Source: an uncultured Acidobacteriota bacterium
GTDB lineage: Bacteria; Acidobacteriota; Terriglobia; UBA7540
Direction: 5' to 3'
Length of the DNA stretch: 64,000 bases
NCBI GenBank assembly: GCA_963804995.1
Contig: CAWDSK010000005.1
Location: 352,001-416,000, forward strand
The notes beneath the pieces are model-generated. The model was not told the origin of the DNA and did no database searches. It worked only from the letters and a program-made list of their open reading frames with translations. Both the position numbers and the translations under genes were made by a program. This document shows positions 1 through 64,000 of the stretch, piece after piece. The first letter of the stretch is position 1. Each line of letters opens with the position of its first letter.

Positions 1-326
1 CACAGATGCAAGTGGACTCGCGCCCGTTCAGCCACCTCGCGCGTATCGCTTTTTACCAGCTTTTCGAAAATCTCTGCCGCCTTGCGATAATTGTGTTTTT
101 GAAACGCCCGCACGGCGAGTTCGAAATTCTTAATCAGTGCTATGTATTGGGTGTCGATATGCCGCTTCTCTGGATTGACGGGGCGCAGGCGTTTGCTCCG
201 AGCCTTGGCCCTGGAAATAGAGGTTGTCCGGGCGGGTGCGCGGTCACGTGATCTGGCCCCGGGGCGGGACGCGCTCCGGGATTGCACGCGAGTTATTCGG
301 GATGTCGACTTCCGCGAAGTTGCCAA
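1..326 (-). CDS. Tetratricopeptide-repeat-like protein, N-terminal part (runs off the window)
   Basis: Not in the ORF track. Hand translation from TTG at 326 (purine-rich RBS GAGAGGGA upstream) gives a basic N-terminus followed by the helical TPR-like segment KNFELAVRAFQKHNYRKAAEIFEKLVKSDTREVAERARVHLHL, open to the window edge. Confidence 0.6.
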   Translation of the reverse strand, partial: MATSRKSTSRITRVQSRSASRPGARSRDRAPARTTSISRAKARSKRLRPVNPEKRHIDTQYIALIKNFELAVRAFQKHNYRKAAEIFEKLVKSDTREVAERARVHLHL

Positions 327-643
327 GGTGTCCCTCTCTTTTGTTAAGCTACCTCTTTTCAATAACTTAGGCAATTTGTGGGGGTGCCCAGGAAAGCCAC
401 CATCCAAACTGTCTAAGGTATGTATAACAAATATTGGTAGTTGGAGTCAAATCGTCATTTTCGTCCGGGAATTCACCAGGTTTGTGGCCATCTTCCCAGT
501 GGTTTTCTTTGGGAGTCGAAGTCCTGATGGAATAACGCCATTTTGTTCGTCTATGAAAAATAGAAATCCATATTAAAGGTGACTCGGACCTCCGCGAATC
601 GGTCCTCTATTGGTAACAAATGGGGACTATGGCCGCAGCAACC

Positions 644-793
644 GTAGCGCGGTCCCCCGTTTTTTGGGGCCCGCGGTTCTTCATATGAAAAATCCGCAAA
701 TCTAGGCCATGGGCGGCCGCTTCTTCGCCAGGATAAGTTCGCTCAAATGGCAAAGGAAGAACCGCGGACCTCAACAGCGGAGGTCCGCGCGAC
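644..793 (+). repeat. REP-doublet element family A, copy 1
   Basis: GTAGCGCGGTCCCCCG-T-run-GGGGCCCGCGG left hairpin, conserved core, right hairpin CGCGGACCTCAACAGCGGAGGTCCGCG. Matches five other copies in the window. Confidence 0.9.
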
Positions 794-799
794 TCTCGC

Positions 800-1360
800 T
801 CATTTCCGATTGGCTTTGCGTAGGGCGTCTATAAAATCTGGCGAGAATCCCCTCTTGGCAAGAATTGAGAGGATAAAGTCGCTCTTGCCTTCTATGTAGC
901 TCGCAATGTCATGGGGGAACTCTCGGGCCAGCTTCGTTTTGAGGGCAGAGTATGTTGCAACATCTGACGGGTGGGCGCGCAGGTGGTCACGCAGCGCCAA
1001 GTGGTTGCGCAGCGCGAGACTTTCAGTCGGGCAAACGTAAAGATGGTGCGCCGGACTCCCGGGCGGATTGTCAAACGCTTCCCGGTCTTGAACCCCCAAA
1101 TCTCCGACGTGCGTATATCCGAGCTTCGCCAAGCGCGTCACGGCGAGCGGAATTTCCTGCCGCGAAGGGACGACGATGTCGATGTCGATGACGGGTTTGG
1201 CCGCCAGGCCCGGGACGGAGGTGCTTCCTACGTGCTCAATCCCCATGGCGAAATCACTGACACTCGGCCAGATACGTTCGCGCAGCCCGACAAAGAGATC
1301 CGGCCACTCTGGATCGTAGTCCACCACCTGAATGGTGCGAAGGGAGGTCGGCTGTTGCAC
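800..1360 (-). CDS. GrpB family protein (nucleotidyltransferase-like, UPF0157)
   Basis: Motifs VVDYDPEWP, IEHVGSTSVPGLAAKPVIDID, HHLYV, LRDHLRAHP, Y..LK..LA, YIEGKSDFI. Confidence 0.9.
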   Translation of the reverse strand: MQQPTSLRTIQVVDYDPEWPDLFVGLRERIWPSVSDFAMGIEHVGSTSVPGLAAKPVIDIDIVVPSRQEIPLAVTRLAKLGYTHVGDLGVQDREAFDNPPGSPAHHLYVCPTESLALRNHLALRDHLRAHPSDVATYSALKTKLAREFPHDIASYIEGKSDFILSILAKRGFSPDFIDALRKANRK

Positions 1361-1401
1361 GTCCTGAGGTTACCCCGGCGACGCAAGCTTGGTCAACCTG
1401 C

Positions 1402-1510
1402 GGTAGTGGGTCATTTTGCTGTAGAGGCGATCTCTGATCGACGAATTCACTGATTCTAAAAACCGGCGGTCGGAGACCGCTGCTACAACAATCCAAATTG
1501 ACCCACTACC
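1402..1510. mobile_element. MITE with 17-bp TIRs and 8-bp TSD enclosing a GTAG-REP doublet
   Basis: TIRs GGTAGTGGGTCATTTTG (1402-1418) and CAAATTGACCCACTACC (1494-1510). Direct repeat CAACCTGC at 1394-1401 and 1511-1518. Internal GTAG...CTAC palindrome pair at 1421-1486. GGnnnTG ends with an 8-bp TSD resemble IS1-family ends. Confidence 0.8.
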
Positions 1511-1530
1511 CAACCTGCAGTGTAGCACGC

Positions 1531-1683
1531 GTAGCGCGGTCCCCGTATTTGGGATCCGCGGTGCTTCATATGAAAGATCCACAAATCCTAAACCCGGGCG
1601 GCCACCCCACGCTGGTTTCTTCGCCACGGTACCTTCGCTCAGGGGGCGCACGAAGAACCGCGGACCTCAACGGCGGAGGTCCG
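1531..1683 (+). repeat. REP-doublet element family A, copy 2, interrupted by the group II intron (its last 6 bp, CGCTAC, lie at 3597-3602)
   Basis: Begins GTAGCGCGGTCCCCG and ends CGGACCTCAACGGCGGAGGTCCG at 1683. The terminal CGCTAC seen in intact copies follows the intron 3' end. Confidence 0.9.
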
Positions 1684-2085
1684 GTGCGCCGGGATAAACC
1701 GGCAGAAAGCAGAGAATGAAAATTTCTCACGAGGAAGGAGCAGCGATCCACTCGGCCCCGAGTTTTGCGCTGGGCGTCGTGAGGCGCACGGTGAAGCGTA
1801 AACAGGGGAATAGGTGGGCTGGGTATTGAGCTTCGAAAATGTCCAATCAGGACGCCGACGTTTTCAGACTAAACGGAAGGCAACATGAGGCCGGGACGCC
1901 AACGCGAGTTCCGGCACAGTCCTGCGTAGTCGTAGACCCCAGACACGCCTAGACACTTTCTGCACGAGAACCGGGAGACCTCGGAGGCGCCGGCCGCCGT
2001 AGATCGTGGCCGGACGGCGGGAAAAGGCGATGGCCGTACAGCCCGCCTGCACGCTTTCGAGGAGTCGGACAGCGGAACAGTACCG

Positions 2086-3522
2086 ATGAATCATTTGAAC
2101 AAAGACGGGAAGCCGTTGGCGGAGAATGAGGAGGGAAGGCCGCTGATCAAGGAGAACACCCGTTGGCCTAACACGCACCCGACACAGAGCGGGGCACGCG
2201 TGTCCCAGGGACTCGCGGGTGTGCGGAAAGCCGCGAAGGAACACAGGGAGATGAAGTTCACGGCCTTGCTCCACCACTTAACGGTCGATCTGCTGCGGGA
2301 AAGCTTTTACGCCTTGAAGCGAAAAGCTGCACCGGGAGTAGACGGCATGACGTGGCAGGAGTATGAAAGCGGGCTGGAAGGTCGACTCGTCGATCTGCAC
2401 AGCCGGGTCCACCGCGGAGCATTCCGAGCGAAGCCCTCGCGAAGGGCGTATATCCCGAAAGGCGACGGGCGGCAACGTCCGTTGGGGGTTGCGGCACTGG
2501 AGGACAAGATCGTCCAACAGGCCGTGGTCACCATCCTCAAGGCGATTTACGAGGAAGACTTTCTGGGCTTCTCGTATGGCTTTCGACCGGGATGCAGCCA
2601 GCATCAAGCGCTGGACGCGCTCTCGTACGCGCTCACGGTGAAGCACGTGAACTACGTTCTTGACGCGGACATTCGTGGATTTTTCGATTCGATATCCCAC
2701 GAATGGATGCTCAAGTTCGTGCAGCATCGCGTCGCCGACCCCCGGATTCTCCGGCTCATCCAGAAATGGCTGAAAGCCGGGGTGAGGGAGGAAGGCGAAT
2801 GGTCGGAGACGGAGATGGGTACGCCACAAGGGGCGGTGGTCTCGCCCCTGCTGGCGAATATCTATCTGCACTACGTCTTTGACCTGTGGGTGCAGGCGTG
2901 GCGCAAGAAGCACGCCCGGGGAGACGTGGTCGTGGTGCGGTATGCCGACGATACGGTCCTTGGATTCCAATCGCAGACGGAAGCCGACCGCTTTCTGGAG
3001 GATTTCCGGGAGCGGGTGGGGAAGTTTGGATTGGAACTGCATCCTGACAAAACGCGCCGGATCGAGTTCGGGCCGTTTGCCGAACTTTACCGGAAACGGA
3101 GAGGAGAAGGTAAGCCGGAGACGTTCGACTTTCTGGGCTTCACGCATATCAGCGGGAAGAACCGGAGGGGGCAATTTACCGTGAAGCGGAAGACGATCAG
3201 CAAGCGCCTGCGGGGGAAGTTGCAGGAACTCAAGCAACAACTCCGGCAGCGTCGGCACGATCCCATCGCGGATACGGGTAAATGGCTCCGGTCGGTCGTG
3301 CAAGGCTACTTCAACTATCACGCGGTACCGGGAAACCTCGACCGCCTGCGAATCTTTCGGGAACGGTTGACCCGACTGTGGCGAACACAACTGCGTCAAC
3401 GCAGTCAACGCCACCGCCTCAACTGGGACCGACTGGGGAAGCTTGCGGCCTGCTGGTTGCCTGCTCCGCACGTTGTGCATCCTTGGCCATCCCAACGGTT
3501 CGCCGCCACACATCCGAGATAA
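2086..3522 (+). CDS. ltrA: Group II intron reverse transcriptase/maturase
   Basis: KFTALLHH, AAPGVDG, RRAYIPKGDGRQRPLG, FSYGFRPG, DADIRGFFD, GTPQGAVVSPLLANIYL, VRYADD, FDFLGF and an X domain. No C-terminal HNH domain. Confidence 0.97.
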   Translation: MNHLNKDGKPLAENEEGRPLIKENTRWPNTHPTQSGARVSQGLAGVRKAAKEHREMKFTALLHHLTVDLLRESFYALKRKAAPGVDGMTWQEYESGLEGRLVDLHSRVHRGAFRAKPSRRAYIPKGDGRQRPLGVAALEDKIVQQAVVTILKAIYEEDFLGFSYGFRPGCSQHQALDALSYALTVKHVNYVLDADIRGFFDSISHEWMLKFVQHRVADPRILRLIQKWLKAGVREEGEWSETEMGTPQGAVVSPLLANIYLHYVFDLWVQAWRKKHARGDVVVVRYADDTVLGFQSQTEADRFLEDFRERVGKFGLELHPDKTRRIEFGPFAELYRKRRGEGKPETFDFLGFTHISGKNRRGQFTVKRKTISKRLRGKLQELKQQLRQRRHDPIADTGKWLRSVVQGYFNYHAVPGNLDRLRIFRERLTRLWRTQLRQRSQRHRLNWDRLGKLAACWLPAPHVVHPWPSQRFAATHPR

Positions 3523-3596
3523 GAGCCGTATGCGCTAACCAGCGCACGTACGGATCCGTGCGGGGGGTACCGGGTAACCGGTATCCCTACCGCAAC
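3523..3596 (+). ncRNA. Group II intron catalytic domains V and VI
   Basis: AGC triad hairpin, then the GGGGGTACCGGGTAACCGGTATCCCTACCGCAAC stem with bulged A and AAC terminus. Confidence 0.9.
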
Positions 3597-3655
3597 CGCT
3601 ACCTTGGCTGGTCGTGCGGGAAGGATTGTGCGCGCTCATTAATCGGCGCGCCAAT

Positions 3656-3787
3656 ATGAAGGTGGTCGCCGATGTGGAAGGGACTGTCAAAGTTCACGTG
3701 AATCATATTCTGGACAAGTTGGGAGTCAACGGGCGTACCGCGGCCATTGTCGCAGCATTAGAACGTGCCCTCCTGCATCTCCGGTAA
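3656..3787 (+). pseudogene. C-terminal fragment of a LuxR/NarL-type HTH response regulator
   Basis: Hand translation EGTVKVHVNHILDKLGVNGRTAAIVAALERALLHLR*. Receiver domain and first HTH helices are absent. Confidence 0.75.
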
Positions 3788-3997
3788 ACGGGGTGTGCCC
3801 CTAGGTTTCCAACCGCCGCGGTTCGGAACCAGAAGTTGAGGGAGAGTGAGGGGGCGGCACCCTATGTCGAAGGTTATAGTGCCTTTATATCCTTGGGGCT
3901 AGTTCTCCATAGGTCTTCAGTCCAATTGATTATTACCTGCCTGTCGGCAAACAATAGGCACAATTGATATGCATTTCATATTGTTTAGGAGTTACCT

Positions 3998-4381
3998 ATG
4001 CGCCTTTCTACCTCTTGCCGAAGAGTCTTTTCTTCCGAGGACAAAAACGCTATCCGGAACGTCTTCACGTACCTGCGTTACGACCCGAACGACTCCATCG
4101 TGTCCGGACGAAACACCAAGGAACTCGGTGATATCCCTCACGACAGCTTCGACCGCGTGCTCTTCAATCTCTTCTGTGACGTTGAGCCCCCCAAACCCGG
4201 GTCCTCCAAAGTGACACAACTCCAGGGTATCTTGGTCGGGAGGGTCCTGGTTGTGGCAGGGGAAGTGCCCGACATCGACACACTTAATAATATCGAGCGA
4301 CGCTCTCAATCGCGACCATCACCCTTGGGTGTGGTCAGGGGGTTCTATGAGCGCCTATGTGCTTTCCCTTATAGCGGGTAG
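3998..4381 (+). CDS. Hypothetical protein, possibly a degenerate receiver-like domain
   Basis: 127-aa ORF after an AT-rich promoter-like stretch with RBS AGGAG. The pattern RVFSSEDKNAIRNV...SFDRVLFNL...RVLVVAGE loosely follows CheY-like topology. Confidence 0.4.
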   Translation: MRLSTSCRRVFSSEDKNAIRNVFTYLRYDPNDSIVSGRNTKELGDIPHDSFDRVLFNLFCDVEPPKPGSSKVTQLQGILVGRVLVVAGEVPDIDTLNNIERRSQSRPSPLGVVRGFYERLCAFPYSG

Positions 4382-4455
4382 CCTGTCCTTTGGAAAACCC
4401 GCAAATCTCAAGTACCGGGGAACGTCAGCGGGCACGAAGAGTCGCGACCAGGTTC

Positions 4456-4606
4456 GTAGCGCGGTCCCCCGTTTTTTGATGGTCCGCGGCCCTTCAATTC
4501 AAAAATCCACAAATCCTAATTACGTGCGGCGGTTTCTTCGCCACAATACGTTCGCTCACGGGGCGCACGAAGAACCCCGGACCTCAACGGCGGAGGTCCG
4601 CGCTAC
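4456..4606 (+). repeat. REP-doublet element family A, copy 3 (intact; degenerate fragment just upstream at about 4390-4450)
   Basis: GTAGCGCGGTCCCCCG...GGACCTCAACGGCGGAGGTCCGCGCTAC. Confidence 0.9.
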
Positions 4607-4634
4607 ACTTCTTTCCGATTACGTGGCGGATTAA

Positions 4635-6341
4635 TCAGCGGGAACTAGGGTGACCCGCACCCGCTCCAGCGGGTGCAGCAGCCGGTGCGCCGTAAGAACG
4701 CGCCCCACAGCGCGTAGGGTTGCGCAGAAAATCTTCCAGCCAATCTGCGGAAACCACGCTGCCTTCCCAGGTCAGGTCGCGCGCTATAAATCCCTCTACT
4801 CCCTTATTGGGATGGCAACTGAAGCAACGCATATCGTTGATATTCTGGCTGGCGCGCCCCAGGGGTTTGGCGAGTGGTGCGGAAACGAAACGAAAAGCCG
4901 CAGGCTGCGTCTGCGCGCGGTCAGTAAGCGCCAGCAGCGCAGTCGCGAGCGCATCGATCTGCTCGTCTGTAACCTTGAAGCGTGGCATCTTGAGGGTAGG
5001 CGCGAAGGCGCGCGGGTTGCGAATCTTGTCGGCAATATAATTCGGCAGGGTGTGAGGCACGCCGGGGGCAAAAGCAATCTGGATTAGCGGCCTGCTGCCC
5101 ACGCGGCTCAGTTCCGGCGCAAACCCTTCCGGCTTCTTGATGCCGTTAATTTCGTGGCAGGAGGCGCATCCACGTTCCATTACCAATATTCGTCCATGGG
5201 CGATCTGGCTCGGGGTGGCTTCGGGGAGACGCACTTTGACTGGGAAATTGGGGTCGGTCCTGGATTCCAGGTATGCCTTCAAGTAGGCAATCTGCTCCGC
5301 CTTGAAACGGTAGTGCGGCATGGTGGTGGCAGGATTGTAAGCCGTGGGATCGCTCACCCACGATTCAATCCAGGACGCCTTGGCTTTTGAGCCGATGTGG
5401 GTCACGTCAGGCCCCATGTTGCGCCGCGCCAACTGGCCGGTAACGCTTTGGATGGTGTTGCGCAGGGCATGGCAGGATGCGCAAAACGCTTCACCATAAA
5501 TTTTTGCGCCCTCTTCGATCGCTTCCGGCCCTTGAACTTTTGGCACTCCCGGGGGATTCGCCAGGGGCGTGCTCTGTGCGATCAGGAAAGCCGAAAGGTC
5601 CAGCGCATCCGCATCGCTGAGCAGAAGATTGGGCATGGTGGCGGTATCGGAATAAGCCTGCGGATTTTTGATCCAGGCGTAGATCCATTCCCGCGTGGTC
5701 TTGTCGGCAACGTGCAGGAGCGGGGGAGGACTATCGGTTCCGGCCAGCGTGGTGCCGTCCGGCTGCTTCACCACGTGGCAATGCACACAGCCATTCTGGG
5801 CCAGCAGCAGTCGCCCCAGGTTCAATCGAGGCGTACCGGGCAAGGCTGCGAGGTGACACTGGCCGCAGGAGGCTTCCAGATACTTCGCGGGGAGTAGCGG
5901 CTGGTCCCATCCAGGCGTTCTGCCATGCGCAGCATCGACTGTGGTGGCGCTACCTTGTCCGCGGTGGCAAGCGACACAACCGAATTCCGTGAGCGTGTGG
6001 GGAATCGGCGGGTGGGGCCGAAAGGGCTCAGCCGAGGCATTTGCCAGGCTGGTTTCCTGAAGCGCCACATGGCAGGTGGTGCAGCGGTCAACAACGTCCT
6101 GCTCCGGCAACCAGATTTGCTGGAGTCCCTTTTGGAAATGCTTCTGCAACTCTGCTGAATCGGGGCGTCCTCGCACCAGGCGCAGGTATTGGTCTTGATA
6201 AACCCGCCAGGGGCTGAAGAGGTCTTTGACAGCGCCCACGGCAAAAGCCACTAGAAGCAGGAGGCTGACGGAACCAAAGGCGCGCGCGCTGTCGCCGAAG
6301 AATAAACGCCCAAGCGCACTGAGTTGTTGCCGGATTTTCAC
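4635..6341 (-). CDS. Membrane-anchored multiheme cytochrome c (7 CxxCH), C-terminus apparently truncated
   Basis: N-terminal TM helix; CTTCH, CVACH, CGQCH, CVHCH, CASCH, CASCH, CFSCH; repeated W..NP...MP class I cytochrome modules. Confidence 0.9.
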   Translation of the reverse strand: MKIRQQLSALGRLFFGDSARAFGSVSLLLLVAFAVGAVKDLFSPWRVYQDQYLRLVRGRPDSAELQKHFQKGLQQIWLPEQDVVDRCTTCHVALQETSLANASAEPFRPHPPIPHTLTEFGCVACHRGQGSATTVDAAHGRTPGWDQPLLPAKYLEASCGQCHLAALPGTPRLNLGRLLLAQNGCVHCHVVKQPDGTTLAGTDSPPPLLHVADKTTREWIYAWIKNPQAYSDTATMPNLLLSDADALDLSAFLIAQSTPLANPPGVPKVQGPEAIEEGAKIYGEAFCASCHALRNTIQSVTGQLARRNMGPDVTHIGSKAKASWIESWVSDPTAYNPATTMPHYRFKAEQIAYLKAYLESRTDPNFPVKVRLPEATPSQIAHGRILVMERGCASCHEINGIKKPEGFAPELSRVGSRPLIQIAFAPGVPHTLPNYIADKIRNPRAFAPTLKMPRFKVTDEQIDALATALLALTDRAQTQPAAFRFVSAPLAKPLGRASQNINDMRCFSCHPNKGVEGFIARDLTWEGSVVSADWLEDFLRNPTRCGARSYGAPAAAPAGAGAGHPSSR

Positions 6342-7040
6342 TCAACTCCTCCAGGGCCAGACCCAGGACCAGTCCGGGCCACGGAAAAATGTGCCGATGG
6401 CAGTGAGCACCGCAAGTTGCACCAGAAACCACGTCATGATCCAGAACGATAGCGGTTTCGAAGCGAGCCACCGCTCGAAGCCCGATGCAGGGGACTCCAC
6501 CGAACCCGCCGCATGGAGCATGAAGCCCGCAATCACCAGGGTCGGCACCAGCACGGGAAAGGCTTGGAACACCAAAAGAAGCACGGAGAGCACTACAAGT
6601 ACCCCTCCCAGAATGCGCACACGCCGAGCCTTATCGCGCGCCCAAAGGCCTTCACCGCGAAGATTGACAGCGAAGTAGGGAAGGACGATCAAGGCTACGA
6701 TCACCAGACCGGGGATGAGTACGCCAGCGACCACGGGAGGGAAATAATGCAGAAGTTCCTGCAAACCCAGGAAGTACCAGGGAGCTTTCGCGGGGTTCGG
6801 AGTGTGCAAGGGGTCGGCGAGCTGCTCGAGCGGCGCGTTCCAGAGGAGCGAAATCGCGACTAGAACGATGACCAGGATTTCGATCGCCACGCTGAGGCGA
6901 AAAAACGCCTCGGGATAAGTCATCATTTCCGGTTCGGCTTCCGTCTTGACGGCGGTCGAGGTGCGCGGCGTGAGGAAGACCACCCGCATCGGGGCTTTAC
7001 GTGCGTCGGAATCGATCTCAGCCTTGAACTGCTTGCTCAT
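6342..7040 (-). CDS. Cytochrome b C-terminal part (subunit IV/PetD-like) with extra TM helices
   Basis: Start reassigned to ATG 7040 (MSKQFKAE), overlapping the upstream stop. [29 protein letters not shown] and [15 protein letters not shown]. Confidence 0.88.
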
Positions 7041-7753
7041 TCTGGATCGCTCCTCTCCAGGTACAACCCGCCGTCTTTGCGAATCCGCCAGAAATGAATG
7101 GCGATGAAGACTACCGCCGCCAAGGGCAGGATGAAGCAATGCAGGACGTAAAACCGCAGCAGGGCATTGGAGTTCACCACGTTTCCGCCCAACAGCAGAA
7201 ATCGGAGCTTGCTGCCGACCAGCGGAACGGATGAGGCTAGGCTGGTCCCTACCGTCACGGCCCAGAAGGCCAATTGATCCCAGGGCAGCAGGTATCCCGT
7301 GTAGCTGAGCAGCAGGGTGGTGACCAGGAGCATGACACCAACCACCCAATTGAATTCGCGAGGGGGCCGATAAGCGCCGCGATAGAAAACCTTCGCCATG
7401 TGGGCAAACACCAGGAAAACCATGGCGTGCGCTGACCAGCGGTGCAGATTGCGCAGAAACATTCCCGCGGCGACGACGAACTCAATATCCTTCATGTCGG
7501 CGTAAGCCTGCGGGACCGAGGGGTGGTAATAGAGCATCAACGGGATTCCGGTGATTACCAGAACCAGGAAGGTCCCGAAGGTGAGCGCGCCCAGATACCA
7601 CGTAACGCCGAAATCCAGCGCGCGCCGCCGCACCTTGGTGGAAAACAGGTGAAGGAAAACGTTTTGCTGGATCACCAGCGCGCTGTGGAGATCGCCGGGG
7701 CCGCTACCACTGCGGAAGATTGAACGCCCAAACCTGGTTTCGCGCAGATTCAT
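7037..7753 (-). CDS. Cytochrome b N-terminal part (cytochrome b6-like)
   Basis: [51 protein letters not shown] and [13 protein letters not shown]...[10 protein letters not shown] supply the four heme-ligand histidines. Confidence 0.95.
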
Positions 7754-7814
7754 AAAATTAGTACCGCGTCTTCTTGGTCACCTTGTCAGCACCACCCCTT
7801 TATTTCTTGCTCAA

Positions 7815-7963
7815 CACCACCCCGTCGCCCGGCCCCGATAATCAATTTGGAAAAAACGCGCTATCGGGGCTCGGCGCGCCACCCCTCCTCATCTGAGGAG
7901 GGGAGTTCCGTAAAGGCTCCCCTCCTGATTTAGGAGGGGTGGCGCTCAGAGCGCCGGGGTGGT
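7815..7963. repeat. Palindromic repeat family B, copy 1
   Basis: CACCACCCCGTCGC...CCCCTCCTCATCTGAGGAGGGG...CCCCTCCTGATTTAGGAGGGGTGGCGC...GCGCCGGGGTGGT. Second copy at 30557-30663. Confidence 0.85.
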
Positions 7964-8070
7964 TACCGGTGGCTCCTTAAGCGCCGAGGTGGTTATGCCC
8001 TTCGGCGCCTGCGCCTATCCCGACTTTGCCGGGACTCGCAAAAGGCGCTCGCTGCTTTCCACTTTCCATC

Positions 8071-8556
8071 TCAGACCTTCACGTACCGTTTTCCCGATAG
8101 GAGGATGGAGCGGTCAACCATCAGATCGCCCTGGTCGCTTAGCCACATCTGAAGCCACGGCAAGGGCGCCGCCGCTGGGCCCGCGATCTTGGTTCCCTCA
8201 CGCGTAAACTGGCTGCCATGGCACGGGCAGGCGATGACTCCGAGTTCGGGCTTCCAGACGGTCACACAGGCCAGGTGACTGCACACCGCCCTGACCGCAA
8301 AGAGGCCTTCCTTTTCGTGCACCACATAGATGGCGGCTGCCGGGTCAAACGTCACCGAATCCGCGGGGTAATGGTCGGGCTTGCCGGCGTTCACGATGGG
8401 TGACGGCTCGTAGAGTACGCTCGGTGAAAGAAACTTGTAGGCGAGCACCGCCGTGCCCAGGCTCGAGACCGCGACGGACGTCAGGCCGACTCGGATGAAA
8501 AATTGGCGGCGTCCTATTTCAGTCTGTGACTCGGGCTTCTTTTCATCTTCGAACAT
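8071..8556 (-). CDS. Rieske 2Fe-2S subunit of a Rieske/cytochrome b complex
   Basis: Tat motif GRRQFF plus TM helix; CSHLAC and CPCHGSQF; GPAAAPL. Confidence 0.95.
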   Translation of the reverse strand: MFEDEKKPESQTEIGRRQFFIRVGLTSVAVSSLGTAVLAYKFLSPSVLYEPSPIVNAGKPDHYPADSVTFDPAAAIYVVHEKEGLFAVRAVCSHLACVTVWKPELGVIACPCHGSQFTREGTKIAGPAAAPLPWLQMWLSDQGDLMVDRSILLSGKRYVKV

Positions 8557-8562
8557 AGAACC

Positions 8563-10542
8563 TCATGTCGCTCTATTCGAGCCGGCGGACGTGACATCCA
8601 GGGCTTGGACCGGAATCAATCCGGTGGGATTTACCGACCGCAACTCGTAGGCTTCCATGGTGATGGTTTTCACCGGGCAGCGCTCCGCGCAGAGGCCACA
8701 GCGGATGCAGCGGGTTTCGTCCTTGAGCATGATGGAGCCCGCGATGACTCCCAATTCCTCCGCGGCCACGTCGTTCAATTCGACTCCCAGCAGATGCCGA
8801 TTGTTCTGGAGAGCTTCGACCGTGCCCGCGGGGAATTCGACTCGGTCGAGTGAGACGAGTTGCAGGCAATCCTCCGGGCAAACATCCACGCAACCGCCGC
8901 ACAGCGTGCAGCGCGACCCATCGACTCCGTTGCCATCGAAGACCGTGTTAATCCAACAGCGCAGGCAGCGGCTGGCTTCGGCGCGCGCGGTGCGCTCGTC
9001 ATAACCGATTTCAATTTCCGCCGTGCCCTTGCGCTCGGCCGGGGGGAGCATGGGAACGGGCTGGCGCGGGATGTTCATGAAACCCGGCGGCATCTTGTGG
9101 CGCTTCACGGTTTCGACTTCGATCTGCGGCTCCGCGTGGCGGCGCCCGGTCAGGTATTCGTCGATGGCGATGGCCGCGCGCTTGCCGTCTCCAATGCCGT
9201 CGATGAGAAGCCGCGGGCCGAAGGCGCAGTCACCACCCGCAAAAACCCCGGGCGCGGTCGTCATCAGGGTTTCAGGGTTCACTACGATCACACCGCGCGC
9301 GGAAATCTCCACACCATCTTCAGGGCGCAGAAAATCAAGCTGGGGCGTTTGGCCGATGGCGAGGATTACCGTGTCGCATTCGAGCTGATTCTCACTGCCC
9401 TCGTAAAAGGTGGGATTGAAGCGGCCGTGGTTGGTCAAAAACGCGCTGGGTTCCGGAGCGTCTCCAGACCCAAAACCTTGCCGTCTCGTCCCAGAATGCG
9501 CTTGGGGCCAAGGCCGGGAAGAATCGCGATGCCCTGCGCCTCGGCCACCTCGATCTCCTCGGCGGAGGCAGGCATTTCGTCCCTTTGCTCCAGGCAGACA
9601 ATGCGAACCTGCGGCCTGCTGGCGGGGGGGAGCAGAGGCGGAATTGCTGGACATTGTGACCGCTGTCGCGACGTTTTCGCCAGGGCCTGCGACCTGGGAC
9701 ATGTCCCAGTTGTTGCGCTCCCAGGCCCGTAGCGACCGTAGTCCCACGTCAAATGCCGTATCGCCCCCGCCAATCACAATGACATTCTTGCCGATCGGAA
9801 AATGGCACCCGGCGTTAACCTTGCGGAGGAACTCGATGCCGATATGCACCCCTTGTAAATCTACGCCAGGAATCGATAACCCATTGCCACGCTGCGCACC
9901 AACACTGATCAGGACTGCATCAAAACCCTGGCGGCGCAAATCGTTCACACTGAAATCACGCCCGGCAGCCTGATTGAGTCGCAGGGTGATGTCGCCCGTG
10001 GCCAGAATTTCCCGCACCTGCGCTTCAACCACATTTCGCGGGTGACGAAATTCCGGAACGCCCTGTTGAAGCATTCCTCCCACCTCGGAGGTGGCTTCGA
10101 AAATCGTCACCGAATAACCCATGAGTGCTAGGTCGTGCGCAGCGGAAAGGCCCGCTGGTCCGCCACCAATGACGGCAACCTTGTGCGGCAATTTCCGACT
10201 GGGCGCGCGATTGACTTCGATGGGATGCGGCGATTCCGGCCCGTACCGTTCCGTCAGAAAACGCTTGAGAGCGCGAATGGCGATGGGCTTGTCAATCTCC
10301 CCGCGACGGCAAGCGGTTTCGCAAGGGTGGGCGCAGACTCGGCCGCAACTGCTCGCCAAGGGATTGGGATTACGAGCGAAAAAGTAGGCTTCCTCGAAAC
10401 GGCCCTCGGAGATCAGCGCGACGTAGCGGCCGGCATTCGTGTGCGCAGGACAGGCCATCATGCATGGGAAATTGGTGTTCAGCCAGTCGCGGTCGACAAG
10501 TTTCAGTCCTGCGCCCATATTTGCGACTCTGGGGTGTGACAT
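8563..10542 (-). CDS. GltD/NfnB-like FAD- and NAD(P)-dependent oxidoreductase with a C-terminal ferredoxin domain (two compensating frameshifts at about 9440-9650)
   Basis: PCMMACPAH, CGRVCAHPCETACRR, VIGGGPAGL, VIGGGDTA, VFAGGD, RCLRC, CTLCGGCVDVCP, CIRCGLCAERCP. The segment VRIVCLEQRDEMPASAEEIEVAEAQGI lies in another frame (9435-9773). Start is uncertain (ATG 10542 chosen). Confidence 0.88.
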   Translation of the reverse strand: MSHPRVANMGAGLKLVDRDWLNTNFPCMMACPAHTNAGRYVALISEGRFEEAYFFARNPNPLASSCGRVCAHPCETACRRGEIDKPIAIRALKRFLTERYGPESPHPIEVNRAPSRKLPHKVAVIGGGPAGLSAAHDLALMGYSVTIFEATSEVGGMLQQGVPEFRHPRNVVEAQVREILATGDITLRLNQAAGRDFSVNDLRRQGFDAVLISVGAQRGNGLSIPGVDLQGVHIGIEFLRKVNAGCHFPIGKNVIVIGGGDTAFDVGLRSLRAWERNNWDMSQVAGPGENVATAVTMSSNSASAPPRQQAAGSHCLPGAKGRNACLRRGDRGGRGAGHRDSSRPWPQAHSGTRRQGFGSGDAPEPSAFLTNHGRFNPTFYEGSENQLECDTVILAIGQTPQLDFLRPEDGVEISARGVIVVNPETLMTTAPGVFAGGDCAFGPRLLIDGIGDGKRAAIAIDEYLTGRRHAEPQIEVETVKRHKMPPGFMNIPRQPVPMLPPAERKGTAEIEIGYDERTARAEASRCLRCWINTVFDGNGVDGSRCTLCGGCVDVCPEDCLQLVSLDRVEFPAGTVEALQNNRHLLGVELNDVAAEELGVIAGSIMLKDETRCIRCGLCAERCPVKTITMEAYELRSVNPTGLIPVQALDVTSAGSNRAT

Positions 10543-10811
10543 TCCAAGGCTACTATCGGCGTAATTCCAAGGCTTTAATCGCTGGTTCCGCAAGCCACTC
10601 GGACTTCGATCGGCACTCCGCCCACCCCCGAGATGGCAAGTACCGTGCCGAGAGGGATTTCCGTATAACATTAGGGTTGACGCCATGACATCAATAAGTT
10701 ACGGGAGTAGGGGGCTTTCAAGAGAAGCAAAAGTTTGAGGAAATCTACCGCGGCCTGTGTCAATTCGCACACTTCTGAAGCAAACAAAGGGCGTTTTCTC
10801 TTCTGTAACCC

Positions 10812-11057
10812 ATGCCAGAAAGTCGCAAGCACGACATCGCTTGCCGCCAGATCGACATTGGCAACGCCGTCACCGAAATGATCGAGCGGATGGCCGCCGG
10901 AGTGCCGCAGGCGGACGGAACAATCATGGTCGAGCCTCGCAAGGATGTGCGGCATGTGACCGAGGCGGTCTTGTATATGGCAAGCCTACCGCTGGATGCC
11001 AATGCGCTGTTCATGACTGTGATGGCTACCACGATGCCTTTTGTTGGGCGCGGGTGA
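10812..11057 (+). pseudogene. C-terminal fragment of a short-chain dehydrogenase/reductase
   Basis: RKHDIACRQIDIGNAVTEM...AVLYMASLPLDANALFMTVMATTMPFVGRG is a typical SDR C-terminus. No Rossmann or YxxxK part is present upstream. Confidence 0.75.
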
Positions 11058-11540
11058 AGGGAAGGTTTTGTGGGAGGATGGGGCTAGGGAAACTGTGGCG
11101 ATGAGTGGTGTCGAAGCAAGCGCAGCGCGGCCGAGCCGGAAATGAAAACTGATGGGCAAAATGTGTGAGGTTGGGAATTATGGTGGGACAACGCCCTCTA
11201 CGGCCCTCGGAGAGCAACATCTGGGACAATCTCACGCCGACAAAAAGTCGGGGTTTGCAAGGCTAAATTAGGAGAATCCGCGATGTCGAGCCCAGCCTGC
11301 TAGCCTTACGTCAAACCGGATGTGCAGATTTCCTCCCTCCGATTCATACGCCAATTCCGGCCGCGTGGCAGAGGCAAGAGCCGGTAGCAAAGCGCGGCGG
11401 AGCTGCAACCAAGCGAAAGCAGTCGTCGCCAGCTCCCTCTCAAACTGTTGCCGTTCCCAGCAAGGGAAATTCATTGGATATCCCGGCGTTAGAGGTTACG
11501 ATTCAGCGGATAGGAATAGGGAATTTGTGGAGGATGAAGC

Positions 11541-13487
11541 ATGAAGGCGAGGTCTAGCGAATCCCGGGCCCCAGCAAAATCTAAAAAGCGCGAGGGGCAG
11601 ATCGGAAACCTGACGAATGACCGCACACTGGGCATGAACGCGCGGATCTGCCGCCGCGATTTCCTGAACTCGGCGCTACTCGCTTCGGGAAGTGTGTTGC
11701 TCGAATCGCTGACCCCGCTCGAGCTCCTGGCGCAGCAGCCGGGCTGGGGAGGGTACACCGGAGAAGGCGATTACGCGGGTGCCAACGGGAACACGGAAGA
11801 GGTGATGCTGGCGGCGCATGCGGTGCGGGACGGGGTTTTCGATTCTCCTTCGACGGCGGTGGTGGACACGGGCGAGGTGTTTGACCTGGTGGTGGTGGGC
11901 GGTGGAATCAGCGGCCTGGCCTCGGCGTTGTACTTTAAGGACCAGGCGCAGCCCAAGCAGACCTGTCTGGTGCTCGAAAACCACCCCATTTTCGGCGGCC
12001 AGGCGCGGCGGAACGAATTCGTCGTGGATGGTCAGCGGCTGATTGCGCCGCAAGGGTCGAACTTTTTCTGGATGCCTCAACCGAAGCAGATCGAAGAGTT
12101 CTACACGCGCGTGGGTGTAGATCCGAGCCAGTTCAAATACCAGGAGTGGGGCGGTCCTCCACCGGCGATGCCGCTCAGCCACACCGGTTACTACTTCGCC
12201 CGCAATTTGCCGTCGCCCCCCAACTTCGGTTTTTACTTCGGTCCCAAGTTCGGCCAGCGGCCGGGAAAGTGGATTGTTGATCCCTGGAACAATTTGGACC
12301 AACTTCCCTTGTCGGCTGAAATGCGGTCTGATTTCGCCAAATACATCAAGGCGGTGATTGAGTACCACAATTCACCCCGGCATGATAGCACGGCGGAGTT
12401 GCGCCACTTTGACACCCTCACGGCTGAGGATGTGCTCATGGAGCGTCACGGCATCAGCCGCGAATTTCTCCGTTTGTTTCTCGCTCCCCATTCGGCGGCC
12501 GCCATTGGTTTAGGACCTGATGCCGTCACGGGTTTTCATTACGCGCTGTATGGTGCGGGCGATCGCCAGACGCGCCTTAGTTTTCCCGGTGGGAATACGG
12601 GTTTCACGCGGCACATTGTCAAGACACTCCTGCCGGAATCGATTCCCGGACCGCGCACGCTGGAAGCGGTTTGCCGCAATCGCGTGAACTTTGCTGCGCT
12701 GGATCGCTCTGCCAATCAGGTTCGCATCCGCTTGAAGTCGACAGCCGTCGCCGTCGAGCACGAAGGCGAGCCCCAGAAGTCCTCCTTGGTTCGCGTCACC
12801 TATATTCGCGACGGCAAAGTTTATCGCCTGAAGGCCCGCGCCGTGGTGATGGCGGGTGGCGGCTGGATTACCAAACACGTGGTGCGCGACCTGCCGGCCA
12901 CCCATCGTGAGGCCTATAACCAATTCAACTACTCGGCGAGCGTGGTGGCCAACGTGGCGGTGCGCAACTGGCGTTTCCTTCACAAACTGGGGCTTTCCGG
13001 CGGGCGCTGGTTCGAAGGTTTCGGCTTCTGGACGGAAGTGCGAACTATCGCCACCTTTGGCTCCGATAAGCCAACGATCGGGCCGGACTCTCCCACCGTC
13101 TTGTCGGTGATTGTGCCCTTCCATTATCCGGGCTTGCCGCTCGCCGAGCAGTGCAGCAAAGGCCGCGCGGAGCTGCTCTCCACGTCGTTTCGCGATTTCG
13201 AGCGGAATATTCGCGAACAATTTACGGAGATGTTTTCGATGTCCGGATTCGACGCGCGGCGGGATATTGCGGGGATTATCCTGAACCGGTGGGGGCACCA
13301 CTTCATAGTCCCCCAACCGGGGTTTATCTACGGAAAAGAGGGGAAACCCGCTCCCTCCGACATCCTGCGCAACGCGCCTTTTGGCAGGATTGCTTTTGCC
13401 AACACGGACCTGACGGGAGACAGTGGTCACGATCGGGCCATCATGGAGGGCCAGCGCGCCGTGAAGCAGCTTCTGTCTGCTTTGTAG
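11541..13487 (+). CDS. FAD-dependent oxidoreductase, spermidine dehydrogenase-like, paralog 1
   Basis: LGMNARICRRDFLN twin-arginine leader, DLVVVGGGISGL, LENHPIFGGQARRNEF, FPGGN, RDIAGIILNRWGH, PFGRIAFANTD. The stop TAG is supplied by the GTAG of repeat A copy 4. Confidence 0.88.
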   Translation: MKARSSESRAPAKSKKREGQIGNLTNDRTLGMNARICRRDFLNSALLASGSVLLESLTPLELLAQQPGWGGYTGEGDYAGANGNTEEVMLAAHAVRDGVFDSPSTAVVDTGEVFDLVVVGGGISGLASALYFKDQAQPKQTCLVLENHPIFGGQARRNEFVVDGQRLIAPQGSNFFWMPQPKQIEEFYTRVGVDPSQFKYQEWGGPPPAMPLSHTGYYFARNLPSPPNFGFYFGPKFGQRPGKWIVDPWNNLDQLPLSAEMRSDFAKYIKAVIEYHNSPRHDSTAELRHFDTLTAEDVLMERHGISREFLRLFLAPHSAAAIGLGPDAVTGFHYALYGAGDRQTRLSFPGGNTGFTRHIVKTLLPESIPGPRTLEAVCRNRVNFAALDRSANQVRIRLKSTAVAVEHEGEPQKSSLVRVTYIRDGKVYRLKARAVVMAGGGWITKHVVRDLPATHREAYNQFNYSASVVANVAVRNWRFLHKLGLSGGRWFEGFGFWTEVRTIATFGSDKPTIGPDSPTVLSVIVPFHYPGLPLAEQCSKGRAELLSTSFRDFERNIREQFTEMFSMSGFDARRDIAGIILNRWGHHFIVPQPGFIYGKEGKPAPSDILRNAPFGRIAFANTDLTGDSGHDRAIMEGQRAVKQLLSAL

Positions 13488-13629
13488 CGCGGACCTCCGC
13501 CGTTGAGGTCCGCGGTTCTTCGTGCGCCATTTGAGCGAATGTACCGGGGCAAAGAGGCCGCCTGGGTTTAGGCTTTGTGGATTTTTCAAATGAAGAGCCG
13601 CGGACCCCAAAACCGGGGGACCGCGCTAC
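13484..13629 (-). repeat. REP-doublet element family A, copy 4
   Basis: GTAGCGCGGACCTCCGCCGTTGAGGTCCGCGG...CCGCGGACCCCAAAACCGGGGGACCGCGCTAC, the reverse complement of copies 1-3. Confidence 0.9.
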
Positions 13630-13751
13630 GAAACAGATTGCTACGCCGGTTTACAGCACCTGCGATTTCGGAATTTGGCGAGGGTGCTTGACAGGCCCGC
13701 ATAAAACATGTAATTATCTGCTTAAAGCATGTTGTAGCGTGGAGGCAGAGT

Positions 13752-14040
13752 ATGATCGACCTTCGGGATGTTCGTTCGGTGACAGAGTTTCAGCGCAATC
13801 TCAAGGGGTACGTCGGGCGGCTTAAAGCGAAGAAGACCCCCCTGGTTCTAACGGTCAATGGCCGGGCTGAACTCATCGTCCAGGATGCCCGCAGCTATCA
13901 GGGGTTGCTCGACCGGCTCGAAGCGTGCCGAGAGGGTAGCCGCGATACGTCAAGGGATGGAAGAGTTCGAACGCGGTGAAGGAATACCCCTCCCAGAGGC
14001 GGAGCGACGGCTCCGGAAGCGACATGGCTTTTCGCGTTGA
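13752..14040 (+). CDS. Phd/YefM family antitoxin (frameshift near 13926)
   Basis: MIDLRDVRSVTEFQRN...KKTPLVLTVNGRAELIVQDARSYQGLLDRLE continues in another frame as RAERVAAIRQGMEEFERGEGIP. TTGACA at 13688 upstream. Confidence 0.8.
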
Positions 14041-14080
14041 GATTTCACCCGCCGTTGACAGCGATGCCTTGGTGTCTTAA
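14024..14080 (+). pseudogene. N-terminal stub of a RelE/ParE toxin
   Basis: MAFRVEISP.. overlaps the antitoxin 3' end in the usual way and stops after 18 codons. Confidence 0.55.
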
Positions 14081-14089
14081 GATGATCAC

Positions 14090-14311
14090 GTGAATTCAAC
14101 AATTGCCGCACCGGTTGATTGGATAGAGGCTGTTGGAAATCTGCGTTTTCCGTCGAAGACGGACCATCGTCTTCAGGAACTAATGGACCGCAACAACGAA
14201 GGGCTTTTGCAGGAATCTGAAAGGGAAGAGCTGGAGGCATTGGTTGAATTGAGCGAGCGACTGTCGCTCGTCCGCGGCGAGGCATTGCAGATTCTCGGCA
14301 AGCAGCCATAA
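14090..14311 (+). CDS. Small helical hypothetical protein of the type found upstream of HNH nucleases (putative antitoxin)
   Basis: LRFPSKTDHRLQELMDRNNEGLLQESEREELEALVEL. TAATG coupling to the HNH-like ORF. Confidence 0.65.
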   Translation: MNSTIAAPVDWIEAVGNLRFPSKTDHRLQELMDRNNEGLLQESEREELEALVELSERLSLVRGEALQILGKQP

Positions 14312-14484
14312 TGAGCGTCCCGGAAGAACTGTCGCGCACAGTTCGGGCACGCACTGGCGGGCGGTGCCAATACTGCCTGATGCACGAGAGCCTCCAGGGC
14401 GCCACCTTCCACGTTGAACACATAATCCCACATAAAGGTGCTAAACCTGAATCACTCCCGCCGCCAGCGCATCCGCGAAGTTGA
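14311..14484 (+). pseudogene. Truncated HNH endonuclease
   Basis: Hand translation VRARTGGRCQYCLMHESLQGATFHVEHIIP, after which similarity is lost. The NL..AC..CN half is missing. Confidence 0.7.
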
Positions 14485-14630
14485 GGAAGCGTTTGGTCTC
14501 TATCCGCCAGCGCTTTGAGGGTTCTTCCTGCACCACTTAAGCGAATGCCTCCGCGAGCTGGTAGTGGGGTCAAGGGCGCCTCGCGCCGCGGCGCGTTCAT
14601 CGTAGACCCTCGACGCCGCCTCTGCCTTCC

Positions 14631-14696
14631 CCCTGACAATCTGTCCTCTTGACAATCTAGAGGAAGGGAGTACTCTCATCTCGATTCCCTAGAGGA
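14631..14696 (+). promoter_or_regulatory. sigma70-type promoter of padR with overlapping palindromic operator
   Basis: TTGACA (14649-14654), 16 bp spacer, TACTCT (14671-14676). Imperfect palindrome TCCTCTTGACAATCTAGAGGA (14644-14664), with related half-copies on both sides. Confidence 0.6.
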
Positions 14697-14703
14697 GAGA
14701 TCC

Positions 14704-15039
14704 ATGACCGCGAGAGCCGCCGACCTGGTCCAGGGCACCCTGGACATGCTCATTCTGAAAACCCTGCAGCTCGAGCCCCGGCATGGCTACGGCATCGCCC
14801 TGCGCATCGAGCAGATCAGCAAGGGAGTGTTTCGTGTCAATCCGGGGTCGTTGTTTCCGGCCTTCCGGCGCCTGGAGCGGGAGGGATGGATCAAGCCGGG
14901 GTGGCGGCCGACGGAGAACAATCGGCGGGCCAAGTACTACCAGCTCACGGAGCGCGGCCGCAAGCAACTGAAAGCCGAGACCGAGGAGTGGGGAAGACAG
15001 CTCGCGGCTATTACAAGAATCATGGAGATTGTCGATTGA
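14704..15039 (+). CDS. PadR family transcriptional regulator, acidobacterial type
   Basis: DLVQGTLDMLILKTL..EPRHGYGIALRIEQIS...VNPGSLFPAFRRLE...TENNRRAKYYQLTERGRKQL. Confidence 0.95.
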   Translation: MTARAADLVQGTLDMLILKTLQLEPRHGYGIALRIEQISKGVFRVNPGSLFPAFRRLEREGWIKPGWRPTENNRRAKYYQLTERGRKQLKAETEEWGRQLAAITRIMEIVD

Positions 15040-15140
15040 GGATGGCCGATGGTCGATTGATGATTGCCGATTGTCGATTGAACGGCCACCGCGACTCGTG
15101 CCGTTATTGAATCGACAATCGACAATCGAAAATCGGCAAT
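15028..15140. repeat. Degenerate 7-nt tandem repeats (ATTGTCG / CAATCGA) in inverted arrangement; partial copy at 17903-17971
   Basis: ATTGTCG ATTGAGG ATGGCCG ATGGTCG ATTGATG ATTGCCG ATTGTCG ... AATCGAC AATCGAC AATCGAA AATCGGC. Confidence 0.75.
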
Positions 15141-15153
15141 GAGGTGACCCTTC

Positions 15154-17901
15154 ATGCCACTCCTGGGAAAGTTCATCGGCGGCTTGCGGGCGCTGTTCCA
15201 TAAGCAAGAAGTGGAACAGGAGATGGACGAGGAACTGCGCGGTTTTCTGGACGCCGCGGCTAAAGAGAAAATGCGCTCGGGGATGAGCCAGGAAGAAGCG
15301 CGGCGCGCCGCGCGCGTGGAGATGGGCAGCCTGGACGCGGTGAAAGAAGAAATCCGCAGCAGCGGGTGGGAAGCGACACTGGAAAAGCTCCTACAGGACC
15401 TTCGCTTCGGCTTTCGCGTTCTGCGGAAGAATCCCGGTTTTACTGCAGTGGTGGTCATCACCCTGGCCCTCGGGATCGGTGCGAACACAGCGATTTTCAC
15501 GCTGATTGACGCCCTCATGTTCAAGTCCTTACCGGTTGACACGCCCAAGCAGCTTGTCCTCTACAGTGACGGCGGCACTCGCGGTTTCGTAGGTATTGGT
15601 CAAGGTCATTACGACATCTTCTCTTATCCTCTCTACGAACACCTGCGCGACAACGGTGCACCCTTTGAAGGGGTCGCCGCATTCCGAACTGTGTTGGACC
15701 GACTTGACTTCCGTGTGCAAGGCCTAGGAGAGAACGAGCCGGCACAGTTGGCATGGGGAAGGTTGGTTTCAGGAAACTACTTCTCTGTCCTAGGCGTTCG
15801 GGCCGTGCTTGGACGAGTGCTGACTCCGGAGGATGATCGGCCCGAGGCGGCTCCCACCGCGGTCATCAGCTACTCCTATTGGACGCGCCGATTCAATAAT
15901 GACCGGTCAGTTATCGGCGGAGTGCTCAATGTGAACGGCATCTTGCTGACCCTGGCCGGTGTGACGCCGCCCGAGTTTTTCGGAGAAAGTGTTGAAAGCC
16001 CCCTGGCAGATTTTTGGCTTCCCGTGACCCTGCAGCCCCGATTGATGCCGGACCGGGGATCACTCTTGAAAGACTCTGAAGTCAACTGGCTCAATCTCGT
16101 CGCCCGGCTCAAACCAGGGGTCAACATGCAGCAGGCACAGGCCAGCGTTGATGTTGTCTTTCGCCAGTTCCTGACGGAGCGAGCAGGTCCTCGTCCTTCA
16201 GCCGAAGAGGGACGCAGGATTCATGGCTCCTACATCAAACTGAATCCCGGCGTCAGCGGAGTTTCGGAGTTACGCTTCCTCTACTCGCGCCCGCTTCACA
16301 TCCTGATGGCCGTCGTGGCGCTCGTGCTGTTGATTGCCTGCGCCAACGTTGCCAATATCCTGCTTTCTCGCGGCGCGGCCAGGCGGAGGGAAATCTCCAT
16401 GCGGCTGGCCGTGGGGGCGAGCCGAAACCGCTTGCTGCGGCAGTTGCTTACTGAGAGCGTCCTGCTGGGATTGTTGGGAGGCACTGTGGGGGTGCTCTTT
16501 TCAACCTGGGGCGTAATGGTACTTCTTAAGATGGTGGAAGGCGGAACCGGCAGCATTCCGCTTGACCTCACTCCAGACCCGAGGGTTTTAGGCTTCACTT
16601 TCGCTGTTTCCCTGTTTACAGGGATCCTTTTCGGGCTCGTCCCTGCCTACCGGGCTACACGTGTGGATCTGGCTAATTTTTTGAGGAGTGGAACGTCGGG
16701 GGCATCTCCCAGATCACAGTGGAATCTGTCAAAGTCGCTGGTGGTTTCTCAGGTGGCATTGTCGTTGCTATTGCTAGTGTGCGCAGGATTATTGCTCAGG
16801 ACGTTGCGGAACTTGGCGATGCAGAATTTTGGCTTTAACCAGGAGCACGTGCTGGAGGTAGGGATTGATCCCCGCATCGCCGGCTACAAGCAGGATCAGC
16901 TCAACCCCTTATACCAAGCGCTCCTGGCCCGGATGGATACCCTACCGGGTGTGCGAGTGGCGAGTCTGTCACTTTACAGTCCCATGAGCAGCGACAACTG
17001 GTCCGGGCAGATCTCCGTTCAGGGCTACTTCCCTCCACACAATGAAGGCGCGGACTGCCAATGGGTTTGGGTAGGGCCGAACTATGCGGAGACTGAAGGG
17101 ATGACGTTGATGTTGGGTCGTGACATCGGCCCGGGCGACGCGAAAGGCGCGCCGAAGGTCGCGGTGGTTAACGAGAGCTTCGCCCAGCATTACCTGGCCA
17201 ACCAAACCCCCATTGGCCACAGATTTTCAATGGATGTTCCCGCCAAGGCCTTCGAGATCGAAATCGTGGGCGTAGTCAAGAATTTCAAGTTCAATGACCC
17301 CCGGCAGGACTATTGGCCAGTCGCCTTCTTGCCGTTGGCGCAGGCAGAGGGTCCAGCTTCCTATGCCGCTTATTTAGAGATTCGCACGACAGCCGACTCG
17401 ACAAGCACCGCAGGGTCGGTGCGCCGCGTCATTCAAGACGTGGACAAGAACTTGCCTGTGACGAGCATCCACACTCTGAGCGAACAGGTGAAAGATCGTC
17501 TCAATAAAGAGTACTTGATTGCGAGGCTTTCAAGTTTATTCGGCATCCTTGCGCTTGTGCTGGCCTGCGTGGGGCTCTACGGCGTCCAGGCTTACGGGGT
17601 AGCTCGACGAACCAACGAAATCGGCATCCGGATGGCTCTGGGGGCTCATCGTAGGCGGGTGCTCTGGATGGTCCTTCGCGAGTCGCTGGCGCTGGTTGGT
17701 ATCGGAGTGGCGATTGGTCTGCCGATGGCTTTCGCTGCGACGCGACTTATTTCGAGCCAGCTTTACGGGGTGAATCCTACAGACCCATCAACGATGACGG
17801 CTGCGACAGTATTGCTCGCAGCCATAGCCGTCTTCGCGGGCTATATCCCCGCCCGCCGGGCGACGAAGGTCGATCCCATGGTGGCGCTGAGGTATGAGTA
17901 A
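15154..17901 (+). CDS. Duplicated MacB/FtsX-type ABC permease (ADOP family), copy 1
   Basis: Permease prefix domain, QDLRFGFRVLRKNPGFT..TLALGIGANTAIF, LLIACANVAN, RRTNEIGIRMALGA, PARRATKVDPMVALRYE. Confidence 0.95.
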   Translation: MPLLGKFIGGLRALFHKQEVEQEMDEELRGFLDAAAKEKMRSGMSQEEARRAARVEMGSLDAVKEEIRSSGWEATLEKLLQDLRFGFRVLRKNPGFTAVVVITLALGIGANTAIFTLIDALMFKSLPVDTPKQLVLYSDGGTRGFVGIGQGHYDIFSYPLYEHLRDNGAPFEGVAAFRTVLDRLDFRVQGLGENEPAQLAWGRLVSGNYFSVLGVRAVLGRVLTPEDDRPEAAPTAVISYSYWTRRFNNDRSVIGGVLNVNGILLTLAGVTPPEFFGESVESPLADFWLPVTLQPRLMPDRGSLLKDSEVNWLNLVARLKPGVNMQQAQASVDVVFRQFLTERAGPRPSAEEGRRIHGSYIKLNPGVSGVSELRFLYSRPLHILMAVVALVLLIACANVANILLSRGAARRREISMRLAVGASRNRLLRQLLTESVLLGLLGGTVGVLFSTWGVMVLLKMVEGGTGSIPLDLTPDPRVLGFTFAVSLFTGILFGLVPAYRATRVDLANFLRSGTSGASPRSQWNLSKSLVVSQVALSLLLLVCAGLLLRTLRNLAMQNFGFNQEHVLEVGIDPRIAGYKQDQLNPLYQALLARMDTLPGVRVASLSLYSPMSSDNWSGQISVQGYFPPHNEGADCQWVWVGPNYAETEGMTLMLGRDIGPGDAKGAPKVAVVNESFAQHYLANQTPIGHRFSMDVPAKAFEIEIVGVVKNFKFNDPRQDYWPVAFLPLAQAEGPASYAAYLEIRTTADSTSTAGSVRRVIQDVDKNLPVTSIHTLSEQVKDRLNKEYLIARLSSLFGILALVLACVGLYGVQAYGVARRTNEIGIRMALGAHRRRVLWMVLRESLALVGIGVAIGLPMAFAATRLISSQLYGVNPTDPSTMTAATVLLAAIAVFAGYIPARRATKVDPMVALRYE

Positions 17902-17984
17902 CTGTCGATTGAACGGCAGCCGCGACTCGTGCCGTTTTTCAATCGGCAATCGACAATCGAAAATCGGCAATGAGGAGACCCTTC

Positions 17985-20764
17985 ATGCCACTCCTGGGAA
18001 AGTTCATCGCCGGCTTGCGCGCGCTGTTCCATAAGCAAGAAGTGGAACAGGAGATGGACGAAGAGTTGCGCGGTTTTCTGGACGACGCGGCTAAAGAGAA
18101 AATGCGCTCGGGAATGAGCCAGGCCGATGCCCGGCGCGCCGCGCGCGTGGAAATGGGCAGCCTGGACGCAGTGAAGGAAGAAATCCGCAGCAGCGGGTGG
18201 GAAGCCATCGTCGAAACATTCTGGCAAGATCTTCGCTATAGCCTCTGCCAACTCAAGCGAAATCGCGGTTTCACGGCTGCGGTGGTCCTCACCATGGCTC
18301 TCTGTATCGGCGCGAACACCGCTGTTTTCACTTTGGTCAATGCCGTGATGTTTAAACTGCTGCCGGTGCGAGATCCCCAACAACTTGTCCTGCTGTGTTG
18401 GTGGAACCCGAGCAGGTCTTTTGACATTAACAATAGCGGGTTTGGCATGTTAGATGCCCAGGGGCGTCAGGTAGGCGTGTCGTTTGCCTTTCCTCTCATC
18501 GAACAGCTCCGTGCGCAAAAGCAAGCATTCTCCAACGTGTTCGGATTCGTGCCGCTTGGATGGACCAGCGAAAGTCTTAATGTAAGCGTTGACGGCCAGG
18601 CAAGCATGGCGGACGGAGCCATGGTCACGGGCGATTATTTTTCGGGTTTGGGGGTCTTGCCGGTATTGGGCCGCATGATTACCGATACAGACCTGAAAGA
18701 AAGCGCCCCACGAGCGGCTGTAATCAGCTACAGCTATTGGACGCGACGATTCGGGCGTAATCCTTCGGCAGTTGGGAAGGCGGTCTTCATCAACTCCGTC
18801 GCATTCACGGTGGTAGGCGTTGCGCCACCTGAATTCTTTGGCGTCCAACCCGGGCACGCACCCGACATTTGGGTTCCGATGGTACAGGAGGCGGGGATTG
18901 GCCCTTGGGGGTTGGCGCCCCCCACGAGTCGCAAAATGTGGACGACGCCGGACTGGTGGTGGGTGATGGTCCTGGCGCGTCTCCAGCCCGGAGTCACCGA
19001 ACAGCAAGCGCTCAGTGCAGCTCAGGTGCCGTTTCTCCAAAGTGCCGCGTCCGTCGCGAAGACGCCTTTCAAACCCAACGAAGCGCCCCAGGTTGAATTC
19101 CTACCCGTAAGTCGGGGCCTTGATACGTTACGCTGGGAGTACTCCAAGCCCCTGCTGGTCCTGATGACCGTCGTCAGCCTTGTTCTCCTGATTGCGTGCG
19201 CGAACATCGCCACGCTGCTGCTCGCCCGCGCGGCGGCCCGCCACCGGGAGATTGGAGTTCGACTAACCCTTGGCGCCTCACGCTTCCGGCTAATTCGACA
19301 ACTCCTCACGGAGAGCCTCCTGCTTTCAGTGATCGGAGGCGCGGCAGGATTCCTTCTTGCCTACTGGGGGAGTCGTGCGCTTCTGCTCATGATGTCGGGG
19401 GGCACGCTGACGGCAGGGGCTCGAAGATACGCCCGGACCTGGCGGTGCTCGGCTTCTCGGCGGGGGTCTCAGTATTCACGGGAATTCTGTTCGGTCTTGC
19501 ACCGGCCATGCGCGCCACCCGGATTGATGTGGCGTCCAGCTTGAAAGAAACTGCCGGCGCCATTGCGGGGGTAGGAAGTCGTCTGCGGGGAGGAAAGGCA
19601 CTGGTGGTTCTTCAGGTGGGGCTCAGCCTCTTACTCCTCGTCGGGGCCGGGTTGTTTGTGCGAACCCTCACCAACCTGGAAAATCAGGATCTCGGCTTCA
19701 ATCCCCAAAACCTGCTCGTCTTCACTCTCGATCCCACAAAAAGCGGCTATGAGGGCCAACGAGCGGTGGATCTCTTTGCCAATGTGCGTGACCGTTTACG
19801 GTACCTGCCGGGAGTCCAAGCGGTCACACTTTCTGAATCGGGCCTCCTTACCGGTTGGGGGAGTGACTGGCCAATCTCCCCTGAGGGCTACCAGCCTAAG
19901 CCGGGTCAGGGAAGAAACATCGAAGCCCAATACGTCGGTGCGGATTTCTGCCGGACGATGGATGTCAAGCTCGTGCTAGGCCGGAGCATCGATGATCGCG
20001 ACACCGCGAACTCTCCAAAGGTTGCCCTCGTAAACGAAAACCTTGCGCACTTCTATTTTGGCGACTCGAATCCTGTCGGCAGACGTTTCAGCGAGGGTGA
20101 AACTTATGATCCGAAGAAGGCCATGGAGATTGTCGGTGTGGTTCGGAATTTCAAGTACCGGAGCCTTAGAAGCACTGATTCCCGGACCGCGTATCTTCCC
20201 TACACGCAGCAGGAGGGAGGGGCGGGCGCCATGCATTTTGAAGTTCGCAGCGTGGGGGATCCCCTGGCCTTAACCTCCGCGGTGCGAGGCGCCATCCGCG
20301 GAATCGATTCAAGTTTGGCGTTGGCCGATGTGAAGACGCAAACTCAAATGATGGCGGAAGCTTTAACGCAGGAGCGGCTGCTCGCGAAACTCTGCTCCTT
20401 CTTCGGCGTTCTCGCCCTGGCCCTGGCGACCATTGGCCTCTATGGATTGACGGCCTATTCCGTGGCGCGAAGAACTCATGAAATCGGTATTCGCATGGCT
20501 TTGGGCGCGCACCGGAGACAAATACTCCTGATGGTCTTGCGGCAGTCGGTGGTGCTGGTGGCCGCGGGCACGGTGGTCGGCCTGCTTGCAGCCGTGGCCT
20601 CGACGCGGCTGATCCGGAGTGAACTCTACGGGCTGAAGCCCACCGATCCGCTCACTCTGGCCTTGGCAGCCCTGTTCATGCTTGCCGTGGGAGCCGTCGC
20701 TGCCTACCTTCCCGCCCGCCGGGCGACGAAAGTCGATCCCATGGTGGCGTTGCGGTACGAATGA
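17985..20764 (+). CDS. Duplicated MacB/FtsX-type ABC permease (ADOP family), copy 2, frameshifted near 19420
   Basis: ORFs 17970-19544 and 19196-20764 give the N- and C-terminal halves, with the same signature motifs as copy 1. Confidence 0.9.
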
Positions 20765-20882
20765 TTGGCCGCAGAGTGCGGACGCGCAGCGTCTTGGACT
20801 GCGGTAGCAGCAGCTACCGCCTTTCCAATTCTCGATCTCATATCCTTCCCGCACGGGTCCCCGCTGCCAAGGCGGTAACTGC

Positions 20883-21028
20883 GTAGCGCGGACCTCCGCC
20901 GTTGAGGTCCGCGGTTCTTTGTGCGCCCATTGAGCGAATGTATCGTGGAGAAGCCGCCGCCTGGGTTTAGGCTTTGTAGATTTTTCAGATGAAGAGCCGC
21001 GGACCCCAAAACCGGGGGACCGCGCTAC
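20883..21028 (-). repeat. REP-doublet element family A, copy 5 (abuts a different palindrome pair at about 20796-20882)
   Basis: Near-identical to copy 4. The preceding GCGGTAGCAGCAGCTACCGCCTT...AAGGCGGTAACTGC doublet is cut off at the junction. Confidence 0.9.
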
Positions 21029-21200
21029 GAAACAGGTCCGCGGTTTGTTCCCCATCGATAGCAAAAACCCACGAACCTGAAGGACAGGTCCGACCTACTC
21101 GCCGCGTGGGATTCTTGTTGCGTTCTTACTATCCTATGCTAGCTTTCGGTGTTGCTTTCCACTCAGCCGGCTGATGGCCCGTGTGAACAAGGGAGGAGCA

Positions 21201-23123
21201 ATGAGAAGAAAGACCACGCCTAAAAGAAAGGCTGCGGCCGAGACCGCTGACCGCACCCTGGGAATGAATGCGCGAATCTGCCGCCGCGATTTTCTGAACT
21301 CTACCCTACTGGCCTCCGGAAGTGTGTTGCTGAAGTCGCTGACTCCCCGAGAGCTTCTGGCGCAGCAGCCGGGCTGGGGAGGGTATACGGGAGAAGGCGA
21401 TTACGCGGGCGCCAACGGACAAACGGAAGAAGTGATGCTGGCCGCGCATGCCGTGCGCGATGGGGTGTTTGACTCTCCCCCGACAACCGTGGCCGACACG
21501 GGCGAGGTCTTCGACTTGGTGATCGTGGGGGGAGGGATCAGCGGTCTGGCTTGCGCGCTGTTCTTTAAAGACCAGGCCTCGTCCCAGCAGACGTGTCTGG
21601 TGCTCGAAAACCATCCCATCTTCGGGGGCCAGGCGCGGCGCAACGAATTTGTTGTGGATGGTCACCGGCTGATGGCGCCGCAAGGCTCGAACATGTGCGG
21701 GGGCCCGGGACCCGGGCTGGTGGGAGAATTGTACACGCGCATTGGTGCGTTTACCGATGAGTTCAAATACCAGGAGTGGGGCGGACCTCCTCCGGCGATG
21801 CCCTTGGGCCGGACCAGTTATGACCACTTCCGGAAGTTTCCTTCGGTCCCGAGTTTCGGCTTCTGGTTTGGGCCGAAGTTTGGCCAGAATCCGGGAAAGT
21901 GGGTCGTTGATCCCTGGAATAATCTGGATCAACTTCCGTTGTCGCAGGAATTGCGGTCCGATTTCGCCAAATTTCTGAAGCTGGTCAACGAGTGGAACCA
22001 ATCAACCCACCACGCAACGGAAGAGGAGTTGCGCCGCTTCGATAACGCCACGATTGAGTCGATCGCGACCGAGCGCTACGGCCTGAGCCGCGAGTTTTGC
22101 CGCCTCTTTATGGGTTCCAATATCGCGGCCGGCTATGGGGTTGGACCCGATACCCTGACGGGTTACTGGTACCCGCTGATATTTGGCCTTGGCCCCGACA
22201 CCACGCCGGGGCGTAGTTTCCCCGGCGGCAACACGGGTGTGGCGCGGCATATCGTGAAGACCCTCATCCCGGATGTGATCCCCGGCCCGCGTACCCTCGA
22301 GGCGGTTTGCCGGAATCGCATCAACTTTGCCACCTTGGATCGCCCGGCCAATCAGGTGCGCATCCGCCTGCACTCGACGGTCGTGCGGGTGGAGCATGAA
22401 GGGGAGTCGGAGAAAGCTTCCTACGTCCGCGTGACGTACGCGCGCGACGGCAAGATCTACCGTCTGAAGGCCCGCACGGTGATTATGGCGGGAGGCGGCT
22501 GGATCACCAAGCATGTGGTGCGGGACCTGCCGGCTACGCATCGCGAGGCTTATGACCAATTTAATTATAATGCGACCTTGGTGGCTAACGTGGCCGTGCG
22601 CAACTGGCGCTTTCTCCACAAACTGGGCCTTTCCGGCGGACGCTGGTTTGATGGCTTCGGCTATTGGACGGAAGTGCGAGCCATCGCCACGATTGGCGGC
22701 GAATCGCCCACCATCGGACCGGACTCTCCCACTGTCCTCTCCCTCATCGTGCCGTTTTTTTATCCGGGCTTGCCACTGGCCGAACAGTGCAGCAAAGGTC
22801 GCGCGGAGTTGCTATCCACGTCGTTTCGCGATTTCGAGCGGAAGATCCGCGAGCAGTTTACCGATATGTTCGCGAGTTCCGGATTTGACGCGCGGCGGGA
22901 CATTACCGGAATCATCTTGAACCGTTGGGGGCATCATTATGTTGTGGCCCAACCCGGATTTACCTGGGGAGAAGACGGCAAACCCGCGCCGCGTGAAATC
23001 CTGCGCCGCGCCCCGTTCGGCAGGATTGCATTTGCCAACACGGACCTGGCAGCAGTCTCGGGTCACGTACAGGCGATAGGGGAGTCGCATCGTGCCACGA
23101 TGCAGATCCTGGCCCTCTTGTAG
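21201..23123 (+). CDS. FAD-dependent oxidoreductase, spermidine dehydrogenase-like, paralog 2
   Basis: Same motifs as 11541-13487. ATG 21201 follows GGAGGAG. Confidence 0.88.
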   Translation: MRRKTTPKRKAAAETADRTLGMNARICRRDFLNSTLLASGSVLLKSLTPRELLAQQPGWGGYTGEGDYAGANGQTEEVMLAAHAVRDGVFDSPPTTVADTGEVFDLVIVGGGISGLACALFFKDQASSQQTCLVLENHPIFGGQARRNEFVVDGHRLMAPQGSNMCGGPGPGLVGELYTRIGAFTDEFKYQEWGGPPPAMPLGRTSYDHFRKFPSVPSFGFWFGPKFGQNPGKWVVDPWNNLDQLPLSQELRSDFAKFLKLVNEWNQSTHHATEEELRRFDNATIESIATERYGLSREFCRLFMGSNIAAGYGVGPDTLTGYWYPLIFGLGPDTTPGRSFPGGNTGVARHIVKTLIPDVIPGPRTLEAVCRNRINFATLDRPANQVRIRLHSTVVRVEHEGESEKASYVRVTYARDGKIYRLKARTVIMAGGGWITKHVVRDLPATHREAYDQFNYNATLVANVAVRNWRFLHKLGLSGGRWFDGFGYWTEVRAIATIGGESPTIGPDSPTVLSLIVPFFYPGLPLAEQCSKGRAELLSTSFRDFERKIREQFTDMFASSGFDARRDITGIILNRWGHHYVVAQPGFTWGEDGKPAPREILRRAPFGRIAFANTDLAAVSGHVQAIGESHRATMQILALL

Positions 23124-23241
23124 CCGGCACATTCCTGGGCTTGGGCTTTTGCCCCTCTTAGCGTATGCTTGCCCGCCAGGTCAGTGGACCGGCAGGCGTA
23201 AAGCCTCAGCGATATAATAAAAGGAGGTTGAGCCCAACCTT

Positions 23242-24273
23242 ATGGGAAGCCTTCATCGCCGGACGTTCCTTGGCATCTTGGGGGCGAGCGTGCTTGATGC
23301 CGCACTTCCCGCCCTTGCCCAACCTCTGTCCCCCCAGCCTACCGCGAAACCTCTGCGCGGCATCTTTGCAATCGCCCAAACGCCCTTCACCAATTCCAAT
23401 CAACTCGACCTCAACGTGCTGGCTCGCGAGGTGGAGTTCATTGACCGGGGAGGCGTTCACGGTTTTGTATGGCCTCAGTTGGCAAGCGAGTATTCAACTC
23501 TCAGTAAGTCCGAGAGATTGGCAGGGGCGGAGGCGATAGTAGCGACAGGCAAACGGCTGCGGCCGGCGATGGTGATCGGGGTGCAAGCGCCGGAAGTTCG
23601 AACCGCGGTGGAGTATGCGCGGCACGCTGAGAAACTCGGCGCGGACGCGATCATTTCGCTTCCTCCTGACCATGCGGACAATGACGATGCGTTGCTCGCA
23701 TACTACAAAGAAGTGGGTGCAGCGACCGGACTTCCCCTGTTCGCGCAAACCATCGGCGACATGAGTGTGGCGCTCATCGTCCGCATGTTCAAGGAAGTCC
23801 CCACCCTGCGTTACGTCAAGGATGAAGCAGGGGGATCTCCGCTGGGGCGCATCGGCCCGCTGCGCGAGCAAACGTCAGACCAGCTCAAGGTGTTCACGGG
23901 CAATCACGGCCGAACCCTGATCGACGAGATGCAACGGGGCTCCTCAGGGAGCATGCCCGCCGCATCCCTTGCCGACATCTATGCAGGAGTGTGGGACGCC
24001 TGGCATTCCGGCCGGCGCCAGGAAGCCTTAGAACTCTTCCAAAAGGCAATGCTCTTTATCCCGGAGGTAGAGGCTTACGGCGTCGCGTCGTTGAAGTACC
24101 TGCTTTATTTGCGCGGAATCTTCACAACTTATGTGGCGCGTGAGAAGGATAGTAGCGCTCCGCTCGACGATTCCGCTAAGAAGACCCTGCGTGACCTGGC
24201 GAGGTTCGCCAACCCGTACTTCAAGTGTTGCGCCGTCGCCTCAGAACGGAACAAGGAAGGTTTACATGATTGA
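23242..24273 (+). CDS. Dihydrodipicolinate synthase family (class I aldolase) protein with Tat signal
   Basis: HRRTFLG leader; LRGIFAIAQTPF, GADAIISLPP, YYKEV and Schiff-base Lys in YVKDEAG. Confidence 0.85.
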   Translation: MGSLHRRTFLGILGASVLDAALPALAQPLSPQPTAKPLRGIFAIAQTPFTNSNQLDLNVLAREVEFIDRGGVHGFVWPQLASEYSTLSKSERLAGAEAIVATGKRLRPAMVIGVQAPEVRTAVEYARHAEKLGADAIISLPPDHADNDDALLAYYKEVGAATGLPLFAQTIGDMSVALIVRMFKEVPTLRYVKDEAGGSPLGRIGPLREQTSDQLKVFTGNHGRTLIDEMQRGSSGSMPAASLADIYAGVWDAWHSGRRQEALELFQKAMLFIPEVEAYGVASLKYLLYLRGIFTTYVAREKDSSAPLDDSAKKTLRDLARFANPYFKCCAVASERNKEGLHD

Positions 24274-25447
24274 ATCAAATGTTTCACGCCGCGCCTTCCT
24301 GGGGGGTACCGCGCTGGCTTCCGTCCTCTCCGCCGCAGCGGGAATCAAGCCCGCCGATCTCCCCAACCTGACCATTAAGGAAGTTAGAGCGCATATCACG
24401 GGTGCAGACGGCGACGGCTTGGCGTGCGTTGTGACCGAGAGCGGGATCGAAGGGAATTACACCCTCAGCCGCCGCTACTGGCATCCGGACTGGAATAACG
24501 AGGGGTGGGTTGAATACGCCAAGCGCGTGCTGGTGGGGAAAAGCGCCCTCGACCGTGGCAGCCTGACCTCCCAGTGGGACCCGGTCGCACGCCGCCGGGG
24601 GCAAAGTTCCTACGCCGCGGCCATTGACAATTGCCTGTGGGACATTGCCGGCAAGGCGGTGGGCCTCCCGGTTTATCAGATTCTCGGCGCCTACCGCCAC
24701 CGAGTGCTTGCCTACGCCAGCTCTCAGCACTTGAAAACGGTGGACGAGTTTGTGGAATCGGTTCAGAAATGCAAGGCGGAGGGCTTCAAGGCCTACAAGA
24801 TACACCCTCCGGAATTGCCTCCCAACGGGGGCAGCGATTACAAGCTGGACATGGAGGTATGTAAGGCTGTGCGCCAGGCCGCGGGAGACGCCTACATCCT
24901 CTTGATGGATCCGGTGGGAAACTATAGCCGGCGCGAGGCCCTGGCCGTCGGGCGCTTGCTCGACGAATTGCATTTCGTTGCCTTCGAAGACCCCCTGCCC
25001 ACCAAGGATATTGAAGGGCTGGCAGAACTGGCGCGCGCCTTGGATGTGCCGCTGCACATCGGCGAGTTCATTTTTTCCATTTACGACTATGCCGAATATA
25101 TCCGCCGGGGGGCGGTTGACGTTGTCCGGTTTCTGGTTGATAACGTGGGGGGCATTACCGGTGGTATGAAGATCGCGCACCTGGCGGAATGTTTTGGCAT
25201 GGAATGCGCGCCTCACAATTGGGGCGATACTCTGGAGCAGGCCGTGCACTTCCACTGCGAACTCGCCATGCCCAACAACCTCTTTTACGAAATGACTGTC
25301 CCGCAGGGTATTTTCGATCCCCCATATATCAAAGACCCTGTCCGCGTCTCTCCGGACGGTTACGTTTACGCCCCCACCAAGGCCGGACTAGGGTACGAGA
25401 TCGACCGCAACGCGCTCGATAAGATGACCCAGCGCGTCGAAAGGTGA
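24266..25447 (+). CDS. Mandelate racemase/muconate lactonizing (enolase superfamily) enzyme with Tat-like leader
   Basis: Start ATG 24266 (MIESNVSRRAFLGG); AAIDNCLWDIAGKAVGLPVYQILG, GFKAYKIH, LMDP, FEDPL, IGE, GGITG. Confidence 0.9.
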   Translation: MIESNVSRRAFLGGTALASVLSAAAGIKPADLPNLTIKEVRAHITGADGDGLACVVTESGIEGNYTLSRRYWHPDWNNEGWVEYAKRVLVGKSALDRGSLTSQWDPVARRRGQSSYAAAIDNCLWDIAGKAVGLPVYQILGAYRHRVLAYASSQHLKTVDEFVESVQKCKAEGFKAYKIHPPELPPNGGSDYKLDMEVCKAVRQAAGDAYILLMDPVGNYSRREALAVGRLLDELHFVAFEDPLPTKDIEGLAELARALDVPLHIGEFIFSIYDYAEYIRRGAVDVVRFLVDNVGGITGGMKIAHLAECFGMECAPHNWGDTLEQAVHFHCELAMPNNLFYEMTVPQGIFDPPYIKDPVRVSPDGYVYAPTKAGLGYEIDRNALDKMTQRVER

Positions 25448-25547
25448 CGGAAATGGAAGATAGCGCACCTGCCAGCCCGCCTGTAGCCGCGCCCTCCAGG
25501 GCTTGGTTTTTGGCTCTCCAGCAAGTGTCGCGCCCCGATGCATCGGG

Positions 25548-25668
25548 GCGGTTCTTCCTGTGCCATTTGAGCGAAGGTGTCGTGGCGAAGGAGCCGCCGC
25601 CCGGGTTTGAGATTTGTGGATTTTTCAGATGAAGAGCCGCGGACCCCAAAGACGGGAGACCACGCTAC
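25548..25668 (-). repeat. REP-doublet element family A, copy 6 (one arm replaced by the hairpin CGCCCCGATGCATCGGGGCG)
   Basis: Core and the GGACCCCAAAGACGGGAGACCACGCTAC arm match copies 4 and 5. Confidence 0.85.
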
Positions 25669-25727
25669 GAAACAGATCTACGCTTCTTCGTGCACCGTGG
25701 GAGCAAGCGTAGCGCAGGCCTTCGACA

Positions 25728-27281
25728 TTACGGCGTGGGCATATTACCGATCGTACCGGCCAACGGTTTCCAAATGCACGTGGTAATCGAAATGCCGGGT
25801 AAGCTGAGCGGAAGGGTTCGGCCTCCGTAGTCCACACGCACCTGGACATCGGTGGGCCGTGTATTCAACAATTGGACCACCCAATACCATCCACCCTCCG
25901 CTTCGGGAGAGAGAAAAGCCAGTACTTGAATCCCCGGGTAAGCACCATTCATATTGGCCCGCACCGCACCGGGCCGCACGAACTTGCTGAAATGCGCCAG
26001 ATAGTAATAGAGCCCGGTGTAATACACTTTCTTGGTCTGGCGGTTCACGACCACAACGGGCTGTTGCGCGTTTGGGTCGGGATCAAGGTGGACGGGTGAC
26101 ACCACCCAGGGCCCTCCCTGTTGGTCGAGGATCATATTCCAGTAGACCCAGGCGGAGGCCCCTGCCTGGATGTCGGAGAAAATCATGCTCCCCCAAAACG
26201 TTCCATCCGCGAAGGCGTACTGTGGCAAAGGTCTCGTCTGCTGCGCCGCGGCATCGTTGACGAAACACACTTCCGTCATCCACAGGGGCAGGTCGGGATA
26301 GGCTTGGCGGAGGCGCGCGATTTTATCGAATTCGCTTCGTTGCTGCAAATAATCATAGCCATGATAGGGGAGTGCCTTCACATATTGCCGGGCGTCAGGA
26401 TCATCCAGAACGGCCGGATAGTATTGGGAGGCTTGCGAGCGGGTTGGGGCCTCACCGAGCATGATCTGGCTCTTCACCCCGGCCTTTTCGAGAAGCGGGC
26501 CAACATGGTTCTTGAGCAGCTCACGTATCTCGGCGTATGAAATCGCGGTATATCCCCCGTAATCAATCCGTGGCTCGTTAAACAAACTCAGGTAGTCAAT
26601 TAACACGCCCTGCTTTTGGTATTCCTGGAGGTAGCGCAAGTAATAGTGGGCGAGGGCGTCATAATATTTCGGGTCGACGTCCTGATGCTTCTCCACATCC
26701 CTCAGCATCCAGTCCGGAGGATAATCCATCGGCGCTTGCAGCACGAATTTCCCATACTGGCGCGCGCGCTTGATGTAGGTGATGACGCCGTTCGGTCCCA
26801 GGTCCCGCTGAATTGAAAAATGCTTCATCTCCACGTCGCCCGGGGTGTCGTCGTAGGTGTAATACGGTCCCGCCGACATGAAATCCGTTCCCGCTATCGG
26901 AGTCTTCATCGCGGAAAAGCCTGCTCCTTTGACCGGATCAAAGAGCGAGCGAAGAACGGCCTCCTGATCGGCGGGGGGAAGATCCCTCAGGCAAATCATT
27001 CCGGCTTCCAGAAACGAGGCCCCGAATCCCTCCATCCTCTGGAGCATCACCCCCGTTTCGATGTTGTAAGCCGGCACGCTGCTGGTCCCTTGGGGTTGGA
27101 AATGAACCGCGGGCTTCAGGGTCAAGCGGTCTCCGGCTTGGGACGATACCACCACCTTTACTTCCTGTCCGAGCGCTGATCCCCAGCACCGGCTCGCCAG
27201 GAAAATGCCCAGCAGGCAGGTGCGGGCCCAACGGTTCACGCGAGGGAATGCAAATTCACGAGCAGGTGAATTCAGTGTCAC
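25728..27281 (-). CDS. Glycoside hydrolase family 30
   Basis: QRMEGFGAS, IAGTDF, SLFNEP (acid/base), LWMTEVC (nucleophile), WVYWNMILDQQGGP, YYLAHFSKFVRPGA. Confidence 0.9.
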   Translation of the reverse strand: MTLNSPAREFAFPRVNRWARTCLLGIFLASRCWGSALGQEVKVVVSSQAGDRLTLKPAVHFQPQGTSSVPAYNIETGVMLQRMEGFGASFLEAGMICLRDLPPADQEAVLRSLFDPVKGAGFSAMKTPIAGTDFMSAGPYYTYDDTPGDVEMKHFSIQRDLGPNGVITYIKRARQYGKFVLQAPMDYPPDWMLRDVEKHQDVDPKYYDALAHYYLRYLQEYQKQGVLIDYLSLFNEPRIDYGGYTAISYAEIRELLKNHVGPLLEKAGVKSQIMLGEAPTRSQASQYYPAVLDDPDARQYVKALPYHGYDYLQQRSEFDKIARLRQAYPDLPLWMTEVCFVNDAAAQQTRPLPQYAFADGTFWGSMIFSDIQAGASAWVYWNMILDQQGGPWVVSPVHLDPDPNAQQPVVVVNRQTKKVYYTGLYYYLAHFSKFVRPGAVRANMNGAYPGIQVLAFLSPEAEGGWYWVVQLLNTRPTDVQVRVDYGGRTLPLSLPGISITTCIWKPLAGTIGNMPTP

Positions 27282-27310
27282 ATCGTTCTCCTTTGCATAA
27301 ACACAGCCAC

Positions 27311-28657
27311 TTAACGTTGGTACTCGTAGGCGCCAATATCATATCTGGCCCCTTGCGGGCGGGGCACTCCGAGAAAATCCGTTTTCACTTCTTTTAGCTC
27401 AACTCCGCTATCCACCAGGGGCGAAGTTGGGCGCAGCCGGAGGTCCTTGCCTGCGACATCCACGAATTGGGGGTCGATACCCCACAGATCGTGCGGATAG
27501 GGGGCTTGGCTGCCCGCCTTGCCGGGAGGCCGGCCATCGCTCATGGATTGCAGGTTGTATCCTACGGCCCATCCCTCCTGGGTGCCCGATCGCGTGGCCA
27601 GATAACTTTGGCGATGGTTCCCCACATCGTAAAAGGCATTATTCTCGACGGTCGCGTAAGCCACTCCCGTCAGCAAAACCGCGGGAGCGTTGATCCGGTA
27701 GAAGGTATTGTTTAACACTTGCACGTAAGTGATGCGGTCCTTCTCGGTAGTGTCAACATTAATCCCCGCCCCCAGGTCCACGAAGATGTTATTTCGATAC
27801 AACAGGTGGCTAACCTCTCCGGAGGAATTCTCGACCATCGCTGCCTGTCCGGCCGGGCTGCTGGGATTGAGATCACAGCGGTTTTGCTCAAAGGTCATAT
27901 TGATTGCCGGCCCCCAGGTTTGAAAGCAATCAATATGCGGATCAAGGTTACCCAGATCAGAAAGCAGGATGTCATGGATGCGGTTGCCGCGAAAAATATG
28001 GCCCGTACCGAAAAAGCGCATGCCGTCTGCGTCCGCCCCATCCCACGCCGGCCCGCCAGGAGGATATTGGATCGTATGACTGACGTCGTTGTCCTCGATC
28101 AGGTTCCCCCTGCCCTCAACGTGGATGCCGGAATTCTGGGCCCCATAGATCCGATTCCCTTTTATCACGTTGTCGGCAAGCTGAGGGGAATTGGCGTCGC
28201 CTTCGCCCGCCAACATGATCCCTTCGTGGTAAAGATCGTGGAGATAGTTGTTCAGGATTTCATTGTGCTGGCCGTGCAAGTACACTCCATAGCTTTCCCG
28301 CGACAGAGTGATGCGGTTGGTGACCTCGAACCCCATCACCCGGATATAGTCAGCCACGATCGTGAACCCTTGGGTCAGGGCCCTGCCGTGGGCCTCAAAA
28401 GTGATCGGGCGCTGGAGAGCGCCGGAGCGCGTTACCTTGATGCGCTCCGCATAATCCCCTTCGGCAACCAAAACTGTATCCCCCGGCTGGGCAGCGTCGG
28501 CTGCCTTTTGGATGGTTCGCCAGGGAGCGTCGGCAGTTCCGCCATGAGTGTTGTCCCCTCTTTGGGCGTCAACATAAAACGTCCGCGCCGACCCCGTAGC
28601 TACGAACAGGGCGAGCCCCGCCACGAACATCAATCCCTTGATAGCCTCTTTACGCAT
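27311..28657 (-). CDS. Secreted right-handed parallel beta-helix protein (pectate-lyase-like fold)
   Basis: Signal peptide, FYVD..GDN..GTADAPWRTIQKAA..AQPGDTVLV, Asn-ladder repeats, C-terminal DLRLRPTSPLVDSG...RPQGARYDIGAYE. Confidence 0.85.
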   Translation of the reverse strand: MRKEAIKGLMFVAGLALFVATGSARTFYVDAQRGDNTHGGTADAPWRTIQKAADAAQPGDTVLVAEGDYAERIKVTRSGALQRPITFEAHGRALTQGFTIVADYIRVMGFEVTNRITLSRESYGVYLHGQHNEILNNYLHDLYHEGIMLAGEGDANSPQLADNVIKGNRIYGAQNSGIHVEGRGNLIEDNDVSHTIQYPPGGPAWDGADADGMRFFGTGHIFRGNRIHDILLSDLGNLDPHIDCFQTWGPAINMTFEQNRCDLNPSSPAGQAAMVENSSGEVSHLLYRNNIFVDLGAGINVDTTEKDRITYVQVLNNTFYRINAPAVLLTGVAYATVENNAFYDVGNHRQSYLATRSGTQEGWAVGYNLQSMSDGRPPGKAGSQAPYPHDLWGIDPQFVDVAGKDLRLRPTSPLVDSGVELKEVKTDFLGVPRPQGARYDIGAYEYQR

Positions 28658-28817
28658 GCGCGTTGACCTCTGGCATCCGAGTAAATTCAAATTAACTCCT
28701 CCCTCGCCGATTGGGGGCCGGAGGTGAGGGGGTTCTAGTGTCCAGCGGATAGCCACCGCCAGCAGAGGCTTTTGACTTTTGCCCTCTGCTTTTTGATTCC
28801 AGCTTTCCCACGCCGCG

Positions 28818-30402
28818 CTACGCCGTCTTCTGCCATTCGGCCAGCAGCGCTGACAAGCGGCGATAGCTTTCCTTCGGCGTCCCGTCCGCGCTTATGAGCC
28901 CCCCGTTGGGGATGAACGCCGGATCCGCGAAATCCCAGGTCGAGATCGCCTGCACCCACGGCTTGCTGTAGGCGATGGTGTAGACTTGCTCGAACCAATC
29001 GGCTTGCGAAGTCTCCGCAAAATCTTCGCCGTGCCATACGAACTTCGCGCCACCCGGGCCACCGCCCCACCACTCGCTCTTGCCTACACCTTGGGAAGAG
29101 GAGGAGATTCCCAATTCCGTCAAGTGGATGGGCTTCCCAAAGGTCCCGAACAATTCCAAGATTGCGTTCGAACTCCACCATGTCGCGGCCCGAATGATAG
29201 TACTGGAGCCCAATGGTCTCGTACTCGGCCCCGGCATCCTTAAGCATCGTGAGGTAGTCATACACGCACTGCTGCCACGGCGCGGGCTTGCGTGCCCATG
29301 TAGTAGTCGCTCCAGGTTCCGGTGTTGTTCACCACTCGGTAGCAGGTGGGATCGGTTTCGCGCGCGGCCTTCAAGCCGAGAGGGTCAGCTCCACGTTCTG
29401 CTGGCGCGTAAAGCCCGTCATATCGGTGCCAGTCTCAGGCTGAACGTGGGCTTCATTGATCACGTCCCACACATGCAAGCGGCTGCGGAAGCGGCTGATG
29501 GCTTCGCGCACGTGGGACAGGCAGAGCGCCCGGGTCTCAGCAAAGGGCAGGTTCTTAAGCCATGCCGGGGTAGCCTCCGCCACCAGGAAGATCAGCGGAT
29601 GCCCCTTGACCATGATGGAAGTATTTTCGAGAGCCCCGAGAATCGCTTCCGGCTGCGAATAGTCAGGCTGCCCTTTCTGGCGCTCCAACATGCCGCGGTA
29701 AAAGGGGATGGTCCCATAATTGAGGAGCTGGGTGTAATAATCCCGGTACCAATCCGGGCCCGTGGCAAACCCGAAGGCGTTCGAGCCAAACAGGAATCCG
29801 GGACGGGGCGGCTGCTTGGCGATTCGGTACTTGGCGCGTTCGAACACCAGCGCTTCGCCCGCCCACAGCGACTCGCGCAACGACTCCATCGTAGCCCGCG
29901 CGCAGGCGGCCCGGTCGCGTCGCGCATCGTCGGCCTTATGCAAAAACTCCACGGCGGCCGTGATCCGGCCTTCCGTGGCGGAGGGAATAACCACGCCCAG
30001 CTTCCGGCAGTCCTCAGCCAGATTCCGTACCGTGGCCAGGCGATCCGCGGCGAATTCATAGTTCAATAGCAGGTCGCCACTCTTCGCGAGAGAAGCACGT
30101 GTGTATCCGGCGCCGCGGTTGTCGGCGTAAAGAAAAACGTGACCGAACCCCGGAACCCGCAAGGGGACGGCGATACGGAAGGGCTTGGCAGGTGGCTCGA
30201 AAGTGACCTGGCCCGGCGCGAATTCCGGCTCTATGGTAAAAGGGCGGAGCAGCAGATCGCAGGTGTGAAATCGCGCCATTGCCTCAGTCGGAACCGGTTC
30301 GCCGCGCTCATCCAGAAGGGTGCAAGGCGCGGGCCGTGTCGCACGAGGAATGGGCATCACGGCAACTGCGCTCATCGCGGTGATCCACTCGCGTCTGGTC
30401 AT
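28818..30402 (-). CDS. GH10-like glycoside hydrolase with Tat leader, several frameshifts at about 29160-29370
   Basis: MTRREW leader; FLFGSN, VKGHPLIF, WDVINEA; IGLQ and GKPIHLTELG...AISTWDF..GGLI..DGTPKESY are spread over three frames. Confidence 0.8.
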
Positions 30403-30556
30403 GATGAATTCCCCCTTGTCGGTTGTTTCAAAACCGTGCTTTGCCGAAACACATCTACCTTAAAGGAATTGATTTGTCCAAGGTAATCTCGGACGGGGCG
30501 GATGAATTGGGATTGGGGCTGGCGCTTATCAGCGCACTCCTTTGTTCCCTTGTCAG

Positions 30557-30663
30557 CACCACCCCGTCGCTTGGCGCGACACCCCTCCTCATCTGAGGAG
30601 GGGTGTTCCGAGACAACTCCCCTCCTGATTCAGGAGGGGTGGCGCGCCGAGCGCCGGGGTGGT
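30557..30663. repeat. Palindromic repeat family B, copy 2
   Basis: Matches 7815-7963 except for a shorter first loop. Confidence 0.85.
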
Positions 30664-30782
30664 TACGGTGGCGCCTTGGGGGCCCGGATGGTTATCCGCG
30701 GCGGGGCTGGCGCGAGGCGTAAATTTTTGGACGCTCTTGATTTTCTGGGGAAATTCGTTGCAAAATATAGCGCAATCAGAGA

Positions 30783-31445
30783 ATGGCGAACAGAGTACCT
30801 AGGCGAACATTTCGCTTAAATACGAAGACTCCCCTCACCAGAGTCAGCGAAGGGAAAAGTGTAGCGTCGTACCGGCGTAAGGAAGCGATCTTTGCGCAAG
30901 GTGATCCGGCGGACGCGGTGTTCTACGTTCAGACTGGACGGGTGAAGCTGACGGTAGTTTCCAAACAGGGAAAGGAAGCGATCGTAGCGCTTCTCGGTCC
31001 TGATGAGTTCTTCGGTGAAGGGTGCCTGGCTGGGCAGCACTTGCGCATGTCAACCGCCACGGCGATTGAAGACGCAACGATTCTTCGTCTCGACAAGAAA
31101 GTTATGGTGCGGCTGCTGCACACCGACGCAAAATTCTCGGAGATGTTCACAACCTACCTCCTCTCCCGCAACATCCGGTTTGAAGAGGATTTGGTCGATC
31201 AACTGTTCAACTCCAGTGAGAAGCGGTTGGCTCGAATTCTGCTTCTACTCGCACACTTTGGCAAGGAAGGCAAGCGCGAGCCAGTGATTCCGAAAATCAG
31301 TCAGGAAACACTGGCGGGAATGATCGGGACAACCCGGTCGCGAGTCAGCCATTTCATGAACAAGTTCCGCAAGCTTGGATTCATCGATTACAACGGCGGC
31401 ATGCGGGTTCACAGCTCACTCCTCAACATAGTCCTCTATGACTAA
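30783..31445 (+). CDS. Crp/Fnr family transcriptional regulator
   Basis: IFAQGDPADAVFYVQTGRVKL, FFGEGCL, SEKRLARILL, ISQETLAGMIGTTRSRVSHFMNKFRKLG. Confidence 0.95.
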   Translation: MANRVPRRTFRLNTKTPLTRVSEGKSVASYRRKEAIFAQGDPADAVFYVQTGRVKLTVVSKQGKEAIVALLGPDEFFGEGCLAGQHLRMSTATAIEDATILRLDKKVMVRLLHTDAKFSEMFTTYLLSRNIRFEEDLVDQLFNSSEKRLARILLLLAHFGKEGKREPVIPKISQETLAGMIGTTRSRVSHFMNKFRKLGFIDYNGGMRVHSSLLNIVLYD

Positions 31446-31710
31446 AGTTCGCCCCTCGCGAAGATCTTGGGCCAACCCAGGCCCCAGTTGAGTCCCACCG
31501 ATTATTTGAAATGTGAGCAATATTGACCAGATTTCAATTTCTGAGAGCATTAGTCTGCGATGGGGCAGGATCGCGGCAAATCGCCGAATTCCTAAAGGAT
31601 CATTCAAGCGGCGAGATGGCCAGGCCGAGTGCAGTGTGCGCTATAGTCGACCTCAACGGCTTCCGCCGGTCCGCCCCATTTTATGAATCCGCGCACCGAG
31701 GCAAAACGCC

Positions 31711-33273
31711 GTGAATATTCTTCTCTACAATCCGGACAATGAAATCACCAATAATTTCATGCCGCACCTTTGGATGTTCCTACTGAAATCGCTCACGCCC
31801 TCGGAGCACAAGGTGTTTCTCATTGACGGCAATGCACGGCGTTTGACCAGCGAGCAGCTTGTCGAATACGTCCGCAAGAATCACATCGGTCTGGTGGGCA
31901 TTGGCGCCATGACGCGCATGATCCGGAAGGCATACCATATGGCGGATGCTGTGCGGGCGGCGGGTGTTCCGGTGGTGATGGGCGGCCCGCATGTCACCGA
32001 GGTGCCGGATGAACCGCTGGGACGTGAGGGCGAGCCTCGCCACGCTGACGCCGTGGCTTTAGGCGAGGCCGACCAGACCTGGCCGGCTATCATTGCCGAC
32101 GCTGCGCGCGGAGAGCTGAAAGAAACCTATGCCCCGGTCAATTCGGAGGGCAAAGAGGTCAAGCCCTCTCTCGACGACTACCCGGTGATTCCCTGGGACC
32201 GCATGGACCTTGAGCAGTTCAACCTGATCAAGCATTTTCCCAAAATGGCGCGGCGCCTGCTATCCCTGGTTGGCATGACGTGGCAGACCTTCCAAATGAT
32301 TCCCATCGAATCAGGCCGCGGCTGCCCCTATGGGTGCGAGTTCTGCACGGTGACGGGTTTCTTCGGTGACTCGATTCGCTTCCGGACGAATGAGAGTGTG
32401 GTGAATGAACTGCTGATGCTGAAGGCACTGGAGAAGCGCCAGAAGGGGAAGATCGGGGTCTTCTTCATCGACGACAACTTTGCGATCAATCCCCGGCGAA
32501 CCAAGTCCCTGCTGCGGGAAATCATCGCGCGCGGCGCCCAGGTGCCCTGGGTGGCGCAAATCAGCATGAACCTGCTGCGCGACGAGGAATTGGTTTCGCT
32601 GATCGCTCAAAGCGGCGGCAAGTGGATCTTCATGGGCCTTGAGTCTATTGACCCGGAGAACCTGAAGAGTGTCAGCAAGGGATTCAATAAGCCAGAGGAG
32701 TATAAGGCCATTCTGGAGCGCTTGGCGCGATACAACCTCTTTGCCATTACCTCTTTTATTTTTGGGATGGACAGTGACAAGCCGGGCGTGGCGGGGCGTA
32801 CGCTGGAAGCGATTCGCTCCTGGCCGCCGGGGCTTCCGGTGTTTGGGTTGTTGACGCCATATCCGGCAACGCCCCTCTATGACCGCTTAGCTGCGGCCAA
32901 TCGCTTGACCCGGCCGAAGCACTGGCTGGAGTTCAAACCCTTCAAAATGGGATTCACTCCTCTGGGGATTACCACCGATCAAGCGGAGGCGGAGATTCGG
33001 GAGGCCTGGACATCGGCCTATGATCCCGCGACGACCGCCTCTGCCATGCGATGGTTGGAATCGAGGCCTCTGGGCGACCGCCTGATTCATATGCTCACCC
33101 GTCTGGCCTTCCGGGGAATCTACTTTCCGCAGATGCGGCGGCGGGAATGGGTGCAGGTGCTGCTTGAAAATCGAGTTCCCATCCTCCGCCTGCTCGCCCA
33201 AGCGCTGGAGCTCAGGCTCAGGCCGCAGGCGCGCAAGCGCTTCTCTCTTGAACCTCAAGCACAGGTTGAGTGA
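31711..33273 (+). CDS. Cobalamin-binding radical SAM protein
   Basis: N-terminal B12-binding domain (LVGIGAMT, VVMGGPHVT, GEAD); ESGRGCPYGCEFC; FFIDDNF; FMGLES. Confidence 0.92.
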   Translation: MNILLYNPDNEITNNFMPHLWMFLLKSLTPSEHKVFLIDGNARRLTSEQLVEYVRKNHIGLVGIGAMTRMIRKAYHMADAVRAAGVPVVMGGPHVTEVPDEPLGREGEPRHADAVALGEADQTWPAIIADAARGELKETYAPVNSEGKEVKPSLDDYPVIPWDRMDLEQFNLIKHFPKMARRLLSLVGMTWQTFQMIPIESGRGCPYGCEFCTVTGFFGDSIRFRTNESVVNELLMLKALEKRQKGKIGVFFIDDNFAINPRRTKSLLREIIARGAQVPWVAQISMNLLRDEELVSLIAQSGGKWIFMGLESIDPENLKSVSKGFNKPEEYKAILERLARYNLFAITSFIFGMDSDKPGVAGRTLEAIRSWPPGLPVFGLLTPYPATPLYDRLAAANRLTRPKHWLEFKPFKMGFTPLGITTDQAEAEIREAWTSAYDPATTASAMRWLESRPLGDRLIHMLTRLAFRGIYFPQMRRREWVQVLLENRVPILRLLAQALELRLRPQARKRFSLEPQAQVE

Positions 33274-33323
33274 AGTGCCTGAGTATTTAGGTTCGGAATG
33301 GAAGCAGAGTGCTGTGAGCTTAG

Positions 33324-33827
33324 CTAAGCGGCACGCGCTTGGGCTTCCCGGCGGCCTAGAATGTTCTCGATGGCGCAGCGCAAGACGTGGGTGAGCTGAT
33401 AACCGGTGAGGGGAGCAACGACAAAATCAAACGCGCCCCCGGTAATTGTTTGCATGTAGAGCCCGGCATTAACGGGGCGCGCCACGACGATGACGTTCAC
33501 AGGTTTGGGGGCCTGCATCGCCAGGTTCACGACGTCCGCCCAGATGGCGTCCGGCAGTTTGGGCTGGGTGAAGATCAGGTGCGGCGGGTTCGGCCCCGTC
33601 AGCAGAGGCAGCGCCTCCCCAAGACTCCGCAGGGAACAAACCTTCACAGACTGACCTTCCAGCGCCGCTTTCAGCGCGTCCAGAGAATCTCCGAATTCGT
33701 GCAGGAGTAGTGTCGAGATTTCCTCTGATGCAGGATGGGCAGGGGGTCCCAGAGGCCAGTACCCGCGGTTCTGGAAATGCCTTTCGGGCGGCGGTGGGGC
33801 TGGGGGCATCTTTGGTGCACTGACCAT
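33324..33827 (-). CDS. Atypical response-regulator receiver domain protein
   Basis: PHLIFTQPKLPDAIWADV, VNVIVVA, GGAFDFVVAP. CheY-like pattern lacking the canonical Asp. Confidence 0.7.
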   Translation of the reverse strand: MVSAPKMPPAPPPPERHFQNRGYWPLGPPAHPASEEISTLLLHEFGDSLDALKAALEGQSVKVCSLRSLGEALPLLTGPNPPHLIFTQPKLPDAIWADVVNLAMQAPKPVNVIVVARPVNAGLYMQTITGGAFDFVVAPLTGYQLTHVLRCAIENILGRREAQARAA

Positions 33828-33840
33828 TGCGCCAAAAGAC

Positions 33841-34122
33841 TTAGTGGGCGGGTAATGCTGTGCCCGGTATTCCCGGAACGTCCTGCTCTTCGATATGCAG
33901 ATCGGCTTCCGCGCGCAACTCTTGCGTCTCTGCTTTCAATTCCCTATGCAACCGGGCAGAACTGATGCCGGGTCCATCCTGGAACTTCAAGCGGTCCGGA
34001 CTGAACTCCTCGGACCGGACTTTGACCGTGAACTCGCGAGCCACCTGGGGCGGGTCGAGGACATTAAAAGTATAGGTACGAGAACTGGCAGAATTATCTA
34101 CCCCGACATACTGGATGTACAT
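33841..34122 (-). CDS. Hypothetical protein (possible frameshift near the 3' end)
   Basis: MYIQYVGVDNSASSRTYTFNVLD...LKFQDGPGIS; RBS-like AAGGTGG upstream. Confidence 0.6.
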   Translation of the reverse strand: MYIQYVGVDNSASSRTYTFNVLDPPQVAREFTVKVRSEEFSPDRLKFQDGPGISSARLHRELKAETQELRAEADLHIEEQDVPGIPGTALPAH

Positions 34123-34359
34123 ACCAGCCACCTTTCGTGATCTCAAAGAACGTGGCGCAAACTCCGTCCCCGTTGGGCAATCGGGCCAGGGTTTCGGGCT
34201 TGCTCCGGTGTGTCGCGTTGGAGGGGGGACGAACCTGGATGGCTGTTTACTACAATGCCTGAGCGCCGGCTCGGGTGCATCAGTCTCCTGATGGTCACCA
34301 CTTCAATGCGCAGAGCTCGATAGTATGATCGATATGAGGCGGAAACGCGGGGGCGAGGA

Positions 34360-34542
34360 TCAGCCTCGCCGCCTCTTCATGGCAACGTGGTCTTCGACCA
34401 CTCGGAAGACCGCATCACAAACCGCCAGCTTTCTAACCCCGACGCTGTAAAAATACACCGTCGTATGAAGGTGGTCACATTCAAGGATCGTTCCCCATCC
34501 GAATTTGGAATGGCGAACATATTGCCCCCGCGTCAATTTCAT
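34360..34542 (-). CDS. Small Tudor/SH3-like protein (DUF3553-like)
   Basis: GQYVRHSKFGWGTIL...TVYFYSVGVRKL; RBS GGGAG; co-oriented with the RRM gene. Confidence 0.65.
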   Translation of the reverse strand: MKLTRGQYVRHSKFGWGTILECDHLHTTVYFYSVGVRKLAVCDAVFRVVEDHVAMKRRRG

Positions 34543-34556
34543 GGCCAGCTCCCTAT

Positions 34557-34892
34557 TTAGAAGCGCCGGCCGCGTCCGTAGCCGTCTCGGTCACCACCTC
34601 GGCCGCCACCACCACCGCCGGGACCTCTGCCAAAGCCCGTACGCTGAGGCTTCGCTTCGTTCACGGTCAAGGCGCGGCCGTCCAGACTTTGGCCGTTCAA
34701 GCCGGCGATGGCCCGCTGCATGTCTTCGCCTTCACCTAGCTCAACAAAGCCAAATCCCCTGGGTGTCCCTGTCAGCTTGTCACGAATCACGACCGCCGAG
34801 GCCACCTGAAAGCCCGCGTTGATCACGAATTCGTTGAGTTGAGCGTCGGTGACGCTGTGGGGTAGATTACCTACAAAGAGTTTAGTCGCCAT
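34557..34892 (-). CDS. RRM RNA-binding protein with Gly-rich tail
   Basis: RNP2 LFVGNL, RNP1 RGFGFVEL, LNGQSLDGRALTVNEAKP, GGGGGRGG tail. Confidence 0.95.
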   Translation of the reverse strand: MATKLFVGNLPHSVTDAQLNEFVINAGFQVASAVVIRDKLTGTPRGFGFVELGEGEDMQRAIAGLNGQSLDGRALTVNEAKPQRTGFGRGPGGGGGGRGGDRDGYGRGRRF

Positions 34893-35185
34893 TTAATCCT
34901 CCAAATGAGGGCGGCCCTGTGGGGATCCGCCGGGTTAAGTTCACTGATAAAGTTTGCCTGCGCCGAATGTCGCGGTCAGGGCTGCCATTTTGGGCTCGTG
35001 CCGTTCCAACTTGATGAGGCGGGGAATCAAGTCGTTTCGAAAAGTCGAGCGGAGCGTGGGACCCTGCGTCCCATCCCCAGAAAAAGAGCCTGGCTCCGGC
35101 TGTCGTCTATGAAGAGGGTCTCAGATTACCCTAGGTAGGCCAGATGATCTGAATGCAGAGGTTGGCGGTCCTCATGGACTTAACC

Positions 35186-35214
35186 AGAATAAGTAAATTT
35201 ACTTGACTTGTCAA
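35186..35214 (-). promoter_or_regulatory. sigma70-type promoter for the RRM gene cluster
   Basis: Minus strand TTGACA (35214-35209), 17 bp spacer, TATTCT (35191-35186). Confidence 0.6.
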
Positions 35215-35489
35215 GCGGAATCTGAGTACGTCATAATTGTTTAACTGCGCTTAGTTAATTTTAGGAGCGTCGCGGTGAATGTGGCTCTGGTCATGCGGCA
35301 GCGCCTGGCACAACCGCAGCTTGAACAAAGGGATTTCGCGAATACTGGGTAAGTTACTGGGTCCTACTGCAGCGACACAAAACCCGGTCACCTCTGGGCC
35401 ATCGGCACATTGGAGTTGGAGATAGTCAGGTGTACAATCCTGCGCGTCTGACGGAATCAGGACGGAATCCCCGTTTATAGGAAAAGGCC

Positions 35490-38000
35490 ATGATCATTCG
35501 ATATTGTGGAATTCGAGGCAAGCATCTGCTGGCGCTGGCGTTGACTCTGATCCTGACTGGGATTTCGCAGGGCGCGGTCCCCGAAGATGTTTCGATCCGC
35601 AATGAGCAACTGACTGTTTCCGCGAACACCCGTGACGGGTCGTACAGCCTTCGGGCGAAGGGCTTGGAGCAGGCTGTGTTCGTGGCGCGCGTCGGCGCGG
35701 AAATCGATCATCACTGGGTGCGATCGAGCGAGTATCCCAAGCAACTCGCCGAAGAGTCCACCTTTCAGGATGACCTGGGCAGTGGGCATGCCATCAGGAT
35801 CACTTACAGTGGACTGGCTGGGAAGCCGGATTTGGTCCTCGTCCTGCGCCTATACGATCAGCACGCGTACGGCGACGTTGAAGTCACCATGCGCAACACC
35901 ACCGGGAAAGCGCTGAGCGTCCAGGCCATCCGCAGCGTGGAAGCTGGTTTGGTCAATCTCGGCGGGCGCGAAGCGGCGGACCGCGTGCTATCGGACAGCT
36001 TCAGTGAAGACCGTCCGATCATGAAGATTTTCGATTTGGGGCAAGCGCCCGAAGGCGTGCACCGGAGCGTGGGCAGCCAACTGATTTACAACCAGGAAAG
36101 CAAGCAGAGCCTCTTGCTGGCGACACTCACCTCGCGGCGGCTTCTGAACATCCTGCACCTGCGAGTGCAGAACGGCACTGGAGGTGAGCCGAGGATTACC
36201 TCCTATACAGCGGACTCAACGGGAACGACGGAAATCGAGACAGGAGAATCTCTCAAAAATGCACCACAGGAGGATCGGATCGAGCTGAGCTTGTCCGTGG
36301 AGGCAGGGAAGGAACTGGCCTCCGAGCGCATGCTGTTTGCCGTCGGGAACAATTATTACGCGCAACTGGAGGCGTACGGCGCGGCCATCAAAATCCTGCA
36401 TCACGCGCGCGTGGCAGCGCACAACCCCATCGGCTGGTGGAGTTGGACAGCTTTTTACGGAGGGATCAGGGAAGCGCCCACTCTGACCAATCTGCTCTGG
36501 CAAGCCCAGAACTTGAAGGACCTGGGGTACAAGTATTTCTTCATCGATTCAGGATACGAGTACGCAGTGGGTGAGTACACAACCCCCAATGCCACGCAAT
36601 TTCCCGATGGGATGCGCTACGTGGGGCAGGAGGTCAGCAAGCAAGGTCTGACCTTCGGACTGTGGACCGCGCCGTTTGAAGTGACGGGTCGCGCCTGGGT
36701 CTACGAGCAACACAAAGATTGGCTGGTGCACAATGCGCGCGGCAAGCCCATTCAGATTGGCTTCGCTGGGAGGGATGCGACGGAGCCGATCTTTGCGCTC
36801 AACACCACGCACCCCGGCGCGCAAGCGTATCTGCGCAAAACCTATCAAACCCTTACGCGCGAATGGGGCGTACGGCTGATCAAAATGGATTTCATGGATG
36901 ACAGCGCCATCGAGGGTTTCCGCTATCGGCCCAACACCACGGGGCTGGAGGCCCAGCGGCTCGGGCTCAAGATCATTCGTGAGGCGGTGGGCGAAGACGT
37001 GCTGCTCAACAAAGACGGCAGCCCCATGCTGAACGCGGTGGGAATCGTGGACATCGGGCGGATCTCCGTCGATACGGGCCACGCCTTTTTTGCCTCCCGC
37101 GATGCCGCTACGGGAATCGCGGCGCGTTACTACATGCACCGAAACTTCTTCACGAGTGATCCCGACGCGTTTACCGTGGCCGCTCAGCGTTTCACGGGCC
37201 ACAGGTGGCACACGGCGAAGGAGCCCATCTCACTTCCTGACGCGGAAGTCTCCATCGCGCTGGCTGCGGTTTCTGGCGGCATGTTCGAACTGGGCGATGA
37301 CATGCCGCTGCTGAGCGCTGAGCCTGAGCGCCTGGCGCTGGTGAAAAACCCGGACTTGCTTCAGATGGTGAAGCTGGGGCGGGCTTCACTGCCTCTCGAT
37401 TTGATGACTTACCGGCGGGAGGACAAAATCCCCAGCGTCTACTTATTGAAAGAGGGCCGCAGGCAAGCGATGCTGACGGTATTCAATTGGACGGACGAAG
37501 CCCGCTCGCATACCTTCACGCCGGCGGATTTGGGATTGCCCGAGAGTGACACCTACCAGGCCTTTGACATTTTCGATGGCAGTAAGGTTGTCGAGGTGGG
37601 GGGCGGTAAACTGACCCTTGACGGTCAGCCCGCGCACAGCGTACGGATGATCAAGATCATCGATACTTCCGTTGAGGCCGCGCCACCTGTGATCACAGCG
37701 GACGTCCCTCTCAACGCACAAAGCGGAGAGGCGGTGACATTCTCCGCCACGGTAAAGGCGGACAGTGTTCCGGCCCTCAGCTATCACTGGGATTTCGGCG
37801 ACGGCACCAGCGAGGAGGGCGCGCAGGTGAGACATGCCTTCACCGAGCCTGCCTCCTATACCGTGCGGTTGAAGGTGGAGGGAGTGGATGGCGTTGCCGG
37901 TGAGCAATCCTTTTCCGTAAAGGTCAGCGGCTTGATGAATTGGGAGTCTGACTTTCCAAACAACCGCCGCTTCGTTGAGAAGGACACGCCAAAAGAGTGA
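35490..38000 (+). CDS. Secreted alpha-galactosidase-like glycoside hydrolase (GH36/clan D) with C-terminal PKD domain
   Basis: PIGWWSW, YFFIDSGY, FPDGM, FGLWTAPF, IKMDF, GRISVD; PKD motif SYHWDFGDG...HAF. Confidence 0.88.
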   Translation: MIIRYCGIRGKHLLALALTLILTGISQGAVPEDVSIRNEQLTVSANTRDGSYSLRAKGLEQAVFVARVGAEIDHHWVRSSEYPKQLAEESTFQDDLGSGHAIRITYSGLAGKPDLVLVLRLYDQHAYGDVEVTMRNTTGKALSVQAIRSVEAGLVNLGGREAADRVLSDSFSEDRPIMKIFDLGQAPEGVHRSVGSQLIYNQESKQSLLLATLTSRRLLNILHLRVQNGTGGEPRITSYTADSTGTTEIETGESLKNAPQEDRIELSLSVEAGKELASERMLFAVGNNYYAQLEAYGAAIKILHHARVAAHNPIGWWSWTAFYGGIREAPTLTNLLWQAQNLKDLGYKYFFIDSGYEYAVGEYTTPNATQFPDGMRYVGQEVSKQGLTFGLWTAPFEVTGRAWVYEQHKDWLVHNARGKPIQIGFAGRDATEPIFALNTTHPGAQAYLRKTYQTLTREWGVRLIKMDFMDDSAIEGFRYRPNTTGLEAQRLGLKIIREAVGEDVLLNKDGSPMLNAVGIVDIGRISVDTGHAFFASRDAATGIAARYYMHRNFFTSDPDAFTVAAQRFTGHRWHTAKEPISLPDAEVSIALAAVSGGMFELGDDMPLLSAEPERLALVKNPDLLQMVKLGRASLPLDLMTYRREDKIPSVYLLKEGRRQAMLTVFNWTDEARSHTFTPADLGLPESDTYQAFDIFDGSKVVEVGGGKLTLDGQPAHSVRMIKIIDTSVEAAPPVITADVPLNAQSGEAVTFSATVKADSVPALSYHWDFGDGTSEEGAQVRHAFTEPASYTVRLKVEGVDGVAGEQSFSVKVSGLMNWESDFPNNRRFVEKDTPKE

Positions 38001-38170
38001 TCCATTGCTTCCCCCGCACGTAGGAGGTTCACAGCTTTTACTTTTCTACGCTGTGCCTCAAGTTCACGCGTACGCGAGTTGGTAAGGGTTTCATTACCCC
38101 CTAAACTTGTCAGCAAGAAACCGGGCCGCTCAGCACAAGGTGGCGAGGCCGCAACCAAAAGAGAATCATA

Positions 38171-38241
38171 GCCCTCGCCGAGGGGAGAGGGTGGCCCGCG
38201 GTCCCGGTGCACTTGATCGGGACGCGGGACGGGTGAGGGGT
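38171..38241. repeat. Palindromic intergenic repeat (CCCTC..GAGAGGG..GGTGAGGGG type)
   Basis: GCCCTCGCCGAGGGGAGAGGGT...GGGTGAGGGG between convergent genes. Degenerate relative at about 28700-28733. Confidence 0.55.
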
Positions 38242-38344
38242 CAGTTCGGAGCAAAATATTCTTGTCAAAAAAAAGAAATTACAGTATTGCAATACAGAGT
38301 CCCAGTCACACACGAATAGGAATCGCTGAAGTGGTGAATTTGGA

Positions 38345-39178
38345 TTAGTAATCCTGCGGGAGCTTTTGCAGTTGCTCCATCGTGAAGACGGGGCCTTCTT
38401 TGCAGACGTAGACGGGGCCGGCATTGCAGCGTCCACACTTGCCCACGCCGCACTTCATCCGGTTTTCGAGGCTGGTGTAAACCGAATCCGTGCCGACGCC
38501 GAGCTTTTCCAGGATCGGCAAGGTGTTCTTGATCATGATGGGCGGGCCGATCACGAGCACCACGGAATTCTCCGCTGCCACCTTAGCGCGTTCGAAGACC
38601 GTGGGCACAAATCCCACTTCGCCTTTCCATTCCGGGGTCTGGCCTCCGGGGTCAACGCACTGGATCACCCTCACGCGATCGCGCTTGGCCCACTCCTCCA
38701 GCTCATCCACATAAACCAGATCGGCCACGGTTCGAGCCCCATAGACGATTGTGATGTCGCCGTACTTCTCCCGGTTCTCGAGCGCATACCAGACAGCGCA
38801 GCGAATGGGGGGCATGGCGATTCCACCGCCCAGGAAGATCAGGTCCTTGCCTTCCCATTTCTCCACGGGGTAGCCATTCCCGTACGGCCCGCGGAAACCG
38901 AGGGTATCGCCCTCCTCCACTCGCCACAGCGCTTCCGTAACGCGGCCGACCTTACGGAAGCAAAACTCCAGGGAATCCTTCCAATTCGAGCTGGAACAGA
39001 TATTGAAAGTCGATTCTCCATAGCCGAAAGCCGAGAAGATTCCGAACTGCCCCACGCGAAAATCAAAATGGCTGGCACGCTCCGGGCTCTGGAAACGGAT
39101 GCGCACGGATTTTACGTCCGGCGTTTGCTGCCGGACGCCCACCACTTCCATCAGATCGGGTGTATAGATATCAGGCAT
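38345..39178 (-). CDS. flxA: FAD/NAD(P)-binding 2Fe-2S subunit (FlxA / AsrB-like)
   Basis: GQF, RKVGRVT, FRGPYGNGYP, GGGIAMPPIR, YGART, GPPIM, SLENRMKCGVGKCGRC...VCKEGPVF. Confidence 0.85.
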   Translation of the reverse strand: MPDIYTPDLMEVVGVRQQTPDVKSVRIRFQSPERASHFDFRVGQFGIFSAFGYGESTFNICSSSNWKDSLEFCFRKVGRVTEALWRVEEGDTLGFRGPYGNGYPVEKWEGKDLIFLGGGIAMPPIRCAVWYALENREKYGDITIVYGARTVADLVYVDELEEWAKRDRVRVIQCVDPGGQTPEWKGEVGFVPTVFERAKVAAENSVVLVIGPPIMIKNTLPILEKLGVGTDSVYTSLENRMKCGVGKCGRCNAGPVYVCKEGPVFTMEQLQKLPQDY

Positions 39179-40163
39179 GTTCGATCCCAGTTAACAGGGT
39201 CAGCAATCCCTGTCCCTCAGGGCAATTCCGTGTACAGTTCCCGCAGCCGGTACAGAGAATCTCCCCAAACTTGTCAGGGTAAATGGAGAACTTGTGCAAC
39301 ACGCGCTGGCGCTGGCGCGACCCCTGATCAGGGCGTGGATTGTGCCCGGAAGCGTGCAAAGTGAATTGCGCGAACTGGCAGGAGTCCCAATTGCGCACGC
39401 GTTCGCCGTGCTGGCTGTTCCCTTCGTCCACGATATCGAAGCAATGGCAGGTGGGGCAATTGTAAGCGCAGGCCCCGCAGCCAAGGCAGGCGAGGGTCTC
39501 ATCTTGCCAGAAGGGGCTGAAGAAATGCTCGTCAACAAATTGCTTGATATGCTGGGGACTGAACCAAGGCTTCGGTCCCTTGCTGGGCGGCGCAGTGCGT
39601 TCGGAAGCGTGCGTTCTCCCGGCGAACAAGGCCCGCCCTTTGTCCGTGAGGCAGCGCACCTCGAACTCCTCGCCGAGGTCGAACAGCATCACGTCGCTTC
39701 CGCGCTCCGCCTGGGGGCCGAGCCCTAGGGAGGTGCAGAAACATGACTCGTCGTACGACGCACAGGCGAGCGTAACCACCGTTGTCGCCTCGCGCCGCCG
39801 GTTGTACAGTTCGTCGCGACAGTCCCAGTTAAAGACATGATCGAGGATGGGCAAGGCTGCGGCGTCACAGGGCCGCACTCCGAGCAGTATTTGCGCAGGA
39901 ATTTTCCCCCCACCGTTCGTCAATACCACGCGGTTGCCATCCATTTGATAACGGCAAAGCAATTCGTGGCGGGGAAACACGAACTCCTTCACGGAATTCG
40001 CCGGGCGCACGAATCCTTCCCAGACGATGTCGTCGGCGGAAGCCAGGGGCGCGTACAAGACCAGGCCAGGCTTGGTTTGTACAGGCCCTGCAACCACCTT
40101 GCTCTGGGCAATCCATTTCTTCGCGAGTTCCCGCAAGGCCGCCTTGGTCACGATTTCGCTCAT
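39171..40163 (-). CDS. flxB: 4Fe-4S dicluster protein (FlxB / AsrA-like)
   Basis: GVRPCDA, CFCTS, CLGCGACAYNCPTCHCF, RNWDSC, CTGCGNCTRNCP. Confidence 0.85.
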   Translation of the reverse strand: MSEIVTKAALRELAKKWIAQSKVVAGPVQTKPGLVLYAPLASADDIVWEGFVRPANSVKEFVFPRHELLCRYQMDGNRVVLTNGGGKIPAQILLGVRPCDAAALPILDHVFNWDCRDELYNRRREATTVVTLACASYDESCFCTSLGLGPQAERGSDVMLFDLGEEFEVRCLTDKGRALFAGRTHASERTAPPSKGPKPWFSPQHIKQFVDEHFFSPFWQDETLACLGCGACAYNCPTCHCFDIVDEGNSQHGERVRNWDSCQFAQFTLHASGHNPRPDQGSRQRQRVLHKFSIYPDKFGEILCTGCGNCTRNCPEGQGLLTLLTGIEHA

Positions 40164-41467
40164 CGGATAAAGTCCTCCTTATCCGTAAGCGCGTAGGTGC
40201 CAATCAAAGGCTCAACTTTGGGATCCATGCCCGCTTGATAGGCGAAGTTCTTCTCGGCGGCGCGGGCCAGAGTGAGATTCAGCAAGCCCAGGGGAATACC
40301 CGCGGGACACGCTCGCGTGCATTCACCGCACCCTACGCAGCGGCCCGCCAGGTGGAAGGCACGCGTAATGTGCCAGGCGAAGTTTCCCTTGGGCGTGGCC
40401 GAGGTATCAATCGCCACCGGCCGGTTCTTGTCCGCAATGCAGCGCTCGCAGTAACACAGAGGGCATACCTGGCGGCAGGCATAGCACTTCACGCAGCGCT
40501 CGAATTCGTTAGCCCAAAATGACATGCGCTCCGCAGGAGTCTTCTGCATTAGGGCGTCGAGCGCGCCGGCCATTGGGGGCGCGGGCGGCGGGGCAGCGGC
40601 CTCGCCAATAATCTCATCCGCGAAACGCGGCTGGTGCACTTTGCAGGTGTCGCACTTGGGTTGCCCCATGCTGTCACAGGCCATGCCGATCACGCGCAAC
40701 GCCTGGCGATCGATTTGCGATTCCTTTTCCAGAATCACCAACCCGCGCTCGTCGCACCCTTTCACCACCGCCGCGGCCTTGCCCAGGCGTTTGATTTCCT
40801 TGCGCTTGAGGTAAGTTGTCAGATTGGCATGGCAGTCCGTGTTCCAAACCAGCTTGCCCGCGTCCTCCGCGCGCCGGATGAACACCGGCCCACCGGCGGC
40901 ATAACCTATCACTACCTGGACAGTTCCATCAGTAAGTAGCCGGGTGCAAGTTTCACGCAGTTGCTCCTCCTGGGCTGCCATGTCGGATTTGGCGGGAACG
41001 GGCGGCTTCGGTGGCGCAGGCAAAGCAGGACGCCGAAATCCGTTCTTCTGATACAGCTCCCGATACGGACCGAGCTTACGAGTTTCCTCGGTGATGCGCG
41101 TGATCTCTTCCTGCCACTTCCGTCCTTCGGCGGCGGAGATCCAGGTGAAGTGAATGCGCCGCAGGTCGAATCCCAGCGTGTCCAGCAATTCCCGGAAAAG
41201 GATCCAGCGGCGGCGCGCGTGGTAGTTGCCCGCAGTGTAGTGGCAATCGCCGGGATGGCAGCCTGACACCAGCACGGCGTCGGCGCCAATTTCGAAAGCC
41301 TTAATCAACAGGTTGAAATCGATCCTCCCGGTGCAGGGCAGGCGGATGATGCGAACGTTGGCGGGGTATTCCAGGCGCGTGGTGCCCGCCAAGTCCGCCC
41401 CCAGGTACGTGCACCAGTTGCACACGTAGGCGACAATTTTTGGTTCGAATTGATTCACTTCATTCAT
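40160..41467 (-). CDS. flxCD: MvhD-like FlxD fused to the 4Fe-4S FlxC domain
   Basis: N-terminal CNWCTYLGAD, PCTGR, GCHPGDCHY, WISAAEG; C-terminal CVKCYACRQVCPLCYC and HLAGRCVGCGECTRACP. Confidence 0.85.
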   Translation of the reverse strand: MNEVNQFEPKIVAYVCNWCTYLGADLAGTTRLEYPANVRIIRLPCTGRIDFNLLIKAFEIGADAVLVSGCHPGDCHYTAGNYHARRRWILFRELLDTLGFDLRRIHFTWISAAEGRKWQEEITRITEETRKLGPYRELYQKNGFRRPALPAPPKPPVPAKSDMAAQEEQLRETCTRLLTDGTVQVVIGYAAGGPVFIRRAEDAGKLVWNTDCHANLTTYLKRKEIKRLGKAAAVVKGCDERGLVILEKESQIDRQALRVIGMACDSMGQPKCDTCKVHQPRFADEIIGEAAAPPPAPPMAGALDALMQKTPAERMSFWANEFERCVKCYACRQVCPLCYCERCIADKNRPVAIDTSATPKGNFAWHITRAFHLAGRCVGCGECTRACPAGIPLGLLNLTLARAAEKNFAYQAGMDPKVEPLIGTYALTDKEDFIR

Positions 41468-41504
41468 GCCGTACTCTCAATCGTAACGCCGGCTCCGTGC
41501 CGAA

Positions 41505-41729
41505 CGTGCCACGGGCATCCGAAGCTGTGAAGAAATCCCTGAACGAGCAAATGCATCTCGCGCAGAGACGCAGAGGCCGCAAAGAAGACAAATCAGTTAT
41601 TTGCTTAAGATCTCTGCGCCCCAGTGACTCTGCGCGAGATTGTCGATTTTTTCACAGCTTCTCCTGCCCGTGCTCGAGCATGGCCGGGACGGCCATGGCA
41701 CTCCAGGTCACGGCCAGGATGGCCGTGGT
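41505..41729. repeat. Cluster of GTGC-footed REP hairpins (consensus GTGCCAYGGSCRTCCYGSCCRTG), one split by a MITE and one duplicated by an IS
   Basis: REP1 = 41506-41520 plus 41665-41672; REP2 = 41679-41701 (reverse); REP3 = 41707-41729 and 43560-43584 (reverse). Confidence 0.8.
41521..41661. mobile_element. MITE with 15-bp TIRs and 3-bp TSD inserted in a REP loop
   Basis: GAAGCTGTGAAGAAA / TTTTTTCACAGCTTC; TCC duplicated at 41518-41520 and 41662-41664. Removal restores CACGGGCATCCTGCCCGTG. Internal inverted repeat CTCGCGCAGAG...CTCTGCGCGAG. Confidence 0.8.
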
Positions 41730-41829
41730 CTGGAGTTTCTACATTTAGGTCTGGCAAAGTAAGATTTCTATTGACAGACCTCCCTGATTTCCGTTACCTT
41801 CCTCCTGAGTCCTGGCTCCGGAGGTTAAC

Positions 41830-42165
41830 TTGCCTGACGATCTCAAGGATTCCATTCTTTCGATATTCGAGGCCTCACTGGATGCCCAGTTGCGGGCGGT
41901 TCGCCGTCTCCGCGGCGGTTCCCCAGCCCCCGCCCCGAGGCCGCGCCGCACAGGTCTGTCCCAAGTGGACATGGCGTACGACATACTCAAGAAGGCCCGT
42001 ACCCCCTTGCACATTTCCGAACTCCTGGCGCGCCTCCGCGCCGCCTTCTACGTCACCGTCGATCGCGAGAGCCTGGTCTCTTCGCTGACCAAAAAAGTCG
42101 CCCGCGGCGATCGCTTCCTGCGTACCGGGAAGAACACTTTCGGCTTACGTCCGGAGGCCCGATGA
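41830..42165 (+). CDS. IS-encoded winged-helix protein (HARE-HTH-like)
   Basis: SQVDMAYDILKKARTPLHISELL...SLVSSL...DRFLRTGKNTFGL; RBS GGAGG; ATGA overlap with the transposase; TTGACA-18-TACCTT upstream inside the IS. Confidence 0.75.
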   Translation: MPDDLKDSILSIFEASLDAQLRAVRRLRGGSPAPAPRPRRTGLSQVDMAYDILKKARTPLHISELLARLRAAFYVTVDRESLVSSLTKKVARGDRFLRTGKNTFGLRPEAR

Positions 42166-43541
42166 CTCTGTTCGCCGCCTGGTCGGAGATCGTGGCGGAC
42201 TGGGCCCCCACTTTTCCCCAGCAGCGCACCCTGCAGCGCGCCGTGCGCCAGGCCCTGGGCGCCTTGGTCTGCGTGGGTCGACGCTGTCTTTCGCGTATCC
42301 TCTGGACCCAGGGCCGCCAGCAGCGCAGTTGGTCGAGCGAATACTTTCTCCACTCGCGTTGTCACTGGGAACCGCAGACGTTGTTTGCCGGCGTCTGGCG
42401 CCGCGCCTTGCCCTATTGTCCCGGCCGCCTGGTGGGCGTGGCCGTCGACGACACCCGCCTGCGCAAGACCGGCCGCGCCATTCCCCAGGCGCGTTATCAC
42501 CGCGATCCCCTCTCGCCCCCCTTTCATGTCAACCTCCTGCGCGGCGTGCGCTTTCTGCAAGCTTCCCTGCTGCTGCCCCTGCATCGGCACGCCCCCGCCA
42601 GCTGCCGCGCTCTGCCCGTGCGCTTTGAAGAGGCGGCGCCGCTGAAAAAGCCCTCCCGCAAGGCGAAAGAGGAAGCCTGGCAGGAATATAAAAGGATGCG
42701 CAAGCTCCACAACCTCTCGCAGCGTTTTGTGCAGAGCGTGGCCCCCTTGCGCCAGGCGCTGGATGCGGCCGGGGGTGGGGCCAAGCTGCTGGTGCTGGCT
42801 CTGGATGGCAGCTTCTGCAACCGCACCTGTCTGCGCGCCCCCCGCGATCGCACCGAGTTGATCGCCCGCGCCCGCAAGGATGCGCGCCTCGGCTTTCGCG
42901 CTCCCCAGCCTTCTCGCCGCTTTTACGCCCTCTCCACCTTTACCCCCGAACAGGTCCGGCAGGACGAGTCCCACCTCTGGCAGCAAACCAAGCTCTTCTA
43001 CGGAGGCAAGCGCCGCCGCCTCCGTTATAAAGAGGTGTCGCAAGTCTACTGGCGTCGGGGCGCCGGCCAGATCCCCCTGCGGCTCTTCGTCGTGGCTCCT
43101 ACCCCCTATCGCAAACGGAAGAGCTCCAGACTCTACTACCGTCAACCGGCCTACCTGCTGACCACCGACCTGCGGCACTCTGCCCCTCAGTTGCTGCAAA
43201 TCTACTTCGACCGCTGGCAGATCGAAGTCAACCACCGCGACGAGAAGGAGACGCTGGGTGTCGGACAAGCCCAGTTATGGAACGTTAACGCCGTGCCCAA
43301 GCAACCTGCCCTGGTCGTGGCCGCCTACAGCGCGCTGCTCCTGGCTTCTCTCCAAGCCTTCGGCACCGAGCGTGGCACGGCCTATCAGGCTCTGCCCCGG
43401 TGGCGACGCAAGGCCCACCGCCCTTCCTGCCTCAACCTCGTCACCCTGCTGCGCCAAGAAATGGTCGACCACCCGGAATGTCCCCAATCTCTGGGCTTCC
43501 AACTCACCGACCGCGCCCTCACCCACGCCGCTGATGCATAA
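42162..43541 (+). CDS. DDE transposase, IS701/IS4 superfamily
   Basis: VAVDDTRLRKTG (D1), LALDGSF (D2), YLLTTD and YFDRWQIEVNHRDEK (YREK-like E motif). Confidence 0.9.
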   Translation: MTLFAAWSEIVADWAPTFPQQRTLQRAVRQALGALVCVGRRCLSRILWTQGRQQRSWSSEYFLHSRCHWEPQTLFAGVWRRALPYCPGRLVGVAVDDTRLRKTGRAIPQARYHRDPLSPPFHVNLLRGVRFLQASLLLPLHRHAPASCRALPVRFEEAAPLKKPSRKAKEEAWQEYKRMRKLHNLSQRFVQSVAPLRQALDAAGGGAKLLVLALDGSFCNRTCLRAPRDRTELIARARKDARLGFRAPQPSRRFYALSTFTPEQVRQDESHLWQQTKLFYGGKRRRLRYKEVSQVYWRRGAGQIPLRLFVVAPTPYRKRKSSRLYYRQPAYLLTTDLRHSAPQLLQIYFDRWQIEVNHRDEKETLGVGQAQLWNVNAVPKQPALVVAAYSALLLASLQAFGTERGTAYQALPRWRRKAHRPSCLNLVTLLRQEMVDHPECPQSLGFQLTDRALTHAADA

Positions 43542-43591
43542 TAAATGTAGAAACTCCAGGTCACGGCCAGGATGGCCGTGGCACGTCTCGC

Positions 43592-45589
43592 TCATGCCAA
43601 ACTCTCAACCATCGAGTAAATCTGCTGCTCGGTGAAACCTTCCAGCTCCGCGCTCTTCGAGGGGCACACCGCCACACAGGTGCCGCATCCCATGCACAGT
43701 CCGGGATTCACGCGGGCCGTCTTCTTTACCAACACGCCGCGCGGGGTACGAACTTCCGCCTGCTCGATGGCGTGATAAGGGCAGGTGCGGTAGCACGTGA
43801 AACAGGCGGCGCAGGTCTGTTCGTTGATCTGGGCTATTTCAGGCTCGCGCGTCAACTCTTCAGCGGCGAAGAGGATTTGCGTTTTGGCGGCAGCGGCGGA
43901 GGCTTGCGCGACGGCCTCCGGAATGTCCTTGGGACTGTGGCACGCACCGCAAATAAACACGCCCGCCGCATTGGTCTCTACCGGACGCAGCTTCGGGTGC
44001 GACTCCAGCAAAAAGCCGTGCTCGTCATATCCCACGTTCAACATGCGGGCAAGGTCAGTGACCCCCGGCGAGGGGCGCATGGCCGCGGCCAGCACCACCA
44101 GGTCAGCCTCAATTGTCACTGGCGTTCCCGCCAGCGTATCCGCGCCGCGCACGATGAGCTTGCCGTTCTGCTCGGTGATTTTTGACACACGGCCTCGATA
44201 ATACTTGGCGCCGTCCTGCTCGATGGCGCGGCGGACAAACTCCTCGTATCCCTTTCCACCAGAGCGGATGTCCATGTAAAAGACGTGCGCCTGGCCGTCA
44301 TGCACTTTGTGTTTGTAAAGCATGGTGTGCTTGGCGGTGTACATGCAGCAGATCTTCGAGCAATAGGACATGCCCTTGGCGGTGTCGCGCGACCCCACGC
44401 AACTGATGAACACTACGTTTTTCGGCTCTTTCCCGTCCGACGGCCGCTTGATCACGCCGTTCGTAGGGCCTGACGCCGAAACCAGCCGCTCAAATTGCAA
44501 GGAGTCGATAACGTCCTTGTATTTGCCATAACCGTATTCGCCGTAGCCCGCCAGCTTTCCGGTCTGCTGCTTGCCGATGTCGTAAAGCTGATAGCCCGTG
44601 GCCATCACGATGGCGCCCACCTTTTCTTCCACAATCTTGTCGGTGTCCTGGAAGTTGATGGCTCCCGCCTGGCATTTCTTGGCGCACAGGCCACAGCCGT
44701 TGCGGATCAGCTTGGCACAGGTTTTACTATCAATTACGGGGCGCGCCGGCACCGCTTGCGGAAAGGGAACGTAAATCGCCGGGCGCATACCCATCTTATA
44801 GTCGAACTCGCTGGGATTGCGCTTCAGCGGGCACACATTCCAGCACTCGCCGCAGCCCGTACACTTGGAGATATCGACGTATCGGGCTTTTTGCCTGATT
44901 TTCACCGTGAAGTTGCCGACAAAGCCCTCCACGGATTCAACCTCTGAATAGGTGTTCAGGGATATTCGGGGGTGTTGCGCCGTATCCACCATGCGCGGGG
45001 TCAAAATGCATTGCGAACAATCGAGGGTGGGAAAAGTTTCCGAGAGCCCCGCCATCTTGCCGCCGATCGAGGGTTCGCGCTCAACCATCACCACTTCGTA
45101 GCCCGCGTCGGCAATGTCAAGTGCCGCCTGGATTCCCGCCACTCCCCCGCCAATCACCATCGCGCGCCGCGTAACTGGAACGCGGATGGCCTTTAGCGCG
45201 TGATTCTGCCGCACTTTCTCAACCGACATGCGGATGATCTCCGCGGCCTTGGCAGTGGCCTGGCTGCGGTCGTGATGGACCCACGAGCAATGCTCACGGA
45301 TGTTGGCCATCTCTACCAGGTAGGGATTGAGTCCGGCTCTCTCGGCCGTCTTGCGGAAGGTCTTCAGATGCATGTGCGGCGAACAGGAGGCCACCACCAC
45401 CGCGTCCAATTTCTCTGACGCTATCTTCTCGCGGATCATCGCCTGGCCCGGATCCGAGCACATATACTTGTAATGCACGGAGCAGCGGACGCCCGGGATT
45501 TTGGCCGCGGCGTTCGCGACTTCCGCCACGTCGACCGTGCGCGCGATGTTCTCACCACACCAGCAGACGAAGACCCCAATCCTCAACAT
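43592..45589 (-). CDS. hdrA: Heterodisulfide reductase subunit A
   Basis: RIGVFVCWCG, YMCSDPGQ, ANIREHCSWVH, VIGGGVAG, ETFPTLDCSQCILTP, two ferredoxin inserts, CVGSRD..YCSKICCMY, HPKLRPVET, PKDIP. Confidence 0.96.
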   Translation of the reverse strand: MLRIGVFVCWCGENIARTVDVAEVANAAAKIPGVRCSVHYKYMCSDPGQAMIREKIASEKLDAVVVASCSPHMHLKTFRKTAERAGLNPYLVEMANIREHCSWVHHDRSQATAKAAEIIRMSVEKVRQNHALKAIRVPVTRRAMVIGGGVAGIQAALDIADAGYEVVMVEREPSIGGKMAGLSETFPTLDCSQCILTPRMVDTAQHPRISLNTYSEVESVEGFVGNFTVKIRQKARYVDISKCTGCGECWNVCPLKRNPSEFDYKMGMRPAIYVPFPQAVPARPVIDSKTCAKLIRNGCGLCAKKCQAGAINFQDTDKIVEEKVGAIVMATGYQLYDIGKQQTGKLAGYGEYGYGKYKDVIDSLQFERLVSASGPTNGVIKRPSDGKEPKNVVFISCVGSRDTAKGMSYCSKICCMYTAKHTMLYKHKVHDGQAHVFYMDIRSGGKGYEEFVRRAIEQDGAKYYRGRVSKITEQNGKLIVRGADTLAGTPVTIEADLVVLAAAMRPSPGVTDLARMLNVGYDEHGFLLESHPKLRPVETNAAGVFICGACHSPKDIPEAVAQASAAAAKTQILFAAEELTREPEIAQINEQTCAACFTCYRTCPYHAIEQAEVRTPRGVLVKKTARVNPGLCMGCGTCVAVCPSKSAELEGFTEQQIYSMVESLA

Positions 45590-45594
45590 AGTCG

Positions 45595-46437
45595 TTACGC
45601 TTTCTTCACAAAGTGCCGGTCGATCCCCAGTTCTACCGCGCTGAGACCCATGGCCAGCCCTACCAGGTCAGTCAGGTAATACACGGGCAAACCATAACGT
45701 TCGGCGGAGTGCCGTTCGATGTCGCCCTGCTTCATATCCAGGTTCACGTGGCACATGGGGCAGGCCGTCACCAGGCAGTTGGCTCCGTGCTGTTGGGCAT
45801 CCGCCAGGATGCGCTGGCTCAAATCCAAGACTGTCTCTTCCCGCGCCATGGTCATGCCGGCACCGCAACACTCAGTGCGATAATTCCAGTCGACGGGCTT
45901 GGCCCCCAACACTGCCACGATAGCTTCCATGGAACTGGGTTGCTCGGGATCGTCGAACTCCACCACGTCCGGTGGGCGCGTGAGCAGGCAGCCGTAGTAG
46001 CACGCTGGTTTGAGGTCGGCGAGCGGATTCTTTACGGCCGGCTTGATGCGGTCAAGTCCAATACGTTGGAAAACCTGGAGGAGGTTCAGCACCTTGACGC
46101 GGCCATTGACATCTGCTTCGATGACCGAGGAGATTTCCCGGCGTAAACTGGCATCCTTATCCATCAGCTTGGCTGCCTTCAGCAACTGCATCGAGCACAT
46201 GGGGCAGGGAGCAAGCAGTTCCTCAAACCCTTGCTGCTCGGCTAGCGCCAGGTTGCGGGCGGGGAGGGCGATTGAAAGCTTGTGGTTCAGCGCGTGGGCC
46301 GCGGTGGCGCCACAACAAATCCACTCTTTGATTTCCTGTGGTTCAACCTCCAGCTTGGCGAGGCACGCCCGCAGCGATTGCTCATAGTCATTGGAGGAGC
46401 CATGCAGCGCACATCCGGGATAATAGGCCAGCCTCAT
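45595..46437 (-). CDS. hdrB: Heterodisulfide reductase subunit B (CCG domains)
   Basis: YYPGCAL, WICCGA, PCPMC, YYGCLLTRP, ECCGAG, ACPMCHVNLD. Confidence 0.95.
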   Translation of the reverse strand: MRLAYYPGCALHGSSNDYEQSLRACLAKLEVEPQEIKEWICCGATAAHALNHKLSIALPARNLALAEQQGFEELLAPCPMCSMQLLKAAKLMDKDASLRREISSVIEADVNGRVKVLNLLQVFQRIGLDRIKPAVKNPLADLKPACYYGCLLTRPPDVVEFDDPEQPSSMEAIVAVLGAKPVDWNYRTECCGAGMTMAREETVLDLSQRILADAQQHGANCLVTACPMCHVNLDMKQGDIERHSAERYGLPVYYLTDLVGLAMGLSAVELGIDRHFVKKA

Positions 46438-46443
46438 GCGTTT

Positions 46444-47214
46444 TTACCGTCCGCCCTTGCGGCCCAGAGCTACGCTCACACCGAGGGGGGTATCCACAGC
46501 CTCCGGGCGGGGGGTCGCGCAACGCTCGAAGATTCGGCGCACGACGGCGCGGTCCTTAACCTTTTCACCGCGCAGGTGCAGCTTGTGGCGCTTCTGCAAC
46601 TCCGGCGCCAAGCCCGCATCCTTGAACAGGAATCGCAAGCTGCGTTCGGAGGGTAGCGCCCGAAGCTTGAATTCCGCGATCAGCTCAATTTCATCCAATC
46701 GGCCATTGCGCCGGATGTTATTAAGGAACGCCTGTTGGAACGCCACAATGCTCTTTTGCGCAGGTGAAGAAATGCCTTGCCGGAGTGAGCCTTCGCGCAA
46801 GGCGTCCATGATGCCGGCGCAATCGACGGATTGGGGGCAGCGCGTCGAGCAAGTCTGGCAGGATACGCACGTCCAAATTGTGTCTGAGGCCATCGCCTTC
46901 TCGAAGTTGCCGAGTTGGAGGGCGCGCACGACCTGGTTGGGCGGCATGTCCACGCCGACGGCCACAGGGCAGCCTGCCGTGCATTTGCCGCACTGGTAGC
47001 AATCCTTCCAATGCATCGGGGCGAGGCTTTCGATTAGTACTGGGTCGAAGCAGTTTTCAGGGGCCGAAGGTTCCACAGGGTCCGTAGTTTCTGCAGGAGT
47101 CACGAAGGCAGGCGCAATGTGGGGTACAACACTCAAGCCAATCGTGATCGTCCGTACAGGCAATTGTGGCACCAGCGGCGACAGATGTCGAGAGACAGAA
47201 GGTCTTAGCGCCAT
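46444..47214 (-). CDS. hdrC: Heterodisulfide reductase subunit C (true start probably downstream of 47214)
   Basis: CYQCGKCTAGCP and IWTCVSCQTCSTRCP, F...I..NGRLDE. Confidence 0.92.
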   Translation of the reverse strand: MALRPSVSRHLSPLVPQLPVRTITIGLSVVPHIAPAFVTPAETTDPVEPSAPENCFDPVLIESLAPMHWKDCYQCGKCTAGCPVAVGVDMPPNQVVRALQLGNFEKAMASDTIWTCVSCQTCSTRCPQSVDCAGIMDALREGSLRQGISSPAQKSIVAFQQAFLNNIRRNGRLDEIELIAEFKLRALPSERSLRFLFKDAGLAPELQKRHKLHLRGEKVKDRAVVRRIFERCATPRPEAVDTPLGVSVALGRKGGR

Positions 47215-47577
47215 AAGGTCACAGTGTCAGGTTGTCATTGCCCTGATTCACTCCGGCGCCTTCCCGAATCGGCCGGCCACCGCGCTCCGGCCAACCGCTC
47301 CAGCCCAGCTTTTTCCCGTCCATACAAGCCGACAAAAAGCCTCATCGCCCCATTTTTTTTGAACAGCTAGCCACCATATGGTATAAGGTGGATTAGCTAT
47401 CACAAGATGTAGTATGCCTGTGAATTCCGATCAAGCCGCAACTTGACTTGGGCCAACCCCAGATATATCCTGTGGACACTAATGTTTAGGGACAATTAAG
47501 CGACGATTGCACACAGGCAGGGCGTCTAAGGTTGGCGCAGCGGCTGATCTTCTAAGAGGGCGGGTAGAAGATGTTGC

Positions 47578-48597
47578 GTGCCCCCAAGTCCGCTGCGTTT
47601 CGGGCCACTAGAAGCCCGGTGGAGAGTTGAGGACTTTCTCCCCGGTGGGAGGCTGGCTGTGCCACGATCGATTTGGACCAACATTGCGCTTTCTGCGGCC
47701 GTCGTCGGAGTCATCATCTGGCAAGTTCCCGTGGTGGGATTGCGAGTGGCGTTTCGCAGCATGGAGGTCGGCAGCCTGTCGCTGGCGATCTTCTACTTTC
47801 TCATCCTGCTTTTCGTGCGCGCCTACAAATGGCATCGCCTGGTGGAGGCCGTGGGCAAGGTCCACGTCCGCCAGTCGCTGCGCGCTCTCTTTGGAGGCTT
47901 CGCGTTGGGCCTCGTCACGCCCGGCCGGGTGGGAGAGCTGGGGCGCTGCGTTTTCGTGCGAGAAGAGGATCGCGCCCAGGTTGCGCTCCTGACGCTGGTC
48001 GGGGTGAGTTTGTTCTACCTGGCGCCCCATCCCGCGGCCGTATTCGGGTTGGCGGTATGGCTGGCTTTTCTCCCCGTGGTGGCGGGCTTTCCACGTCTGT
48101 TGGCGCACGTCTCCGGGCTGATGAGGAGATTCCCGTACTTTCGCGGACATCTTCCGGAAGCTGGCGCCCGCCTTCCGCAAATTCAATCTCTGCGTTTCGC
48201 CGCACTGGCCGTGTGCGCCACGGGGGCGGAACTGGCCTCTTTCTTCTTCCTCCTGCGGGCCTTCTTCCCAGCCGGATTTTCCACCGCCGTCTCAACCTAC
48301 CCTTACATTGTTCTGGCCGGAGACATGCCCGTGTCGTTCAGCGGCATGGGTGTCCGCGAGGGTGCCGCCGCGCTTTTGCTTTCCCCTTACGCGGTGCCCG
48401 CCGGGGCCGCCATCGATACCACTCTGCTCTGGTTTGTCTTCGCGATTCTTCTGCCCGCCGCGCTCGGCACGGCCTGGCTGATTACGGAATGGGCCAAGTC
48501 CCGCATCCGGCGCACCGACGTATTGGTCCGCGTGCGTGAGTCCACAAGGAATTTCGGGGAGTCGCCTGCCCCGGACAGCCTCCGCTCCGAATCCTGA
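47578..48597 (+). CDS. Lysylphosphatidylglycerol synthase TM / flippase-like membrane protein
   Basis: Multiple TM helices; RAYKWH, TPGRVGELGR, PVSFSGMGVREG. Start uncertain. Confidence 0.8.
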   Translation: MPPSPLRFGPLEARWRVEDFLPGGRLAVPRSIWTNIALSAAVVGVIIWQVPVVGLRVAFRSMEVGSLSLAIFYFLILLFVRAYKWHRLVEAVGKVHVRQSLRALFGGFALGLVTPGRVGELGRCVFVREEDRAQVALLTLVGVSLFYLAPHPAAVFGLAVWLAFLPVVAGFPRLLAHVSGLMRRFPYFRGHLPEAGARLPQIQSLRFAALAVCATGAELASFFFLLRAFFPAGFSTAVSTYPYIVLAGDMPVSFSGMGVREGAAALLLSPYAVPAGAAIDTTLLWFVFAILLPAALGTAWLITEWAKSRIRRTDVLVRVRESTRNFGESPAPDSLRSES

Positions 48598-48938
48598 AAC
48601 TGCTTGGCCCTCTCCAAGAGAGTTTGTGTGACAACACAGGCCCAAATTTCGTAGTGCCCGTATTCCCGGCAACCATTCATGATATCCTTTCCAGCCTGCT
48701 GTTGGCTGCAAGAGGATTCTGTTGATGGAAGGAATCGGGATTTCTTCCGAACCATTCCTTACTCATTGACTTATCCCACTGCCCGCGAGATAAAGGGCGC
48801 CAATCCTAGGGGGCACTCTTTCTCGTTTTCGAGTGAGCGGACCCCTCGGAGGATACCAAGCGGCAGCCCCACGCAAGACTGTTGAGACTGCCGGCACGTG
48901 ATCAACGGTGTAAAATCCTGAATCTGAATTCTGGTCTA

Positions 48939-51900
48939 ATGTCCAATCGGAACAAGTTTTTCAATTTGTTCGCACTCATCATCGGAATAGCGATGGTGCG
49001 GGTGGCGCTGGCGGGGAATCAAACGCTGGCAACCTGGACGGGAACCTTGACTGAAGCGAATGGCACCCCTGTCGCCCAGGCAGAGGTCAAGTTGCGTGAG
49101 GTCCACTCCGATAGCAGTCGGCAGTCGGTTTCCGACGCGCGCGGCGTATTCGTCTTCACTGATCTTCCTGCGGGTGAATACTCCGTGTCGGTTCGTTGGA
49201 AGGGCCGAACCCTGACGGCCGCGGAGCCCTTGAAAATCAGTCAGGGCCAGATCCTCAACATCCGGCTCCAATTCGGAGCACGGGGTGTCGAGATCGTCGC
49301 CCCCCGGGCTGCCGGGGAGACGGCGAAGCAAGCTACGGGTGGAGAGGTGCTTTCCAGCCAGGAGGTCGCCGGTCTTCCGCTCAACAAACGCGACTTCAGT
49401 CAACTGCTTCTACTTGCCGCCGGTACCATGACCGACACTAATGGCGCCGCCAATTTCACCCAACAATTTGCCGTAAATGGCCAGCGCGGTACGACCGGGG
49501 TTTTTGCCACGGACGGCATCGATACCACGGACCCGGAGATGGGCGGAGCTACCTTCTCAAACTTCAATGTGGACGCGATTCAGGAAATCAAGTCGAGTTC
49601 CGGTGTTATGCCGGCGGAGATTGGCCACGGCGCCGCTGGCTTCACCAATGTGATTACCAAATCCGGCGGCGACCAGGTGCATGGATCGGTATTTGAATTC
49701 GTGCGCAATGCCGCCTTCGATGCCCGGAACTTCTTTGACCGCCGGAATATCGCGAATCCGGGGCGGATACCACCCTTCGCGCGCAATGAATTTGGATTTA
49801 CGAATGGCGGGCCCCTGATTCTTCCCGGGATTTATGACGGCCGGCGCCGGACGTACTACTTCGGTCAATACCAGGGCTTCCGCCAGGTTTTGGGAACCAC
49901 GCAAGTCCTATCGGTACCGACGGTCGCGGAGCGCCAGGGCCTGGACAAGACAGCTTTTGCGGGTGATACCTTAAGGGTTCCGGTGAATCCCCAGATTGCC
50001 TCCGTCTTAGCGGCTTACCCCTTGCCGAACGATCCGGTGGGAGCTTACGGCGCCCGCACCTACGCCACTTCCGCCAAGGTCGCAACCGATACCGATCAAT
50101 TTTCGCTGCGCATCGATCATCGGATATCCGACCACGCCACGTTCTTCGCCCGTTTCAACTTCAGCAACGTTACGGGGCCGCTCACGAACCCCAACCAGAC
50201 GGCCATTGATCCCAGTTTCGCCATTCGCTTTGTGGACCACCAGCGGAATGCCGGAATGACCTACACCCGCACCTCATCTCCGAACTTCAACTGGGAGTTT
50301 TCTTTGGGATTCATTCGGGCCACTCCGTTCTTCCCCTCGATCAACCACGCCCAGCCGGCCCTCGCGTTCGGCGACGGCCTTTATGAACCCTTCAACTCCG
50401 CGGACGGCTCGGTAATCGGCGCTTTCGGGAATCTCTTCCAGGAAAGGCAGAACTTCACTTATCTGCACGGACCCCACACCTTTAAGTGGGGCTGGGAATT
50501 TCGCCAGAATCGCGATGCCACGGTCTTCGGCACGAATCCCAACGGCCTCTACACCTTTGGCGGCGGCCCAGCTTACGCTCCCGTGGCGATTCCCTCCGCC
50601 AGCGGCCAGCACGACATCCAGGTTGGAGATTTGCTTCCCGATGCTCTGACGGGCTTACTCACGGCCACGCCCTTCGCTTATATGATCTCGGTGGCCTCGC
50701 CCGAAGCGGCGACGGGGGATCGGTTCAACGAGGCCGCACTCCACCGCCAGGCCTATAACTTCTATTTTCAGGACACGTGGAAGGTCTCTCCCCGTCTCCA
50801 GGTGGATTATGGTTTGCGGTATGAATACAGCTCACGATTTAACGAGCCCAAGGGTCGGACTTCGGGGCCGGTCTTCCTAGGGCCAGATGGAACCCGGGCC
50901 CGTTACTGGGACCCGGGCGCCTATCAGCAGTTCCTGGTCAGACCGGAACCCTCCTACCGTGACGATTGGCGCGGGTGGGGGCCGCGGCTATCCGTCCAGA
51001 TGCGGCAAAGTGAGCACACCGTCTGGCATGCGGGAGCCGCCATCACCACGCGCCTGCCCAACCTTTTTCAGGAGGATTTCGAAACCGGTGGCGCTCCCTT
51101 CATGATTCAGCCTACTCTTACCGCCAAGCCGGGAGTTTCCGTTCCCTTTCAAAACGCGGTGACCCATTTCAATCTACCGATACCCTACACCCCCTCGGGA
51201 CAACCGGTATTTCCGACCAGCCGCACCACGGACGTTCCGCCCAACACGGTGATGGACCTCCAGCGTTATGATACCGACTTGGCAGCCGCGACGCCCGGTC
51301 ACGAGATACAGCCTCTCTCCATCTTCGGAATGATGGGGGACTTTGCCGATGGTTACATTGAAAGCTACACGGCCGGAGTGGACCAGGATTGGGGTGACGT
51401 CAAGTTCAGTGCTGCTTATGTGGCCACCATGGGTGTGCGGTTGCCCAGCATTGCTTATCCGAACGCTTATACGGGCGCAGACGCGGGGTTCGCACGGTTT
51501 ACGAGCTTCGACCCCGCGGGGAACATCATGGGAGGATTTGGCCCCGAGGCCTTAATGAGCAGCCGGTCGCACTCCACGTATCACGGCCTGCAGGTGGGCG
51601 TGGAGAAGACCTCCGCCCGGCTCGGTTTGGGATTTCAGGCGAGCTACACCCTCAGTAAGTCCCTCGACGACACCAGCGCTACCTTGGGAGGTTTCCTCGG
51701 CTCCTCGGGGACGTTGTTGCAAGCGAGTCCCCAAAACCCCTGGAACCCTGGGGCGGAGAAAGGTCCCTCGACGTTCGACACCACCCACGTTTTTACCCTC
51801 AGCTTGATCCAGACACTGCCCTTTAATCGTATCGCCGCGTTCCGCCCACTGGGCCCCAAGCTGATCAATGGGTGGCAATTCTTAAACATCACGACGCTCA

Positions 51901-52370
51901 CCAGCGGCGCGCCCTTTACCGTCTTCTCGGGAATTCAACAGACCGGTGTGGGTTCCACCGGGGCCGACCGCCCGGATCAGATTGCCAAGCCGGATTTCTC
52001 GACGAGCCGGAAAATCCGCGAGGACTACTTCGGCCGCGGTGCGGAAAACCCCTCGTTCTTTTCCATCCCCATCAATCTGCCCGATGGTTCAGGCCCCAAC
52101 CTGGGGAGGTTTGGCACCTTGGGCCGCGACACTTTCCGCGGGCCGGGCTTTCGTGATTTGGATATGTCCTTGATCAAAGATACCCAGCTTGGAAAGAGAG
52201 GGAATTCCGAAGCGGCGACACTGGAGTTCCGGGCGGAGTTTTTCAATATCTTCAACGTGGTCAATTTCGGCCTGCCTTCGAATGTCGTCCTGGGATCTGG
52301 GTTCGGGCTCATCAACCGGACCGCCGGCCCCTCGCGGCAAATCCAGTTTTCGCTGAAGCTGATTTACTGA
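48939..52370 (+). CDS. TonB-dependent receptor (Oar type) with carboxypeptidase-regulatory-like N-domain
   Basis: LPLNKRDFSQL, VNGQRG, DAIQE, AFDARNFF, YFQDTWKVSPRLQVDYGLRYE, FRAEFFNIFN..NFGLP, RQIQFSLKLIY. Confidence 0.95.
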   Translation: MSNRNKFFNLFALIIGIAMVRVALAGNQTLATWTGTLTEANGTPVAQAEVKLREVHSDSSRQSVSDARGVFVFTDLPAGEYSVSVRWKGRTLTAAEPLKISQGQILNIRLQFGARGVEIVAPRAAGETAKQATGGEVLSSQEVAGLPLNKRDFSQLLLLAAGTMTDTNGAANFTQQFAVNGQRGTTGVFATDGIDTTDPEMGGATFSNFNVDAIQEIKSSSGVMPAEIGHGAAGFTNVITKSGGDQVHGSVFEFVRNAAFDARNFFDRRNIANPGRIPPFARNEFGFTNGGPLILPGIYDGRRRTYYFGQYQGFRQVLGTTQVLSVPTVAERQGLDKTAFAGDTLRVPVNPQIASVLAAYPLPNDPVGAYGARTYATSAKVATDTDQFSLRIDHRISDHATFFARFNFSNVTGPLTNPNQTAIDPSFAIRFVDHQRNAGMTYTRTSSPNFNWEFSLGFIRATPFFPSINHAQPALAFGDGLYEPFNSADGSVIGAFGNLFQERQNFTYLHGPHTFKWGWEFRQNRDATVFGTNPNGLYTFGGGPAYAPVAIPSASGQHDIQVGDLLPDALTGLLTATPFAYMISVASPEAATGDRFNEAALHRQAYNFYFQDTWKVSPRLQVDYGLRYEYSSRFNEPKGRTSGPVFLGPDGTRARYWDPGAYQQFLVRPEPSYRDDWRGWGPRLSVQMRQSEHTVWHAGAAITTRLPNLFQEDFETGGAPFMIQPTLTAKPGVSVPFQNAVTHFNLPIPYTPSGQPVFPTSRTTDVPPNTVMDLQRYDTDLAAATPGHEIQPLSIFGMMGDFADGYIESYTAGVDQDWGDVKFSAAYVATMGVRLPSIAYPNAYTGADAGFARFTSFDPAGNIMGGFGPEALMSSRSHSTYHGLQVGVEKTSARLGLGFQASYTLSKSLDDTSATLGGFLGSSGTLLQASPQNPWNPGAEKGPSTFDTTHVFTLSLIQTLPFNRIAAFRPLGPKLINGWQFLNITTLTSGAPFTVFSGIQQTGVGSTGADRPDQIAKPDFSTSRKIREDYFGRGAENPSFFSIPINLPDGSGPNLGRFGTLGRDTFRGPGFRDLDMSLIKDTQLGKRGNSEAATLEFRAEFFNIFNVVNFGLPSNVVLGSGFGLINRTAGPSRQIQFSLKLIY

Positions 52371-52380
52371 GTTCATGTCT

Positions 52381-52421
52381 CGTAGGGGCACCTATGAGGG
52401 CCCACGAGGGGTGCCCCTACG
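52381..52421. repeat. Short GTAG-REP hairpin between convergent genes
   Basis: CGTAGGGGCACC...GGTGCCCCTACG perfect 12-bp stem. Confidence 0.7.
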
Positions 52422-52563
52422 ACGTGCAAATTGTTTGTTAAAAAAACCAAGAATTTACGGTATTGCATTGCAGAGTTCGAACGGTACAGAGTCTGAGTTA
52501 CCTGCTGCTGGAAAAAGAAGGCACACCGTTGCCGCTGGTCAGGCCCCTGAATTGATACCAACC

Positions 52564-53787
52564 TCATCGCCTGCGAACATCGACAAATGTGCCGTAGATG
52601 ACATTCTTAGATGACTTATCGGAGGAGGGGATGCGATCCCATCCATAGGGCACGCTGTCGTACACCACCAGGAGTTTGCCCGCCTCTACCTCAATCAGGT
52701 CCGTGTAGCATGTGCTCCTACCGCTGAAGATGGGCGTGAGGTTGGTCCACTTCTTTCCTTCGTCGGCGCTAAACATGATGGTTACCGGGCCGGGCCGGCC
52801 GAACGTGCAAGCCAACAGCCCGCCGCTCAGTAACCTGAGGTGGGGTGCTACACCTTTAAAGCCGGTCGCTATGGGCTTGGTCCAGGTCTTGCCGTCGTCT
52901 GAAGACCATGTCTCACCCATATAGCCGCCACTGTCCGTTCGAAAGATACAGAACAAATGGCTTTCGCTGAGCCGGACCAGAGCTGCTTCATTCGGTCCCT
53001 CTTTGCCCATCCAAGGCGAGGGTGCCTCATGGGGCTCAACTGCGGCAACCGTTCCATATTCCTCCCAACTCCGGCCGTGGTCAGTGGAACGAATCAAGAC
53101 CAGCCGGCGCTGCCGTGGATCGCGTTCGGTTAGGCAGTAGAGCGTGGTTAGCCATTCGCCACCCGGACCGTCCACAATTGCTCCTATGGGTTGGGCCTCA
53201 GGAACCACGCTGAGCCCTGAGGCATCTCTTGCCTTGGTGGCATACAGTTCTACCGGTACGGAGTGTATAGGCTCCGAGAGGTGAATTCTCGCATCCCTGA
53301 TTTGATGAACTTCCAATCCACCCCGCGAGAGCTTCGTCAAAGTGGCGTGAAAATTCGTTGTCTGGCCGGGAGGATAAGGCTCGAGTGAGTCGTACCCAGC
53401 GCCTAGCACCCAGATTGCCCCGTCTTCGCCAGGTACTTGAGTGTACGTGGCATCGATGTTGCCGCCTGCTCCCAGGGTATACCGTCGGCTCCACGTTTGC
53501 CCTCCATCCCTGGAAAGGCAATAAGCGGAAAGCTCCCCTTCCGGGCTCGTCTCATCCGGGCTCAGGCGCATGGTGGTAAGTATTTCGCCCGTGGGAAACC
53601 GATGCACTGTGGGGTACCAGCAGTAGTTATACGAAGCTGTGATTTCCACCGTTTTACCCACCTGAACGATGAGTTCATCCGGTTGGTCCGCCGCTCCGGA
53701 GCACAAAACGGGACCGAGTGTTTCCAGCCCCGCCAGTAGCCCGGCTGAGGCAACAACTAAAGGGATTGCCATCCATTGAATACGCAT
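52564..53787 (-). CDS. BNR/Asp-box (sialidase-family) beta-propeller protein
   Basis: Asp boxes SRDGGQTWS, STDHGRSWE, SSDDGKTWT, SADEGKKWT; signal peptide from ATG 53787. Confidence 0.85.
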   Translation of the reverse strand: MRIQWMAIPLVVASAGLLAGLETLGPVLCSGAADQPDELIVQVGKTVEITASYNYCWYPTVHRFPTGEILTTMRLSPDETSPEGELSAYCLSRDGGQTWSRRYTLGAGGNIDATYTQVPGEDGAIWVLGAGYDSLEPYPPGQTTNFHATLTKLSRGGLEVHQIRDARIHLSEPIHSVPVELYATKARDASGLSVVPEAQPIGAIVDGPGGEWLTTLYCLTERDPRQRRLVLIRSTDHGRSWEEYGTVAAVEPHEAPSPWMGKEGPNEAALVRLSESHLFCIFRTDSGGYMGETWSSDDGKTWTKPIATGFKGVAPHLRLLSGGLLACTFGRPGPVTIMFSADEGKKWTNLTPIFSGRSTCYTDLIEVEAGKLLVVYDSVPYGWDRIPSSDKSSKNVIYGTFVDVRRR

Positions 53788-54114
53788 CCGCGCACCTCGC
53801 TTGAAACTTTTCAGGCCAAATCCTGAAGCTTGTTCGCGCCTGCCCGCCACCAGCAACCTAGAACGAATCGAGCCAGCCGGAGACATCCCACCGACGTTGG
53901 CATTGAGCTCGAACGAAAGTTGGCTGCGACAACGCGTTTCGCGGCCGTATCCGCGAAAAGCAATCCTGTTTCACCCCCCTAACCCGGGCCCGCCGCCAAG
54001 CGGATTGTTTCCGAGTACGCGACGATCCCATCCCCATGGTCTTGCAGCCGGCGAAGGGGCTCGGAACGTGAGGTGGGGCGGTCCTCGTGCCATCTCCCAG
54101 CTTCGCTCGGGCTG

Positions 54115-57110
54115 TCAATTCCCTATGTACTTGATCCACATGGGAGAAGCCCAAACCAGCTCCCCGTTGTCCTGCTCGCCACGAACATAGTAATAACAAG
54201 TCTTGTCCTTGGCGGGCTGATCATCGCGCCAGGAAAATTCCACTTCCAGCGAATTGGGTGAGGTTGCGAAGACTACCTTGCCGTCGCGTATGATGGTGAC
54301 CTTGGCGAACTTGGAAGTGCCGCGCAACTTGATCTTCAGCGTCGGTGGGTCGGGGGTGGAGAATTCGTCGCCCATCATGTGTGTTCCGCTTTCCACGTCA
54401 GCAAGAATGTCATCCGTGGAGGCGTAAACGTGGCGCGCTTTCAGAGCATCCAAGACCGACTCTCTGGTTACATCCTTGACGTAAACATTCGCGTAGCTCA
54501 TATGGGTCGAGACATGATCCGAGCTTGCCTCAAACCCAAATCGATAGCCTTTATCCAAAGCCAGATTGATAAAACCTTGGGGCCGCCACCCTCCAATGGA
54601 GTCGTGCTCACGGGCGGCGCGGGGCGCATCAGGCATTTCATAATTCTGCCGATCGCCCTGAAAAATCTCCACCACCGGCTCGATTTTCGGATCGTCGTCC
54701 CGCCAATCTGTGCCCATCCCCGTGGCCGTGGTGTGCGAGGCCACGATGCCTCCGAACTCCTTCACGTAAGCGTAGAGCACTTGCGTATCGGTGACGGGGG
54801 AGGGCTGGCTTCCGGCCGGTGCGCCGGTGACATTGGAAGGCATGTAGCGAGGAAGCGGGCGGAATCCCTCGCTGCCCAAAGAGAACATTCCGATGGCCTA
54901 GCGGGTACGGGACGCTGCGCTCATAGGAGAACAGCGAGGCGAAGTTGCCCGGGGAATAAAAAACGTCGTTAAGCTTTTGAGTAATCCACCAGGAGTATTC
55001 TCTTCCGCCGCCATTATCATGATCGCAACAGCCGAACCAATCCAACGCGGCGGCATCCAGGACGTAGCGCCACTGATCGAGGAGTGTGCCGTCGTCGCGC
55101 CCGTCCATCGAGATATCGCTATGGCGATGAAACTCGCCGCGCACAATGCGCAGGCCGCCGCCCGCCCCGCCGCGGTAACCGTGGATGGCCTGGATCGATG
55201 CGACGTTCTGCGACGTCAATCGTGGGCGGTTCCGGCTTGCTGCCGAAATCCGCCGGCACCGCCGCCATCGCTTTCGCCGCCGGACCCAAGTCAATCTCGT
55301 CACACCACAGATCATTCTCGTAGGGGTCAGGGGATGGATTCTGCTCATAACCAGACGGGTTGGGATTCCCCTCGGTGCGTTTGAGATTCCTCCGGCCATC
55401 GGACGAATTCACCATCAGCAATTTGCCGTTCGCAATCGCCACGAGGGCGGGACGGTTGTCCAGAAGGTTATCGCTGTGGTTGAGAAAGATCGGGCGGGTC
55501 CATTCCTTGCCGTCGAAAGAAACCAGGTACTCAGTCCACACCGTTCCAATCGGATTCCACGTGGTGGGGTGGGGGGAGCGGGACGCCAGCCATAGGCGGC
55601 CCGTGCCATCCACTGCCAGGCGCGGCAACGTGTTTTTCGCCGTGGCGGAAGAGTTCATGGCGCCATCACTGTCAGCCCGGTGCCAGGCCTTGCCCACATC
55701 GGGGTCCAGGGCCTCCGATTCGTTTTGCTGGCTGAAATGGTCAGGACGAAAACTCGGCGCACCCAGCAATCTCGATTCAAAGGAAACCTCGGGCGCCACC
55801 AGGCGGCCGTCGGGTTCAACCCCCCGCAGCGTAATCCGCCGCCCCTGGTAGAGGGAAATCCCCGTGGTAGCATAGGCGCCGAAATCCTTCCCCCAGCCTC
55901 GGCCGCCCTCCTCGTAAGCAATCCACAGCCGTCCACTCGGGTCGAAGGCAATGGAAGGATAGGCCTCGTAACGGGCAGAAGCGGCAACGGGAATCTCATC
56001 CCCCCAGGAGTCCGAGGACTCCATGCGTGCGAACACGTCGTAGTTGCCATGGCGATAGGAATCCCATGCCACGGCCACGCGGCCCTTCTTGTCCGCAGCG
56101 ATAGCGGGGTTCCATTCATTCTTGCTGGAACTCGAAATCTTCACCGGCGGTGAGAATCCGCTGCCTTCCTGATGGGCGGCATAGATGGCGGCGACGCCGT
56201 CACGCCACCCTTGCCACGCTACCCACACTCTGCCGCTGGCATCGGTGGTCGCCACCGGATCAATATCTGAGTCCGCCTGATTGGAAATCCGGAACTGATC
56301 CTTCGCTCCTGAGGCATCCACCGCGCGCGCGAAAATATCGAAATTGCCACTTTCGTTTTCTGACCAGAAAACCCAGGCGCGCCCGCTGCCGTCGACCGCC
56401 ACGGCGGATTTATAAAGATCACGCCCCGGCGGCGTTACGGCGATCGCTTCGCCCCATTTCCCTGCCGAATGTTCTCGCGCCCAGATCTGGTCGCCCCCGG
56501 TGGGTTCGGCGTATTGTTGGAAGTCGTGTGGCGCCTCGGAAAGGGGGGCACGCAGTTTGTCCGCGTCGGCGCTGTGATGGAACTGCACGTAGGCAAGCCA
56601 AATCTCGCCATGCGGGCCGGCCGCGAGGGAGGGGTAGTCCTCCTCCTCAGGCGTGTTGGTAAGTCGCTCCGCCGCTGGGATCCGGTCCACATAAACGCGG
56701 CCGCCCAAAAGGTAAATCCCCTGGGCATAGGGAACCTCAGAAGCGAGGAAGCTGAACTTACCCTGGGCCGTCTGGAAGACATACTCACTCGTCTCCGTCA
56801 CGCCGCTGGCGGTGATCAGCAGGCCGTTGGCCGCTAGGGTTCTGGACTCGGGTTCGCCAAACCGGCGGGCAAGGCGCGTGGAGAAATGAAATTGACTGCC
56901 CTGCACACTGTGGTCAACATCAAAATCCCAGCCCTCCAAAGTATAAGCGCCGGCATTCTTGACCTTGAGCGACCCGTCCCAGCGCATCGCGGTCGCGTCC
57001 GTAACCCCGCACAAGACCCGAAAAGTCATCGGGCCTTGCGCCTGCAAATACCTGCCCGGAACAAACACCATCAGCAAGAAAAGAGCAAACCTGATTTGCC
57101 CCATCACCAA
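54115..57110 (-). CDS. Large secreted beta-propeller plus PHP/DUF3604-like metal-dependent hydrolase (frameshifts near 55200 and 54870)
   Basis: Propeller repeats (P.IA.D..GRVWVAW), then GEFHRHSDISMDG, CDHD, GHRNV, SHT, VEIFQG, FEASSDH, YASTD, YYYVRGEQDNGELVWASP over three frames. Confidence 0.8.
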
Positions 57111-57282
57111 CTCCTGTTCTCAGCTTTCCTCACGTTGACCTGAGGCCTCGACAGACTGCAGAAACCATCTTCAAATACTGTGATGCTGAACACGGCGGAC
57201 CTTTTTGCGGAGCCTGTCAAGGCAACGGTAATATACAACCGCGCGCCGATGCGGACAACGCTCGGGTTTGTGACGTTGACCT

Positions 57283-57949
57283 ACGCGCCCACCGGACTGA
57301 TTCTGGGACATGAGATTACCGGTGAAGTCATCGAAGCGGGACGTGATGTGGAGTTCATCAAGGTGGGCGATCTGGTTTCGGTGCCCTTCAACATTGCCTG
57401 CGGCCGTTGCCGAAACTGCAAGGAGCGCTCAACGGGCGTGTGCCTGAACGTCAATCCCGCGCGTCCCGGTGCTGCTTACGGTTACGTCGGTATGGGGGGT
57501 TGGGTGGGCGGCCAGGCGGATTACGTCATGGTGCCGTATGCCGATTTTAACCTGCTGGAGTTCCCGGATAAGGCGCGGGCTATGGAGAAGATTCGTGACC
57601 TGACCTGCCTTTCCGATATTTTGCCGACGGGTTATCACGGGGCCGTCAGCGCCGGTGTCACAACGGAGATCCGGGTGGGGTCGATGATAACGCCAAGGTC
57701 GGCAACCTGAGCATCCGCATCGGTCTGGGTTGGGCGAAGTCACATTTCTTCACCACCGGCCAGTGCCCGGTGATGAAGTACAACCGCCAATTGATGATGG
57801 CGATTCTATACGACAAAATAAAGATCGCTAAGGCGACGAACGTTACCGTAATAACACTCAACGAGGCGCCTCAGGGTTACAAAGATTTTGACAAAGGAGC
57901 TGCCAAGAAATTTGTGATCGACCCGCACCGCAGCATCTCTCGCCACTGA
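57283..57949 (+). pseudogene. fdhA: Glutathione-independent formaldehyde dehydrogenase-like (Zn-ADH) remnant
   Basis: GLILGHEITGEV, VPFNIACGRCRNC, GWVGGQADYVMVPYADFNLL and LSDILPTGYHGA jump at about 57665 to GDPGG..IRIGLGWAKS..GQCPVMKYNRQL..FDKGAAKKFVIDPH. The N-terminus and NAD-binding core are missing. Confidence 0.85.
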
Positions 57950-58145
57950 CATGATGCCAACGGAACGGCATAGCCCCCTACGCGGGCGTCATCATTTGGC
58001 TCAGGGCGCCAGGCTGTCGGCAAACCACAGCTGTAACACGGCCACTCCTGGCTGTGTCGTTCAGCTCGAATTCAAGCCACGATCACAGGCAAGAGTACCT
58101 GTGCTACCGTGACCCTGGACTGGGTGTGCGACAAATCTGTGTGGG

Positions 58146-59474
58146 TCAGGCCGCGCGGGGGCGACGGTTCTCCCAGTAATCCTCGAATTTGCCGCTCAAG
58201 CGATGGCAGCGAAGGGCGATGATGGCATTGGCCCCGCGGACCCTCCAGAACATACCGGAGCGCTTCAGCCGAGTGCCGATGAGGGTTTTGCAGCCGGCTT
58301 CGACGACCCCGGAACCTACGAACAGATGCTGACGCCGAAAGGTCGGATAGCGCATCCGTTGGGCGTTGACGGTAAAATAATCTGCCGCGTGGCGCAAGAG
58401 TTCGGCGGCTTCGGGCGTGGCTGGGAACAGCGAGCGCAAATCGCGCACTAGGGATTCGATCCGCCCGCTCTCCAACTTCTCCTCCCGTTTTCTGGTCCAC
58501 CTTCGGCGGTGGCGCTCGTCGGTGGGCCAGAGCTGGCCCGACAGCTCCCATAAGTGCTGTCGGGCATGATAAAGATCCACAATCTGAATGGCTCCCGGAA
58601 AGTGCTCGGCGGTGAGGTTCCAAATCCAAGGAGCACCATCGCCGATCACCACTTTCTTTTGGGCCCGGTTCCAGCCCCGACGATATGCTTCGAGGTAGAT
58701 GCGTCGCCCAAAAACCTCGGCCGTTTCGATGCCTCCCGTGTAGGTGGTGGAGCCTTCTTCGCGCGCCGGTCGGCCCCGGGCATCCCGTGTCGTCTGGGCG
58801 AAGACACAACCTAATTTCACTTCCCGCGGGCGCGCTTGCTCGCTCTGTTTCCCCGCTCGACCCTCGGTTTCCGAACTCACCACCGGTACTCCCGTCCCAT
58901 CCATCTCCACATAGAGTACCGGAATTTCCGGTCCCCTCACCTGCGGCAAGTTCCGTTGCAGGCCTTGCTGGATCGAGGCTTGTTCCTGGGCGGCAATCTC
59001 GGCGCCCAGAGCCTCTGCCTGCCGTTCCACGGCCTTGGTGGTCACCTCCAACCCGGCCAGCAGTTGCAGTTGTTCTCGACCGAGCGCAAAGGAGGTTTCG
59101 CTGCCCACCACCGCCATCATCCGTCGCACCCCAGGAGAATATTCCGTGCCCTCCACATCCAGTTCCTGATCGCGGGGACTCTGTCCCCGGTGACAGGCCG
59201 GACAAACGTAATAGGGACGCTCGGTCTCGACCCGCCCCAGCACGGTCAGCAGTTGCTTCCGACGCCTGCCGCGGTAGGGGGCCCCCCGACCACAGCCGCA
59301 GGGAACTTGGCGAGGGCACTCGTCCGGGGCGGCCAGCAACTCCTCCAGCACCGCCGCCCCCGCCCGGTGCAAGGCCGCGCGTGTGGCCATCTCGACGGCT
59401 TCCAAATCCAGCGTCCCGGACTTGCGCCGCCCAGCAAAGATCACCGCCAGCAGGGACTCTACTTCTCGCGCCAC
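58146..59474 (-). CDS. ISKra4 family DDE transposase
   Basis: Zn-finger CGC..YYVCPAC, YVEMDGTG, REVKLG, VIGDGAPWIW, IVDLYHA, RMRY, VGSGVVEAGCK..IGTRLKRSGMFW. Confidence 0.92.
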   Translation of the reverse strand: MAREVESLLAVIFAGRRKSGTLDLEAVEMATRAALHRAGAAVLEELLAAPDECPRQVPCGCGRGAPYRGRRRKQLLTVLGRVETERPYYVCPACHRGQSPRDQELDVEGTEYSPGVRRMMAVVGSETSFALGREQLQLLAGLEVTTKAVERQAEALGAEIAAQEQASIQQGLQRNLPQVRGPEIPVLYVEMDGTGVPVVSSETEGRAGKQSEQARPREVKLGCVFAQTTRDARGRPAREEGSTTYTGGIETAEVFGRRIYLEAYRRGWNRAQKKVVIGDGAPWIWNLTAEHFPGAIQIVDLYHARQHLWELSGQLWPTDERHRRRWTRKREEKLESGRIESLVRDLRSLFPATPEAAELLRHAADYFTVNAQRMRYPTFRRQHLFVGSGVVEAGCKTLIGTRLKRSGMFWRVRGANAIIALRCHRLSGKFEDYWENRRPRAA

Positions 59475-59863
59475 TTCCCGCTGAATGGCTTCCGCCGTTT
59501 TTTTTCCTGCTCCGCCGCTTCGGCCTCCTGGGGGAGGGGGCGCTGACGGCAGATTTTTTCGTTCACCTCCACGAAGGCCCGGCGCAGTTGTTGAAACCTG
59601 CGGAACTCGGCAATCTGTCGTTCCGCCTGGTGCCGGGCGGCAGGGCTGGGGAAGGTTTCGCTGACGGTCCGGCCCTGCACCTTGTAAGTGAGCCGGAAGT
59701 TAGGGCCGTGGCCGGGATGATGGGGCTGATGACAGTGACAGTTGGACTTGCCGCAGCGGGCGGTAATGCTGGTGATCGAACCACTGCGGAGGTCACCCAG
59801 TTGGGCGATCTGGCGGATCAACTCCGCCCGTTGGTTCTCCAGGACGTCAAGGGATTGGGGCAT
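59459..59863 (-). CDS. DUF6788-like upstream ORF of the ISKra4 element
   Basis: LRSGSI....CGKSNCHC...GHGP..LTYKVQGRTVS; ends EKKRR at an A8 run overlapping the transposase frame. Confidence 0.8.
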   Translation of the reverse strand: MPQSLDVLENQRAELIRQIAQLGDLRSGSITSITARCGKSNCHCHQPHHPGHGPNFRLTYKVQGRTVSETFPSPAARHQAERQIAEFRRFQQLRRAFVEVNEKICRQRPLPQEAEAAEQEKKRRKPFSGKWREK

Positions 59864-60103
59864 GTTAAGGCCTCCTCTATCCTAACGTATCATATACGTT
59901 AGGATATAAGCGACAAAAAAAGAGCCAGCCCAGAGCGTTACATTTATGTCGCGCACCCCCCTGGACTGGCTGGCTTGACTAAATCGCAGAGCTGCGGTCG
60001 GTTTGCGCCAGCCCGTCCCTTCTACAAAGAAATGAATCTTGAAATTTAGGGGAGAAGCTACCCTCTATGGCACTCAGAAGACGCTAATACATCACCCGTG
60101 CGT

Positions 60104-60535
60104 TCAGAATAAGCGACGTGCTTCCGACTGGTCCTTCCACAAGACCCAGCCAGCCCAAGCCAGACTTCCGGCCATTGTGGTTGCACCCACCCACCAGAGG
60201 TGGTCGCCGATCCAGCCCCGCCAGTGGGACCCAAGGAGTAATACCCCTAACGCTAGGACCCCCAGAGCGTTCCAACCCAACGCGTCCAGTAGTTCCGGCA
60301 CATCTTTCATCCAGCTCCGCTCCCGTGCCACGGCGCGCGAGATCTGCGGGCTCAATACGGACAGATTCAGTTCGGCGCGTAATTGCGCCGTCAAGGTTGC
60401 CTCTATTTCCGTAAGCACCTTCGCCCACGCGCGGCAGCCAGTACAACTGGCCAGGTGCTGACTTAATTCTCTCTGTTCGCCGGGCTCCAACCGTTCCCGC
60501 TCCAGAATCAATTCCTGCCAGTCTTCACACTTCAT
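60104..60535 (-). CDS. Zinc-finger (ZAS) anti-sigma factor with two TM helices
   Basis: MKCEDWQELI...HLASCTGCR (HxxxCxxC); ATGA overlap with the sigma stop. Confidence 0.85.
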   Translation of the reverse strand: MKCEDWQELILERERLEPGEQRELSQHLASCTGCRAWAKVLTEIEATLTAQLRAELNLSVLSPQISRAVARERSWMKDVPELLDALGWNALGVLALGVLLLGSHWRGWIGDHLWWVGATTMAGSLAWAGWVLWKDQSEARRLF

Positions 60536-61062
60536 GTCCCGCTCCTTGCTTTTTCCAGTGCCACAGCCTCCAGCCGCCTTTCGACGAGGGTGCGGCGGCC
60601 GCGGCATATCCAGGTCTTCACCGTGCCCATCGGGACTCCCAGTGCCGCCGCGACTTCCTTATAGGATCTCTCTTCCAGATAAAACAACGTCAACGCCTGG
60701 CGCTGCGATTCGGGAAGCTCGGCGAGCCAAGCCCGCACATCGGTTCGGGGTTCCCGCGTCGCCCTTTCCAATTCCCACGCCTGAGCTCTCTTCAAAATAT
60801 CCGGGTCGTCCAGGGACTCGGTCGTCGCGGTCTTCATTCTTTCGACTGCGGTGAGACAAGCATTGCGAGTGATCGCATAAACCCAGGTGGATAGCGAAGC
60901 CTCGCCTCGAAATGCGCCCAAGGCTCGCCAGATGCGCAGGAAGACTTCCTGTGCCGTCTCTTCCGCCCAGGCTCGATTCCCCAGCATGGCATAGCACAAT
61001 CGCAATACCTTACCCTCATACGCCTTCAGCAACTGCTCGAAGGTGCTGTCTCTAGACCCCAT
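60532..61062 (-). CDS. ECF RNA polymerase sigma factor
   Basis: AEETAQEVFLRIWR..FRGEASLSTWVYAITRN; region 4 LPESQRQALTLFYLEERSYKEVAAALGVPMGTVKTWICRGR. Confidence 0.95.
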   Translation of the reverse strand: MGSRDSTFEQLLKAYEGKVLRLCYAMLGNRAWAEETAQEVFLRIWRALGAFRGEASLSTWVYAITRNACLTAVERMKTATTESLDDPDILKRAQAWELERATREPRTDVRAWLAELPESQRQALTLFYLEERSYKEVAAALGVPMGTVKTWICRGRRTLVERRLEAVALEKARSGT

Positions 61063-61135
61063 GGACTTGCTTCCACGTCCGACGCGGCGGGCGATTCGCC
61101 GTTCTCTAAACTGGGCAGCATCATCCCACGTTTAG

Positions 61136-61255
61136 CAGGCTGTTGCAAAACCCTCACGGTGCGACGTAGCGGCGGGTTTACCCCGCCATATCGCCAACGA
61201 TTTCAACAGCGGATGGCGGGGTAAACCCGCCGCTACGTCGTTTTTCATCAGCCTG
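61136..61255. mobile_element. MITE with IS5-like ends and TTAG TSD enclosing a GTAG-REP doublet
   Basis: CAGGCTGTTGCAAAA / TTTTTCATCAGCCTG; TTAG at 61132-61135 and 61256-61259; internal GTAGCGGCGGGTTTACCCCGCCAT...ATGGCGGGGTAAACCCGCCGCTAC (61166-61236). Confidence 0.82.
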
Positions 61256-61330
61256 TTAGGTGGGTGGGTCTACAACCACGGGGGTCAGCCAACCGATTTC
61301 GCTGTTCCCCAGCGCGACACCCCCTCAGCC

Positions 61331-61404
61331 GTTTAGACTCGCTTCCTCGCCCCGATTGTTTCAAGTGGATGCTGAAACATTTGGCCCCGCATCCAGGTCT
61401 AAAC
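61331..61404. promoter_or_regulatory. Back-to-back ECF-type promoters
   Basis: Plus strand TGAAACA-N17-GTCTAAAC (61373-61404); minus strand TGAAACA-N18-GTCTAAAC (61363-61331). Confidence 0.65.
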
Positions 61405-61467
61405 GAAAGTAAGGAACTCACACGCTCGCTGGCAGACTGAAGGGTTGAGCGCCAGCCGGAGGAACTC

Positions 61468-61890
61468 ATGGGAGAAAATCTTGCCATCACCCTTATCATG
61501 TGGTCACCCGCGGTTATCGTCTTGATCGTGGTCGGTTTTCGCCATCTTGGTTACAGCCAGCGCCAACGCACCATTCGCCTGGCCTTGGAAAAGGGGGTGG
61601 ATCCCTCACCTCTCTTGGCCGAAGAGGCGGCGGAGCCTCTCCAGCCGCGTAAATATCTCCTGCGCGGCCTGCTCTGGGGGTTGCCCGGCCTCGTGATTGG
61701 AGGGGGAGTCTCCTGGTCGGCCATTCGACATGGCATGCCTCCCACTCTCTCGTGGGTGGGCTGGATACCGGCAGCAATCGGCGCCGCGTACCTGATCTTC
61801 TACCGATTGGACCGGGCGCAGAGTAGTGGCACTGGAGACTCTTCGCATCCTGCCTCTTCCTTAGTCCTACCCCCCCGCGCTGTGGAGTGA
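61468..61890 (+). CDS. Small membrane protein (DUF6249-like), divergent from the ECF sigma
   Basis: TM helix, RQRTIRLALEKGVD, YLLRGLLW plus two TM helices, GWIPAAIGAAYLIFY; RBS GGAGG. Confidence 0.75.
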   Translation: MGENLAITLIMWSPAVIVLIVVGFRHLGYSQRQRTIRLALEKGVDPSPLLAEEAAEPLQPRKYLLRGLLWGLPGLVIGGGVSWSAIRHGMPPTLSWVGWIPAAIGAAYLIFYRLDRAQSSGTGDSSHPASSLVLPPRAVE

Positions 61891-62103
61891 TTGCAGGCAT
61901 GGGCTGATTACGTTTCTTTTGGATTGGCAGGTAGGCGCAGCGCGAGCCCAGTCCTGCGATTCACGTCTCTCACCCCGCCCGCCGGTATTCCTATTACGCC
62001 GGTCTACAGAACAAGCTGCCGATTCTGTTATCGGAACGATTCGCCCGGCATGACGATGGCCCAGTAGTTCCTGGAACAATCGCGGGTGCCCCCACCGGCC
62101 GTT

Positions 62104-62167
62104 GTAGCGCGGGTGTCCCCACCCGCGTATTCTTAAGAATAATCGCGGGTGGGGACACCCACGCTAC
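62104..62167. repeat. GTAG-REP doublet
   Basis: GTAGCGCGGGTGTCCCCACCCGCG...CGCGGGTGGGGACACCCACGCTAC. Confidence 0.8.
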
Positions 62168-62294
62168 AGGAGATAAATCGCAGAGTGGCGCTTGCTCCGC
62201 GCCAGCCTGCCCGATATCGGACTCGCGTCGGAGAAGGCTACGAATTTTCGCGTAGCGCTCATGAACCGATAGCACAATCCCCAACCGACCCCCC

Positions 62295-62706
62295 GCCGTG
62301 ACGCACTCCCCCGCTTCGGTTATCGGTGGGTTGGTACCCGAACCTGAGCCCAAAAACCGACTGTCGTCTTGGCAGTCATCCGATCACTGGATCGGATGAT
62401 GCAAAAATTGACCGCCCCCACGCCGACCCGAGCCAGCCGTGACACACTACCCCATATCGGTAATCGGTGGGTTTGTACTCTAACATGAGCCTAAGAACGG
62501 GCCCCGTTTTGGTAGAGGTCCGATTACCCGATTACTTGCCCCCCTGACATACTTCCCCATATCGATTATCGGTAGGGTGACATTAGAGTATGAGCCCGAA
62601 ATTCGACTGCGGGTTCCACCGTCATCCAATCCCCTGACGATCCAATGAATCGATGACTCGATGAACCGATGGTCCGATCTCCCGATCACCCGATCTCCCC
62701 ATTCAC
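62295..62706. repeat. Three degenerate ~90-bp direct repeats followed by 8-nt tandem repeats
   Basis: Units start at 62295, 62436 and 62541 (TGAC.CACT.CCC..ATCGGT.ATCGGTGGGT...TGAGCC); nnnCGATS octamers at 62640-62706. Confidence 0.7.
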
Positions 62707-62815
62707 CTCAGCCGGTCGCAACAAACCCTTTGACGGAGTTGAGAACACCTTGTATTCTTGCCACACGTTCTGGGTGCTTGATTCCCAGCGAGACCAAACT
62801 CTGTGGTGACAACCC

Positions 62816-63856
62816 ATGCTGAAACGTACAAGTGCCATGCTGTGCTTTCTTGCGTTGCTCCTTCCTCTCCAAATTGGGAGGGCCGCCGATGATCTGTACG
62901 GCGAGAAAGGTATTACTCCTGAAGTCGTGCGCCAGGGGAGGCTCGGAAGTTGTTATTTTCATGCCGTCGTCGCCGCGCTGGCACAGTACCGGCAGGACGA
63001 GATTCGTAAGATGATCCAATCGAATGGCGACGGCAGTTATACGGTGACCTTCGGCGACACCAAGAAGGAAACCGCCTACCCGGAGGACCTCAAGTACACA
63101 CACAACGTCGGGTACGACCTTTCGCAAGGACAGTGGGTGGCGGTGCTGTTCCGGGCTTATGCGCAGCGAGTCCTTCGTCAGGCGTTGCTGCAGGCCGTCG
63201 ATACCAGCGATATCTTCCCGCTCATCAAGAAGCCCGCTGAGGAACTTGTGGCCTCCAACGACCAGTTGGTGCTGGCCTATGATCGCGCTATCCGCGCGGA
63301 AGTGGATCAATACGGTAACGTCGATCGCACCAAGCTGGAGGCGCGGCTGAAGACCCAGATGGCCCCCATCAGCGTGCCGGATTCGGTGAAAGACACGCTG
63401 ATTTCGATGCTCGAGTCGGGCGGCCTCTTCGACAAGATGGTGGAGATGATCAAGCAGAACGGTGAACTCTTCGGCGCCTATCGGGCCGTGGGTCAGGGGG
63501 GGATGGCCGACCGAGTCATGAGGACGCTGGGCGGTAGTTCGCGCTTTCAGGAAAATGAGTCGGAGAGCCAGGCCGCCACTTCATTGGCCGAGGCCGTCGG
63601 GAAACGCCTTCCCATTGTGGCCTGCACCGGGGGAAGCCGTTTCTACCAGCAGCTTGCTAAGGGGGGAGCTTTGCCTTCTGATACTGACGCTTGGTATGTC
63701 AATGCGCATTGCTACACGGTGCTCGGTTATGATTCCAACACCTCTACCGTCAACCTGCGTAATCCCTGGGCGCGTCATCCCGATCCTGATGGAATCCTCA
63801 ATTTGCCGGTCCAAACTTTCTTCCCGGCTTATGCCGGGATCGTAACCCCGGAATAG
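62816..63856 (+). CDS. Secreted calpain-like (C2/papain fold) cysteine protease
   Basis: Signal peptide; VRQGRLGSCYFHAVVAALA (Gln/Cys), NAHCYTVLGYD (His), LRNPW (Asn). Confidence 0.85.
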   Translation: MLKRTSAMLCFLALLLPLQIGRAADDLYGEKGITPEVVRQGRLGSCYFHAVVAALAQYRQDEIRKMIQSNGDGSYTVTFGDTKKETAYPEDLKYTHNVGYDLSQGQWVAVLFRAYAQRVLRQALLQAVDTSDIFPLIKKPAEELVASNDQLVLAYDRAIRAEVDQYGNVDRTKLEARLKTQMAPISVPDSVKDTLISMLESGGLFDKMVEMIKQNGELFGAYRAVGQGGMADRVMRTLGGSSRFQENESESQAATSLAEAVGKRLPIVACTGGSRFYQQLAKGGALPSDTDAWYVNAHCYTVLGYDSNTSTVNLRNPWARHPDPDGILNLPVQTFFPAYAGIVTPE

Positions 63857-64000
63857 GCCGCACCGAAGCCTGCCATTTCTTCTGACCCGCAGAGTTCCGC
63901 CGAGGTGCATCCCCAGGCCGCGCCGAAACTTGCCACTTTCTTTGATCAGCAAAGTTCCGCCGAGGCGCCCTGCCAGGTCGAGTCTATTCCGGACACGCAG

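What the first reader, a model, noticed from the sequence alone, without database searches (positions are those of the whole stretch)
1531..3602. Group II intron inserted precisely into a multicopy REP-doublet element
Seen: the intron starts at 1684 directly after ...CGGAGGTCCG and ends at 3596 directly before CGCTAC. Joining the exons gives GGAGGTCCGCGCTAC, identical to the terminus of intact family A copies. A stem-loop in domain I (CGTTT-TCAGACT-AAACG, 1859-1875) presents CAGACU, which pairs with the exon end GGUCCG at 5 of 6 positions (one of them G-U) and is a candidate EBS1. The same exon end is unoccupied at 787/788, 4600/4601, 13489/13490 and 20888/20889. Established: hairpin-directed targeting is typical of class IIC introns (terminators, attC), but this IEP looks class E-like and lacks an endonuclease. 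Inference: the intron has specialised on a dispersed non-coding repeat. That would give it many harmless homing sites, and hairpin extrusion may supply the single-stranded target.
Basis: partly seen in the sequence, partly recalled or inferred. Interest (0 to 1): 0.82.

Follow-up and report, generated by a model that had tools for sequence, protein, structure and literature searches.

The report
Mobile intron colonising REP hairpin repeats
A self-splicing mobile intron has copied itself about forty times in this bacterium, always into the same spot of a small palindromic repeat (REP), which it finds by RNA-DNA base pairing and almost only on one strand relative to DNA replication.

Summary
Window 1684-3596 (+) is a complete 1913-nt group II intron (Rfam RF02005; intact 478-aa RT/maturase, no endonuclease) inside the right-hand hairpin of a REP doublet. 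The genome has 40 loci of this intron (>=99.7% identical). Every readable 5' flank is a REP hairpin ending GGTC(T/C)G|CGC. The proposed EBS1 (CAGACU, 1865-1870) is right: relatives with other 5' exons have matching changes in that loop, and GGTCTG sites are occupied far more often than GGTCCG sites (29 of 58 against 3 of 56). A second contact (EBS2 UGUC, 1840-1843) pairs with the hairpin loop. 39 of 40 copies point along the inferred fork direction, as expected for endonuclease-less retrohoming into the lagging-strand template. The repeats are true REPs, because two RAYT genes are flanked by them. The intron is class E (58% identical to a class-E-labelled IEP), not IIC. A sister species has a 92%-identical intron in its own REPs, with EBS1 changed to match. 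Whether the hairpin fold itself is needed is unresolved: IBS1 lies inside the stem, so folding would mask it. This scan already reported the same intron family from other copies in this genome. I rate it a new variant of a known strategy (RmInt1 into IS elements, IIC after stem-loops).

The parts
1531..1683 (+). 5' exon: the REP doublet (family A, head GTAGCGCGG...) up to the insertion point. The left REP is at about 1531-1562, in the opposite orientation.
   Evidence: Alignment with four empty copies; sequence read.
1659..1683 (+). Right-hand REP hairpin, interrupted by the intron: 5' arm CGCGGACCTC 1659-1668, loop AACGGCG 1669-1675, 3' arm GAGGTCCG 1676-1683. The arm continues as CG at 3597-3598.
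   Evidence: Read. An empty copy (4566-4608) folds as an 8-bp stem with a 7-nt loop, -8.4 kcal/mol as DNA.
1672..1675 (+). Candidate IBS2 (GGCG, positions -12 to -9), in the hairpin loop.
   Evidence: EBS2/IBS2 covariation; occupancy depends on C(-10)R(-9).
1678..1683 (+). IBS1 (GGTCCG, the minority variant with a C.A mismatch at -2; most copies have GGTCTG).
1684..3596 (+). Group II intron, class E (IIB-like), 1913 nt. This copy is identical to the consensus of the 37 copies of 1913 nt.
1719..1939 (+). Domain I core matched by Rfam RF02005 (group-II-D1D4-6).
   Evidence: 170.2 bits, E 1.9e-49. The same model hits a class-E-labelled intron.
1840..1843 (+). Candidate EBS2 (UGUC), in the single-stranded stretch AAAA-UGUCC-AAUC.
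   Evidence: 4 of 4 pairs with -12 to -9 in 54% of 24 cognate rows, against 10% of mismatched controls.
1859..1875 (+). EBS1 stem-loop; EBS1 is CAGACU at 1865-1870.
   Evidence: Rfam structure line. Covariation with the 5' exons of relatives. No variation among the 38 copies.
2086..3522 (+). Intron-encoded protein: 478 aa, reverse transcriptase plus maturase, no endonuclease domain.
   Evidence: ORF; TIGR04416 342.5 bits; Pfam finds RVT_1 only; 58.0% identity to a class-E-labelled IEP.
3521..3596 (+). Domains V and VI. Domain V is about 3523-3556. The candidate branch-point A is 3589 (bulged, 7 nt from the 3' end).
   Evidence: RF00029 39.2 bits, gathering score 40. The branch A is my reading of that alignment.
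3597..3602 (+). 3' exon: the REP terminus CGCTAC. C3597 is IBS3 (position +1).
   Evidence: 39 of 39 3' junctions start CGC.
644..793 (+). Unoccupied family-A doublet; target junction 787/788 (GGTCCG|CGC).
4456..4606 (+). Unoccupied family-A doublet; target junction 4600/4601 (GGTCCG|CGC).
13484..13629 (-). Unoccupied family-A doublet; target junction 13490/13489, on the unfavoured strand.
20883..21028 (-). Unoccupied family-A doublet; target junction 20889/20888, on the unfavoured strand.

Best explanation
This is a recently active class E (IIB-like) group II intron with no endonuclease. Its guide sequences are set to the REP repeats of its host. EBS1 (CAGACU) pairs with the last six bases of the REP 3' arm (GGTCTG; shown). 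EBS2 (UGUC) pairs with four bases of the hairpin loop at -12 to -9 (supported). The first 3'-exon base is always C (IBS3; its partner in the intron was not located). [quoted passage not shown] This step is inferred from the strand bias and the lack of an endonuclease. REPs are spread by RAYT transposases to hundreds of intergenic places, so the intron gains many harmless homing sites and has reached about 40 copies. Every insertion splits a REP hairpin, including REPs that flank two RAYT genes. The window copy sits in a poorer site (GGTCCG, one mismatch to EBS1).
For: Copies and boundaries: 38 complete copies, one cut at base 10 by a contig start, and one 5' fragment at a contig end, all >=99.69% identical. 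There are 20 variable positions, none in EBS1 or EBS2. 38 reading frames are intact and 1 is truncated. Target: all 37 5' flanks of at least 34 nt show the inverted-repeat arms, and 39 of 39 3' flanks start CGC (24 CGCTAC, 13 CGCCAG). EBS1: relatives with 5' exons TTGTAC, GCTCTG, GGAGTT, TAGCCA, ATCATT, GTCAGG, CTGACA, AAATTC, CCAGTA and TACTGG carry the complement in the same loop. Cognate pairs reach 6 of 6 in 46% of 24 rows, against 7.5% of mismatched controls. On the favoured strand, GGTCTG hairpins are 29 occupied and 29 empty, against 3 occupied and 53 empty for GGTCCG (p=5.5e-8). EBS2. Among stem sites on the favoured strand, those with C(-10)R(-9) are 26 occupied and 21 empty, the others 2 and 90. 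For type-2 REPs, my count from the list is 11 occupied and 0 empty with CR, against 2 and 8 without. Strand: 39 of 40 loci are co-oriented with the inferred fork direction (p=7e-11). GGTCTG hairpins on the other strand are 1 occupied and 80 empty. dnaA at C2:124 kb splits the C2 copies correctly, and the single rRNA operon agrees for C6. The orientation of the upstream gene makes no difference (17 of 33 against 13 of 27 occupied). REP identity: two genes match NF047646 REP-associated tyrosine transposase (111.9 and 115.9 bits, cut-off 80), and each is flanked by one of the two REP types. Class. Sister species G005: 6 of 6 copies of a 92% relative are in REPs, with EBS1 CGGACU and EBS2 CGUU matching them. 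RmInt1 precedent for the lagging-template bias: PMC5894124, passages read.
Against: Nothing here shows RNA, splicing or movement directly, and no contig of four public runs bridges 1683 to 3597. Fork direction is inferred from weak GC skew (contig means between about -2.6% and +1.4%), one dnaA gene and one rRNA operon in a 9-contig assembly; local 300-kb skew gives a noisier split of 27 to 7. Pairing alone does not explain the site choice: on the favoured strand, 0 of 106 non-hairpin sites with GGTCTG|C and C(-10)R(-9) are occupied, and 0 of 9 that also have CGC. So something else in the REP counts (the 5' arm, the fold, or +2 to +5), or selection removes other insertions. In G005 4 of 6 sites have a mismatch at -4. 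EBS2 pairing with type-1 REPs relies on two G-U pairs, and several lineages show no EBS2 match. EBS3 was not located.
Confidence: 0.8

Rival explanations
1. Structure-directed targeting, convergent with IIC introns. The RNP recognises the folded REP hairpin on single-stranded DNA. EBS2 contacts the exposed loop, EBS1 (the same five letters as the 5' arm, CAGAC) displaces that arm, and a lagging-strand polymerase stalled at the stem base supplies the primer.
For: No insertion lies outside a hairpin: on the favoured strand 0 of 604 non-stem GGTCTG|C sites are occupied, 0 of 106 with the IBS2-like CR, and 0 of 9 that also have CGC. About four REP-like 3'-arm-only remnants among those are empty. 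IBS2 lies in the loop and EBS1 copies the 5' arm. A second sub-lineage (5' end GAUAGCG; L039, L042, G000 C1:440866) also sits at the 3' arm of hairpins, with EBS1 CAGAGC equal to their 5' arm. Occupied stems vary by compensatory changes (CCTC/GAGG, CCCC/GGGG, CTCC/GGAG).
Against: A folded stem hides IBS1. Sequence and structure are confounded in a palindrome, so an IEP contact to the 5'-arm sequence at -14 to -25 would look the same. Most non-hairpin sites lie in genes, where selection could remove insertions. Relatives with the same architecture home to non-hairpin sites. The G005 subfamily with the same EBS1 CAGACU has only 1 of 4 copies in a hairpin.
Confidence: 0.2
2. Selection only. The intron inserts wherever GGTCTG|C occurs, and only insertions in harmless REPs survive.
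For: About 80% of the genome is covered by long ORFs, so most of the 604 non-stem sites are probably in genes. Bacterial group II introns are generally found outside essential genes (PMC7306698, passages read).
Against: The copies differ by 0.18% on average, which leaves little time for purging. Half of any genic insertions would be in the sense orientation and could be spliced out. Selection does not explain the dependence on -9/-10 or on the -2 mismatch within REPs, nor the 1-of-81 occupancy on the other strand.
Confidence: 0.1
3. The copies spread as DNA: REP-plus-intron units were duplicated or moved by the RAYT, with no retrohoming.
For: Some copies lie in tandem REP arrays or next to each other (C7:1-1904 and 1974-3886; C6:2168574-2170486 and 2170751-2172663 share the same 3' flank).
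Against: Two different REP families are hit, with different loops and outer flanks. The 3' flanks beyond CGCTAC or CGCCAG differ at nearly all loci. All intron ends are exact. The strand bias and the dependence on EBS pairing are not expected for DNA duplication.
Confidence: 0.03

Closest known systems
RmInt1 and RmInt2 of Sinorhizobium meliloti (class D, IIB3, no endonuclease)
   Same: The IEP is RT/maturase only. The homing site lies in a multicopy mobile element (ISRm2011-2; the inverted repeats of ISRm17). Recognition is by EBS/IBS pairing. Retrohoming goes into single-stranded DNA at forks, with a bias to the lagging-strand template (PMC5894124, passages read).
   Different: A different IEP class (D, not E). 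The target there is an insertion sequence, not a 25-35-nt REP hairpin. RmInt1 has about 10 copies in strain GR4, against about 40 here.
Class C (IIC) introns, e.g. B.h.I1 and the attC-inserting S.ma.I2
   Same: No endonuclease. Insertion sites are tied to DNA stem-loops in non-coding DNA, giving many harmless sites (PMC4424553 and PMC7306698, passages read; PMC1702495, abstract only, in the listing).
   Different: IIC introns lack EBS2 and part of EBS1 (PMC3753933) and insert after the stem-loop. This intron has a 6-bp EBS1 and an EBS2, inserts inside the 3' arm, matches a different Rfam D1 model, and its IEP is nearest to class E.
Class E introns, e.g. the intron of Paraburkholderia phymatum pBPHY02 (170168-171910; labelled E in Table S1 of PMC7306698) and Cl.be.I2
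   Same: 58.0% IEP identity. The same Rfam model RF02005 (184 bits there, 170 here). No endonuclease. A 6-bp EBS1 in the same loop.
   Different: The P. phymatum copy and its Ralstonia solanacearum relative sit at non-hairpin sites (...CCCTACTGG| and ...CATCCAGTA|). No REP association or comparable copy number is reported for class E in the texts I read.
REP-targeting insertion sequences (ISPpu9, ISPpu10, ISPa11, IS1397) and the Pseudomonas putida KT2440 group II intron
   Same: REPs serve as landing sites for other mobile elements. The table in PMC1525189 lists the KT2440 group II intron with 2 of 9 copies associated with REPs (passage read).
   Different: Those are mostly DNA transposons. 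The KT2440 intron is REP-associated in only 22% of copies, and no EBS match is described in the passage I read. Here every readable flank is a REP, and the guide sequences match it.

Membership tests
Group II intron (mobile, ORF-containing) | Conserved domain I core and domains V/VI, with a GUGYG 5' end and an AY 3' end | tested here: met
   RF02005 170.2 bits. RF00029 39.2 bits, 0.8 below its gathering score, ending at 3596. GUGCG at 1684 and AC at 3595-3596.
Group II intron (mobile, ORF-containing) | RT/maturase encoded in domain IV | tested here: met
   TIGR04416 342.5 bits, cut-off 300; RVT_1 136 bits.
Bacterial class E (IEP-based class; IIB-like RNA) | The IEP groups with class E IEPs | tested here: met
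   58.0% identity over residues 5-478 (512 bits) to the IEP of an intron labelled E in Table S1 of PMC7306698. Identity is 35% to the CL1-labelled intron and 35%/24% to the F-labelled intron of the same plasmid. This is a nearest-labelled-neighbour test, not a full phylogeny.
Bacterial class E (IEP-based class; IIB-like RNA) | Class-typical domain I RNA | tested here: met
   The E-labelled intron hits RF02005, the F-labelled one RF02003, and the CL1-labelled one RF02012. The window intron hits RF02005. There is one labelled example per class.
Bacterial class E (IEP-based class; IIB-like RNA) | No D/En (HNH) domain | tested here: met
   Pfam finds only RVT_1 at E<=0.001. The protein ends about 40 residues after the TIGR04416 match. 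Classes C, D, E and F lack En (PMC4424553).
Bacterial class E (IEP-based class; IIB-like RNA) | IIE/IIF oddities: alpha' on a terminal loop in DId3, an extra bulge in DId3, a 5-nt domain V loop (PMC3753933) | tested here: inconclusive
   The domain V loop reads AACC (4 nt) or UAACCA (6 nt), depending on a U-A pair. Alpha-alpha' was not located.
Class C / IIC introns | Short EBS1 and no EBS2 | tested here: not met
   6-bp EBS1-IBS1 with covariation, plus a 4-nt EBS2 supported by covariation.
Class C / IIC introns | Insertion just downstream of a terminator or attC stem-loop | tested here: not met
   The insertion is 2 nt inside the stem base, within the 3' arm. No T run follows (the next bases are CGCTAC or CGCCAG).
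Class C / IIC introns | IEP of class C | tested here: not met
   The solved IIC RTs score 137-140 bits, no better than a non-IIC maturase (6me0, 144 bits) (the class of each chain is recalled). The nearest labelled IEP is class E.
REP / RAYT system (the target repeat) | A short imperfect palindrome repeated many times, mostly between genes | tested here: met
   About 250 hairpins with a perfect stem of at least 7 bp end in GTC(T/C)G|CGC. The 15-mer occurs 9 times in the window, against 0.15 expected. By crude ORF calls, 29 of 109 empty GGTCTG hairpins overlap an ORF.
REP / RAYT system (the target repeat) | A RAYT gene flanked by its REPs | tested here: met
   NF047646 hits of 111.9 and 115.9 bits (cut-off 80) at G000:C5:58.4-58.9 kb and C6:722.3-723.0 kb. 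They are flanked by type-1 and type-2 REPs respectively (positions).

The most novel reading that the evidence does not exclude
A IIB-type (class E) intron has independently arrived at hairpin-assisted homing without an endonuclease. On the lagging-strand template the REP folds. EBS2 docks on the exposed loop. EBS1, a copy of the hairpin's own 5' arm, invades the stem by strand displacement. The lagging-strand polymerase, stalled at the stem base 2 nt downstream, provides the primer for cDNA synthesis. In parallel, the intron's guides co-evolve with the REP variants of each host species, so the intron acts as a parasite, and possibly a brake, on the RAYT/REP system.
Probability: 0.2. Interest if true: 0.8.

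Novelty: new variant of a known kind. Interest (0 to 1): 0.58.

Why it matters
Bacterial group II introns are known to survive by hiding after terminators (IIC) or inside other mobile elements (RmInt1 in an IS). This case adds REPs, the most abundant non-coding repeats of many bacteria, as a dedicated homing target. The data set is unusually clean: about 250 near-identical natural target sites in one genome, differing in strand, in one IBS1 base and in loop bases, with occupancy following each of these. That amounts to a natural mutational scan of target rules for a class E intron, a class with little mobility data. It also gives a strong genomic signature of replication-coupled retrohoming. 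It shows guide sequences being retuned between sister species, and it links two selfish systems (RAYT/REP and an intron) that both depend on single-stranded DNA at the fork. The question of whether a DNA hairpin helps an endonuclease-less intron can be tested directly with these sequences.

Tried and rejected
1. Class from solved structures. A non-IIC maturase (6me0, 144 bits), the IIC RTs (137-140) and LtrA (118) score too close together to decide. I used labelled introns from a paper's supplement instead.
2. Public sequencing runs. No run holds more than 0.30 of the sampled words. Contigs of four runs (two DNA, two from RNA libraries) cover parts of the intron, some of them identical, but none bridges 1683 to 3597. 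They say nothing about splicing, empty alleles, expression or habitat.
3. Folding a whole doublet as one long REPIN-type hairpin: -24.4 kcal/mol, z -0.53, no better than shuffles.
4. Local 300-kb GC skew as the strand marker gives 27 to 7. Contig-level skew gives 32 to 2. Splitting C2 at dnaA gives 39 to 1 over all 40 loci.
5. Transcription direction as the cause of the strand bias: rejected, because occupancy on the favoured strand is the same with co-oriented and opposed upstream ORFs (crude ORF calls).
6. My regular expressions for intron 5' ends missed loci with GAAAGCG or GAUAGCG starts. I read those by eye.
7. blastn with one doublet finds only 35 hits of at least 120 nt, at about 78% identity. 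The doublet interior is diverged, and only the REP hairpins are well conserved.
8. The IIE-specific RNA details (alpha', domain V loop) could not be settled.
9. Literature. Searches for 'group II intron' with 'repetitive extragenic palindromic', 'RAYT' and 'REP element' found no report of a REP-specialised intron other than the 2-of-9 entry for P. putida in PMC1525189. The library lacks most subscription journals, and Toro et al. 2002 (Gene 299:245) on class E was not readable.
Full report
**What is at the coordinates**

The sequence shows GTGCG at 1684, directly after ...GGCGGAGGTCCG. It shows ...CCCTACCGCAAC ending at 3596, directly before CGCTAC.

- Rfam places a domain I core (RF02005, group-II-D1D4-6) at 1719-1939 with 170.2 bits.
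- With looser thresholds, Rfam places domains V/VI (RF00029) at 3521-3596 with 39.2 bits. That is 0.8 below the gathering score, and the match ends exactly at 3596.
- The ORF at 2086-3522 encodes 478 aa. It matches TIGR04416 group II RT/maturase (342.5 bits, cut-off 300).
- In Pfam it matches only RVT_1, so there is no endonuclease domain.

**The repeat**

The joined-exon 15-mer occurs in the window 9 times at up to 2 mismatches, against 0.15 expected. The matches form four pairs of inverted termini about 135 nt apart. Aligning the four empty elements with the 5' exon gives a roughly 150-bp doublet, GTAGCGCGGTCCCC...CCGCGGACCTCAACGGCGGAGGTCCGCGCTAC. The intron interrupts the right-hand hairpin.

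- In this copy the 5' arm is 1659-1668 and the loop is 1669-1675.
- The 3' arm is 1676-1683 and continues at 3597-3598.
- The insertion point is therefore 2 nt inside the base of the stem.
- An empty copy folds, as single-stranded DNA, into an 8-bp stem with a 7-nt loop at -8.4 kcal/mol.

**Genome-wide picture**

blastn of the intron against the 7.55-Mb, 9-contig genome finds:

- 38 copies aligned exactly over 1-1913;
- one copy cut at base 10 by a contig start;
- one 5' fragment at a contig end;
- five short diverged fragments.

All full copies are >=99.69% identical. There are 37 copies of 1913 nt and one of 1914 nt. They differ at 20 positions, with a mean of 3.4 pairwise differences. None of the differences is in EBS1 or EBS2, and the window copy equals the consensus. 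38 reading frames are intact and one is truncated.

The flanks are uniform:

- All 37 5' flanks with at least 34 readable bases show the inverted-repeat arms.
- All 39 3' junctions start CGC: 24 CGCTAC, 13 CGCCAG and 2 others.
- Two REP types are hit. Type 1 is GAAGAACCGCAGACCTC-loop-GGAGGTCTG|CGCTAC. Type 2 is ATCGCAGACCCC-loop-GGGGTCTG|CGCCAGCC.
- The exon ends GGTCTG at 33 junctions and GGTCCG at 4, one of them the window copy.

**These repeats are true REPs**

Pfam Y1_Tnp finds 14 places in the genome. Two of them lie next to intron copies, at C5:58.4-58.9 kb and C6:722.3-723.0 kb. Both match NCBIfam NF047646, REP-associated tyrosine transposase (111.9 and 115.9 bits, cut-off 80). The first is flanked by type-1 REPs and the second by type-2 REPs (positions listed). 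At both loci the intron has entered a flanking REP.

**EBS1 is confirmed**

Two ORF-less paralogues in this genome have other 5' exons and carry the complement in the homologous loop:

- C6:842412-842676: exon ..TTGTAC, loop UGUGUACAUGU.
- C1:440866-441115: exon ..GCTCTG, loop GUCAGAGCA.

Relatives in other genomes of the genus do the same: GGAGTT/AACUUC, TAGCCA/UGGCUA, ATCATT/AAUGAU, GTCAGG/CCUGAC, CTGACA/UGUCAG, AAATTC/GAAUUU. So do class E introns on plasmids of Ralstonia solanacearum (CCAGTA/UACUGG) and Paraburkholderia phymatum (TACTGG/CCAGUA).

In a scripted comparison of 24 intron-exon rows, cognate pairs reach 6 of 6 in 46%, against 7.5% of mismatched controls. The rows are not all independent.

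Within this genome the single base difference matters. On the favoured strand, GGTCTG hairpins are 29 occupied and 29 empty. GGTCCG hairpins, which give a C.A mismatch at -2, are 3 occupied and 53 empty (p=5.5e-8). The window copy is one of those rare insertions.

**A second contact**

The four bases after the conserved AAAA in the single-stranded stretch of domain I (UGUC, 1840-1843) can pair with -12 to -9 of the 5' exon. In the REP this is the 3' half of the hairpin loop.

- Cognate rows give 4 of 4 pairs in 54%, against 10% of mismatched controls.
- Six lineages show full matches: TGTC, CGTT, TTGC, ACGC, GCCT and TCGG. Several show none.
- Among stem sites on the favoured strand, C(-10)R(-9) sites are 26 occupied and 21 empty, and the rest are 2 and 90.
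- For type-2 REPs, my count from the list is 11 occupied and 0 empty with CR, against 2 occupied and 8 empty without it. Good type-2 sites on that strand therefore look saturated.
- Type-1 sites are about half filled, and many empty ones lie in tandem arrays.

**Strand**

Contig-level GC skew gave 32 occupied sites on the G-rich strand and 2 on the other. For that count I dropped 5 junctions that had short flanks, imperfect stems or no 3' end.

- dnaA lies at C2:124231-124713. The two C2 copies to its left point left and the three to its right point right.
- The only rRNA operon is on the minus strand of C6, where all 15 copies are on the minus strand.
- With C2 split at dnaA, 39 of 40 loci are co-oriented with the inferred fork movement (p=7e-11). 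The exception is C3:231098-233010.
- GGTCTG hairpins on the opposite strand are 1 occupied and 80 empty (p=1e-12).

[quoted passage not shown] That is the bias reported for the endonuclease-less RmInt1 (PMC5894124, passages read).

Using crude ORF calls, the direction of the upstream ORF has no effect: 17 of 33 occupied against 13 of 27 on the favoured strand. Transcription is therefore not the cause of the bias.

**Class**

- Table S1 of Waldern et al. 2020 (PMC7306698; supplement rows read) labels the intron at NC_010627.1:170168-171910 as class E.
- The window IEP is 58.0% identical to that IEP over residues 5-478.
- It is 35% identical to the CL1-labelled intron and 35%/24% to the F-labelled intron of the same plasmid.
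- Rfam gives RF02005 for the E-labelled intron, RF02003 for the F-labelled one and RF02012 for the CL1-labelled one.

It has a 6-bp EBS1 and an EBS2, whereas IIC introns lack EBS2 and part of EBS1 (PMC3753933). It also inserts within the stem, not after it.

**Relatives**

- In G005 (same genus), all six copies of a 92%-identical intron sit at the same position of that genome's REPs (CGGACCCC-loop-GGGG(G/T)CCG|CGCTAC). Their EBS1 is CGGACU and their EBS2 is CGUU, both fitting those REPs. Four of the six have a mismatch at -4.
- Closer or equally close relatives elsewhere (85-87% IEP identity in G021 and G013) target other sequences, some of them also repeated, with matching EBS1.
- A G005 subfamily (83%) with the same EBS1 CAGACU and an odd 5' end (GAAAGCG) has only 1 of 4 copies in a REP-like hairpin.
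- Another sub-lineage (5' end GAUAGCG) sits at the 3' arm of hairpins GGCGCAGAGC-loop-GCTCTG|, with EBS1 CAGAGC.
- Two other intron families in this genome (6 and 3 copies) are not in REPs.

REP homing is therefore a retargeting within one young lineage, and not a class property.

**What remains open**

Pairing alone does not explain the site choice.

- On the favoured strand, 0 of 604 GGTCTG|C sites without a stem are occupied.
- 0 of 106 such sites that also have C(-10)R(-9) are occupied.
- 0 of 9 that also have CGC are occupied, against 26 of 47 with a stem.

The extra requirement could be the 5'-arm sequence read by the protein, the fold, positions +2 to +5, or selection against insertions in genes. 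A palindrome confounds the first two. A folded stem would hide IBS1, yet it would expose IBS2 in the loop, and EBS1 is a copy of the 5' arm. A loop-first, strand-invasion route is therefore conceivable, but it is untested.

No RNA or population evidence was obtained.

**Comparison and novelty**

- The nearest functional parallels are RmInt1 and RmInt2: endonuclease-less, homing into multicopy insertion sequences, with a lagging-template bias.
- For the association with stem-loops, the nearest parallel is IIC introns.
- REPs are known targets of insertion sequences. One table lists a P. putida group II intron with 2 of 9 copies at REPs (PMC1525189).
- My three searches found no description of an intron whose guides are matched to REPs and whose copies are all in REPs. 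The survey text of PMC7306698 does not contain the words repeat, palindrome or hairpin.
- Earlier reports of this same scan, on other copies in this genome, reached the same main conclusion.

I rate it a new variant of a known strategy.

Noticed in passing
G000:C5:58398-58919 (+) and G000:C6:722279-722974 (-); outside the window: Two RAYT (REP-associated tyrosine transposase) genes, each flanked by one of the two REP types. Each has an intron copy inserted in a flanking REP (C5:56440-58352 and C6:720305-722217).
   Followed up: partly
G000:C3:230429-231097; C6:993128-993963; C1:614814-615252; C5:59050-59545: REP units stand in tandem arrays with periods of about 167 or 146 bp. The only intron copy on the unfavoured strand (C3:231098) is the next unit of one such array.
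   Followed up: no
G000 contig ends: C6:2170751-2172663, C9:388252-390164, C7:1-1904, C2:6-649: Four contig ends fall in or at intron copies, so this repeat probably breaks the assembly and the true copy number may be higher. Two pairs of copies lie very close together (C7: 69 nt apart; C6:2168574-2172663: 264 nt apart).
   Followed up: no
G000:C1:26832, C5:1086397, C5:1125547, C6:295292, C6:297248, C4:162021; and C1:97456, C1:290128, C3:1126898: Two further group II intron families (IEPs 32-34% identical to this one) have their own conserved 5' exons (..AGTTTTGGCGAAGGA| and ..CCCTAGCCCGCAATTCTCA|). They are not in REP hairpins.
   Followed up: partly
G000:C1:440866-441115; L039 (G005:C13); L042 (G017:C7); L034, L035, L038, L040 (G005): In these relatives the 5' exon/IBS1 abuts GAUAGCG or GAAAGCG instead of GUGCG. 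Either the 5' splice site is unusual or these copies are decaying. Some still encode full-length IEPs.
   Followed up: no
G000:C2:652257-652358, C5:460087-460194, C3:1331349, C5:615745: Short 5' fragments of related introns. Their flanks (GGGAGTT|, GGTAGCCA|, GAAATTC|) equal the homing sites of full-length relatives in other genomes of the genus (G021, G013, G007). This suggests past residence of those lineages here.
   Followed up: partly
L003 (G021:C257): The 85% relative lies between two copies of a tandem repeat (TTCTATNCCCACGATRTGTATGAAAG...), so that lineage too may home to a repeated non-coding element.
   Followed up: no
window 3667-3787 (+) and 4635-6341 (-): Just downstream of the intron is a short ORF resembling the C-terminal helix-turn-helix of LuxR-type regulators. 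It is followed by a 568-aa multi-haem cytochrome c-like ORF on the other strand. I recognised both by eye from the translations.
   Followed up: no
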